Origin: a virus
Lineage: Duplodnaviria > Caudoviricetes
Strand: one strand, 5' to 3'
Virus record (IMG/VR): IMGVR_UViG_3300036975_000082
Span: 1 to 44,385 of that record
Length of the DNA stretch: 44,385 nt
The position numbers and the translations under genes were made by a program. Under the pieces are notes generated by a model that did not search any database, was not told the origin of the DNA, and worked only from the letters and a program-made list of their open reading frames with translations. This document shows, piece by piece, positions 1-44,385 of this stretch; positions within the stretch are counted from its first letter, which is position 1, and the number at the start of each line of letters is the position of its first letter.

Positions 1-796
1 CGCCCACGCGGGCCTCGGCGCCCACGCTGGTCCCGTCGCCCACGCTGGCATAGACGCCCACGCTGGCCCCGTCGCCCACGCTGGCATAGACGCCCACGCT
101 GGCCCCGGCGCCCACGCGGGCCCCGTCGCCCACGCGGGCCTCGGCGCCCACGCGGGCCTCGTCGCCCACGCTGGCCCTATCACCCACGCGGGCGCTGGGG
201 CCCACGCGGGCCCCGGCGCCCACGCTGGCCCCGGCGCCCACGCGGGCCCCGTCGCCCACGCGGGCCCTATCACCCACGCTGGCCCTATCACCCACGCGGG
301 CGCTGGGGCCCACGCGGGCCCCGGCGCCCACGCTGGCCCCGGCGCCCACGCGGGCCCCGTCGCCCACGCGGGCCCTATCACCCACGCTGGCCCTATCACC
401 CACGCGGGCGCTGGGGCCCACGCGGGCCCCGGCGCCCACGCGGGCCCCGTCGCCCACGCTGGCCCTATCACCCACGCGGGCCCCGTCGCCCACGCGGGCC
501 CCGTCGCCCACGCTGGCATAGACGCCCACGCTGGCCCCGGCGCCCACGCGGGCCCCGTCGCCCACGCGGGCCCCGTCGCCCACGCGGGCCTCGGCGCCCA
601 CGCTGGTCCCGTCGCTCACGCTGGCATAGACGCCCACGCTGGCCCCGTCGCCCACGCTGGCATAGATGCCCACGCTGGCCCCGGCGCCCACGCGGGCCCC
701 GTCGCCCACGCGGGCCTCGGCGCCCACGCGGGCCTCGTCGCCCACGCTGGCCCTATCACCCACGCGGGCCCCGTCGCCCACGCGGGCCTCGGCGCC
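1..796. repeat. 18-bp tandem repeat array (about 44 units) with 108-bp and 576-bp higher-order periodicity
   Basis: Unit resembles GCCCACGCGGGCCCCGTC. An identical block recurs at 181, 289 and 397; block 1-190 is nearly identical to 577-766. Confidence 0.95.
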
Positions 797-856
797 TATA
801 TCGGCAGATGGGTGCACGTCAGCCCCTGGGTGTACTCGTGCCGTCTCGTGGATCAT
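1..856 (-). CDS. Hexapeptide-repeat (left-handed beta-helix) protein, 3'-truncated at the window edge; absent from the ORF track
   Basis: SD AGGAGG (862-867) precedes ATG at 856. Reads MIHETARVHPGADVHPSADIGAEARVGDGARVGDRASVG..., then about 44 VGxxA[R/S] hexapeptides with no stop through position 2. Confidence 0.9.
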   Translation of the reverse strand, partial: MIHETARVHPGADVHPSADIGAEARVGDGARVGDRASVGDEARVGAEARVGDGARVGAGASVGIYASVGDGASVGVYASVSDGTSVGAEARVGDGARVGDGARVGAGASVGVYASVGDGARVGDGARVGDRASVGDGARVGAGARVGPSARVGDRASVGDRARVGDGARVGAGASVGAGARVGPSARVGDRASVGDRARVGDGARVGAGASVGAGARVGPSARVGDRASVGDEARVGAEARVGDGARVGAGASVGVYASVGDGASVGVYASVGDGTSVGAEARVG

Positions 857-878
857 GTCATCCTCCTGTACACCGGAC

Positions 879-907
879 AGTATACGACAATGTTTGTCAG
901 ATGCAAA
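879..907 (-). promoter_or_regulatory. Sigma70-like promoter with a palindromic operator in the spacer, upstream of the hexapeptide gene
   Basis: Minus strand TTTGCA-17 nt (TCTGACAAACATTGTCG)-TATACT, followed by SD and ATG. Confidence 0.65.
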
Positions 908-912
908 CCTTT

Positions 913-969
913 ATGTCCGCAGTGTGGCACCGCACGACACATGCGTATGCGGTGCCACACTGCGGACAT
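913..969. repeat. Perfect 22-bp inverted repeat with a 13-nt loop
   Basis: ATGTCCGCAGTGTGGCACCGCA (913-934) and TGCGGTGCCACACTGCGGACAT (948-969). Confidence 0.95.
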
Positions 970-1015
970 CTGAACAGGATCAGGATCCTGTCCGGGCTTG
1001 TCAGCCGGATGGCGA

Positions 1016-1327
1016 TCACAGACGGTCCTTGCAAGTCGCGCCCGAGTACCTCTCTGCGCTAAAACCTGTTAGCTTACCATGCTCGTAGCAAGCAGCTACC
1101 CTGCAGGTGCATCCCGACTGTATGAGCACCATATTAATCAGACCCAACGGCCCAAGCGTCAAGGCACCATTCTTGCCATTAACAAAGCCACACACGAACG
1201 GAGCCTCAACCTTAGCAAAGATCCGCTTGAGCAGCTTGCGCCGATCCATGATCCATTGAATGGATTCCTGATCGGCCTTTAAGCCCTCGTTCAACGCCTC
1301 GCACACTTTCTCAGTCAACAAACACAC
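1016..1327 (-). CDS. Hypothetical protein
   Basis: 103-aa ORF with AAGGAG SD and GTG start, directly downstream of the primase gene. Confidence 0.7.
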   Translation of the reverse strand: MCLLTEKVCEALNEGLKADQESIQWIMDRRKLLKRIFAKVEAPFVCGFVNGKNGALTLGPLGLINMVLIQSGCTCRVAACYEHGKLTGFSAERYSGATCKDRL

Positions 1328-1339
1328 GTCTTTTTCTCC

Positions 1340-3919
1340 TTAAACCGCCGTGTCCCGGCACAATGCCAGGATCAAATCCTCTTCGGTGCAATAACCTGTG
1401 TCCAAGGCCCATTGCAGAAGCTTGTCGCCATCGATCTCCCTGTACTGCACGCCCCTCCCGTCCGCAGTCCTCCTGTAGTGCCGATCCCCCCCGCTCAGCG
1501 AAACCACAGCCATGCCCAGCCTGCGCAGGCTCGGGGGCTTCTCGTGGGTCGTGTACATGTCCCAGCATTCCAGCAAAGCCTTCGATGTGATCAGCAGCCG
1601 TCCTTTTTCTATGCGTACCCCTCCCTGCCTCGTGGCATCCATGCGCATGGGATCCAATAGGTACGCGCAGCACCAGTTGCATACAGCCGACGGCAGCCCT
1701 TGCCCGATGGCTAACCCGCGGTGAAACGCGCTGTCCACACCGGCCGCCAAAAACCTTCTGCTCCTGTCCACAGGCCGGTTGTCGCGCAACCACAGCGCGT
1801 GCCTGGCTATCGCATCGCCCTCTACCATTGCATGACGCCCCTGCGGACCGACGGACTCGAGCACCGCGGCCGCGCTGGCGTCTGTATGAATGTACAAAAA
1901 CCGATCCACCACCGCGTCGATGTCCTCACTGGTCAGGTTTTCATACGCGTCCAACAGGTGCCGGTTGTTAGCCGCCATCATGAGTCGCATGCACCCGTGC
2001 ACCACGGTGTCGTGCTGCGAATACTTGCGTGACAGGGTCCTGTCCCTCTCCTGCACCAGCGATCTGAGCCACGGGGTGCTGGCCTTCTTCAAGTTGCGCT
2101 CCGGGAGCTCCTCGTCAGCGAATATCAAAGGGCACCGCAACAACGCGTCATTCCACCCCTTGCACAGATGCGCCATGTCCGTGGGCCCACCCTCGGTCCA
2201 AAGACGCGACAAACCCCTGGCTAGCAAACCCTTGCCCACATCCTTGGGCCCGTCGAGGTACAAGATGGCGGCCGGCTGATCCAGCAAGGTCGCCACCGCC
2301 ACCCAGTCCAAGAGCTTCTCGTGCTGCCGGCCCCCCAGAGCCCCCAACCACCTGGCCACATCGGGGTCATAGCGCGGCTCCAGCTTGCGCAGTGGACAAG
2401 GTGCCTCGACAATCAGATCGCCAGCCGGATCAAAGCGCGTCTTACTGGCACAGAGATCTATCCGCAGGTGCCTCGCAACCGTCCCGTAGTCCTCCATGAG
2501 CTCCGATCGCCGCTTGTGCCTGGCCCTGCCCTCTTTGTCGATCACCCATGTCCCGACACCGGCGGATGATGCCGGCGCCAGATCCCGAGCGGCCGCCGGC
2601 GGCAGCATCGAGTCGCAGACGGTCGGCATGTATGATCCATCTTTAAAGATATAGTAACGGTTTTCGAGTTGCACTATCCACCGGTTGCGTAGATCGTCCA
2701 CTGTGCACCCCATGTCCGCGGCAAACCCCTCAAGCTCCTCTTTGCTGTAGGGTTCTGATCGCAGTCCCCCAAAAGCCTCCCTGATGTCATGGACGAGCGC
2801 CGCCTGCCGGGCGGCCTGCATGCGCGCCTGATCCTCCGCCACGCGCGCGCACGCGCGCCGCACCTTGTCCTCTATCACCTCGGGCCCTGGGCAGTCCGGC
2901 GCCTCCCTCGCCATCACCGCGAGCGATGGCCGAGCAAGGCCCGCCACCGACGCGGCATCCGCGTCCGGCCACCTTGCCGCAATCCTCGAGGCGGCCATGA
3001 ACATGGACATGTCCCTGTGGCCCGGCTCGGCAAACGTGTCTCCCTTGACAATCGCCCGCAGGATGCCGGCAACGTCCTTGGCCCCTTCCTGCTGGCTGCG
3101 GGCAAGCGACGAGGCAAGCTGCGACAGGTCCCCCCGCGTGATCCTTCGGGTGCCGGCGCCTGCCACCTCGCGCGGAGGCTCGGGCATGGACAGGATGGCA
3201 TCGACATCGAGGGATAGTCCCTCCTGCTGCGACAAAAAATGCCGATCGCTGCGCTGGCTGCATGGCAAAATGTACATGCGGGCCAGATCGCGGCATTGCG
3301 GATCAAGCAAGCCCTCGAACAACACTTGCATGCGTCCCCAGAAACCTGGCCACCCATGCGCCTCCACCGGCCTAGACAGCGGCATGGCCAAACGAAACGA
3401 CCATGATCCGTCGGCCTCGTGGCGCTCCGGGTGAGACCAGGTCGTGTACATGCAGCACTCGAGCCCCTGCACCAGCGACAGCACGCGCAGCATCCGATCC
3501 GGAGGCAAGCTATCGAAGTCCGCCATGAAGAAGGTGGCGCGGCGCACTTGGTGGGAGGATCGCGCCGCGCCCGGCAGGTACTCGACGGGGGAGATCCGGC
3601 GCTGCCTGTCCTTCTGCCCGCCCGGGCAAACACGCAGCTTGAAGAGCTCACCTCGGAGCGTCTGCCACGGCACCGAGAGGGGTTTCGGCACCGTGTCGTA
3701 CGCGGTGTCGAACATGGACACCACGACATCTTGATGGGTGGCGCGGCATGCGATGGGTCCGGCGCATGCCGCGCCCGGCACGGCGGGATTTGCCCGGTGC
3801 CGTTCTCCAATGATTGCATCTGTCCAGGACCCATTGTCCGAAATGTGCCACACAAGCAAGGCCGGAATCAAACCAAAATAGGTAAAACAGGACAAAAAAA
3901 TAACACCACACCAAGACAC
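1340..3919 (-). CDS. Primase-helicase: N-terminal AEP/primase-polymerase-like domain plus C-terminal SF3/D5-like (DUF5906-type) NTPase; true start probably near 3715-3724
   Basis: ADFD...YTTWSH...FRLAMPLSRPV...D...ARMYILP primase motifs; Walker A GPKDVGKG, Walker B LIFADE and MMAANN motif C. Confidence 0.85.
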   Translation of the reverse strand: MSWCGVIFLSCFTYFGLIPALLVWHISDNGSWTDAIIGERHRANPAVPGAACAGPIACRATHQDVVVSMFDTAYDTVPKPLSVPWQTLRGELFKLRVCPGGQKDRQRRISPVEYLPGAARSSHQVRRATFFMADFDSLPPDRMLRVLSLVQGLECCMYTTWSHPERHEADGSWSFRLAMPLSRPVEAHGWPGFWGRMQVLFEGLLDPQCRDLARMYILPCSQRSDRHFLSQQEGLSLDVDAILSMPEPPREVAGAGTRRITRGDLSQLASSLARSQQEGAKDVAGILRAIVKGDTFAEPGHRDMSMFMAASRIAARWPDADAASVAGLARPSLAVMAREAPDCPGPEVIEDKVRRACARVAEDQARMQAARQAALVHDIREAFGGLRSEPYSKEELEGFAADMGCTVDDLRNRWIVQLENRYYIFKDGSYMPTVCDSMLPPAAARDLAPASSAGVGTWVIDKEGRARHKRRSELMEDYGTVARHLRIDLCASKTRFDPAGDLIVEAPCPLRKLEPRYDPDVARWLGALGGRQHEKLLDWVAVATLLDQPAAILYLDGPKDVGKGLLARGLSRLWTEGGPTDMAHLCKGWNDALLRCPLIFADEELPERNLKKASTPWLRSLVQERDRTLSRKYSQHDTVVHGCMRLMMAANNRHLLDAYENLTSEDIDAVVDRFLYIHTDASAAAVLESVGPQGRHAMVEGDAIARHALWLRDNRPVDRSRRFLAAGVDSAFHRGLAIGQGLPSAVCNWCCAYLLDPMRMDATRQGGVRIEKGRLLITSKALLECWDMYTTHEKPPSLRRLGMAVVSLSGGDRHYRRTADGRGVQYREIDGDKLLQWALDTGYCTEEDLILALCRDTAV

Positions 3920-4004
3920 ACATTTTGTACATGTGATTGTAGGAGGGAACCGGCGCGGCGCCGTTGTGTATCAGCACTCATACGCAAATAGTCGCAGATA
4001 CGGA

Positions 4005-4160
4005 TTGATACTTTCATAAAGTATTTTTTTTTATCAAAAGTTTCACGCGTCTAACATATATACACTATTATTACTATATGATTTATAATAAAAATATAAA
4101 TATATAAGGTAGTATATAATAGTACAGTTCATACATATAATATATATAAGAGTTTGCAAA
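4005..4160. other. Very AT-rich tract in the divergent intergenic region; candidate replication origin
   Basis: A/T-dominated stretch in a GC-rich genome, beside the primase-helicase gene and at the strand switch; palindrome ATACTTT-cat-AAAGTAT at about 4008-4024. Confidence 0.5.
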
Positions 4161-4218
4161 ATCGAAGTGTGCTGTGTAGTGTGTATATGGCCCATTTGCT
4201 CATATAAAGCGCCGGTTG

Positions 4219-4287
4219 CGGAATAGTGGTTTGTATAAGTACTTACGCCGGATCCGGATTACGGAATAGTGGTTTGTATAAGCACTT
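4219..4287. repeat. Two 26-bp direct repeats with a 43-bp period, flanking the palindrome CCGGATCCGG
   Basis: CGGAATAGTGGTTTGTATAAG(T/C)ACTT at 4219-4244 and 4262-4287. Confidence 0.9.
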
Positions 4288-4314
4288 GACACTTCGATGT
4301 AGGTATGTCATCTT
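4286..4314 (+). promoter_or_regulatory. Sigma70-like promoter of the RHH gene, probably leaderless
   Basis: TTGACA-17 nt-CATCTT, then 6 nt, then GTG start at 4321 with no SD. Confidence 0.55.
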
Positions 4315-4320
4315 GCCTGG

Positions 4321-4701
4321 GTGGATACAAGGCTCAATCTATACTTGGAGGCCGACACGATCCAGAGGCTGGATAGGGCTGTCCGGCGCATGTACCTGGA
4401 GTCCAGATCGGATCTGCTGCGTGCGGCCGTCTATGAAGCCATCCAGCTGCTCGAGCAGGGTGAGTATGCGCCTGTTGATGAGGACACGTGCTGCTCAGTA
4501 AACGTGAGCGTGTACGTGGGCCGTGCCGTCGTCAACCGGCTGCAGGTGTTGTGTCTGTCGAGCTCGTTGACTTACCGGTTGCGGGACAAGCCGAAGCGGC
4601 CCTTGACGAGTGCCAAGGTCGTGCGCGATGTGCTACATTGCGTGTTGAATCTGCTTGAGCAGGGCGTCCGATTGAGGATTGGAGATCGCAATGCGAGATG
4701 A
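4321..4701 (+). CDS. Ribbon-helix-helix (CopG/Arc-like) DNA-binding protein, possibly tandem RHH
   Basis: RLNLYLEADTIQRLDRAVRR...SRSDLLRAAV is an RHH signature; a second similar segment reads VNVSVYV...SAKVVRDVL. Confidence 0.75.
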   Translation: MDTRLNLYLEADTIQRLDRAVRRMYLESRSDLLRAAVYEAIQLLEQGEYAPVDEDTCCSVNVSVYVGRAVVNRLQVLCLSSSLTYRLRDKPKRPLTSAKVVRDVLHCVLNLLEQGVRLRIGDRNAR

Positions 4702-5098
4702 ACCGATGGCGTGGGGCGAGGCGATGCTGAGCCTTTTGACTCAGAATGGCAAGTTCTACGACAAGCTGCACAACCTGAGCCAGGAGCGGCTACGAGCCCG
4801 GAACAGGTTGGAGGCGCTCCGAAAGACGCGCGAGTTCGTGGACGAGCTCTTGGCGCCCTATGCACCAGTCTGCACACGGCTCATCTCCGAGGCCACACGC
4901 AAGCTACAAATCCAGGCGTCAGCTAATGGGAGATTGATGCCGGAGGGGCTCGAGCTCCGAGCCAGCACCGGCCTAGTGCAGCTTGATTGGGGCAAATCCG
5001 AATCCACAGATACGCACATCACGATGCGTTTGATCGTCACGCATGCTGAGATGATGGACATGCCGGTTGTCGTCGAGGAGCGCGTGCCAATTACATAG
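4691..5098 (+). CDS. Hypothetical protein with N-terminal coiled coil
   Basis: GGAG SD at 4681, ATG at 4691 overlapping the end of the upstream gene. Confidence 0.65.
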   Translation: MRDEPMAWGEAMLSLLTQNGKFYDKLHNLSQERLRARNRLEALRKTREFVDELLAPYAPVCTRLISEATRKLQIQASANGRLMPEGLELRASTGLVQLDWGKSESTDTHITMRLIVTHAEMMDMPVVVEERVPIT

Positions 5099-5224
5099 AC
5101 TTGCGCCGGCGCCCGTTTTGTGGCAACAATTGACGGATGAGTTGCTCCGATTGTACTCAATAGGGTTGGGAGGGTGCAATGAGCATAGTTTTCACCGGTA
5201 ATCTACACAGACGGCGGGTATTTG

Positions 5225-5383
5225 ATGCTTAAAGACAAGAGATTTATAGATTGGGGGAAGTACTCCATCAGGATGTGTTACACGATGCACTCGTGCATAC
5301 TGTGCGGCGGTACAATTGCCAACGGCAGCGTGTACCGTGATGGTGGATACGGGCGCAGGGCCCACGTGCGGTGTGTTAAGTAA
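5225..5383 (+). CDS. Small putative zinc-binding protein (52 aa; not in ORF track)
   Basis: MLKDKRFIDWGKYSIRMCYTMHSCILCGGTI...RAHVRCVK; CxxC...HxxC pattern; fills a gap in the operon. Confidence 0.55.
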   Translation: MLKDKRFIDWGKYSIRMCYTMHSCILCGGTIANGSVYRDGGYGRRAHVRCVK

Positions 5384-5396
5384 AAGAGGCTGCAGG

Positions 5397-5594
5397 ATGG
5401 CTAATTTTGATTCGAGAACAGCTCAGAAGATCAATGCATTATTGAGCGAGATGGCGGCGCTGTTCAAATCCGATTGCGAGTGCACGTTCATTATGCGCCG
5501 GCCGGGTGATCCGGAATGTGAATTAGTAGCGTCGAATGACGACCTGAATGAAGTGATCCTAGTGCTACAGCGAAGCAAAAAGCGAAGAGGTTAA
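5397..5594 (+). CDS. Hypothetical protein (65 aa)
   Basis: GAGG SD, ATG at 5397, MANFDSRTAQK... Confidence 0.65.
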   Translation: MANFDSRTAQKINALLSEMAALFKSDCECTFIMRRPGDPECELVASNDDLNEVILVLQRSKKRRG

Positions 5595-5597
5595 AGG

Positions 5598-5723
5598 ATG
5601 CCAAGCGCGTCCCGCATTGAGTCCTGGCTCCGGTACGACGGCAAGCGCCGGGGTACTGCGCATCGGCGCTTGATCGAGCGCGCACGTTGGCACACGCGCA
5701 CGTTGCACAAGAGGGGGCTGTGA
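5598..5723 (+). CDS. Small basic hypothetical protein (41 aa; not in ORF track)
   Basis: GAGG SD; MPSASRIESWLRYDGKRRG...; fills the gap exactly. Confidence 0.45.
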   Translation: MPSASRIESWLRYDGKRRGTAHRRLIERARWHTRTLHKRGL

Positions 5724-5739
5724 TTGGAGGCAAGACGAG

Positions 5740-6354
5740 ATGAGCGAGGAGAAAACGTGGCACCGGTGTTGTCTGTGTGAGCACGGGCCGGATGGCGGAC
5801 TCGTGAACGCATGCGACAGCTGCAGCGATGTTTATAGCGAATGGAAACCCAACAAGGTCATGCTCGAATGGCACGAGGATATGCTGGCCAAGCATCCGCA
5901 TTTGGCGGCGCAGCACTGCAGACTTGCCTTGAAGGATCGGCCATCATTCAAGGAGATCTACATGCGCATGGCGCACGAGCTCTCCCAGCGATCCACATGC
6001 CGGCGTCTGCAGGTTGGGTGTGTGATCACATCCACGGACTACCGCAAGGTACTGTCCGTGGGCTACAACGGCAATGCGTCCGGCCTGGTTAATGATTGCG
6101 ATAGTGACGAGGTGGGCAACTGCGGATGCCTGCACGCCGAGGAGAATGCGGTAATCAATTGCGACTCGCCACGATACGTGGAGAAGGTGGTATTCTGTAC
6201 GCACCTTCCGTGCAGGATGTGCGCTAAGCGAATCATCAATCTCGGTGGGGTGCGGGTCGTGTACTACGACTTGCCTTACAGGAACACAGAGAGCAAGGAC
6301 ATGCTACTTTCGGCCGCCATTCAATGCTGCAGTTTTCAGATCCAAAAACCTTGA
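5740..6354 (+). CDS. dCMP deaminase (ComEB/DCTD family) with a Cys-rich N-terminal extension
   Basis: RSTC..LQVGCVI, GYNG, HAEENA and PCRMC zinc motifs. Confidence 0.93.
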   Translation: MSEEKTWHRCCLCEHGPDGGLVNACDSCSDVYSEWKPNKVMLEWHEDMLAKHPHLAAQHCRLALKDRPSFKEIYMRMAHELSQRSTCRRLQVGCVITSTDYRKVLSVGYNGNASGLVNDCDSDEVGNCGCLHAEENAVINCDSPRYVEKVVFCTHLPCRMCAKRIINLGGVRVVYYDLPYRNTESKDMLLSAAIQCCSFQIQKP

Positions 6355-6479
6355 GCCGCAACCTGTCTTGTGGCAAGCTGTGACAGATGAAAGGGCGCCG
6401 TCTTCTTCTCCTGTGGATCCAGGCTGTCGTTGCAGGCAGAACGGCTGTTCGTGTGCTGGTGCCCGCCTCCTGAGGTCTC

Positions 6480-6773
6480 GTGAGCATGTTGCGGCAACGG
6501 CGGCCTGGATCATTCGATTTGGACACTGACAAAGGTTTTTGCAGATCCGTGCACGTGGTTGTGTGGGCAACAGCTTTTGCACTGTTCTCTATAGTGTGGG
6601 TGTTCGTGCTGGGGTTTGCTTTTGTCATGACGGTTGTGCATGATCCGGAATTGTCTTGCATGAAGGCGGCCATTGATGCCATGGGTGGTTGCGGTTGGTA
6701 CTTGTTGATGGTTGTTGCTGTAGTTGTGCTTCCGCCTGCGTTTGTCGCTTCCATAGTGGCTGCCAGCAACTGA
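6480..6773 (+). CDS. Two-TM membrane protein
   Basis: Two long hydrophobic segments in 97 aa. Confidence 0.6.
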   Translation: MSMLRQRRPGSFDLDTDKGFCRSVHVVVWATAFALFSIVWVFVLGFAFVMTVVHDPELSCMKAAIDAMGGCGWYLLMVVAVVVLPPAFVASIVAASN

Positions 6774-6781
6774 GGCATTGA

Positions 6782-7000
6782 ATGGCGGACAGGTGGGCAC
6801 GCGCCGAGCTCTGCGCCAGGGCGCATAGAATTCTATACGTAAAGGATGGCGTTGCGCACACCTGGTGCGGATTGCCTGCCGATGGCATTCCGGAATATCG
6901 GATCAGGATCACGAGCACAACCAATCGAATCGATCAATGTCATCGGTGCAATGCCGTTGCCGATTCATCTGTAGGCATCGAATTGCTAGAGGAAGAGTGA
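6782..7000 (+). CDS. Hypothetical protein with possible zinc ligands (H...CG...CxxC)
   Basis: GAGG SD; TGATG coupling to the next gene. Confidence 0.6.
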   Translation: MADRWARAELCARAHRILYVKDGVAHTWCGLPADGIPEYRIRITSTTNRIDQCHRCNAVADSSVGIELLEEE

Positions 7001-7356
7001 TGCAGATTGTCGAGGCCAAGGCGGACTGGCTCGTGCAAGGCCTCAACAAGGATATGCAAACCAACGCCCTGATCAATGCCATGTGCGCCCGAATGCATCG
7101 CGACGGACAGCCGATGCCGGTGGTAGTCGACGACGCCACATGCAGGGTGTTGGCTGGCGCGTCGGCAGTCGAGGCGGCCGTGCTTCTCGAGTGGGATGAC
7201 GAGGGCAGGATGCTGCAGGTGGCACTGCATGACGGATCCCCGTTGTGCTCGGAGATCGTGTGTTGGTGGCGGCGGTTTGAGCAGCCTGTCACGGCGCCGG
7301 ACTTTCCGGAGGGAGCGCTTGAAGGCGCTATCCGTGGGATTGAGGCAGGTGCCTGA
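7000..7356 (+). CDS. ParB/Srx N-terminal-like protein (degenerate)
   Basis: QPMPVVVDD...RVLAG...EAA pattern; the usual GxxR is replaced by GASA; located before the terminase genes. Confidence 0.5.
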   Translation: MQIVEAKADWLVQGLNKDMQTNALINAMCARMHRDGQPMPVVVDDATCRVLAGASAVEAAVLLEWDDEGRMLQVALHDGSPLCSEIVCWWRRFEQPVTAPDFPEGALEGAIRGIEAGA

Positions 7357-7750
7357 CGAGCTTCCGCTTGAGCAGCGCTCGGCGCTGATGCACAAGATCA
7401 AAGGCAACTACATGTTGCCAGAGCACCTGTTGTGCGCCGAGCTCGACAGGCTCGGCGCTGACTACGTGCGTAACGATCGGAGCCTGCCGGGCACACCCGA
7501 CATTGCCTTGTATGGCTTGTGTGTGGCAGTATTTGTCCATGGGTGCTTTTGGCACGGATGCCCGGATCATTACCGAGAGCCGCACACACACACTGCGTTT
7601 TGGCGGCAGAGGCTCGTGCGGATCAAGAGGCGCGATAAGTTCGCCATCGAGCGCCTGCGCATGTGCGGATGGAAGGTTGTTGTATTGTGGGAGCACGAGA
7701 TAAGGGAAAAACCAGCGGGGGCCGCAAGAAGAGTGCTCCGGCAAGCTTGA
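7349..7750 (+). CDS. vsr: Very-short-patch repair endonuclease
   Basis: RS..M..I...PE, LPGTPDI, FVHGCFWHGC, FW...RD and GWKVVVLWE motifs. Confidence 0.92.
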   Translation: MPDELPLEQRSALMHKIKGNYMLPEHLLCAELDRLGADYVRNDRSLPGTPDIALYGLCVAVFVHGCFWHGCPDHYREPHTHTAFWRQRLVRIKRRDKFAIERLRMCGWKVVVLWEHEIREKPAGAARRVLRQA

Positions 7751-8289
7751 AGCCCTGGCACAGGCAGCCCAAGGAGCCCCATGACTCGTGGGAGGGTTTC
7801 ATTGTCTACCGGGACATGGATGGTCGATCCGTGTCCGGTGCGGCGGCCATACTTGGGAAGGACAAAACGGATATCGATCGCATGGCCAAGCACAATGCTT
7901 GGGAGAAGAGAGCTCTTGCTTGGGATGCGGAGGTACAGCGCAGGATAGACAAGGCAGAGATGGATGAAATTGTGCGCATGGCCCAGCGCCAGACAAGCAT
8001 AGCCATAGGCATGCAGACGGTTGTGGCGCATGAGGTCAGTTGCTTAATCAAACAGATCCAGAGGGAGGAGTACAGGGCGCGTATGGATCCGGCATATGAG
8101 CGGGTGTCGGTGGTGAAGCCTTCTGTGATCACCAAGATGGCCGAGGTGGCCGCTAAGCTAGAGCGTGTAGCTCGAGGCGAGCCGTCAGACATAACCAAGT
8201 CGGTCCCTGTCGTGGATCCGGACAAGCTTTCCGACATGTCGACGGATGAGCTTGAGCTGCTGGACAGGCTGCTCAAGAAATTGTCATGA
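7663..8289 (+). CDS. terS: Terminase small subunit (start uncertain)
   Basis: PW.RQP.E...F..YRDM..RS helix-turn-helix and W..RA.AWD pattern; overlaps the start of the large subunit. Confidence 0.8.
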   Translation: MRMEGCCIVGARDKGKTSGGRKKSAPASLKPWHRQPKEPHDSWEGFIVYRDMDGRSVSGAAAILGKDKTDIDRMAKHNAWEKRALAWDAEVQRRIDKAEMDEIVRMAQRQTSIAIGMQTVVAHEVSCLIKQIQREEYRARMDPAYERVSVVKPSVITKMAEVAAKLERVARGEPSDITKSVPVVDPDKLSDMSTDELELLDRLLKKLS

Positions 8290-9820
8290 CGTTGTCGGTG
8301 TCCAACAAAATACGTCAGATACCCGTGGCCGCATTGGATGCTGTGCACGCCGAGCTGGCCCGGCGCAAATTGTCGTACTTTGTCAGGGAGGGATGGCACG
8401 TGCTCGAGCCGAGCACGGATCTTGTCTGGGGCCTGCACATAGATGCCATTTGTGATCATCTCGAGGCAGTCTATGACGGGCGCATCTACAACTTGTTGAT
8501 CAATATCCCGCCAGGTCATATGAAGTCGCTTCTTGTCAGTGTATTTTGGCAGGCGTGGATATGGTTGGACAATCCCGCGTGGCAGGTTTTATACGGTTCG
8601 TATGACATGGGTTTGTCTACTAGGGATACGTTGCGGTTTCGTGATTTGGTGACATCCGATTGGTATAGGGAAACCTTCCGGCCGCGATGGAGACCTAAGG
8701 CTGATCAGAATACGAAGACATGGTTTGCCAATACGGCAGGTGGTTATCACATGGCTGTGTCGGTCAGCGGTAAGGGGTTGGGTTTCCGTGGCGATGCCCG
8801 AGTGTTTGACGATCCGCTCAACGTCAAGCGCATGCCGACTGAGGAGGAGCTCGAAACCGCCATATTCTGGTGGGACAAACGCATGTCGACGCGCTCCAAT
8901 GATCCGCGCACGTTTCGGAGCGTGGGCGTCATGCAGCGCTTGCATGAGGGGGATCCCTCCGGACACATACTCGAGGTCAACGATCAAAGAAAAAGGCCGT
9001 ATGTGCATCTGCGTCTACCCACGGAATTCGATCCGGATGATAGGTGCGAAACATCGATAGGCTTTAGCGATTGGCGTACTGAGCCGGGCGAGCTGTTGTT
9101 TCCTGAGTTGTACGGTCCGGATGAGATAACAGAGGCGAAGGTCAATCTGCAGCACCACTTCGCTGGGCAGCACAACCAGCGGCCCGTGCCTTTGTCCGGA
9201 GGCATCATCCAATTCGCCTGGATCAAGTTTTGGTATCGGCGACGTATGGCGCCCACGCCTGTGCGGGTGGTGCTCGAGGATGGCGAGACCGTTACATGTG
9301 AACAGATTAGGTTACCCAAGAACTTCGACTGGAAGGCCACGAGCTCCGATTTGGCATTCAAGGACAAGGCTACAAACTCATTGGTTGCTATGCAGGTATG
9401 GGGTGGGATCAAAGGCAACTACTTTTTGTTGGATCAGGTGCTGGATCACATGTCATTTGTCGCCACGTTGGCCAACTACCGCAAGCTGTCCGACAGGTAT
9501 CCCGATTGCACCGCGCACTTGGTAGAGGACAAGGCCAATGGGCCCGCTCTCATGAATGTGCTTAGGAATGAAATATCCGGCATGATTGCCATCAACCCGA
9601 AGGATTACGGAGGGAGCAAGGAGTCCCGGTGCGAAGCGGCTGCCCCTTTGTTCGAGGCCGGTAACGTGTACATACCGCATCCTTCCGAGGCGGACTGGTC
9701 TGACAGGTACAGGCAAGAGATCTGCACATTTCCGCGCAGCAGGCACAGTGATCAGGTAGACTCGACCACGCAGCTGCTCAACTGGGCACGCAGGCGTACG
9801 GCGGCAAGGAGAAAACTGGC

Positions 9821-9839
<19 letters not shown>
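8286..9839 (+). CDS. terL: Terminase large subunit
   Basis: INIPPGHMKS Walker A, FDDP, MQRLHEGD, VEDKANG and FP...HSDQVDS nuclease motif. Confidence 0.97.
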
Positions 9840-11649
<1,810 letters not shown>

Positions 11650-11650
<1 letters not shown>

Positions 11651-12489
11651 TGGGATCGCACGCCACACAGCTGGCCATTGCCCTGCGCAATGTGCCACCC
11701 AGGCGCGGGCGTAGGAGAAAAAGACTCCCTCGTGTCTTGGTGCCCAAGGTCGTACAGGCTTCTTACTACTCCGAAATAGTCAGGTTGCTGGAGGAGGCCA
11801 AGCGTCTGGTGGACAGGGACGTGCCGGATGCAATGCGAAGTCTTCTCCTGTCGAGGCAAGATGCGGCAAGGCTGGATTCACCGTCCGATTTTTCACGTGT
11901 CATCGACGGTCTCAGGTTGGAGTACGCCCGTATCGTGGATCGCGGCATGTTGGAGACTGTAGCGGAGGGAGCTGCGGCCAGCGTATTGCGGAACAACAGG
12001 CTGCAGGTTGGCCGACAGTTCAAGGCCATCTTGGGTATCGATTTGTTGGCGGGGGATCCTCCTCTTGAGATGCTCATGCAGACATTCACGATTGAGAATG
12101 TCTCGCTCATCAAGACAATATCCTCGAAATACTTTGACGAAATAGAGCAGTCGGTATTCCGCAACTGGCGGGCCGGGGTCAGAGCCGAGGAGATGATCTC
12201 CGGTATCATGGATCGCTATAAAGTATCCAAGAGCAGTGCCATGCGCATTGCAAGGGATCAGACCGGCAAGCTCAACGGACAGTTGGTCGAGGCCCGCCAC
12301 AAGGATCTGGGCATCAATCAGTACACATGGCGTGGCATAAACGACGAGAGAACGAGGAGCCTGCACAGCGAGAGGATAAAACGCGAGGCTGTGTACAGCT
12401 GGGACAATCCGCCTGAAGGAGGTCATCCTGGCGAGCCGATTCAATGCAGGTGCTGGGGCGAACCCTACATACCTGGGGTGAATGCATGA
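11650..12489 (+). CDS. Head morphogenesis protein (MuF/SPP1 gp7 family)
   Basis: IARDQTGKLNG, Y.W....DERTR..H and HPGEPIQCRC. Confidence 0.93.
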
Positions 12490-12534
12490 GACTGCCGCAT
12501 GTCGGGCGGGCTGTTTAGGCGGCCGTCCCTGCGC

Positions 12535-12557
12535 CTGGCATGCGGCAAATCTTGCCG
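12535..12557 (+). promoter_or_regulatory. Operator-like palindrome upstream of the head-assembly genes
   Basis: CTGGCATGCGGCAAATCTTGCCG matches the motif at 885-907 and 37323-37345. Confidence 0.5.
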
Positions 12558-12596
12558 CTTGTATGACGATTGTTTTTTGGCCTATTGTTAAGGTGC

Positions 12597-13799
12597 ATGG
12601 CCTTCAGAATCGACAAGGGCTCCTACACAAGATCGAGGGCAAAAAAGTTGCCAAATGGCTTCTTGATGGCACCTGCCACGCTGACGCGCACTGGCGTGTT
12701 CCAGTACCTGCAGCAGGATGGCAGCATTCGCAGGGAGCTGAGGCTGCCAGAGGAAGTCTTTGCCGCTGACAGTCTTGCCACCTTGCATCTTGTGCCTGTT
12801 ACCTCGGAGCATCCCAAAGATCCGGTGGACATCGACAATGTCAGGCATCTGTCGATAGGGACTACCGGACAAGATGCAAAAGCGGATGGTGACAATGTGG
12901 TGGCCACCCTGCAGTTGCAGGACAAGTCGGCCATAAAAGATGCCGAGGAGGGCCGGCGCAGTGAGGTGTCCTGCGGCTATTGGTGTGATTCGGAGAAGTC
13001 GCCCGGTGTCTACAAGGGCGATAGTTACGATGTAATACAGCGCAACATACGATATAACCATGTTGCCATGACAGTTCGAGGCAGGGCCGGCAATGCGCGC
13101 ATCCATCTTGATAGTGCCGATGGGGACTATGCTGAGATGGTGGGATTGAGATGCGATGCGTATGATCGAAACCCAGGGAAAAAGGGGCAGCAACCGATGA
13201 AGCTGACAATCGACGGCATTACGTTCGAGGTCGAGAATGTGCAGTTGGCGCAGGCCGTGAACAAGGCCATGGGTGAAAGGGACGAGCAGATCTCGGCACT
13301 CAAGGCCGACAGCGAAAAGCTGATCAAGGACAAGAGCGAAGCCGAGGCCCGTGCTGCCGTAGCCGAAAAAGATCTCGACAAGACCAAGAAGGCGCGCGAG
13401 GACGCGCAGAAGCCCGAACATGTGCAGGAGCTCGTCAAGGCGCGTCTCGATCTCGAAAGAAGGGCCGGGCCGCTGCTTGCCGATCAACTCAAGAAGGACA
13501 ACAAAGAGATCGAATCCTTGTCTGATGATGAGATCCGCAGGGCCGTGATTGCCATTCACAGTCCAGATCTCAAGCTGGATGGCAAGGACGAGGCTTTTGT
13601 GTCCACCTACTGCGAAGCTGCCCTGGTGTCATTGGCCGACAGGCAGGACAGTGATGCCAAGAGGAGCAGGCACAAGGTGGAGGATGCCGCAGCCAATCTG
13701 AAGGCACGGGATGACAGCGAGTCGAAGGATGCCGAGGAGGCATATCGCAAGGACACGCAGGAGGCTTGGCAAAAGCCACTGCATAACACGGGTAGCTGA
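12597..13799 (+). CDS. DUF2213 prohead protease / scaffold protein
   Basis: RTGVFQY, ELRLPEEVF..DSL, VT.EHP, SCGY and Q.NI.YNHVA...GRAG; coiled-coil C-terminal half. Confidence 0.9.
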   Translation: MAFRIDKGSYTRSRAKKLPNGFLMAPATLTRTGVFQYLQQDGSIRRELRLPEEVFAADSLATLHLVPVTSEHPKDPVDIDNVRHLSIGTTGQDAKADGDNVVATLQLQDKSAIKDAEEGRRSEVSCGYWCDSEKSPGVYKGDSYDVIQRNIRYNHVAMTVRGRAGNARIHLDSADGDYAEMVGLRCDAYDRNPGKKGQQPMKLTIDGITFEVENVQLAQAVNKAMGERDEQISALKADSEKLIKDKSEAEARAAVAEKDLDKTKKAREDAQKPEHVQELVKARLDLERRAGPLLADQLKKDNKEIESLSDDEIRRAVIAIHSPDLKLDGKDEAFVSTYCEAALVSLADRQDSDAKRSRHKVEDAAANLKARDDSESKDAEEAYRKDTQEAWQKPLHNTGS

Positions 13800-13863
13800 C
13801 AAGGTCGCAGGGCGGCCATAGGCATTGACTTTTTGGCGGCCCGGAGCCGCATGGAGATCGACA

Positions 13864-15480
13864 GTGTCGCAAACGAGCTATGACGAGCAGGAGATGGGGA
13901 TCAATGGTCAGCTGGCCGATACCGGGCCGCGCCGTGTGGGATCCTACATCAACGAAAACGCATCCGGCATCGGTTTCGGTTTGGGCGTCAAGCGTGGCAG
14001 CGCGGTAGCTGCCGGCAGGACAGGTTTGTTTGACGAGACCAGCAGCGCGGCAGATGATCTGCGGGGCGTGACGCTGCACGACTACTGCTATAACAACGCG
14101 TCTGATGCTGTGGAGAACATCCCTGCTGATGATACAGGGAGCATTCTGGAGGAGGGCCACATCCTTGTGACGGCTGAGACTGCCGTGGCTGATGGGGATG
14201 ACGCCTATGTGCGCATCGACGATGGCGTGGCGGATGCTACCCAGACCACCAAGGGGAGTTGGGGCAATGACGATGACAGCGGCACGCGGCGGCATGTCAA
14301 GGGTGCCAAATTCCGCAGCGCCGCGGCCAAGGGCGGTTTAGCCCAATTGCACGTCATGCCGGGATTCGGCGGGTTCGATCTGGACACGCGGGTGGAGCGC
14401 ATCGGCGAGGGGGACAACGTGCTTGTCTCGGCGCCGGTCGGCGAGCCGGATCGTGTTAAGTATGTCGGTCAGGTGAGTACCATCAGCTCCACCACAACCG
14501 TGGAGATGGGTGTTGGTCCAGCGGTGGCGGCCAAGCTCGTGGCCGTCTACCTGGACGCCACCGTGGCCGCAGGGGATTCGACCGATCACTGGACGATCGA
14601 GGCCTTGAGCGGTTCGACATCTTTGGCCACATGGGACACTGACACCGGTGTGGACGGCGCCCTGGCCAAAGGCGCGCCATCGGCCATGAACCTGACCGGT
14701 AATGACATCACGGCAAATGACGACATCACCGTGGTGTTCACGAAGAACAACAGCGCCGCCGCGTTCAGCGCCGCCGGTACCGTGACTATGCACCTGGATG
14801 TCAACGGCATGGTCAAGACAACCACAATCAACATCGCTGCCGGTGTAGAAGGCGAAGTAGCCAAGGTCGTGGCGGTCAAGCTTTCCTGCGGCATCACCGT
14901 AGGTGACTCGACCGATCATTGGACAATCTCCGTCAAGCAAGGATCTACCGAGATCGCCAACTGGGACAGTGACACGGCCGTGGACGGGGCCATCACGCAA
15001 GGTACCTATACCGATCTCAACCTGGTCTCGGAAGCCGTGGTTGCGGATGGTGCAGCATTGATCGCGGTGTTCACCAAGAACAACGCGGCTGCGGACATCA
15101 CACAGGGCATGATCCAGGTGGAGCTCGCCGGCGGGGATGCGCTGGTGGAAACCACCACGATCAATCTTGGTGCCGCGCCGGCGGGCAGACACATGATCAT
15201 TGATGACGTGCAGCTCTCCTGCGGCATCACCGTGGGCGACTCGACGGATCATTGGACGATCGCGCTCAAAAAAGGTTCCACCGAGATCGCCACCTGGGAC
15301 AGCGACACAGGCGAGGATGGGGCGATCACGCAGGGCACGCCGACGAGCATGAACTTGTCGTCCACGTTGGCGAATCGTGTCTTGGATCCAGGGGACGCCT
15401 TGACCCTGGTCCTGACAAAGAACAACGACGCCGTCGGCATATCGGCCGGCGATGTTACTGTGATGGCCCGGTTGGCCTGA
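13864..15480 (+). CDS. Capsid cement/decoration protein with three appended repeat beta-domains
   Basis: GGAG SD and GTG at 13864 (MSQTSY...); IGFGLGV cement-like N-domain; three GDSTDHWTI...WDxDT..DGA repeats; lies between protease and capsid genes. Confidence 0.75.
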   Translation: MSQTSYDEQEMGINGQLADTGPRRVGSYINENASGIGFGLGVKRGSAVAAGRTGLFDETSSAADDLRGVTLHDYCYNNASDAVENIPADDTGSILEEGHILVTAETAVADGDDAYVRIDDGVADATQTTKGSWGNDDDSGTRRHVKGAKFRSAAAKGGLAQLHVMPGFGGFDLDTRVERIGEGDNVLVSAPVGEPDRVKYVGQVSTISSTTTVEMGVGPAVAAKLVAVYLDATVAAGDSTDHWTIEALSGSTSLATWDTDTGVDGALAKGAPSAMNLTGNDITANDDITVVFTKNNSAAAFSAAGTVTMHLDVNGMVKTTTINIAAGVEGEVAKVVAVKLSCGITVGDSTDHWTISVKQGSTEIANWDSDTAVDGAITQGTYTDLNLVSEAVVADGAALIAVFTKNNAAADITQGMIQVELAGGDALVETTTINLGAAPAGRHMIIDDVQLSCGITVGDSTDHWTIALKKGSTEIATWDSDTGEDGAITQGTPTSMNLSSTLANRVLDPGDALTLVLTKNNDAVGISAGDVTVMARLA

Positions 15481-15540
15481 GCGTATTTTTCGGTGCCCAC
15501 GGGGACGGGTGCCTGGAGTGCTTGAAAAGGAGCCGCAGAA

Positions 15541-16482
15541 ATGCACCTGGGACACCTGACAAATCTGGACGCCAATGAGCAGATCTTCTTTGCCCGCGAG
15601 CTCGAGCACATCAAGGCGAAGACCTATGACATCCTGCGGGAGGTCTTGAAGATCCGCAGCATTGTGCCTGTCAGTAACGAGGCCGGATCGTATGCTCAGA
15701 CGATTACCTATCGGCAATACGATCAGACAGGGGTGGCAAAGATCATTAGCAACTATGCGGATGATCTGCCTGTCGCCAACATCAAGGCGCGTGAACACAG
15801 CAGCCCTGTGCGATCGCTTGGCATTGCCTTCATCTATTCGCTGATGGACATTCGGGCCTCGCGGGCCACCGGCAAGCGTTTAGACTATCGCGAACAGATG
15901 GCGGCTGTAAGGGGCATGGCCGTCACCACCGAACGTATCGGGGCCGAAGGCGACTCCGATGCCGGTCTGGGTGGGTTCCTGAACAACGCCAACGTGACGC
16001 TCATCAGCGCCGATGATCCCGGTGCGGGCACGCGGTGGATTGCCGACAGCAAAACGGCCGCGCAGATTCTGTATGACTTGTCGTATGCGGCCAACTATAT
16101 CATCGATCTCACCAAGGAGGTCGAGGAGCCCGACACGCAGCTCCTGCCGACGCTCGAGTACGGGCATATTGCCACCAAACCGATGTCGGAGTCGGACAGC
16201 AACCCAAGCAACACGATCTTGAAGTTCCATCTGTCGACCAGTCCGTGGATCAAGACGGTTGGTAGCTGGAACCGGCTAAAGACCGCCGACGATGCAGGTA
16301 CCGGGCCGCGCATGGTGACGTACAAACGCAGTCCGGAAAAGGTCACCCTCGAGCTCCCGCAAGAGTTTGAGATGCTGGCTGTGCAACAGGAAAATCTTTC
16401 GTACAAAACCCCCTGCCATATGAGGCACGGTGGTGTGATCTTCTACTATCCGTTGTCGTGCCTGTACATGGACGACATCTAA
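15541..16482 (+). CDS. Major capsid protein (DUF2184-type, HK97 fold)
   Basis: FFARELEHI....YD, G.AKII..YADDLP, GLGGFLNN and GGVIFYYP; strong SD AAGGAG. Confidence 0.92.
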   Translation: MHLGHLTNLDANEQIFFARELEHIKAKTYDILREVLKIRSIVPVSNEAGSYAQTITYRQYDQTGVAKIISNYADDLPVANIKAREHSSPVRSLGIAFIYSLMDIRASRATGKRLDYREQMAAVRGMAVTTERIGAEGDSDAGLGGFLNNANVTLISADDPGAGTRWIADSKTAAQILYDLSYAANYIIDLTKEVEEPDTQLLPTLEYGHIATKPMSESDSNPSNTILKFHLSTSPWIKTVGSWNRLKTADDAGTGPRMVTYKRSPEKVTLELPQEFEMLAVQQENLSYKTPCHMRHGGVIFYYPLSCLYMDDI

Positions 16483-16491
16483 GAGGTCCGC

Positions 16492-16854
16492 ATGATCTTG
16501 GTGGAAAACAGGGAAGCGCGTGTCCTAGGCCCTGCCATACCGCAGGAGCTGGGTTTCCTGCAGCTCAAACCGGGTGTCAATGCCGTGCAGGAGGAGCACT
16601 GGGAACATGCGCTCAAGACGGGCTTTGTGAAAAGGCGCCTGGGCAAGACGCTGATCGAGCGCGGAAAGACGGACAATGGCAAGGGTCTCGCCGGCATGGT
16701 CCCCCTCAAGGCCCTTGAGCTCGTCAAGGGCACTTTGGACATCCGGCAGCTCGAGGAGTGGCGAGAGTCGGAAAGACGCGCCAAGATCACCAAGGCCATT
16801 GACAGGCAGATCTCTGTCCTGAACGAGGGGCGCCGCGGATCTGAGGAAGATTGA
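16492..16854 (+). CDS. Hypothetical virion/head-associated protein
   Basis: GAGGT SD; L.PG.N motif typical of the gene after the capsid gene. Confidence 0.65.
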   Translation: MILVENREARVLGPAIPQELGFLQLKPGVNAVQEEHWEHALKTGFVKRRLGKTLIERGKTDNGKGLAGMVPLKALELVKGTLDIRQLEEWRESERRAKITKAIDRQISVLNEGRRGSEED

Positions 16855-16862
16855 GGTCGGCC

Positions 16863-17219
16863 ATGGCTGTGTCCGCCTCCGACGTCAAGGGCATGGCTAC
16901 TGAGCTGGCCTCGGTGTCGGATGCCGTTGTAGAATCCTGGATCGCCAAAGCACTCCTGAGCATCAATGCCGCAGCGTATGGCGACAAGGCAGACAGCGCC
17001 ACGCAATATCTCGCCGCTCATTATATCACATTGGCAGAGAGGGCTGGTGCAGGGGCATCATCAGGCACGGGGCCTGTTGTGCAACGCAAGGTGGGGGATG
17101 TCTCTACGACATTTGCCGTGGGCTCTATGGCGGCCAAGGATGCCATGTTGATGTCCACAGTGTGGGGTCAAATGTATCTCTCCTTGCGCGGATCGGTGTT
17201 TCCGGATAGGCGTGTGTAA
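16863..17219 (+). CDS. Head-tail adaptor (DUF4054-like)
   Basis: YLAAH.I.L, VGDVS..F and ST.WGQ.Y. Confidence 0.85.
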   Translation: MAVSASDVKGMATELASVSDAVVESWIAKALLSINAAAYGDKADSATQYLAAHYITLAERAGAGASSGTGPVVQRKVGDVSTTFAVGSMAAKDAMLMSTVWGQMYLSLRGSVFPDRRV

Positions 17220-17725
17220 TGGCGGCCGGAATAATAGACAAGGATCATGGTTACAAGGCGCTTGCGAAAATCGTTAAGGGCTTCAAAGGCCACACCGTAG
17301 CCGTGGGTGTGTTGGAGAGCAGTGAGAAAAGACCCAAGGAGGAAGGTAAAAAAGAACCGTTGACTAACGTGAAGCTCGCCGGCGTGCATGAGTTTGGGCG
17401 CGAGGATGGCAGCATTCCGGCGCGCAGCTGGAACCGTGCGTGGGTGGACGAGAATAGGCAGCTCGTCCTAAGATGGAAACTGCGCCTGGCCAAGCAAGTG
17501 GTAAAAGGCAGAATCACCGAGAGACAGGCGCTTGGTCAATTGGGCGAGTCCATAGCCTCCGGCATGAAGGGTCGTATACAAAAGCACATTGATCCACCAT
17601 TGACAGAAGCCACAAAGAGAGCTCGGGCGAGGCGTTTCAAGCACGGCAAGAGCGGCGACACTCCCCTGATGGATCTTGGTCTGATGGCTAATTCGATTGT
17701 GCACGAGGTGCGCGGTGTTAAGTGA
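17219..17725 (+). CDS. Neck/tail-completion protein (HK97 gp10-like)
   Basis: V.VG, HEFG....IPARS, PPL...T...K and PL.D.G.M.NSI. Confidence 0.8.
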   Translation: MAAGIIDKDHGYKALAKIVKGFKGHTVAVGVLESSEKRPKEEGKKEPLTNVKLAGVHEFGREDGSIPARSWNRAWVDENRQLVLRWKLRLAKQVVKGRITERQALGQLGESIASGMKGRIQKHIDPPLTEATKRARARRFKHGKSGDTPLMDLGLMANSIVHEVRGVK

Positions 17726-18065
17726 GGCGATACTTGCCGAGGCCCGGGCTATCGAGTTCACAAGGGCCGGGGCCCCCTCGTCATCATATGGGCGCGTGGT
17801 GCCTGGGGCGACCTCCACTTTTACAGCGCGTGTGGTCGTGCAGCCATTGTCGTCCAGGGAGAGAATGCTTCTGCCGGAAGGCTCGCGCACGAAAGAGAAG
17901 GTCAAGATCTACAGCATCACGGCCTTGCGCATAGGATCGCCGGAGGCCGGCACAATCGGTGACAGGTTTGTACGCAATGGTGTGCTGTTCGAGGTGGATG
18001 CCGAGGCTTATTGGGCAGGCGACGGATCACACTACCGCTATTGGGCGACCAAGGTTGAACGCTGA
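17715..18065 (+). CDS. Head-closure/stopper protein
   Basis: VQP.......LPEG.R.....IY...L; synteny. Confidence 0.75.
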   Translation: MLSEAILAEARAIEFTRAGAPSSSYGRVVPGATSTFTARVVVQPLSSRERMLLPEGSRTKEKVKIYSITALRIGSPEAGTIGDRFVRNGVLFEVDAEAYWAGDGSHYRYWATKVER

Positions 18066-18664
18066 TGGCAGGCCTTGTCCCATTCGATTGGACCACGGCA
18101 TTTGACGCCTTGTACACATGGCTGCATGGGCAGCTGGACATACCGGTATGGTGGGAGAACCAGGATCACCCGAGGGGTAGCTATCCCTATGCCACGCTCG
18201 GAGTGACAGCAGGCCCTGTGCAGGCGGGCGGAACCGATTTGCGGCGAGTGTCCGAGGATGCTCCCGGGACGGGTGTCTACGAGAAGGCTGTCACCGATCA
18301 TGAGATGACCATATCATGTCAGGCATTTGTGTCACATGACGGGGACAGCGAAATAGATTTCGACAGCAATGCTGTGGCTCTTTTGTCGATTGCGCATGCA
18401 TCCCTTGGTCTCAGGGACACTATCAGCACATTGAACAGCGCCGGATTGAGCGTGCGTGACGCAATGCCTGTGAGGAGTTTGCCTCCGTTGGCGGAAGGCT
18501 CTTTTGTGGATCGTGCAATTTTTGACATGCGCTGTGGATTAGCTTTCGTGGTTGATCCGGCAGAGTATGTGACGAGCATAGGCACCTTGTATGTGTCGTC
18601 GGACATGTCGGGTCAATCCGGTACCGGCGATCTGGACATAGACGACGAGCCGTTTGGAGGCTGA
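18065..18664 (+). CDS. Neck/tail terminator protein
   Basis: W.NQ..P...YPYATL and RA.FD motifs; immediately before the sheath gene. Confidence 0.7.
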   Translation: MAGLVPFDWTTAFDALYTWLHGQLDIPVWWENQDHPRGSYPYATLGVTAGPVQAGGTDLRRVSEDAPGTGVYEKAVTDHEMTISCQAFVSHDGDSEIDFDSNAVALLSIAHASLGLRDTISTLNSAGLSVRDAMPVRSLPPLAEGSFVDRAIFDMRCGLAFVVDPAEYVTSIGTLYVSSDMSGQSGTGDLDIDDEPFGG

Positions 18665-18665
18665 C

Positions 18666-19982
18666 ATGTCGCTTGATTCTCTGATCAATGTCACAATCAC
18701 AGTGCAGGGCGCATCAGTAACGCGTGCAGGATTCGGCACCATCATGCTGTTGGCCTATCACACCAATTGGCCGGAGCGCGTGCGCGAGTACAGCATGGCC
18801 ACGGTGCTTACGGACATGGTGACGGATGGTTTTGCGACGACGGATTCCGCCTACCTGATGGCAGTGGCTGTCGCCAGTCAGAATCCGCGGCCGCCGACGC
18901 TCAAGATTGGGCGTCTGGAGGAGACGCCTGTTGCGCAAAGCATCAAGTGCACACCTACGGCCGTCAACAATGCCACGTATACAGTGGAGATCGATGGCAC
19001 CGAATTCGAGTACGAAGCGGATGCCACCGCGACCGAGGCCGAGATCACAGCAGGACTCGAGACGGTAATCAACGCCGGCAGCGTGGCTGTCACGGCCACC
19101 GACAACTCGACGTACATACAGCTGGATGCGGATGCCGCCGGCACCTATCACCAAATCAAGCTTTCCTGCGACGCAGGCACGCGCCAATGGGAGCGTGATG
19201 ATGAGACTACGGATCCTGGCTATGCCACGGATCTTGCGGCGATCATCTTGGAGGATGATGACTTCTACGGGCTGGCCATAGAGGCGCACGATGCGGCGGC
19301 AATCACAGCCGTGGCTGCCTGGGCCGAGACCAACAAAAAGCTGTTCTGCCCCACCACCGGGGACACAGACTGCCTGGGCAGCGGCAGCACTGACATCATG
19401 AGCACGGAAAAGGCGCTGTCCCATGTGCAGACTGCCATCTGGTACTCGGATGATCCCAGCCAGTACTTGGGTGCAGGTGCAATGGCCGAGTCGTTTCCCT
19501 ACAACCCGGGCGGGCAAAGCTGGGCGCTAAAGACCATTTCAGGTGTGTCCACCGTGTCCATGACGACCACAGAGAAAAGCAATGTGCATGGCAAGTACGG
19601 CAACTACTACGTGGCCATGGGCGGGGTCAATGTTACCTGGGAAGGCAAGACGGCCAGCGGCGAATGGATCGATGTGGTGCGCGGCAATGGGTGGCTGATC
19701 AGCACGATGCAGGCTGATCTCTTTGCACTGGTCGTTGGCACACGCAAGGTGCCCTATACCATTGGCGGACTCGGCATTATCCAGACGGCCATGCAGGGCA
19801 GTCTGCAACTCGCCGAAAAGCGCAATGTGCTTGTGGCTGGATCCACAGGCGTGATCATGCCTGTGATCAGCGATGTGTCGGATGCGGACAAGATTGTGCG
19901 CGTACTCAACGACGTGTCTTTTTTCGGGCAGTATGCCGGTGCCGTGCATAGCATGGTGATTGCGGGATCGCTCTCGTACTAA
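18666..19982 (+). CDS. Tail sheath protein (DUF3383-type)
   Basis: GFG..M, SQNPRP...IGR, W.LKT.SGV, G...SGEWID..RG..WL and KVPYT..G. Confidence 0.92.
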   Translation: MSLDSLINVTITVQGASVTRAGFGTIMLLAYHTNWPERVREYSMATVLTDMVTDGFATTDSAYLMAVAVASQNPRPPTLKIGRLEETPVAQSIKCTPTAVNNATYTVEIDGTEFEYEADATATEAEITAGLETVINAGSVAVTATDNSTYIQLDADAAGTYHQIKLSCDAGTRQWERDDETTDPGYATDLAAIILEDDDFYGLAIEAHDAAAITAVAAWAETNKKLFCPTTGDTDCLGSGSTDIMSTEKALSHVQTAIWYSDDPSQYLGAGAMAESFPYNPGGQSWALKTISGVSTVSMTTTEKSNVHGKYGNYYVAMGGVNVTWEGKTASGEWIDVVRGNGWLISTMQADLFALVVGTRKVPYTIGGLGIIQTAMQGSLQLAEKRNVLVAGSTGVIMPVISDVSDADKIVRVLNDVSFFGQYAGAVHSMVIAGSLSY

Positions 19983-19994
19983 GGAGGTGCTCCG

Positions 19995-20429
19995 GTGGCA
20001 GTTCGCAACTACAATCTGGCTGAGGTGCAGGCTATATTCGGGCCTGTGGAGATGGGTGGCTATGGGGAAGAGGGAGGTATCCGTATCGAATGGCCGGAGA
20101 ATCTTTGGGAGTACTCCAGGAACGCCGACGGCGGGGGTACGCGTAGCAAGAACAATGCTAACGATGCGATGGTAACCGTAACGCTTTCGCAGTCATCCGA
20201 GAAAAACACGGAGCTCAGTGCAATTCAGACTGTGGATAGATTAACCGGGGCAGGTGTCCATCCAATGATGGTGCGCGACACTAACGGCACTACTCTGTTG
20301 GCAGGGACATCGGCCTGGATTGAGAAGCGTCCTGATGTGGAATTCAACAAGCCGGCGACAACTCGGGCATGGGTGTTCCGTGTCGAGGATCTTGACGGAC
20401 TCATTGGCCATGGCAACGAGGCGACATGA
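19995..20429 (+). CDS. Tail tube protein (DUF3277-type)
   Basis: Y....V...G, ADG...RS, L.QSS..N..L and AWI.K.P......R.W; strong SD AAGGAGGT. Confidence 0.88.
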   Translation: MAVRNYNLAEVQAIFGPVEMGGYGEEGGIRIEWPENLWEYSRNADGGGTRSKNNANDAMVTVTLSQSSEKNTELSAIQTVDRLTGAGVHPMMVRDTNGTTLLAGTSAWIEKRPDVEFNKPATTRAWVFRVEDLDGLIGHGNEAT

Positions 20430-20890
20430 GAGATTCAGAAAGCAAAAAGATAGGCGAGCACATTTATACCGTGCGCATGCTCACAGTCGACACGGCAATC
20501 GATGTGCTTGTCGATCTTGTTGGAATGCTAGGGGAGCCCGTGGCCGAGCTGCTTGCTGCAGGCAGTGCGTCGGACATTGTCACCGGTTTCAGGGAGGATG
20601 GGGCCGAGGATGAGGAGTCGGGTAGGGCTGTGGCCTTGCTCCTCAGGGTGTTGGTAGGCAAGTTGCACAAAGACACCATCCACAATATTGTGAGAAGATT
20701 GGTAGAGGTGTCTGATGTCGATAACAAACCTCTTATCAAAAGCTATGCAGCGCATTTCCGGGGGGAGCTCTGCTTGCTGGCCAAGTGGTTATGGTTTGCG
20801 CTGCAGGTGCAGTATCGGGATTTTTCCGGTGCCTTCGAGGCTATCGCTGGTTCGGAAATGCGCCAGTCCGGCCAGGAGCTAGAGGGCTGA
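20426..20890 (+). CDS. Tail assembly chaperone
   Basis: Between tube and tape measure genes; HF.G......L.F...QY.DF motif. Confidence 0.8.
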   Translation: MRDSESKKIGEHIYTVRMLTVDTAIDVLVDLVGMLGEPVAELLAAGSASDIVTGFREDGAEDEESGRAVALLLRVLVGKLHKDTIHNIVRRLVEVSDVDNKPLIKSYAAHFRGELCLLAKWLWFALQVQYRDFSGAFEAIAGSEMRQSGQELEG

Positions 20891-21045
20891 TCGAGATCCC
20901 CGCCGCCGTGCAGTGGCACAAATGGCGCATAGTGGACGCAGGCATGGCCACCCTGCGCGAGATAGAGAGCCATTGGAGCCTGGTGGATCTGCATACGGCG
21001 CATTGGCTGCTTGATCAGCGTCAGGCGCAGGAGGGTACCGACTGA
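20818..21045 (+). CDS. Putative -1 frameshift extension of the tail chaperone (G-T type)
   Basis: G_GAT_TTT_TCC at 20818-20827; the -1 frame is open to 21045 and encodes W.IV...ATLREIESHWSLVDL. Confidence 0.6.
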   Translation, partial: GFFRCLRGYRWFGNAPVRPGARGLIEIPAAVQWHKWRIVDAGMATLREIESHWSLVDLHTAHWLLDQRQAQEGTD

Positions 21046-22646
21046 TGCCGGGCCAACCCCTCAGAGAAGTCATATCGCTGTTCGGTTTCAAGTTGGACAA
21101 GAAGTCCTGGTCCAAGGCGGACAGGGCCGTCAACAAAATGCGCAGTGGCTTGTTGACGCTCGGTCGTATGGCTCTTGGTGGCGCGGGTGTGTATGGTTTT
21201 TACCGAATGACACAGGCGGTAGTCGACACCGGACATGCCATAGACAAGACATCAAGCAAACTCGGAGTGTCGACTGATGCTCTGCAGGAATTTCACCATG
21301 CTGCAAATCTGTCAGGTGTCGCTGTGCAGTCGTTCAACATGGGTTTGCAGCGCATGGCGCGCCGTGCCGCTGAGGCGGCGGAAGGGAAAGGGGAAGCCAA
21401 GGACGCGTTGAGAGAGCTGGGCATACAGCTGCGCAATAGCGATGGCAGTTTGCGCAGCACCGAGGATTTGTTCATGGACGTAGCCGGAGCCATGGGCAAT
21501 GTGAGGGACTCCAACAAGCGGTTGAGGCTGGCCTTCAAGCTTTTCGACTCCGAGGGCGTTGCCCTTGTCAACATGCTCAAGAACGGTAAGCAAGGTTTGC
21601 AATCCATGAGGGAGGAGGCGCGCGTTTTAGGTGCGGTCATCGATGAAGACTTGATCAGGATGACTGTCTCCTACAAGGACGAATCGATGCGCATGTGGCA
21701 GGCCATCGGAGGAGTGCGTGATAGCATCGTCAAAGGACTCTTGCCCGGTATGTTGGCCACGGTAAAAGCTGTCAAAGAGTGGCTGGTGGTCAACAAGCAA
21801 TGGCTGGCTTCTAACATATCGGATGCTTTGTCCATTGCCGGTCGCGCTCTGCAACGCGCTGGGGAGTTTGCGCAGTTCATGCTTTACGGGCTCAAGAGCC
21901 TGCTAGGTGTGCTGGATCCATTCCAGCGCAAGTTGCTGCTGGTAGCCGGTATCATGGGTCTGTTGTCGATGCTGCTTGGTGTGTGGCCAGCATTGGCCAT
22001 TGCGGCGTTCCTTGCTATCGAGGACATAGTGGGGTTCTTTGAGGGCAAGAAGTCTGTCACTGGACAAATAGTGGAATGGCTCAAAGAGCTGTACGGGCAG
22101 CTTGCCGAAGCGCCTATGGATCCGGAGAATGGATATACGGTGCTTTTCTTTCAAGCCATTGCAAAAGCCATAGACTGGGTTAATGAAAGCTTGGATAAGT
22201 TATCCAAAAAGCTCGCAGAACCTATAGGCGATCTGGTCTATGGCCGCGGTCCCTTCTCCTTTGAAAAATTGCAGAACGTAACCAAAGCGTTGCCTGGGGC
22301 TAAAGAGGCCGATGAACTGGCTGGTAAATTCGAGAAGGCGCATGTAAAAGCCGCAGAAGGAGCCCTTGGTTGGATCAACAGCATACCCGGAGTAGAAGCT
22401 TTAAATCGTTTGGGGTATAAAGCAGGTATAGGGGTACCTCCACCTACCGAGCGGCAGGCGGCAATCTCTGCAAAAGGTCCGTCGGTGCAGAGCAATGTGA
22501 CCGTCCAACAAACCATCAACCCGCCGGCCGGCACGAGCTCGGCCGAAGTGGCGGACATGGCAGGACGCAAGGCCGCCGAGAGCGTGTCCGCCGCCGAAAG
22601 GCGCGAGGCCATGCGTGTGTTTGCACCGCAGGTAACCGGACAATGA
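21045..22646 (+). CDS. Tape measure protein (533 aa, implying a short tail)
   Basis: Alanine-rich helical sequence; K.S..LG.ST..LQ...AA..SGV motif; central hydrophobic segment; synteny. Confidence 0.88.
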   Translation: MPGQPLREVISLFGFKLDKKSWSKADRAVNKMRSGLLTLGRMALGGAGVYGFYRMTQAVVDTGHAIDKTSSKLGVSTDALQEFHHAANLSGVAVQSFNMGLQRMARRAAEAAEGKGEAKDALRELGIQLRNSDGSLRSTEDLFMDVAGAMGNVRDSNKRLRLAFKLFDSEGVALVNMLKNGKQGLQSMREEARVLGAVIDEDLIRMTVSYKDESMRMWQAIGGVRDSIVKGLLPGMLATVKAVKEWLVVNKQWLASNISDALSIAGRALQRAGEFAQFMLYGLKSLLGVLDPFQRKLLLVAGIMGLLSMLLGVWPALAIAAFLAIEDIVGFFEGKKSVTGQIVEWLKELYGQLAEAPMDPENGYTVLFFQAIAKAIDWVNESLDKLSKKLAEPIGDLVYGRGPFSFEKLQNVTKALPGAKEADELAGKFEKAHVKAAEGALGWINSIPGVEALNRLGYKAGIGVPPPTERQAAISAKGPSVQSNVTVQQTINPPAGTSSAEVADMAGRKAAESVSAAERREAMRVFAPQVTGQ

Positions 22647-23227
22647 GCAACCTGCTGCAAGGTCTCAGTGTGCGCTATTTGTTTGTCGATCAGACAAACG
22701 CGCCGGATTACGATTACGTATCTTTTGATGCGATATCCGAAAGCACTAATCGGCGCACAGCCGATGTCACGCAGCACCCAGTAGAAGAAGGATCCGTCAT
22801 TGCCGATCATGTTACTACACAACCGCGCGAGCTGGATATGGTTGGAATCATATCGGGAGTTCCGACAAGTCTGTTGGCTTGGGCCTCCCGTTCATCCACA
22901 TATGTCTATGACTCGTATGACAAGCTGCACCAATGGATGACAGACAAGGCCAACCTATTGGTGTTTGCCGTAGACGACTATTACGAGAGCATGCAACTTG
23001 TCGGCATCGAGAGGGGGCATGATCACACCAAAGGCAAGGCAGCGCATCTGCATTTGACCTTCAGGGAGATAGTGGTAGTCAGCACGCGCACCGTGGATGC
23101 GCCGACACCTAAAACCGCAAGGGGCGCCAGCCGGAAGGCAAAGGGCCAAAAAGCGGCAAAGACCAGTGAATCCACAGAGGCCAATGAGACCTTGCTCTTA
23201 TCCATAGGCAATTTGCTGGGAGGCTGA
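22643..23227 (+). CDS. Baseplate/tube-initiator (Dit-like) protein
   Basis: DA..SE......VT.HPVE.GS.IADH....P. Confidence 0.82.
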   Translation: MSNLLQGLSVRYLFVDQTNAPDYDYVSFDAISESTNRRTADVTQHPVEEGSVIADHVTTQPRELDMVGIISGVPTSLLAWASRSSTYVYDSYDKLHQWMTDKANLLVFAVDDYYESMQLVGIERGHDHTKGKAAHLHLTFREIVVVSTRTVDAPTPKTARGASRKAKGQKAAKTSESTEANETLLLSIGNLLGG

Positions 23228-23228
23228 T

Positions 23229-23552
23229 ATGGCACTCGTGCTTCCCTTGGACTCTGTCGATCCCCATTACACGGTGACGGTCAAATTGGAGGGTGTGCGC
23301 TACCGCTTGGGCATGGACTGGAACGAGCGCGAAGGATCTTGGTATCTGTCGGTGGCGCAGGAGGACGGTACCGCGATCGCTTCTGGGTTGCGTGTAGTGC
23401 CGGATTGGCCGTTGCTGAGAAGGGTTGCGGACAGTGCAAGGCCTCCTGGCGAGATTGTCTTTCGCAACACCAACGCAGGTGATACCGAACCCGGTCGATA
23501 CGACATAGGAGAGATTTTTGTTCCTCTCTACTACGAAGAGGATGAGCTGTGA
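23229..23552 (+). CDS. Baseplate protein (plug-like)
   Basis: L.G..Y.L...WN.R...W.L...G...G...V. Confidence 0.75.
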   Translation: MALVLPLDSVDPHYTVTVKLEGVRYRLGMDWNEREGSWYLSVAQEDGTAIASGLRVVPDWPLLRRVADSARPPGEIVFRNTNAGDTEPGRYDIGEIFVPLYYEEDEL

Positions 23553-24361
23553 CCCTATTCCGTCGCACATGCGTGGCCAACCTGGGCGGCACCGAAGTGG
23601 CGGATCTGCGCCAGCAGTTCAAGGCCGATCACACCAGCGACAGCGCGCCCAATAAACTGCAGTATACTGTATATAATTTGTCGCCAGACAGCAGGGCCCG
23701 GCTCTCACAGGAGAAAGATCTTACTGTGCAGATCGAGGCTGGCTATGTCGATGGACAGACCGATGTGATTTTTTACGGCGACATCGAGCGCGTGGTACAG
23801 GCAAGGGAGGGTCCTGACTGGATCACCCGTCTGGAGTCTGCCGACGGCGGCAGGGCGTTGCGCGCGACAAAAGTGTCCTTTTCGTTCAAAGAAGGGGTCA
23901 AGATTGTTGACATGATCAAGCAAATAGGCAAGCAGGTCCTTGTCGATGTGGGCAATCTGGCCGATCTGTCTCAGTCTGATTTCCAGCGCAGGGTGGAAGA
24001 ATACGCCAACGGCGATGCTATATTCGGCAAGGCGAAGGATGTGCTGGACAGCCTGTGCAAGACGGGGGGACTGGACTGGCGCGTGCAGGATGGTGCTCTC
24101 GAGGTGACCAAAAAGGGTCAACCCTACGGCACAGAGGCCGTGGTGCTTGCGCCGGATTCCGGACTCATAGGCTCACCCGAGCCGGGTGAGGAGGGGAAGG
24201 TAAGAGCCGTGTCCTTGATACAGCCCGGGCTCAAACCAAGGCGCAAAGTCAGGTTGGTGTCGGCGTCGATTGACGGTCGGTTTATGGTGTCCACGGTCAG
24301 CTACACCGGTGACACGCACGGCACCGACTGGTATGCTGTCCTGGAGATGGTGCCGTTGTGA
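23549..24361 (+). CDS. Baseplate hub protein
   Basis: PN.....YNLS, AGY......IF.G.I, DGG, W.VQDG.L, SGLIGSP and GDTHG.DW. Confidence 0.88.
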   Translation: MTLFRRTCVANLGGTEVADLRQQFKADHTSDSAPNKLQYTVYNLSPDSRARLSQEKDLTVQIEAGYVDGQTDVIFYGDIERVVQAREGPDWITRLESADGGRALRATKVSFSFKEGVKIVDMIKQIGKQVLVDVGNLADLSQSDFQRRVEEYANGDAIFGKAKDVLDSLCKTGGLDWRVQDGALEVTKKGQPYGTEAVVLAPDSGLIGSPEPGEEGKVRAVSLIQPGLKPRRKVRLVSASIDGRFMVSTVSYTGDTHGTDWYAVLEMVPL

Positions 24362-25026
24362 CAGACAAAGGATCCACACCCAGCCTTGCCGAGGTGCTGC
24401 AAGCGGCCTTGGATAATATCAAGGCACAGCTGCACGTAGCCATGCCCGGGACTGTGGTCTCGTATGACGAAGCCTCGCAGAAGGCCAACGTGCAGCCACA
24501 GATCAAGAGTCTGATCATCGATCAGGAGGGCAACGAGGAGCTGTTGTCGTTACCTGAGCTGCCGTCGGTTCCGGTGGTGTTTCCGCGCGGTGGTGGTTTT
24601 TTCGTGTCGTTCCCTTTGCAGCCAGGGGATCAAGTCCTGCTCGTGATCTGCGATCGCGAGCTCAACGTGTGGAAAAGCAAAGGGGGCGACGTGTCGCCAC
24701 AGGATCCGCGCACGCATCATCTTGCGGATGCCGTGGCCATTCCCGGGTGCTATCCCTTCACCGATGTTCTTGCCGATGCGCATGCGTCTAATATGGTGTT
24801 GGGCAAGGACGGCGGCGCGCAGGTGCACATCAAAACCAACGGACAGGTACACATAGGCAGCGAAAACGCAGATGCCTGGGCGGCCCGCGAAGGCGATGAC
24901 GTGCAGGTGACTATTCCGGCTGGTACTTTTCTGGTGTCGGCAAGCGGTGGCGTGCTCAACCCCAGTCCTGTAGTGGTGGACGGCAGCATCACAAGTGGAT
25001 CGTCGACGGTCAAGGTGGACGACTGA
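24358..25026 (+). CDS. Baseplate spike (Gp138/gpV-like)
   Basis: AMPG.V.SYD, VPV.FP.GGG.....P...GD and R.H.L.DAVAIPG. Confidence 0.88.
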   Translation: MTDKGSTPSLAEVLQAALDNIKAQLHVAMPGTVVSYDEASQKANVQPQIKSLIIDQEGNEELLSLPELPSVPVVFPRGGGFFVSFPLQPGDQVLLVICDRELNVWKSKGGDVSPQDPRTHHLADAVAIPGCYPFTDVLADAHASNMVLGKDGGAQVHIKTNGQVHIGSENADAWAAREGDDVQVTIPAGTFLVSASGGVLNPSPVVVDGSITSGSSTVKVDD

Positions 25027-25388
25027 TGGATCTCAAGTTGGACAGCACAGGCGATCTTGATACCACCGGTGGTGAGCTGTTGCTTGTCACAGGGGCCGAG
25101 GCGATGGCGCAGCAGGGCAAGATGCGTTTGCGCATGCTGCTTGGCGAATGGCACCTGGATCAGCGCCAGGGCATGCCTTGGCTACAGATCATTCTCGCGG
25201 TCAAACCTTTTCCTGCGGAGTATGCAGTATCGAAGATCCGGCAGGCCTTGCTCGGGGTCCCTGGGATAATAGGGGTGCGCAACCTTTCTGTAATACCCGA
25301 GGTATCGACGCGCCAGGCATCTGTGTCGTTTGAGGCTGTAGGCAACGAGGGTTTACCCGTGGTCTTTGAGGAGTTTGTTTTGCCATGA
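25026..25388 (+). CDS. Baseplate wedge subunit (gp25/gpW-like)
   Basis: Q....RL....GEW.LD...G.PW and IR..L..VPG. Confidence 0.82.
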   Translation: MDLKLDSTGDLDTTGGELLLVTGAEAMAQQGKMRLRMLLGEWHLDQRQGMPWLQIILAVKPFPAEYAVSKIRQALLGVPGIIGVRNLSVIPEVSTRQASVSFEAVGNEGLPVVFEEFVLP

Positions 25389-26575
25389 GCGGCGTCGAGT
25401 CCACAGGTTTTGTCACCAAAACGACAGCCGAGATCTTGGCCGAGTTGCAGACGGCCATCAAGGACGCACTGGGCGCCGAGATGAACACCGAGGCCGATTC
25501 GGTCACAGGTGTTATCTTGGGTATATTGGCTGACAAATACGGTGAGCATTGGGAGGTCATGCAGGCCATATATGCCGCCAGGGATCCGGATGCAGCTGCG
25601 GCAGCTGCGCTGGACGCCGTGTGCGCTCTGACAGGCACGCGGAGGGATGACGCCACCCAAAGTGAAGTGACCGTTACCGTGACATGCACGGGTGTGGTCA
25701 ATGTGTCTGTAGGCAATTTCATTGTTAGCGTGGATGGCAATCCGGATGCGCGTTTCGCCAATTCCGAGGCCATTGTCGCCGGCGGCGCGGGCGATGTCGA
25801 CGTGCTGTTTGAGGCGGAGGAGGCCGGCGCGGTCGTGGCGAACGCGGGCACATTGACCGTCATAGAAACACCTGTGGCCAATATCTCCGCCGTGACCAAC
25901 GCGTTGGATGCAGATACCGGCAGCGAGACGGAGGGTGACACGGCCTTGCGCACAAAGCGCTTGGTGGAGCTCGAGGCGGTCGGGGCGGGAACCTTTGACA
26001 CGATAAAGGCCCGGCTAGCCCAGGCCGAAGGGGTGGAGTACAGCACCCTGTACGAGAACACGTCAGGCAATACGGACGGCAATGGCATCCCTGGCCACCA
26101 CATGTGGCCGATAGTTTATGGATCGCCCATGCCTGATGGGGACGATGTGGCCCAGACGCTGTGGAGTGCGAAACCTGCCGGCGTGGGCATGCACGGATCC
26201 TCCAGCGGGACCGCAACGGACGCTGAGGGCGACTCTCAAACCGTGAGCTATGATGAAGCCACAGTGATCACGATCCATGCGGCAATCACGGTAGACACGG
26301 ATGCCGATCTGTATCCGGCGGACGGGGATGATCAGATTAAGGAGGCAATCATCGCCGCAAGGGAGGCCTTCATTGCGGCGCAGAACGGACAGGGTATAGG
26401 GCTCGATGTATATTCTGAACCTCTCAAGGCTGCGGCATTCGAGGTAGCCGGTGTCATAGACATCACTGCCTGGACAATAGACACGGTTGATCCGCCTGTG
26501 GCCTCCTCCAACATAGCCATCGGTGTGGACGAGTTTGCATACTTCGACACGGCGAATATCGACGTAACGAGCTGA
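25385..26575 (+). CDS. Baseplate J-like protein
   Basis: P..A....LD.....G..R, G...E.D..LR, ENT....D..GIP.H and KPAGV..G. Confidence 0.92.
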   Translation: MSGVESTGFVTKTTAEILAELQTAIKDALGAEMNTEADSVTGVILGILADKYGEHWEVMQAIYAARDPDAAAAAALDAVCALTGTRRDDATQSEVTVTVTCTGVVNVSVGNFIVSVDGNPDARFANSEAIVAGGAGDVDVLFEAEEAGAVVANAGTLTVIETPVANISAVTNALDADTGSETEGDTALRTKRLVELEAVGAGTFDTIKARLAQAEGVEYSTLYENTSGNTDGNGIPGHHMWPIVYGSPMPDGDDVAQTLWSAKPAGVGMHGSSSGTATDAEGDSQTVSYDEATVITIHAAITVDTDADLYPADGDDQIKEAIIAAREAFIAAQNGQGIGLDVYSEPLKAAAFEVAGVIDITAWTIDTVDPPVASSNIAIGVDEFAYFDTANIDVTS

Positions 26576-26577
26576 AC

Positions 26578-28119
26578 ATGGCACTCGAAGAAATCACCAA
26601 TCACAGGGATCTGGCTGTCGATCTGTTGCTAGAGCAGCTCAAAGACAAGGTGAAGCTGGAGGCCTTTCTGCATGCGCTTGTTGGCCCTGCGCAGGAGCTG
26701 GAAGAGGTGGCGCATGATCTGGACACGGAGATGCGCCTGGACAATGCCGTAGGTGCGCAGCTCGACATGATCGGCCGCATTGTCAACCTGCAGAGAGGTA
26801 GCCTGTCCGACAGCGATTACAGGACAAGGTTGCGTGCGCACATACGCGCCAACCGATCCGAAGGCACTCCGGATGATTTGCTTGAGGTGCTGCGCCTGAT
26901 GGTGGCGAGCAACAGCCTGTCTATTGAGGAGTACCCTACCGGTGTCGTGATGCGCATTGCCGATGCATTGTCCGAGGATCCGGATGCTATTGTGTCCGAG
27001 CTGGCACGGGCACGCCCTTCCGCCGTGCCTCTGCATCTGGAGTACACGCTAATAGATGATGCGGACACTTTTCAGTTTGCATCCGGTGATTCGGAGGAGG
27101 CTGATGAATCGGCAGGTTTCGGAGGCTATCGATGGATAGCTGTCGGAGATGATGCAGGCGCCCAAGCATACATACTCACATCGGATGGTGATCAGACTGC
27201 ATGGACGCAGCGTACCAACCCCCAAGACGAAGATCTCAACAGTGTGGCATCAAACGGGAACGGAAGACTCGTCGCCGTAGGTAAGTATCCCGGATTCCCA
27301 CAAGATCCCTACATCATCTATTCAGATGATGACGGCGAGACATGGACCGAAACTACGCCACCTTCCGAAGCTGATAATGTGCATTTGAATGCCGTATGCT
27401 ATAGTCCGGATCTTGGCTTATGGATAGCTGTCGGCAACGATGCGGGAGCTGTTTCGCTTATACTCACATCGAATGATGGTGAAACGTGGACAGCCCGCGA
27501 TAATCCCAAAGATGAGCATTTACATAGTGTTTGTTGGTGTTCCGGTATAGGTCTCTTTATCGCTATAGGATATCCGCAGGGAGGAGATTCCTATTTAATC
27601 ACCAGTTCCGACGGTATAGCATGGACCGAACGCAGCAATCCCGTCAATGTAATTTTGCGCGGAGTGTGCTGGAGCGAGAGTTTAGGTATCGCTGTGGCTG
27701 TAGGTTACAGCGATGGGATTGATGGTGCCATCATCACAAGCTCGGATGGTGTAAACTGGACTGAGCGATCTAACCCCAAGAATTTGTGGTTGTATGGGGT
27801 ATGCTGGTGCGAGATTCTAGGCCTATTTGTAGCGGTGGGTGATCCTGATGCAGATAGCTACATTCTAACCAGTCCCGATGGAATCACATGGACTGAGCAA
27901 TCTGCCCCTATTGCTGTCACCTTGTTTGCTGTAGCTCAAAGAGGAGACGGGGAACTTGTGGCTGTAGGCGATACAGGAGGAGGCGACGCGGCTATCTTAA
28001 CGAGCTCGGACGGCATCAACTGGACAGAACAGGCAAATCCGGCCAACTACGCGCTGTTTGCTGTTGCAGGCATCCAGCGATCCATTGGCGGCGCATGGGC
28101 GTACGTGAAGGAGACATGA
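26578..28119 (+). CDS. DUF2612-type baseplate wedge protein with an inserted BNR/Asp-box beta-propeller
   Basis: N-terminal LD.A.G.QLD.IGRIV...R...D..YR..L; about seven AVG...ILTS.DG..WT repeats; terminal GGAW. Confidence 0.82.
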   Translation: MALEEITNHRDLAVDLLLEQLKDKVKLEAFLHALVGPAQELEEVAHDLDTEMRLDNAVGAQLDMIGRIVNLQRGSLSDSDYRTRLRAHIRANRSEGTPDDLLEVLRLMVASNSLSIEEYPTGVVMRIADALSEDPDAIVSELARARPSAVPLHLEYTLIDDADTFQFASGDSEEADESAGFGGYRWIAVGDDAGAQAYILTSDGDQTAWTQRTNPQDEDLNSVASNGNGRLVAVGKYPGFPQDPYIIYSDDDGETWTETTPPSEADNVHLNAVCYSPDLGLWIAVGNDAGAVSLILTSNDGETWTARDNPKDEHLHSVCWCSGIGLFIAIGYPQGGDSYLITSSDGIAWTERSNPVNVILRGVCWSESLGIAVAVGYSDGIDGAIITSSDGVNWTERSNPKNLWLYGVCWCEILGLFVAVGDPDADSYILTSPDGITWTEQSAPIAVTLFAVAQRGDGELVAVGDTGGGDAAILTSSDGINWTEQANPANYALFAVAGIQRSIGGAWAYVKET

Positions 28120-28122
28120 GAC

Positions 28123-29187
28123 ATGGCAACAAAACCGACGAATCTTCCCCGATGGGCCACCGATGCGGGACGTACACTAGAACCTACGAGCGGGGAGAAG
28201 GATACCGGCTGGCAGGCCGGCTACACACCGCCTGCGCGCAAGATGAACTGGTTGCACCACACCGTCTACGAATATCTTCAATATCTGGATGCCATGGTTG
28301 TGGCCCTATTGCTGCGGGATCAGGTCGACATATCTGCAGGGGCAGGAGGAGACTCTTTTTTCTGCATCGCATATGATGGATCAGGTACTTTGGTTGCAGC
28401 GGGGGCCAACGGGACCATATTTTATAGCACAGATCATGCTTTGACGTGGACAAATGCCGATAAAGGATCTGATGATTACAAAGGGTGTGTGTTTGCCGAG
28501 TCTCTTTTTGTGCTGTGTCACGACAATGAGGGGATAGAGACATCGCCAGACGGATCTGCATGGACTACGCGAACCACGCCTGTCGGCACATATGCACTTG
28601 CGGATGTGGCCCACGGGGCAGGATCTTTTGTGGCTGTAGGGGGAGTGACTGCAGGCCTCTTGTCGGAAATCATAGTGTCATCAAATGGTATTACATGGAC
28701 CGAGGAATTAAGTGTTAGTGACGAGTTACTTCTTGCTGTGGTCCATTGCACGGAGCTTTCTCTCTGGGTGACCACAGGTGAAGGTGGCACGATCTACACA
28801 GCCAGTGATCCTACCGGGACATGGACGTCACGCACGTCCGGTACGGCCGAGGATCTAAGTGGGGTGGCTTGGGATGGTACAACAGTTGTTGCCGTGGGGG
28901 ACAACGGGACAATCATCAAATCGACAGACGGCATATCCTGGAGTGCCGCGTCATCAATACCTGCCACCATTACAGGACAACTCAGGCGTGTCCGGTGGAT
29001 TCCTGAACTAAAAATCTTTGTAGCTGTAGGATCAAATGCCATAGTGTACAGCTATGATGGAGATGTGTGGCATGACGCTCAGCCGGGCCTTGCGAGATCG
29101 CAATATGACGTAACATATGCCGGGGGATCCGTGATTATATCGGGAACAAGTGAAAACGTACATAGATCACTGCATGTACCTGAGTAG
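28123..29187 (+). CDS. Tail fibre / receptor-binding protein with a BNR beta-propeller
   Basis: N-terminal anchor KP...P.WA......EP....K..GW......PA..MNW; repeated S.DG..WT boxes. Confidence 0.82.
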   Translation: MATKPTNLPRWATDAGRTLEPTSGEKDTGWQAGYTPPARKMNWLHHTVYEYLQYLDAMVVALLLRDQVDISAGAGGDSFFCIAYDGSGTLVAAGANGTIFYSTDHALTWTNADKGSDDYKGCVFAESLFVLCHDNEGIETSPDGSAWTTRTTPVGTYALADVAHGAGSFVAVGGVTAGLLSEIIVSSNGITWTEELSVSDELLLAVVHCTELSLWVTTGEGGTIYTASDPTGTWTSRTSGTAEDLSGVAWDGTTVVAVGDNGTIIKSTDGISWSAASSIPATITGQLRRVRWIPELKIFVAVGSNAIVYSYDGDVWHDAQPGLARSQYDVTYAGGSVIISGTSENVHRSLHVPE

Positions 29188-29196
29188 GAGCACAAC

Positions 29197-29643
29197 ATGA
29201 GAACTTTGATCCTTGGTCTTTGTCTTTTGATGCCGGCTCGGGCCCTTGCTCAGCAGGAGCTTTCGGCTGACTACCTCGACATGAACGGTGTCGCGCTTAC
29301 CGACACGCCGGAAACCGAGGCTATTCCGATGGCGGCGCACGGGCAAATGACCCAGCTCACTCTGCGGGCGACAGTCACATGGGGAACCACGACACAGGTG
29401 ATTGCCAAGTGCAGGACATCGGCATCCGAGGACAGCGGATACACATGGATCGATGCGTGTCATTGGGACGGATCCTACTATCAATGCAAGCCTATGGAAT
29501 GGCGCTGGAACAGTACGAACAGCGCCGACGGGCTGCTCACACTTGAGCTGCGGGTGAATGCACGCTATGTCAAGTGCAGATGGGATGATCCGGATAACAA
29601 CACGGGAACCTCGGTGGTGACCGGGACAAGGGGACAACCGTGA
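29197..29643 (+). CDS. Secreted-type beta-rich protein with a Sec signal peptide
   Basis: MRTLILGLCLLMPARALA/QQ; AGGAG SD; four Cys in the mature part. Confidence 0.7.
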   Translation: MRTLILGLCLLMPARALAQQELSADYLDMNGVALTDTPETEAIPMAAHGQMTQLTLRATVTWGTTTQVIAKCRTSASEDSGYTWIDACHWDGSYYQCKPMEWRWNSTNSADGLLTLELRVNARYVKCRWDDPDNNTGTSVVTGTRGQP

Positions 29644-30926
29644 TGACCACGGATAAGTTCGACTGGCGATCCTTTTTTTGGTTTGTAGTTTTTCACGTGG
29701 CTGTCCTGGTGGCGGCTGTGCTGCTCAGCTTGTTTGTCCGCACATCCGAAGTCCATGCCGAGGGTTGGTTCAATCCTGGCGTCGAAGGGGGGAGCGGCGG
29801 AATAGGCGAGCACGATCTGGACGGCAGTCGCCTATACGGCGACAGGGCCGATGATCCCGACACTTATTGCTGGCACGCGGCGGCGGATACGTGGCGCTGC
29901 GTGGCAGGCGGTATAGACGTAGTCGATATTACGTCCACGGGCATCAAGGTGCCCGACGATATCCCGTTGTGCCTGGGCGACGATGATGACATCTGCATCG
30001 AGCACGATACGGATGGATCGCCTGATGGTCTGCGGCTCACCCAGAAAGACTGCGATGGATCGCCATGTAACCCTTTGGAGTTCTACAAGAATGGCGGCGC
30101 AAACGTGATTGCGATGCGGGCTTCGTCGTTCACGAACCCGAACGCTAAGATGACTTTTGGACCGCCGGCAGCATCTGGCTACTCTTTAGGTGCAAATGAT
30201 TCACATTTCACGGGAAGGGTGGAGATCGATGGGAGTTTTTATGCTGGCGGCGAATCATATGTTGGCAATGTAAATATCCCATATGGGGAAATATTAGGAG
30301 CAACATCTTATGGTGTTATAAAACCGAACTTATCTACACAGACTGTTAAGACTCTTGCCTTACTCACCGGATCTAACTCGAATTATATTTTCATTGGGTC
30401 CTATGATGACAGGGGGACTAACTTCGGCATAGTAAAACCGAATGACAACGCAGTCATAATACAAAGTATCGACGAGACGGATATAACAAAACACTCTGTA
30501 TTATTTTGGAACCGCCTCGCCCTTGGTGGCAATGGTGGAGGTCTAGGTTGTATCAATCAGACCTTCGCCTACGACGACTTCGTGGACGGTGGTGGTGTTG
30601 TCGGGACTTTCGTGCTCGATGAAGGCATCCCGGACGGTGCGGTTGTGCAGCGCGCGATCCTGCATACCCTTGTTCCAGGATTCACAGGCGGCGCGAACTC
30701 GACGGCGACCGTGCAAATAGGCGACGGTACCGATCCAGATCGGTACAATACGGGCACGCCGAGCATCTACACAACCAATGCAAGTGGTGTCGACCTCGGT
30801 GCTCCATCCGGCGTGGTCCATCATGATGATGAGAAGGATGTAACCGTCACCGCCACAGTCGACAATGACTGGAGTACGATTTCAGCTGGTGGGGCAACAG
30901 TGGCTGTCTGTTATTGGACACCATAG
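29640..30926 (+). CDS. Fibre/spike-like protein with an N-terminal signal or anchor
   Basis: Hydrophobic N-terminus ending EVHA/EG; fibre-like beta repeats; C-terminal IP.GA.V.......F.......IGD.TDPDRY domain. Confidence 0.7.
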   Translation: MMTTDKFDWRSFFWFVVFHVAVLVAAVLLSLFVRTSEVHAEGWFNPGVEGGSGGIGEHDLDGSRLYGDRADDPDTYCWHAAADTWRCVAGGIDVVDITSTGIKVPDDIPLCLGDDDDICIEHDTDGSPDGLRLTQKDCDGSPCNPLEFYKNGGANVIAMRASSFTNPNAKMTFGPPAASGYSLGANDSHFTGRVEIDGSFYAGGESYVGNVNIPYGEILGATSYGVIKPNLSTQTVKTLALLTGSNSNYIFIGSYDDRGTNFGIVKPNDNAVIIQSIDETDITKHSVLFWNRLALGGNGGGLGCINQTFAYDDFVDGGGVVGTFVLDEGIPDGAVVQRAILHTLVPGFTGGANSTATVQIGDGTDPDRYNTGTPSIYTTNASGVDLGAPSGVVHHDDEKDVTVTATVDNDWSTISAGGATVAVCYWTP

Positions 30927-30939
30927 AGGAGGGATTACC

Positions 30940-31284
30940 ATGTTGAGGTTTATCTGTGGTTGTATTGTAGGCGTTATTCTTGGCACATGTATTTACGCAT
31001 TAGCCGTGAGTACATCGAAAGGGTACACGGTTTTCAAAAGTGTGCCCATAACTAATCCTGTCGCCGTCGATATATTCGCCAGGGGCGTTACGGCTGCATG
31101 TAGCGACATAGACACTGAGGCTAAAGCAACGCCAGGAACATGCGCGGTGCACATGGCTATCCCGACAGCGGGATCATGTATCAGCATATGCGCGATCGAC
31201 AACGATGGCGATGGGGTGTCAGATGTGGCTCATGCAATGGCGACGTTTATGATGCCGGGCGATTTCGAAGTGAGCCCGCCTTAG
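30940..31284 (+). CDS. Small Cys-rich protein with a signal peptide
   Basis: GGAGG SD; MLRFICGCIVGVILGTCIYALA/VS; DNDGDG acidic loop. Confidence 0.65.
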   Translation: MLRFICGCIVGVILGTCIYALAVSTSKGYTVFKSVPITNPVAVDIFARGVTAACSDIDTEAKATPGTCAVHMAIPTAGSCISICAIDNDGDGVSDVAHAMATFMMPGDFEVSPP

Positions 31285-31299
31285 AGCAGGAGTAGTCAT

Positions 31300-31554
31300 A
31301 TGGCAGCACGCAGAACTAAATGGTACGTGACCTCGATAGGGATCGGTGTGTCGCTTCTCGGAGGAGCGATCGCCGGTTTTACCCTTTGCGATCGAGTCAA
31401 CGCTGCGGATCCGTGGTCGGCACGGAAGGAGATCGACGAACTAGACGCGCGGGTGACCGCCATCGAGAACAGCCAGGAGGATATTAAGAGCATGCTCCGT
31501 GCTGTGATCGAAGCGACAGGAGCCAAATACGAGCCACCATCCGACAAAGAGTGA
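31300..31554 (+). CDS. Single-TM coiled-coil protein (holin/XhlA-like accessory)
   Basis: One TM helix followed by a coiled coil, just before the endolysin gene. Confidence 0.55.
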   Translation: MAARRTKWYVTSIGIGVSLLGGAIAGFTLCDRVNAADPWSARKEIDELDARVTAIENSQEDIKSMLRAVIEATGAKYEPPSDKE

Positions 31555-31586
31555 CACAGATGTTTGTCTTGTGGTAGCATCGATCC

Positions 31587-32189
31587 ATGATCAAGGTGTG
31601 GCATGATCCTGGACATGGCGGCAGCAACAAGGGGCTCGAGCACGAGGGCTTTGTGGAACGGCACTGGAACCTCGAGTTTGCACAGCTTCTGACAGACGAG
31701 CTAGTCGGTGATTTCCCCGAGCAGCAGATCGCCAGGCATTCCGACATCGGATTGGGTTATGGTACAAGAGCGCACAAGGCCAGGCAATGGGGTGCCGACG
31801 TAGCGCTGCTGCACCATGTCAACGGCGCATTTTGGCCGGCAGATGGCCTTCATGAGGGCGGACCTCGCCTGCAAATGCAAGGGACCATTTGCTTCACGAT
31901 GCGATCCAACTCGGCCCGGCTGTGGAGCATGGCACGCGTGCTGCTCTACCACTTACCCAGGGATCTGAGGCGCATCAGAAACGATCTGATCATCGCCGAA
32001 TCCGACAATTGGACACGGGATGCGCATGGCCATCTGCGCCATTATGCCGATTTGAATATTCCGGCAATACTGATTGAATGGGGCTTTGCCACGAACCTGA
32101 ATGATCGCGAAGCCCTGCAGGACACCCAGACAAGGCTGCAGATGATCCGGGCTGTTGCCGCGGCCCTGCACCGCTTCGAGGAGGCATGA
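31587..32189 (+). CDS. Endolysin, N-acetylmuramoyl-L-alanine amidase (Amidase_3)
   Basis: DPGHGG, E..WN, H.N and PAILIEWGF.TN..D. Confidence 0.92.
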   Translation: MIKVWHDPGHGGSNKGLEHEGFVERHWNLEFAQLLTDELVGDFPEQQIARHSDIGLGYGTRAHKARQWGADVALLHHVNGAFWPADGLHEGGPRLQMQGTICFTMRSNSARLWSMARVLLYHLPRDLRRIRNDLIIAESDNWTRDAHGHLRHYADLNIPAILIEWGFATNLNDREALQDTQTRLQMIRAVAAALHRFEEA

Positions 32190-32190
32190 C

Positions 32191-32424
32191 ATGCAACCCT
32201 TACCACATGACGGCTGGAGAAGCCGGACCTACCTGACCACGCTCGGCCTGCTGTTCCTTGTGCTCCTGGTGGCCACCTTATGTCTATTCTGGCCCGGCGA
32301 TGCGCCCAAATGCACCTTTGTCGAATGGATGGACTTCGTCCGGGGCCCGGTGGTGTGGATTCTCGGGCTCGGCCTGGGCAAGGCCGGCTGGGACAAGCAC
32401 GAGCAGCGCAAGGCCGGACAGTGA
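32191..32424 (+). CDS. Putative holin
   Basis: GGAGG SD; W.SR..L followed by two TM segments and a charged C-terminus; follows the endolysin. Confidence 0.7.
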   Translation: MQPLPHDGWRSRTYLTTLGLLFLVLLVATLCLFWPGDAPKCTFVEWMDFVRGPVVWILGLGLGKAGWDKHEQRKAGQ

Positions 32425-32714
32425 TCAGGGCGCTCAAATGGATTGGCGGACTGCTCGGCCTCCTGCTCGGCGCCGCAGGCACGGTGCTGTGGTTGAGGCG
32501 CAAGCCTGCAGTGTCGGCGACAAGCGCAAAAAGAGCGGCCGAGGACGCCTCCAGGAAAGCCAGAAAGGCCCGGGAGGATGCGCAGAATATAGCGAGCCTG
32601 AAGACGCGTCAGGATCGCATGGAGACACGGGAGAGGATCGATGCTGAACATCCTGATCTCGGTGATGTGTTTGATCGGCTCGACGGCAGAGATTGGACCA
32701 CACGTCGAGACTGA
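32421..32714 (+). CDS. i-spanin-like protein
   Basis: GTGA-coupled start; N-terminal TM, then RRK and a coiled coil. Confidence 0.6.
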   Translation: MIRALKWIGGLLGLLLGAAGTVLWLRRKPAVSATSAKRAAEDASRKARKAREDAQNIASLKTRQDRMETRERIDAEHPDLGDVFDRLDGRDWTTRRD

Positions 32715-33114
32715 TATCTGGACAGCCCCACAATTCCCCGAATGGCCGTCTGGCCTTGGCACCTGGTACGGCACTCCAATCGACGCCAAATGCATGGCTC
32801 GGGATACGATGCAAATGCTCGGCGAAGGCAAGTGGCTACCCCAAGACAGGGCCGATGCCACAGCCCAGCTGATCGTCAATTGTATGGAGATGCCTGGCCT
32901 GATGCAAAAGCAGTTGGACAGGATCCGCCTTGAGCTTGTTCCGGATCTCATCAACGCGGCCGTCGACGAGACCGTGGCTTGGGATCGCACCCAAAGGATT
33001 GTCGAGCAGGAAGACGGTTGGTTTCTGTCAGGCCTTGCCTTGACAGTCGCGATCGTCATGGGAGTGATCGGATTCGCTGGCGGACTCGCCATCGGTGTCG
33101 CTGCGGCGCATTGA
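32641..33114 (+). CDS. Spanin-like partner (N-terminal signal plus C-terminal TM)
   Basis: Overlaps the 3' end of the i-spanin-like gene; hydrophobic at both termini; no canonical lipobox. Confidence 0.5.
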   Translation: MLNILISVMCLIGSTAEIGPHVETDIWTAPQFPEWPSGLGTWYGTPIDAKCMARDTMQMLGEGKWLPQDRADATAQLIVNCMEMPGLMQKQLDRIRLELVPDLINAAVDETVAWDRTQRIVEQEDGWFLSGLALTVAIVMGVIGFAGGLAIGVAAAH

Positions 33115-33237
33115 CTGCCGCCACTCAAGCCAGCTGCATAACAGTCGCCATCTCCAGGCCAGCCCCAGACCTAGCACCACACCCATGACGGCGCCGAGCA
33201 CGGTGCATGCGACACACAGCGGCAGCAGCTCAGCCAT
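33028..33237 (-). CDS. Small membrane protein
   Basis: ATGGCTGA overlap with the upstream gene; one TM; converges on and overlaps the end of the lysis cassette. Confidence 0.4.
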   Translation of the reverse strand: MAELLPLCVACTVLGAVMGVVLGLGLAWRWRLLCSWLEWRQSMRRSDTDGESASESDHSHDDRDCQGKA

Positions 33238-33493
33238 CGGACATGCCCTCCTTGACGGATCCAGGCTCGTATATCTCCCGCCACCAGCCGGCATCCAATA
33301 GGTACCTGCGAACGGCCGCCGCTAGGCCCGACATGCAGCCGTATTGGATGCCCTTGCGTCGCAGGCCTCGCCATATCTTGGAGGCCCTATCGGGATCCAT
33401 CTGGATGCGGGCCCACCTGAGGGCCACGTCTCTTGGCACGTCGGACAACTCCAAACACAGCCACCACCGGCTTTGATCCTTATTGAAGATCAT
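33230..33493 (-). CDS. Hypothetical protein
   Basis: TAATG coupling to the upstream gene. Confidence 0.6.
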   Translation of the reverse strand: MIFNKDQSRWWLCLELSDVPRDVALRWARIQMDPDRASKIWRGLRRKGIQYGCMSGLAAAVRRYLLDAGWWREIYEPGSVKEGMSDG

Positions 33494-34365
33494 TAGCGCT
33501 GCACCATGGTGTCATCCGGCCATATGGTCACGCCAGGGATTGGCATCGAAGTGCCGTACCTTTGGGCATGCGCACGTATCTTGACAGGATCGGGACTACA
33601 GAATTCACGCGGCACCAGATCAGGTGAGTTGATTTGAAAAGAATAATGTTCGATCTGATGCATCCCTTTAGGCAGGTGCGTTTCGACAGCGGATGCTACT
33701 TGCACCATAGCCTGCACCGTCCGCATGTCCCCTGCTTGATGTGCCCCTTGGACGGATTGCAGCGCCAGGCGGCGCTCCTTCTCCAATTTCCCCCTGCCGT
33801 CCCTAATGCGCGCCTTGATGATGCGCTCAGCTTCGCTGTAGAAGTCGATGGCCGGATTGAACCAACCGCTTACACGTTCGAGCTGCTTGTTGAATGGGCG
33901 GCGGGCTTCTGTTTTTTCGTCCTTGTACCATTTGAGTTTGGTTTTGATGTACCGCAGGATGCCGTCCGCCGAGTCGATGTCCTTTTGGTCGCGTATGGGG
34001 AGGGCCCGGAGCATGGCAAGAGTCTCCTCTTTCGTGCGCAGATCCTCCTCCGCCTTGTCGCGCACAACCCTGTCGGCCAGCACGGCAAGCATGGCCCGCA
34101 CGCCCTCGTCTGCCTGAGCCTGGGCTTGCTCCTGCACAGCCTCGGCCTGTCCCAATGCTTCCGGAACGGAGGGCTGCTGTGCAGGCCCATGGCAGACTGC
34201 CTGCACAGCATTGAGGTGCACAGCGCACAGCGGCAGCAGTTCCGCCTCCTGCAATCTGTCTGGGTAGGCCTGCCGTGCGTCGATTGCCGCAACAGCCTGC
34301 GCTTTGCACCGCATGGCGGCGCAGGTGTCGGCCTTGATTGTCTTTTTGAGGTTCGGTAGCTTCAT
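33493..34365 (-). CDS. Coiled-coil phage protein with a Gp157-like C-terminus and N-terminal Cys/His knuckle
   Basis: CAAMRC...LCAVH; long heptad region; VPREFC.PD..KI......IPGV. Confidence 0.65.
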   Translation of the reverse strand: MKLPNLKKTIKADTCAAMRCKAQAVAAIDARQAYPDRLQEAELLPLCAVHLNAVQAVCHGPAQQPSVPEALGQAEAVQEQAQAQADEGVRAMLAVLADRVVRDKAEEDLRTKEETLAMLRALPIRDQKDIDSADGILRYIKTKLKWYKDEKTEARRPFNKQLERVSGWFNPAIDFYSEAERIIKARIRDGRGKLEKERRLALQSVQGAHQAGDMRTVQAMVQVASAVETHLPKGMHQIEHYSFQINSPDLVPREFCSPDPVKIRAHAQRYGTSMPIPGVTIWPDDTMVQR

Positions 34366-34574
34366 TCGGAAATCCCCTTGATAAGTTTTGCGTTGGCAAG
34401 TATGAAGGTAGCTTGATCCAATATATCTTGCATGGGCCTGGACAGGTCAGCTCCGTCCAAGCCGTGCTTCATCAAAAACAGGGCGACATGCAAATGCGCC
34501 ACCAGCGCAACCATCGCATCCATGTCGTCCATGTGCCAGTACCATTCGCCATCGTCGGTCATCTTGAATATCAT
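34362..34574 (-). CDS. Hypothetical protein
   Basis: AGGT SD, ATG at 34574; ATGA overlap with the downstream gene. Confidence 0.55.
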   Translation of the reverse strand: MIFKMTDDGEWYWHMDDMDAMVALVAHLHVALFLMKHGLDGADLSRPMQDILDQATFILANAKLIKGISE

Positions 34575-34584
34575 TGTGCACCTG

Positions 34585-35103
34585 TTAGCATTCGCGATCC
34601 GGCGACGGCTTGTAGCTGTCGCAATGCCGCCGGCGCATTTCGTCATTGATCTCTTTGACCATGCCTCCGCTACCACATTCGCCAAACATCCAAACCGGAT
34701 GCGGATCCAACCCTATGTTTGGACATGTCCTACCAAGTACATATCGATCATACCGGTGCATGAGCTCGTGCACCAGACTGGTGTCAAATACGCATACCGT
34801 TCCGGGCGGCAGGTACACGCGTATATCCTCGTCAGTGGTGCACAAAGATGCCATGCCTCCGAGCTGTTCGCCATCGTCCTTTTCCACCGGCTTGTCTGTA
34901 AACCAAATCGCAAACCGATGCATGTCACTACCACCAAGGACCCTGACGATAGCATCACGTACGGCGGTCTCGTCCACAGGCTCACCGAGTATTTGTACGC
35001 GTTTGGCCTGCTCTTTGGACCAGTCGGTCCAATCGCCGCAACCGGACAATAGCATCACAGCAAGGACCAAGGCACAAACGACAAATACGATCGTCTTGAT
35101 CAT
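34585..35103 (-). CDS. Lipoprotein with an HExxH (zincin-like) motif
   Basis: Signal peptide ending in lipobox LSG/C; VHELMH. Confidence 0.72.
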   Translation of the reverse strand: MIKTIVFVVCALVLAVMLLSGCGDWTDWSKEQAKRVQILGEPVDETAVRDAIVRVLGGSDMHRFAIWFTDKPVEKDDGEQLGGMASLCTTDEDIRVYLPPGTVCVFDTSLVHELMHRYDRYVLGRTCPNIGLDPHPVWMFGECGSGGMVKEINDEMRRRHCDSYKPSPDREC

Positions 35104-35105
35104 GG

Positions 35106-35600
35106 CTATCCCCAAGGTGTCCCGTCAGGATGAGTCATCGGAGCACTTGCGCCTGTTTTAACACCCTTATCTTCGTTGTTGCTCCATTGCTTTATCATGT
35201 TGCCGAATGTGTCGACGACAAACGCCACGTTGTCGGCCGGCTTGCGTTGATCGCTTTTACAATGGCTGCAGATCATGCTCCGGCCGAAATGCACCCAGCC
35301 GCACGCTTTGCACACCCATTGTTTGCCGAACTGCGGATTGGCTTCACGCTTCGCGATGCTCCTGCCGTTCATGCACTTCTTGCATTCGCCATGGAAACCG
35401 TTGCGGTTGCGCGGTTGCTTGTAGAAGTGGTTGGTGTCCAATGGGAAAGTCTCGCCGCAACTGTTGCACATGCGCATGCCTTTTTGGCACAGAATACACT
35501 CGCTGCTGTAGTGGCCGTCTATGCGATCAAAGTGGTCCGTGTTTAATGGTTTCCTTTTCCCGCACCTGCCGCACAGGCGCCTGCCATCCCATGCCGGCAT
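35106..35600 (-). CDS. Multi-zinc-finger protein
   Basis: Six CxxC pairs: two C..C..K/T.PL...HF...C..C repeats and a RanBP2-like W.C..CG.......C..C. Confidence 0.75.
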   Translation of the reverse strand: MPAWDGRRLCGRCGKRKPLNTDHFDRIDGHYSSECILCQKGMRMCNSCGETFPLDTNHFYKQPRNRNGFHGECKKCMNGRSIAKREANPQFGKQWVCKACGWVHFGRSMICSHCKSDQRKPADNVAFVVDTFGNMIKQWSNNEDKGVKTGASAPMTHPDGTPWG

Positions 35601-35740
35601 CACAACGCTCCGCAAAACGACAGCGATAGTACCAGACCCGCCAGCAGCAGTCCCAACAGCGTCTTATACAGGTGCCTTTCGGTCCACGCCGAATGCACGA
35701 ATATTTCGATCTGTCTCTTAGTTCGTCCAAGCAGTCTCAT
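35600..35740 (-). CDS. Small protein with a C-terminal TM helix (46 aa; not in ORF track)
   Basis: ATGA overlap upstream and TGATG overlap downstream; MRLLGRTKRQ...LLGLLLAGLVLSLSFCGAL. Confidence 0.6.
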   Translation of the reverse strand: MRLLGRTKRQIEIFVHSAWTERHLYKTLLGLLLAGLVLSLSFCGAL

Positions 35741-35955
35741 TGCGATGCTCTTTTCTTTCGGTTTCTTTTCAGGCGCTCGAGCAGCATGGCGCCACGGGCG
35801 GCCGATCGGAGCGTGCTGCGGTATGCTTCCTCTGCATCGGACGTGTCGCCGGCGCCGAGCTCCGTGCGCATGACTTCGACCTGCTCTCGCATGCGTCGCA
35901 GGCCGAGCACGTCATCCCTTTGACCCTCGCCTTGAGGCCTGCCCCTGTATCTCAT
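35737..35955 (-). CDS. Hypothetical basic protein (72 aa)
   Basis: ATGA coupling at both ends. Confidence 0.6.
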   Translation of the reverse strand: MRYRGRPQGEGQRDDVLGLRRMREQVEVMRTELGAGDTSDAEEAYRSTLRSAARGAMLLERLKRNRKKRASQ

Positions 35956-36161
35956 GACAGCTCGGGCTCCATGACGATGGTACCATCGTCCATGATGCCG
36001 ACCGACAGGGTGGTGCCGCACGGGCAGTTGCGCAGCTCTAGCTCGGCCGGCTCGCCGGGCTCCCTCATCTCCACCGGCATGCGACCGATCAGCGGCAGCT
36101 CCTGCCACTCTTGCAGGCTGTAACCAGTGCCGCAGCATGTGCATTGCTTGGTTTGTGTCAC
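35952..36161 (-). CDS. Small zinc-ribbon protein
   Basis: GGAG SD and GTG at 36161; KQCTCCG...EW..L..IG...LELRNCPCGTTL. Confidence 0.7.
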   Translation of the reverse strand: MTQTKQCTCCGTGYSLQEWQELPLIGRMPVEMREPGEPAELELRNCPCGTTLSVGIMDDGTIVMEPELS

Positions 36162-36181
36162 CGTCGTCTCCTGCGATAGCG

Positions 36182-36221
36182 CTGCCATACCCTCCGGCCC
36201 GGCGGCGGGAGGGCATGGCAG
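36182..36221 (-). other. Intergenic 14-bp stem-loop
   Basis: CUGCCAUGCCCUCC pairs with GGAGGGUAUGGCAG (one G-U pair); no U-tract. Confidence 0.7.
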
Positions 36222-36226
36222 ACGGG

Positions 36227-36493
36227 CTATTGCTCATAGAGGTACGGATTGACATCTCGACCGTCGTAGGCGTACCCACTAATGATGTACACACAACGCG
36301 AATCGCTCCAATACAGTTTGGCGCCGGTCTTGAGTATGGCAATCGGACCATCTGTCGGTTCGAGGTCAACATCCTCTGAGCCATGATAATGCTTGACTGC
36401 CTCGACCACGAGGTCACCAAGATTGGGCACCTGCAACTCCGACAACAACTTACCCCAGCAGGTGTTGTGCGTGTTGAGCTCTACCGTCTTCAT
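36227..36493 (-). CDS. Hypothetical protein (88 aa)
   Basis: GAGGAG SD immediately downstream of the hammerhead. Confidence 0.72.
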   Translation of the reverse strand: MKTVELNTHNTCWGKLLSELQVPNLGDLVVEAVKHYHGSEDVDLEPTDGPIAILKTGAKLYWSDSRCVYIISGYAYDGRDVNPYLYEQ

Positions 36494-36509
36494 CGTCTTC
36501 TCCTCTAAG

Positions 36510-36573
36510 GGGCTGACTCGTCAGTGCAGGGTGCCCAGCTCCCGCAGACCGCGCAGTTGCGCGGTTTCGTCGG
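36510..36573 (-). ncRNA. Type II hammerhead ribozyme
   Basis: GAC-GAAA-CCGCGC(AACU)GCGCGG-UC^-UGCGGG(AGCUGGGCAC)CCUGCA-CUGACGA-GUC: all core nucleotides and three stems present, entirely intergenic. Confidence 0.9.
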
Positions 36574-36575
36574 TG

Positions 36576-36956
36576 CTACTCGGCGCAATCGCGATCTGGC
36601 CCGACATCCGACTCGCCCCGCACCCATGCTTGACACGCGATCGTCGCTTCTTGCACCGTCGCGTACATTCTGTGGTAGTCATCGTCATGCCAGGCCCACC
36701 ACTGCTCCTCGAGAGCCGTCTGGGCCTGCGCGTCGGCGATGGCTTGGGCGCAGAGTTCACGCGCCCTCACGTCGGCATCCACATGCTCGGGTACGACGCC
36801 TAGGGTCTCGAGCTCGGCGCGGTGCTCGCCCACCTCGGCTATGTAGGTCAGGCCGCTGGCGAGGGCTACGTCGCACAATGCCACTTGCAGGGTGTCGCCT
36901 GCCTGGGCGGCTTCGGATCGCAGGGTCTCGATCTGCTCGTCGGTAATCTCTCTCAT
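36576..36956 (-). CDS. Hypothetical early protein (alternative leaderless start at 36989)
   Basis: AGGAG SD; MREITDEQIETLRSEAAQAGD... Confidence 0.72.
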   Translation of the reverse strand: MREITDEQIETLRSEAAQAGDTLQVALCDVALASGLTYIAEVGEHRAELETLGVVPEHVDADVRARELCAQAIADAQAQTALEEQWWAWHDDDYHRMYATVQEATIACQAWVRGESDVGPDRDCAE

Positions 36957-36995
36957 CGTCTTCATCTCCTGTGTTTGTGTCGTCGTCATGATCCT

Positions 36996-37024
36996 AGTAT
37001 CGGCGATTTTGTCGCAGATATCAA
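36996..37024 (-). promoter_or_regulatory. Sigma70-like promoter
   Basis: TTGATA-17 nt (TCTGCGACAAAATCGCC)-GATACT; the spacer holds an imperfect palindrome. Confidence 0.65.
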
Positions 37025-37044
37025 GAGGAATCGACACGAAAAGA

Positions 37045-37299
37045 TCAACTTTTTTCATCAACGAAATCAAGCACTTCAGTCAGCACTAGCTGATACTGCA
37101 GGCTGCCAGATCCGTGTCGGCTCCCGCGGACCACGAGCTCCTGGCCGGCCCGCCTGCCGGCGACATCTACCCGGCCCAGCCATCGGTACATCGTGGCCCT
37201 GTCCACGCCGAGCCGGCCCTGCAGTGCCGCGAATGTGCGCGGACGCTGCAGCAGCGCCACCAGCCGGGCAAGCGTGTCGAGATCGAATGAGCGCGGCAT
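37045..37299 (-). CDS. Winged HTH protein (HTH_11-like)
   Basis: L..LLQRPRT...L..RLGVDRATMYRWL; GGAGG SD. Confidence 0.78.
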   Translation of the reverse strand: MPRSFDLDTLARLVALLQRPRTFAALQGRLGVDRATMYRWLGRVDVAGRRAGQELVVRGSRHGSGSLQYQLVLTEVLDFVDEKS

Positions 37300-37316
37300 A
37301 CACACCTCCTGCACAC

Positions 37317-37345
37317 ACTGTACGGCAATTTTTGCCGGATGCCAA
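37317..37345 (-). promoter_or_regulatory. Sigma70-like promoter with a palindromic operator in the spacer
   Basis: TTGGCA-17 nt (TCCGGCAAAAATTGCCG)-TACAGT. Confidence 0.7.
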
Positions 37346-37355
37346 GGTTTTGTTG

Positions 37356-37580
37356 TCAGACCGACGGCGGATCCGCGGGCACATCTAGGATCTCGACGGT
37401 GACGCCGTCCGGCCCGGGCCGGGCCACCACGTCGTAACCATGCCGGCGCAACATGTCCAAGCGCCGATAGGCCGTGCGCTGGCTGATGCCACAGCTGGAC
37501 ATGATGTCCTCGATGGTCCGCGGCCCGTCGGCCAGCAGCCCGGCTACCGCTAACATGCCTGGAATGTTGGGAGGAGGCAT
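37356..37580 (-). CDS. Winged HTH protein (HTH_11-like)
   Basis: LL.DGPRTIEDI...CGISQRTAYRRLDML...GY.V. Confidence 0.78.
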   Translation of the reverse strand: MPPPNIPGMLAVAGLLADGPRTIEDIMSSCGISQRTAYRRLDMLRRHGYDVVARPGPDGVTVEILDVPADPPSV

Positions 37581-37594
37581 CGGCGGATCCTACC

Positions 37595-38119
37595 CTACGG
37601 CCGCGTGTCCGTCAACAATTGCCGCACACGCCACAGGCCCAGGCCAACCGCATCCGCGACATTGTGCGCCTTCCCGAGGGGCACGGCCCTTGGCAAATAC
37701 CCCTTGCCAAAGGCCTCCACATTGCGCCGGTGCACGATATAGCCTTCAATGTCCGACGCCTTGTCCGGCTTCGGGATGCTACCCTTCCAGTCGTGCGGCA
37801 GCACGAACTCGCCATATCCGCGCACGCCGCACAGCACACCGCATAGCACGAGCAGACGAGCAATGTCGGACTGCCTACCCTTCTGCCGGCTGGCGCGGTA
37901 AATCTGCGGGGTCTCCACCACAAATCGCTCACAAGGTGTTCTTCCGAGTATAATCGCCATGTCCATAAAATACGGAATGTCTGTCTTATATTGGATACCC
38001 CTGTCCTGCACCAGGCCGCATCCGGCAAGCCGAAAGAAGTGTACCCCGCCATCCAGACCGTGCTCGAGCAGTGCCCATCCGCACGCACGCACCCCGGGAT
38101 CCACAGCCAACAGCCTCAT
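37595..38119 (-). CDS. RuvC-like Holliday junction resolvase
   Basis: LAVDPG....GWA, VVE.PQ, P..WKG and HN..DAVGLG. Confidence 0.82.
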   Translation of the reverse strand: MRLLAVDPGVRACGWALLEHGLDGGVHFFRLAGCGLVQDRGIQYKTDIPYFMDMAIILGRTPCERFVVETPQIYRASRQKGRQSDIARLLVLCGVLCGVRGYGEFVLPHDWKGSIPKPDKASDIEGYIVHRRNVEAFGKGYLPRAVPLGKAHNVADAVGLGLWRVRQLLTDTRP

Positions 38120-38760
38120 AGCGACAGCTCCCCAGTCAACCTGATGCCACGCCTCGTGGCCAACTCAATGAAAGCAGATCGAAATTCGAGCTCGGCCTGC
38201 TCCGGCGACCAACCCTCGATCGCCAGATCATAGGGCAAAACGCTGTCGGGCAGGGACCAAGGCTGCGGAAGAGGTCCCATAACCTGTAGGCGCTCGGTCT
38301 GCAGCATGCGCAGATCCGCCTCGTTGATGGCGCTGTCCACCCATCCGCCGCTCTTGAGGTTCCATTTTTTATTCACAGCTGCTTGCATACGATTCTTGAG
38401 AATGGCCACCGGATCGGCATGCATGCCGTGTTCCAAACAGATGCACTGCACGGCCACAACGACAGGCCGTGTGATGTCCCCTATTATATATTCGTGGGCA
38501 TCATGCATCAGGAACTCCAGCGCAATGGCATCAGTAACCATTCTGGATCCGAGTACGCAATGCTCCGCCACGGTAATGGCGGGATCGCCTCCGCCTGCAT
38601 AGCGCACGATCCTGGACAGGTGCCTGCTGATGTCCAAGAACCCTATTGTCCTGGGATCAGGATCCAACAGGTTGATCACCGCCCCGTGATGAGTCTGCGA
38701 CCACGTTTCCTTGTTAGCTCCTTCAAGCTTTGCTCCTAAGAACGTCTTTGAATCATGCAT
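38116..38760 (-). CDS. HD-domain phosphohydrolase (YfbR/YfdR-like deoxynucleotidase)
   Basis: LSR..RY.G, VAEH, LMHDAHE..IGDI..P and ADL.ML. Confidence 0.87.
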   Translation of the reverse strand: MHDSKTFLGAKLEGANKETWSQTHHGAVINLLDPDPRTIGFLDISRHLSRIVRYAGGGDPAITVAEHCVLGSRMVTDAIALEFLMHDAHEYIIGDITRPVVVAVQCICLEHGMHADPVAILKNRMQAAVNKKWNLKSGGWVDSAINEADLRMLQTERLQVMGPLPQPWSLPDSVLPYDLAIEGWSPEQAELEFRSAFIELATRRGIRLTGELSL

Positions 38761-40657
38761 TCCTGGGCCTCCATGGGACGAGCATGCCGTCCCTATATAC
38801 AGGTTTCGCCTTCTTGTACCATCGCCACATCAGACACGGCTCGGCCTGTGTAGGACAATGGGTAATCCATCTGTTAGCGGTGGTCTCCATTATATTCTGT
38901 ATTTCCATGGCACATACATGCGCCGCCTGCGGCTCGGCAGGCACCTCGACAATCGCCTCATCATGCGGAAAATTGACTACCCTGCATTGATGTCTGTAGA
39001 GAACCGATTCGCAATCCGCGTAGCATGCACGGATCAGCATATACAGCGCCGCTAGTGCCGCATCCGATGCCAGGCCTTGAAAGAACGTGTTAGATCTTAC
39101 CGTATAGGGTATGCCCGCACGCAGCCTACCACTGTAGATATGAGTGACGGTAGCCAGCTGGCCGCCACCGGCCATGGCACGGATCCAATCGAAGTATCCC
39201 TGCATGTCCGGCCATGTCCTATGATAGATCTTGATCAACCATTGGGCTTTAATCAAATCAAACTCCACCTTGTAGTTGGCCTTAGCGTAGCGCATCAGGC
39301 CCTGGGCCCCCATGCCTCCAGCCAAACCGAAGTTGACCGGCTTGCTCACCTGCCGGGCATCATCGACATCCGGATCATCTTTGCGCTGTTTCGCCTCTTC
39401 ATAGGAGATCCCCAGCACGTTGGCGGCCATCATCAGGTGCGCATCCTGGCCGCGGTTCAGCGCATCACCTAACGTGCTGCGGCCAAAGACATGGTACTGC
39501 ACCTCGGCGAGCGTGTGCAGCTCGAGCTGTGAAAAGTCGCATGCGCAATACAGTCTGCCTTCCCTGGGTGCGTGACATTCGCGTGCACCGCCCTTGCGTC
39601 CCCAATTCTGCGCATTGTGCCCTATGCCCGAGTCCTTGTCCTTTTTAGAGCTCGTCCTTCCTGTTGTCTTGAGAGAATCAAAATAAGGATGCATGGGCAT
39701 GGTAGTGCCTTTTTCTAGTGCCCTGCAGTCCTTTGACAACGTGCTCTGTAGCCTTTGGTAATCGGACACCAGGCTCAGCAGGATGTCTCCGCTGTCATTG
39801 CACGTGTCCTCATTGATCTGCGGATACCTGCCGCTTTCCGTCCTTGGACAACCTGGCCACAGGGCGAGCATCCTGTCACGTATCGCTTTGATATTGCGGC
39901 TTCCATCCGCCCTAACTAAACCCTCGTGTTCCAGCACGATGTGCACGAGCTCCAGTTCCTGCTCGGTCCTTTCGCGCAGCAGCCGCACGGCCTCGTCGTC
40001 CGTGCGCATGCCCCATGCATGCACGCATCTCAATGCAATGTCATGACTAGCTTGCCGATGCCTGTCCACTAACAACCTGCCGTCATGCCGCCTGTCGATG
40101 TTCTCGTGCAAATCGTGAATAGGCCTGAGAATGACTGAGTCCTTGAGCGCATATCCCTTGGATCTGTCGGGCCACTTGCTCAGAGGCACCTTCCAGAACT
40201 CCCCAAAGCCCTCGCGCACCTCCTTGTCCTTGTCGAGCTCCTCGCCGAGCAGCCGCCTTGCCAGGACGCCAAGCTTGTACTCGCGCAGAACTAGCTTTCC
40301 ATTGCGATTCGGGATCTTGATGTCACCAGTACCTATGTCTATCAGCTTCTGATCTAATGCCGTATCGATGATTCCATTGGCATCATAGGCGTCAAACACC
40401 AGCGGTATCAGATCGGGATTGTCCGCCATGATACAACACATGTCATAGGCTACGACATGTCCGAGGATCAGCAGCCCGCCGGCAACGGCTTCCTCGAGAT
40501 AGGCTACAATCTGCATCTTGTGATTACGCTCCCACGCAGGCTCCAGCCAGTTGCCGTTGCCGTCGGCAAATGACGACACGACAACCGGCGGAGCCATGCG
40601 GCCCGGGCGAAAAGGAAATGTCTCCGTGTCCCAGGCAATGTAGGGCCGGTTGATCAT
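38753..40657 (-). CDS. Family A DNA polymerase with a 3'-5' exonuclease domain
   Basis: DTET Exo I, YD Exo II, YA..D Exo III, TGRTSS, DFSQLE (motif A), R...K..NFG (motif B) and HDE (motif C). Confidence 0.95.
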   Translation of the reverse strand: MINRPYIAWDTETFPFRPGRMAPPVVVSSFADGNGNWLEPAWERNHKMQIVAYLEEAVAGGLLILGHVVAYDMCCIMADNPDLIPLVFDAYDANGIIDTALDQKLIDIGTGDIKIPNRNGKLVLREYKLGVLARRLLGEELDKDKEVREGFGEFWKVPLSKWPDRSKGYALKDSVILRPIHDLHENIDRRHDGRLLVDRHRQASHDIALRCVHAWGMRTDDEAVRLLRERTEQELELVHIVLEHEGLVRADGSRNIKAIRDRMLALWPGCPRTESGRYPQINEDTCNDSGDILLSLVSDYQRLQSTLSKDCRALEKGTTMPMHPYFDSLKTTGRTSSKKDKDSGIGHNAQNWGRKGGARECHAPREGRLYCACDFSQLELHTLAEVQYHVFGRSTLGDALNRGQDAHLMMAANVLGISYEEAKQRKDDPDVDDARQVSKPVNFGLAGGMGAQGLMRYAKANYKVEFDLIKAQWLIKIYHRTWPDMQGYFDWIRAMAGGGQLATVTHIYSGRLRAGIPYTVRSNTFFQGLASDAALAALYMLIRACYADCESVLYRHQCRVVNFPHDEAIVEVPAEPQAAHVCAMEIQNIMETTANRWITHCPTQAEPCLMWRWYKKAKPVYRDGMLVPWRPRNA

Positions 40658-41382
40658 TGCCCGCCGGAGAACTCCTCGGGCCTGTAGGGCCGCCATTTAT
40701 GAGCCGTGACCTGTCCTCCCTTTTTTGTGCCGGCAGGCGCCGTGTCCAGGCGCACCAACTTGCCCATCAGCGGATTGGCCGGGCTGATCGCCAGCTCTGC
40801 CGCGGCAACGGCGCTCTGCTCATTCGGGAAGGCTTGTCTGAGCGCATCCTTGTCATAGGGATCGATGCCATTGCATGCACCAATGAACCCCTTGAGGCGT
40901 CCCTTCCACCCTTCCCAGGAGCAGGATTGGTACCAATTCCAGGACGTACCGGCTTGCACGGCGGGATTGCCGGACCAGACGATCTTGAAGTCCACGATCA
41001 CGGAGTTGCTTTGCCTGCCTTGATTGAAAAAGACACGCTCTATCTCCGCTACGTATGTCGCCACGGTCAACGGCAGGTAGTTGCCTGTCTGCGATGGATC
41101 CTCGCTGCCCATGCCGTCGAATATGCTCCCACCGCCACCGGCAAAGGGCTGGCCGTACTGCGACGGGTAGCCGAGCTGCGCCGGTGGCTGCGACGGGTAG
41201 CCGGGCTGCGCCGGCGGCTGCGTCGGATAGCCGGGCTGCGCCGGCGGCTGCGTCGGGTAGCCGGGCTGCGCCGGCGGCTGCGTCGGGTAGCCGGGCTGCG
41301 CCGGCGGCTGCGTCGGGTAGCCGGGCTGCGCCGGCGGCTGCGTCGGATAGCCGGGTTGATTGGGATACATAGGATTGTGCAT
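40654..41382 (-). CDS. Putative ssDNA-binding protein with an N-terminal PGYP/Q repeat region
   Basis: Between helicase and polymerase genes; beta-rich aromatic C-terminal domain; low-complexity N-terminus. Confidence 0.6.
   Translation of the reverse strand: MHNPMYPNQPGYPTQPPAQPGYPTQPPAQPGYPTQPPAQPGYPTQPPAQPGYPTQPPAQPGYPSQPPAQLGYPSQYGQPFAGGGGSIFDGMGSEDPSQTGNYLPLTVATYVAEIERVFFNQGRQSNSVIVDFKIVWSGNPAVQAGTSWNWYQSCSWEGWKGRLKGFIGACNGIDPYDKDALRQAFPNEQSAVAAAELAISPANPLMGKLVRLDTAPAGTKKGGQVTAHKWRPYRPEEFSGGQ
41158..41355. repeat. 30-bp coding tandem repeat (AQPGYPTQPP, about 6.5 copies)
   Basis: Unit GGTAGCCGGGCTGCGCCGGCGGCTGCGTCG. Confidence 0.95.
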
Positions 41383-41413
41383 GATCTGTCCTTTACCTTG
41401 TCCGCGTTGCGGA

Positions 41414-43252
41414 TCATTTTTTCCACATGGGATCGCCGCTGACCTGCAGCGCCCTCACTTCCGTATCGGTGGGCATGCCGATCCAATCGGCAAGCAGCAA
41501 TTTGCTGTCGTCTACTGTAGTGTCCTTGGCAAACGTCTCATCCTTTCGCGCCTGTCTCCATCCCTCCCATTGCTCCAGGCAAGCCACAACAGCGTGGACT
41601 CCCACTTCATCTGCCTCTTGTCCCTCTCTGTGCGTCCTGCCTATCAGTTGATGACAGGTACTCCCCTTGGGCTCGACACTGATTATAAGGTTGCTGTGCC
41701 ACATGTGCTGCAAGTTGCGGCCCTCGCAGTTGCTCTGGACGCTGGCTATGACATGCTCAGGCCTATCCAGCCGTTCAATGTGCCGGCCGCTACTGTCTTT
41801 CCCCTCTCGTTGGAAGTAAGGCAAGCCGAGATCCTTGGACAGTTTTTTACCAAAAGGTACATCGTCCGTCCACACGATTGTCGGATCTTTGCCATCCAGC
41901 CATTCCCCGCACCATTTGATCAGTGTATCGTCTATCCACACGGGCACGCTGTTGGGTTTGAATGTGTCGCGCACCTTGATCCATTCATTGTATTCTTTCG
42001 ACTGCAAACGGCCTTTCTTTATGGCGAGCACTACCTGGAAAGGTGTGTCGATGTCCTTATATCTGCGGCTGCGAATGTCGCGCACGAATCGATGCCACTC
42101 CCTTCTGGCGTGAAGCCAGTCCTCCGGGGGTCGTGGATCCCAAACATTGTAGAAGCCACACACCAAATCCCGTGCGTGCCTCCAAAGATCCATAGGCTCG
42201 GAAAACAGGTGCCCGTCTGGTGTCTCCCATTCCGTACGAAGTTTTTCAAATGCGGGCCACGTCGCAGGACCGGGAATCGGCCTTTCGATCTCCAGTACAA
42301 TAGGTATCTCCAGGCCCTTAGGCTCCACCGCCACGACCCCGGGAGTGGACACAAGTCTTCTCCGGTAAGCCTTGCGCACCACAGACAACGCATTGGAAGG
42401 GGATTGATCCTGGGCCAACGAATCCAGCTCCTCGCCATTACACAACGCAAGCAAAGCACCGGGTGCCATGCGTGCACCCTCCGGCACCTTCTCGTCGATA
42501 GCCATCATCCATTCTTGCAATGGACCATGGCGCAAAGGCATGGGGCATCTCTGGCCCAATGACCATTTCGCAAGATGCGCATACTCCTTGAGTGATCTGG
42601 ATGATATTCTACCCGACATGAAGCACGCACGCGTCTCGGAATTCTCCCTGCGCCAGCGCATCAGTTTTCGTGTCACACCCGCATCAGTGTTTTTCAACCA
42701 ATGACATTCGTCTGCTATTATCAACCTGGGACCAATCTCCTTCAACCTTTCCCAACCGCCACTTACGCTTATTTTTTGATAGGACAGGATTTGCGGCTCC
42801 ACTGCATTCCAATGCAGCCCAAGGTCCTCGAAATCCATGTGCGTTTTGCCGACAAGCTTTGCCGGCACCAGTAATAGGGCCGGCAATAATCCGGTAACAA
42901 TAGGCAATAGCAGGCTTATGAGAGTTTTCCCTTTGCCTACCGGTATTGGCAAGAGTGCACCACCGAAGTCGTGCATATCAGCAAGAGCTTGAGCTTGATG
43001 CGCCCACAGCTCCATGGCGCCGCCGGGTGTCCGCAGCATCATGGTCAGGCCAAGACGCAAGTTTTCCAATTCTGGATTGTCTTGCCATGTGCGCGCGGGC
43101 AGCCACAGAACACGCTCCAGCTCGGCGTCCCTCTGCACACCTTGCCGGCGAAATGTCCTTGCCAGACGGCCCGGGCCACACGCAAGATTCTCCCTGCGCA
43201 GGCCCGAGTCGACCAGCATCTTTGACAGCGCATCCTGCATCTGCTGGGGCAT
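41414..43252 (-). CDS. SF2 (SNF2-like) DNA helicase
   Basis: HQ, VGKGKT, IADECH, MSG, EGRNLQ and QLIGRTHREGQ. Confidence 0.9.
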   Translation of the reverse strand: MPQQMQDALSKMLVDSGLRRENLACGPGRLARTFRRQGVQRDAELERVLWLPARTWQDNPELENLRLGLTMMLRTPGGAMELWAHQAQALADMHDFGGALLPIPVGKGKTLISLLLPIVTGLLPALLLVPAKLVGKTHMDFEDLGLHWNAVEPQILSYQKISVSGGWERLKEIGPRLIIADECHWLKNTDAGVTRKLMRWRRENSETRACFMSGRISSRSLKEYAHLAKWSLGQRCPMPLRHGPLQEWMMAIDEKVPEGARMAPGALLALCNGEELDSLAQDQSPSNALSVVRKAYRRRLVSTPGVVAVEPKGLEIPIVLEIERPIPGPATWPAFEKLRTEWETPDGHLFSEPMDLWRHARDLVCGFYNVWDPRPPEDWLHARREWHRFVRDIRSRRYKDIDTPFQVVLAIKKGRLQSKEYNEWIKVRDTFKPNSVPVWIDDTLIKWCGEWLDGKDPTIVWTDDVPFGKKLSKDLGLPYFQREGKDSSGRHIERLDRPEHVIASVQSNCEGRNLQHMWHSNLIISVEPKGSTCHQLIGRTHREGQEADEVGVHAVVACLEQWEGWRQARKDETFAKDTTVDDSKLLLADWIGMPTDTEVRALQVSGDPMWKK

Positions 43253-43254
43253 TC

Positions 43255-44385
43255 CTAAAACGGGACGTCGTCGTCCATCCTACCGCGTAGGTACTGTGCA
43301 GCTGCCTGATATCCCTGCGAGACGAGCTCCAGGATCTTGATTGCGTCTGGAATCGACAGCGGCAACGCAGGCGCATTGGCCGGAGGCGGCCCAGGAGGCT
43401 GTGGAGGCTGCACAGCCGGCTGCTGCGGAGGCGGAGGCGCCTGCGGCAGCTGCATGGGCATCTGCGTTGGAGGCTGCTGGGGAAAACCCTGCGTGATCGG
43501 CACCTGATGGTAGACAGGTTGTGCTGCCGGAGGACCGCCGTATTGGCCCTGTGCCGACATCGCTGCCTGCGTCTGTTGCTGCACCGGAGGTGGCTGCTGC
43601 ACCGGAGGTGGCTGCTGCACCGGAGGTGGCTGCTGCACCGGCACCGGCCCGACAGACTCCGGCGGGTTGACAGGTTGTGCCGGGAGCGACTGACCGGTGG
43701 CCTGCAGGTGCGCTGCCACCTTCTCCTGCAACGACATTTCACGTGGTTTGTTCTCTGTCATGATCAAACCAAACCTTTCTTGCGGCGTCATGCCGCATCC
43801 ATTGCCCATATACGGACATCCACCATACTGGTTGCATGCGTCACGCGGAGGCATGTCCTCCGGACGCACCCTCTGCTCTATCGCGAGCACCATCCTTTGC
43901 GCCACCTCGCACACCAGGCCAAACCTGTCGGCCACATGCTCGAGGCTCATCTCGAAGTCCACCGGCCTGGCAGGCCTGGGCTTGCTTTTTGTGCGCAGGC
44001 CGTACAACCATCTGCAATGCACCTTCAACGAGGAAAACTTTTGCAGTGCAAATGCCGCATAGATCACAGCCTGCACGTCCTCCAACAGATCATCCCTGGA
44101 TTTCATCCATCGGAAGTTGCTGCCTGTGATCTTGGTGTCCTCTATCCACGGTATGCCGTCAGGCTGCAGCTGCAGGCAGTCTATCGCACCTCGCAACGCG
44201 AATGGCTGCCGAATGGGCAGCCATTCAAACGGAAACTCGGGCAGCGCCAAACCAGGGGAGGGCAGCCACTTGATCAACGTCTGCGCCACACGGCCCGTCG
44301 GCGTGTCCGGCGGCGCAATGCCTGCTTTAAGCCACTTGTCCTGATGCTTGTGCACCTTTTTGCCGAAATCTCTAGGCCCATCTTC
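43255..44385 (-). CDS. PD-(D/E)XK exonuclease (Cas4/RecB-like) with a P/Q-rich C-terminal tail; 5'-truncated
   Basis: RGAID...IEDTK, Q..IYA and C..YGGCPY...C; the frame stays open past 44385 (EDGPRDFGKKVH...). Confidence 0.85.
   Translation of the reverse strand, partial: EDGPRDFGKKVHKHQDKWLKAGIAPPDTPTGRVAQTLIKWLPSPGLALPEFPFEWLPIRQPFALRGAIDCLQLQPDGIPWIEDTKITGSNFRWMKSRDDLLEDVQAVIYAAFALQKFSSLKVHCRWLYGLRTKSKPRPARPVDFEMSLEHVADRFGLVCEVAQRMVLAIEQRVRPEDMPPRDACNQYGGCPYMGNGCGMTPQERFGLIMTENKPREMSLQEKVAAHLQATGQSLPAQPVNPPESVGPVPVQQPPPVQQPPPVQQPPPVQQQTQAAMSAQGQYGGPPAAQPVYHQVPITQGFPQQPPTQMPMQLPQAPPPPQQPAVQPPQPPGPPPANAPALPLSIPDAIKILELVSQGYQAAAQYLRGRMDDDVPF
43577..43641. repeat. 18-bp coding repeat (PPPVQQ, about 3.5 copies)
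   Basis: TGCTGCACCGGAGGTGGC units. Confidence 0.9.

Follow-up and report, generated by a model that had tools for sequence, protein, structure and literature searches.

Pseudoknotted type II hammerhead ribozymes were described in bacteria and prophages in 2011, and the relevant sections of that report already give the type, the pseudoknot, the placement between prophage genes of changing identity and the hypothesis that such motifs process mRNA (Perreault 2011, PMC3088659). The same sections record in vitro cleavage for 14 of 18 hammerheads that conform to the consensus, the other 4 being inactive. They also record that cleavage followed prediction in three tandem bacterial arrangements, one of them in E. 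coli too, and that fast cleavage needs the pseudoknot. A role in stability or translation is repeated as an open idea in the excerpts used here of Weinberg 2019 (PMC6765202), where the cellular role is called largely elusive. In the literature that we searched, where few subscription papers fell in scope, we found no large post-2011 survey of hammerheads between phage genes.

The RNase III hairpin sites in the early region of phage T7 cut one early transcript into pieces; they need a host enzyme, and the long hairpin described below is a candidate site only. The HHphage motif of the haloviruses HF1 and HF2, as excerpted from PMC3088659, is like ours a single hammerhead just before an early-region start codon, and a 5’ end was mapped there at most 3 nt from the cut; it is a core variant, found in archaeal viruses before a helicase, whereas in the motif described here the core is canonical and an 88-aa ORF follows. 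RiboJ, a synthetic element of plant satellite RNA origin placed behind a promoter, self-cleaves just upstream of a ribosome binding site to leave a fixed, hairpin-bearing 5’ end, as we predict for our motif; in E. coli, protein rose 2- to 10-fold with it, and transcript about 2-fold (Clifton et al. 2018, PMC6206723, in part). Our motif is natural and intercistronic, and its likeness to RiboJ is one of working, not of membership. The PeSL elements of T4, in the part of the description drawn on here, are short and conserved, and lie between genes in early regions that vary (Comeau et al. 2014, PMC4122927), a description that also suits the modules of this locus. A PeSL is a terminator-promoter composite, whereas our scan found no promoter-like or terminator-like site inside the hammerhead or the long-hairpin module, and the locus is not a PeSL.

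The stretch of DNA analysed here, the window, comprises 44,385 bases and is a whole IMG/VR virus record of an uncultured phage, 97% complete. A Logan contig run covers it unbroken with 0 differing letters, although that run is possibly itself the source of the window. Among 3 sequencing runs no RNA run is listed as a holder, which carries no information on expression, and the parts that lack cover in runs X2 and X3 do not count as evidence either. Two profile scans, of 36 and 18 proteins, place terminase, portal, capsid, tape measure and baseplate genes on the plus strand, and primase, helicase, family A polymerase, nucleotide phosphatase and RuvC-like genes on the minus strand; no integrase was found among the proteins scanned. 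The best terminase match is 39% to Aeromonas phage 56, polymerase matches reach 27% or less, and the homologues of the amidase are unnamed. The ribozyme sits among small genes of the minus strand that follow two small helix-turn-helix-like genes, one above the Pfam cut-off and one weak, and the promoter at 37024-36996. Gene content together with promoters suggests that this region is expressed early. Elsewhere in the window we noted short tandem repeats with a CCCACGC-containing unit at the left end (1-700), proline/glutamine-rich repeats in two replication-region ORFs (41200-41370 and 43300-43650), and a strong plus-strand hairpin at 912-973 that came to notice through a weak Rfam match. The features of the ribozyme locus are as follows.

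36996-37024, minus strand: sigma-70-like promoter, TTGATA, 17 nt, GATACT (9 of 12 in a consensus scan)
36576-36989, minus strand: upstream ORF, 126 aa from the ATG at 36956 or 137 aa from the in-frame ATG at 36989
36510-36571, minus strand: type II hammerhead ribozyme motif, pseudoknotted subclass (from sequence, Rfam RF02276 at 47.3 bits, and covariation in 27 like motifs)
36571-36569 with 36517-36515, minus strand: stem II, GAC with GUC, 3 pairs, open
36568-36565, minus strand: core GAAA, from sequence
36564-36559 with 36554-36549, minus strand: stem III, 6 pairs round a 4-nt loop, plus the core A-U pair
36549-36547, minus strand: cleavage triplet GUC, in which U36548 and C36547 precede the predicted cut
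36546-36547, minus strand: predicted cleavage site, 3’ of C36547, from the position in the Rfam alignment and established chemistry
36546-36541 with 36530-36525, minus strand: stem I, 6 pairs, one of them G-U, with a 10-nt loop
36533-36536, minus strand: putative pseudoknot strand GGGC in loop I, complementary to 36513-36510, in the register of 19 of 27 long-loop motifs
36524-36518, minus strand: core CUGACGA, from sequence
36510-36513, minus strand: putative pseudoknot strand GCCC in the 3’ tail, from sequence and covariation
36500-36505, minus strand: Shine-Dalgarno sequence GAGGAG, 6 nt ahead of the ATG at 36493
36227-36493, minus strand: downstream ORF, 88 aa
36173-36233, minus strand: long hairpin with internal loop(s) and no U-tract, in the next gap, between stop and Shine-Dalgarno sequence

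We compared the whole window with 4227 Rfam families using cmscan. Positions 36572-36507 of the minus strand matched RF02276 (Hammerhead_II) at 47.3 bits (E 9.6e-7), over model positions 1-66 of 66 and against a gathering cut-off of 37 bits. This was the only match above its gathering score in the 44,385 bases, the next best having an E-value of 0.026, and RF02276 had no match in any of 14 control genomes. The motif has a 3-bp open stem II, a 7-bp stem III including the core A-U pair, a 6-bp stem I and a 10-nt loop I. The conserved core (CUGANGA, GAAA and an NUH triplet) is present, loops close stems I and III while stem II is open, and loop I can pair with the 3’ tail past stem II (GGGC with GCCC). 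At the level of sequence, then, the motif has every feature of RF02276 that can be tested. The first-pass annotation, which had seen a complete type II hammerhead here, thus placed the core, the three stems, the GUC site and the two pseudoknot strands correctly, as it did the stop codon of 36576-36956 just upstream and the GAGGAG just downstream; only 4 nt separate that stop codon (36578-36576) from stem II.

Core, open stem II and looped stems I and III are all common to the RF02276 hammerheads of bacteria and prophages as set out in the sections used of PMC3088659, and so are the four-pair pseudoknot of loop I with the 3’ tail, the position between small phage genes and the proposed processing of a long transcript. 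The clustered hammerheads of Perreault 2011 flank single prophage genes, whereas Rfam, a stem-checked scan and a pattern scan each find a single copy in the window; none of the three found two or more ribozymes bracketing genes. Neither other credible ribozymes or Rfam RNAs nor any tRNA were found in the window. Against the 2011 motifs, the window’s is further set apart by lying in a phage without an integrase among the proteins scanned, by its absence from close relatives and by sharing its kind of slot with a long hairpin.

To place the motif within its class, we searched viral and bacterial sequence for like arrangements. A generic type II pattern matched 138 viral stretches in 16 of the collection’s 64 parts, which corresponds to about 500 over the whole, and 162 distinct motifs with all stems, the window’s included, were extracted from 154 loci. 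Layout could be counted for the 153 motifs with enough flank. An ORF of at least 30 codons ended no more than 12 nt before the GAAA in 125 (random positions, 11%), an ORF started 8-45 nt past the core in 131 (random positions, 31%), and 110 had both and thus the order stop codon, ribozyme, Shine-Dalgarno sequence, ATG; as the motifs are mutually related and were chosen by pattern, these counts describe the class and are not independent trials. From the cut to the ATG the median distance is 50 nt, compared to 53 in the window.

The stem I hairpin divides the motifs into two subclasses, short (16-19 nt, n = 135) and long (21-27 nt, n = 27), and the window’s motif is long. The loop has its complement at tail positions 5-8 in 19 of the 27 long motifs, against a shuffled mean of 3.2 and a maximum of 10 in 5000, and in 1 of the 135 short ones; leaving out the window and four motifs that came from a tail-biased scan, the long-class figure is 15 of 22. 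In a MAFFT alignment of the 27 long-loop motifs, 82.4% of the cells are paired (shuffled, 58.2%), each of the 4 pseudoknot and 6 stem I pairs shows double changes, and 64.8% of the pseudoknot cells pair. Relative to the window, the two pseudoknot strands are swapped in L032, L051 and G010. The stems and pseudoknot therefore covary across this pattern-scan set, as would be expected of the loop-I pseudoknot that had been proposed from complementarity at this one locus.

In bacterial genomes the long-loop pattern matched 14 stretches, 4 of which pass a strict 4-nt pseudoknot test; by eye, most others pair with one G-U. Nine of the 14 lie in Mailhella or other Desulfovibrionaceae assemblies (L176-L178, L182-L187). 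Several phages carry arrays of short-loop hammerheads, one per gap (L002/L004, L005, L006-L009, L008, L018-L021, L027, L028 and L037). Many array motifs fall below the Rfam cut-off or are missed, so RF02276 appears to undercount the short-loop subclass. At L015 (about 1188-996, minus strand) two hammerheads lie some 55 nt apart, with an apparent six-codon ORF that has its own Shine-Dalgarno sequence between them. Pattern matches in G001 (one) and G011 (two) were discounted, as their stems are absent by eye and controls match equally often.

Both genes that flank the ribozyme lack a match in PHROG, Pfam or Atlas. The upstream ORF has homologues in L010 (77%) and L011 (85%), and a metagenome scan for it returned 2 weak partial matches among 600 candidates. 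The downstream ORF has five homologues at 57-79%, named hypothetical or unnamed, and an 83% homologue in L016. The promoter at 37.0 kb is conserved and duplicated in the close relative L161 (5258-5286, with a second copy near 6240-6270); the promoter scan as a whole gave 6 sites, compared to 2.3 in shuffles. The ATG at 36989 lies 6 nt past the -10 box and is thus a possible leaderless start for the upstream ORF. That exact spacing recurs at two of the three minus-strand promoter-like sites (36989 and 37580), and ATGs are similarly spaced in relatives (L161 near 4517, 4788, 5292 and 6277; L010 near 2533). Several of these ATGs have no Shine-Dalgarno sequence, and they are likely leaderless starts, which may hint at the host group. 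The first-pass annotation had taken the upstream gene as the first early gene of the transcript. The scan gave two further promoter-like sites upstream on that strand and, in the interval from them to the ribozyme, no terminator-like site; the gene would therefore be first in only one of several possible transcripts.

Taken together, these data lead us to a reading that we hold to be probably, though by no means certainly, correct: a canonical pseudoknotted type II hammerhead likely cuts an early mRNA between two small genes and is a dispensable, swappable module, absent or at other gaps in related phages. The closest genomes, G008 and G009, match at 89% in the polymerase, at 92% in the terminase (G009) and at 71-84% DNA identity round the site; their alignments are identical, and we therefore count them as one lineage. 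The hammerhead pattern is found in neither genome, and the close relative L161 has no Rfam match. Behind the same promoter this lineage has different ORFs, the long hairpin in two copies and the duplicated promoter. In three phages that have early cassettes but no terminase in common with the window, the upstream gene (L010 and L011) or the downstream gene (L016) has no ribozyme beside it. Because the closest genomes are without it and both neighbours occur without it, the ribozyme appears from these comparisons to be tied to neither gene and to be dispensable in this gap. An uncoupling specific to this pair of genes, as first proposed, therefore finds no support among the relatives, in which the genes behind the 37.0-kb promoter vary; processing of a polycistronic phage mRNA is the part of that proposal that remains the best explanation. 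G001 and G002 also have no Rfam hammerhead. We had considered G001, G002 and G006 as close relatives and set them aside, as none of 5 records has a terminase match and only early cassettes are common.

Relatives also point to how the motif may come and go. L010 tracks the window through the stop codon and the first GACGA, then resumes after the ribozyme’s second GACGA (12 of 14 letters). This is likely a deletion scar, the ribozyme interior having been lost between two 5-base repeats, although it is one case, spotted post hoc, and 11 of 6369 9-mers of the locus match equally well. In L161, the ORF at 6607-7030 has a start that by eye resembles the window’s upstream gene and an end that matches the gene at 35952-36188; it is likely a fusion, spanning what in the window is the ribozyme-bearing region. 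One contig of run X2 joins 36580 to 36199 via 253 other letters, a junction of little weight with 27 letters on one side.

Such patchiness would also be expected if the ribozyme, though it cuts, were a passenger of near-neutral effect, whose conserved, Shine-Dalgarno-bearing stretch spreads among phages as a convenient crossover point between unrelated gene cassettes and whose RNA processing matters little to the phage. The likely scar in L010 would fit that account, as would the arrays of L002 and L005, in which, over the 2 locus pairs compared, the hammerhead segments are about 81% alike and the genes between them have no blastn match; in T4, PeSL elements act as exchange points, as stated in part of PMC4122927. 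However, stems and pseudoknot covary rather than stay identical, which points to selection on the RNA fold, and the core is perfect here. A single copy in the window also means that there is no within-genome recombination through the ribozyme. We consider a mere passenger unlikely, and continue with the reading in which the motif processes the early mRNA.

The next gap in the window holds a different element. The hairpin at 36233-36173, with about 24 predicted pairs, has a z-score of -5.25, and 0 of 200 shuffles are as stable. Its pattern recurs in 7 viral stretches, 6 of which belong to phages with this early region in common, each having an ORF that ends just before it and a start codon that follows. 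Copies lie at L011 3818-3881, L016 3255-3331 and 3490-3530, and L175 590-655, and the element is repeated within genomes (L161 5900-5965 and 6525-6590; L172, two copies 298 nt apart). Covariation is thin, with double changes in 2 of 24 pairs over 6 sequences, and the family has no Rfam match. Neither the hammerhead nor the hairpin has a terminator-like site in our scan for intrinsic terminators, and a purine-rich Shine-Dalgarno sequence follows both. RNase III substrates are double helices of about two turns, in many cases with an internal loop. The hairpin as predicted has this geometry, which is a necessary feature of such a site and not a sufficient one. We regard it as a candidate RNase III-type site, stabilising element or cassette boundary. 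A separate strong hairpin with a z-score of -5.82, at L016 2421-2467, precedes a U-rich run directly ahead of the downstream gene’s homologue in L016.

The two kinds of element meet in G010, which holds a second pseudoknotted type II hammerhead at L175 1078-1135 (G010:C1:1107-1165; 40.2 bits). Its stem II is GGC with GCC and its pseudoknot strands are swapped, both of which are compensating changes. A 50-aa gene lies behind this hammerhead in G010 and behind a long hairpin in G006, with 49 of 50 residues identical. Either element can thus lead the same 50-aa gene. Two extra ORFs lie between the G010 hairpin and the G010 hammerhead; insertion is therefore also possible, and the comparison does not amount to a clean one-for-one exchange. 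A broader idea, which we offer tentatively and think possible rather than probable, is that the hammerhead can be exchanged for a long hairpin that depends on a protein, both being plug-in units of stop codon, RNA end-maker and Shine-Dalgarno sequence, which would be gained or lost as about 60 bases, as at the L010 scar, protect the 5’ end of the next gene and form seams for swaps of early genes. If this were true, the near-identical genes of G006 and G010 would amount to a natural experiment on the role of bacterial and phage hammerheads.

By analogy with other hammerhead cores, whose cleavage yields a 2’,3’-cyclic phosphate and a 5’-OH (PMC6765202, in part), cutting after C36547 would split the early mRNA in two. 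The upstream piece would end in the stem III hairpin with the cyclic phosphate, and the downstream piece would carry its 5’-OH on the base that opens the stem I hairpin, 53 nt ahead of the ATG. In a predicted fold of 36546-36490, this 3’ product opens directly with the 6-bp stem I hairpin at the head of its 53-nt leader. Both new ends would be capped by hairpins, and its topology suggests that type II is the sole permutation to leave a closed hairpin on both products. The downstream genes would receive a fixed, structured leader, independent of the sequence upstream, which would most likely steady or raise their expression, as RiboJ does in E. coli; the 36233-36173 hairpin may serve a similar end, via a host nuclease or as a stabiliser.

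It had further been suggested that the 5’-OH would resist RNase E-type decay. Published evidence lies on both sides: a ribozyme 5’-OH slows end-dependent decay in E. coli, according to one sentence of a preprint (bioRxiv 10.1101/2020.07.22.216051), whereas cleavage of glmS is followed by degradation, as related in part of PMC6765202. The sign of any 5’-OH effect on the downstream RNA would depend on the host. RNase J1 attacks 5’-OH ends in Bacillus. The cut could accordingly be an entry point for decay, as after glmS, with the downstream early genes dampened or timed off. The predicted 3’ product, however, opens with a hairpin at its very end and keeps a strong Shine-Dalgarno sequence, and ribozyme insulators raise expression in E. 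coli (PMC6206723, in part). We judge a destabilising cut improbable, and prefer the reading in which cleavage gives the downstream genes a stable leader.

Thermodynamic folding does not by itself mark the motif out (z -0.70; 41 of 200 shuffles are equally stable). In ViennaRNA, which has no pseudoknot term, the hammerhead fold misses the minimum by 3.3 kcal/mol in 36575-36505 and by 6.8 kcal/mol in 36590-36490, and stem I has a probability of 0.06 or less in 4 of 5 sequence contexts. Only in the nascent 55-nt piece 36575-36521 is the hammerhead the minimum-energy fold. Since the hammerhead is so rarely the best fold in these contexts, the competing folds count against the cleavage reading. For the gap between the hammerhead and the best fold, the window ranks 19th of 26 long-loop motifs, in a class that ranges from 0 to 9.8. 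The 22 nt upstream interfere no more than shuffled versions, 58% of 200 shuffles being as bad or worse. We had considered an ‘anti-ribozyme’ switch selected in this upstream flank, which the shuffled flanks leave unsupported, and a masking of the Shine-Dalgarno sequence by the pseudoknot tail, which would be just a 3-pair helix with a 3-nt loop and too weak for argument. That pairing of the stem I strands with the tail and with coding sequence upstream makes the copy slow or inactive, either as a decaying import or as one that folds only with the help of a ribosome or some other factor, would suit the competing folds that win by 3-7 kcal/mol in four contexts, the low rank of the window and the G-U pair in stem I, but the energy model leaves out the pseudoknot, the gap is inside the class range, the upstream flank bears no sign of a selected switch and the core is unchanged, and we think it improbable.

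The motif is thus one clean example of a class that was described in 2011 and is common in viral metagenomes, and the functional idea first attached to it is the published hypothesis. What this analysis adds is evidence of gain, of loss and of slot-sharing with a long hairpin. The locus bears a little on what hammerheads do in cells, through close relatives that lack the motif, through what is likely the scar of a deletion, and through a gene that in near-identical form has one element or the other in front. From these natural junctions, the gain, loss and substitution of a ribozyme could be rebuilt.
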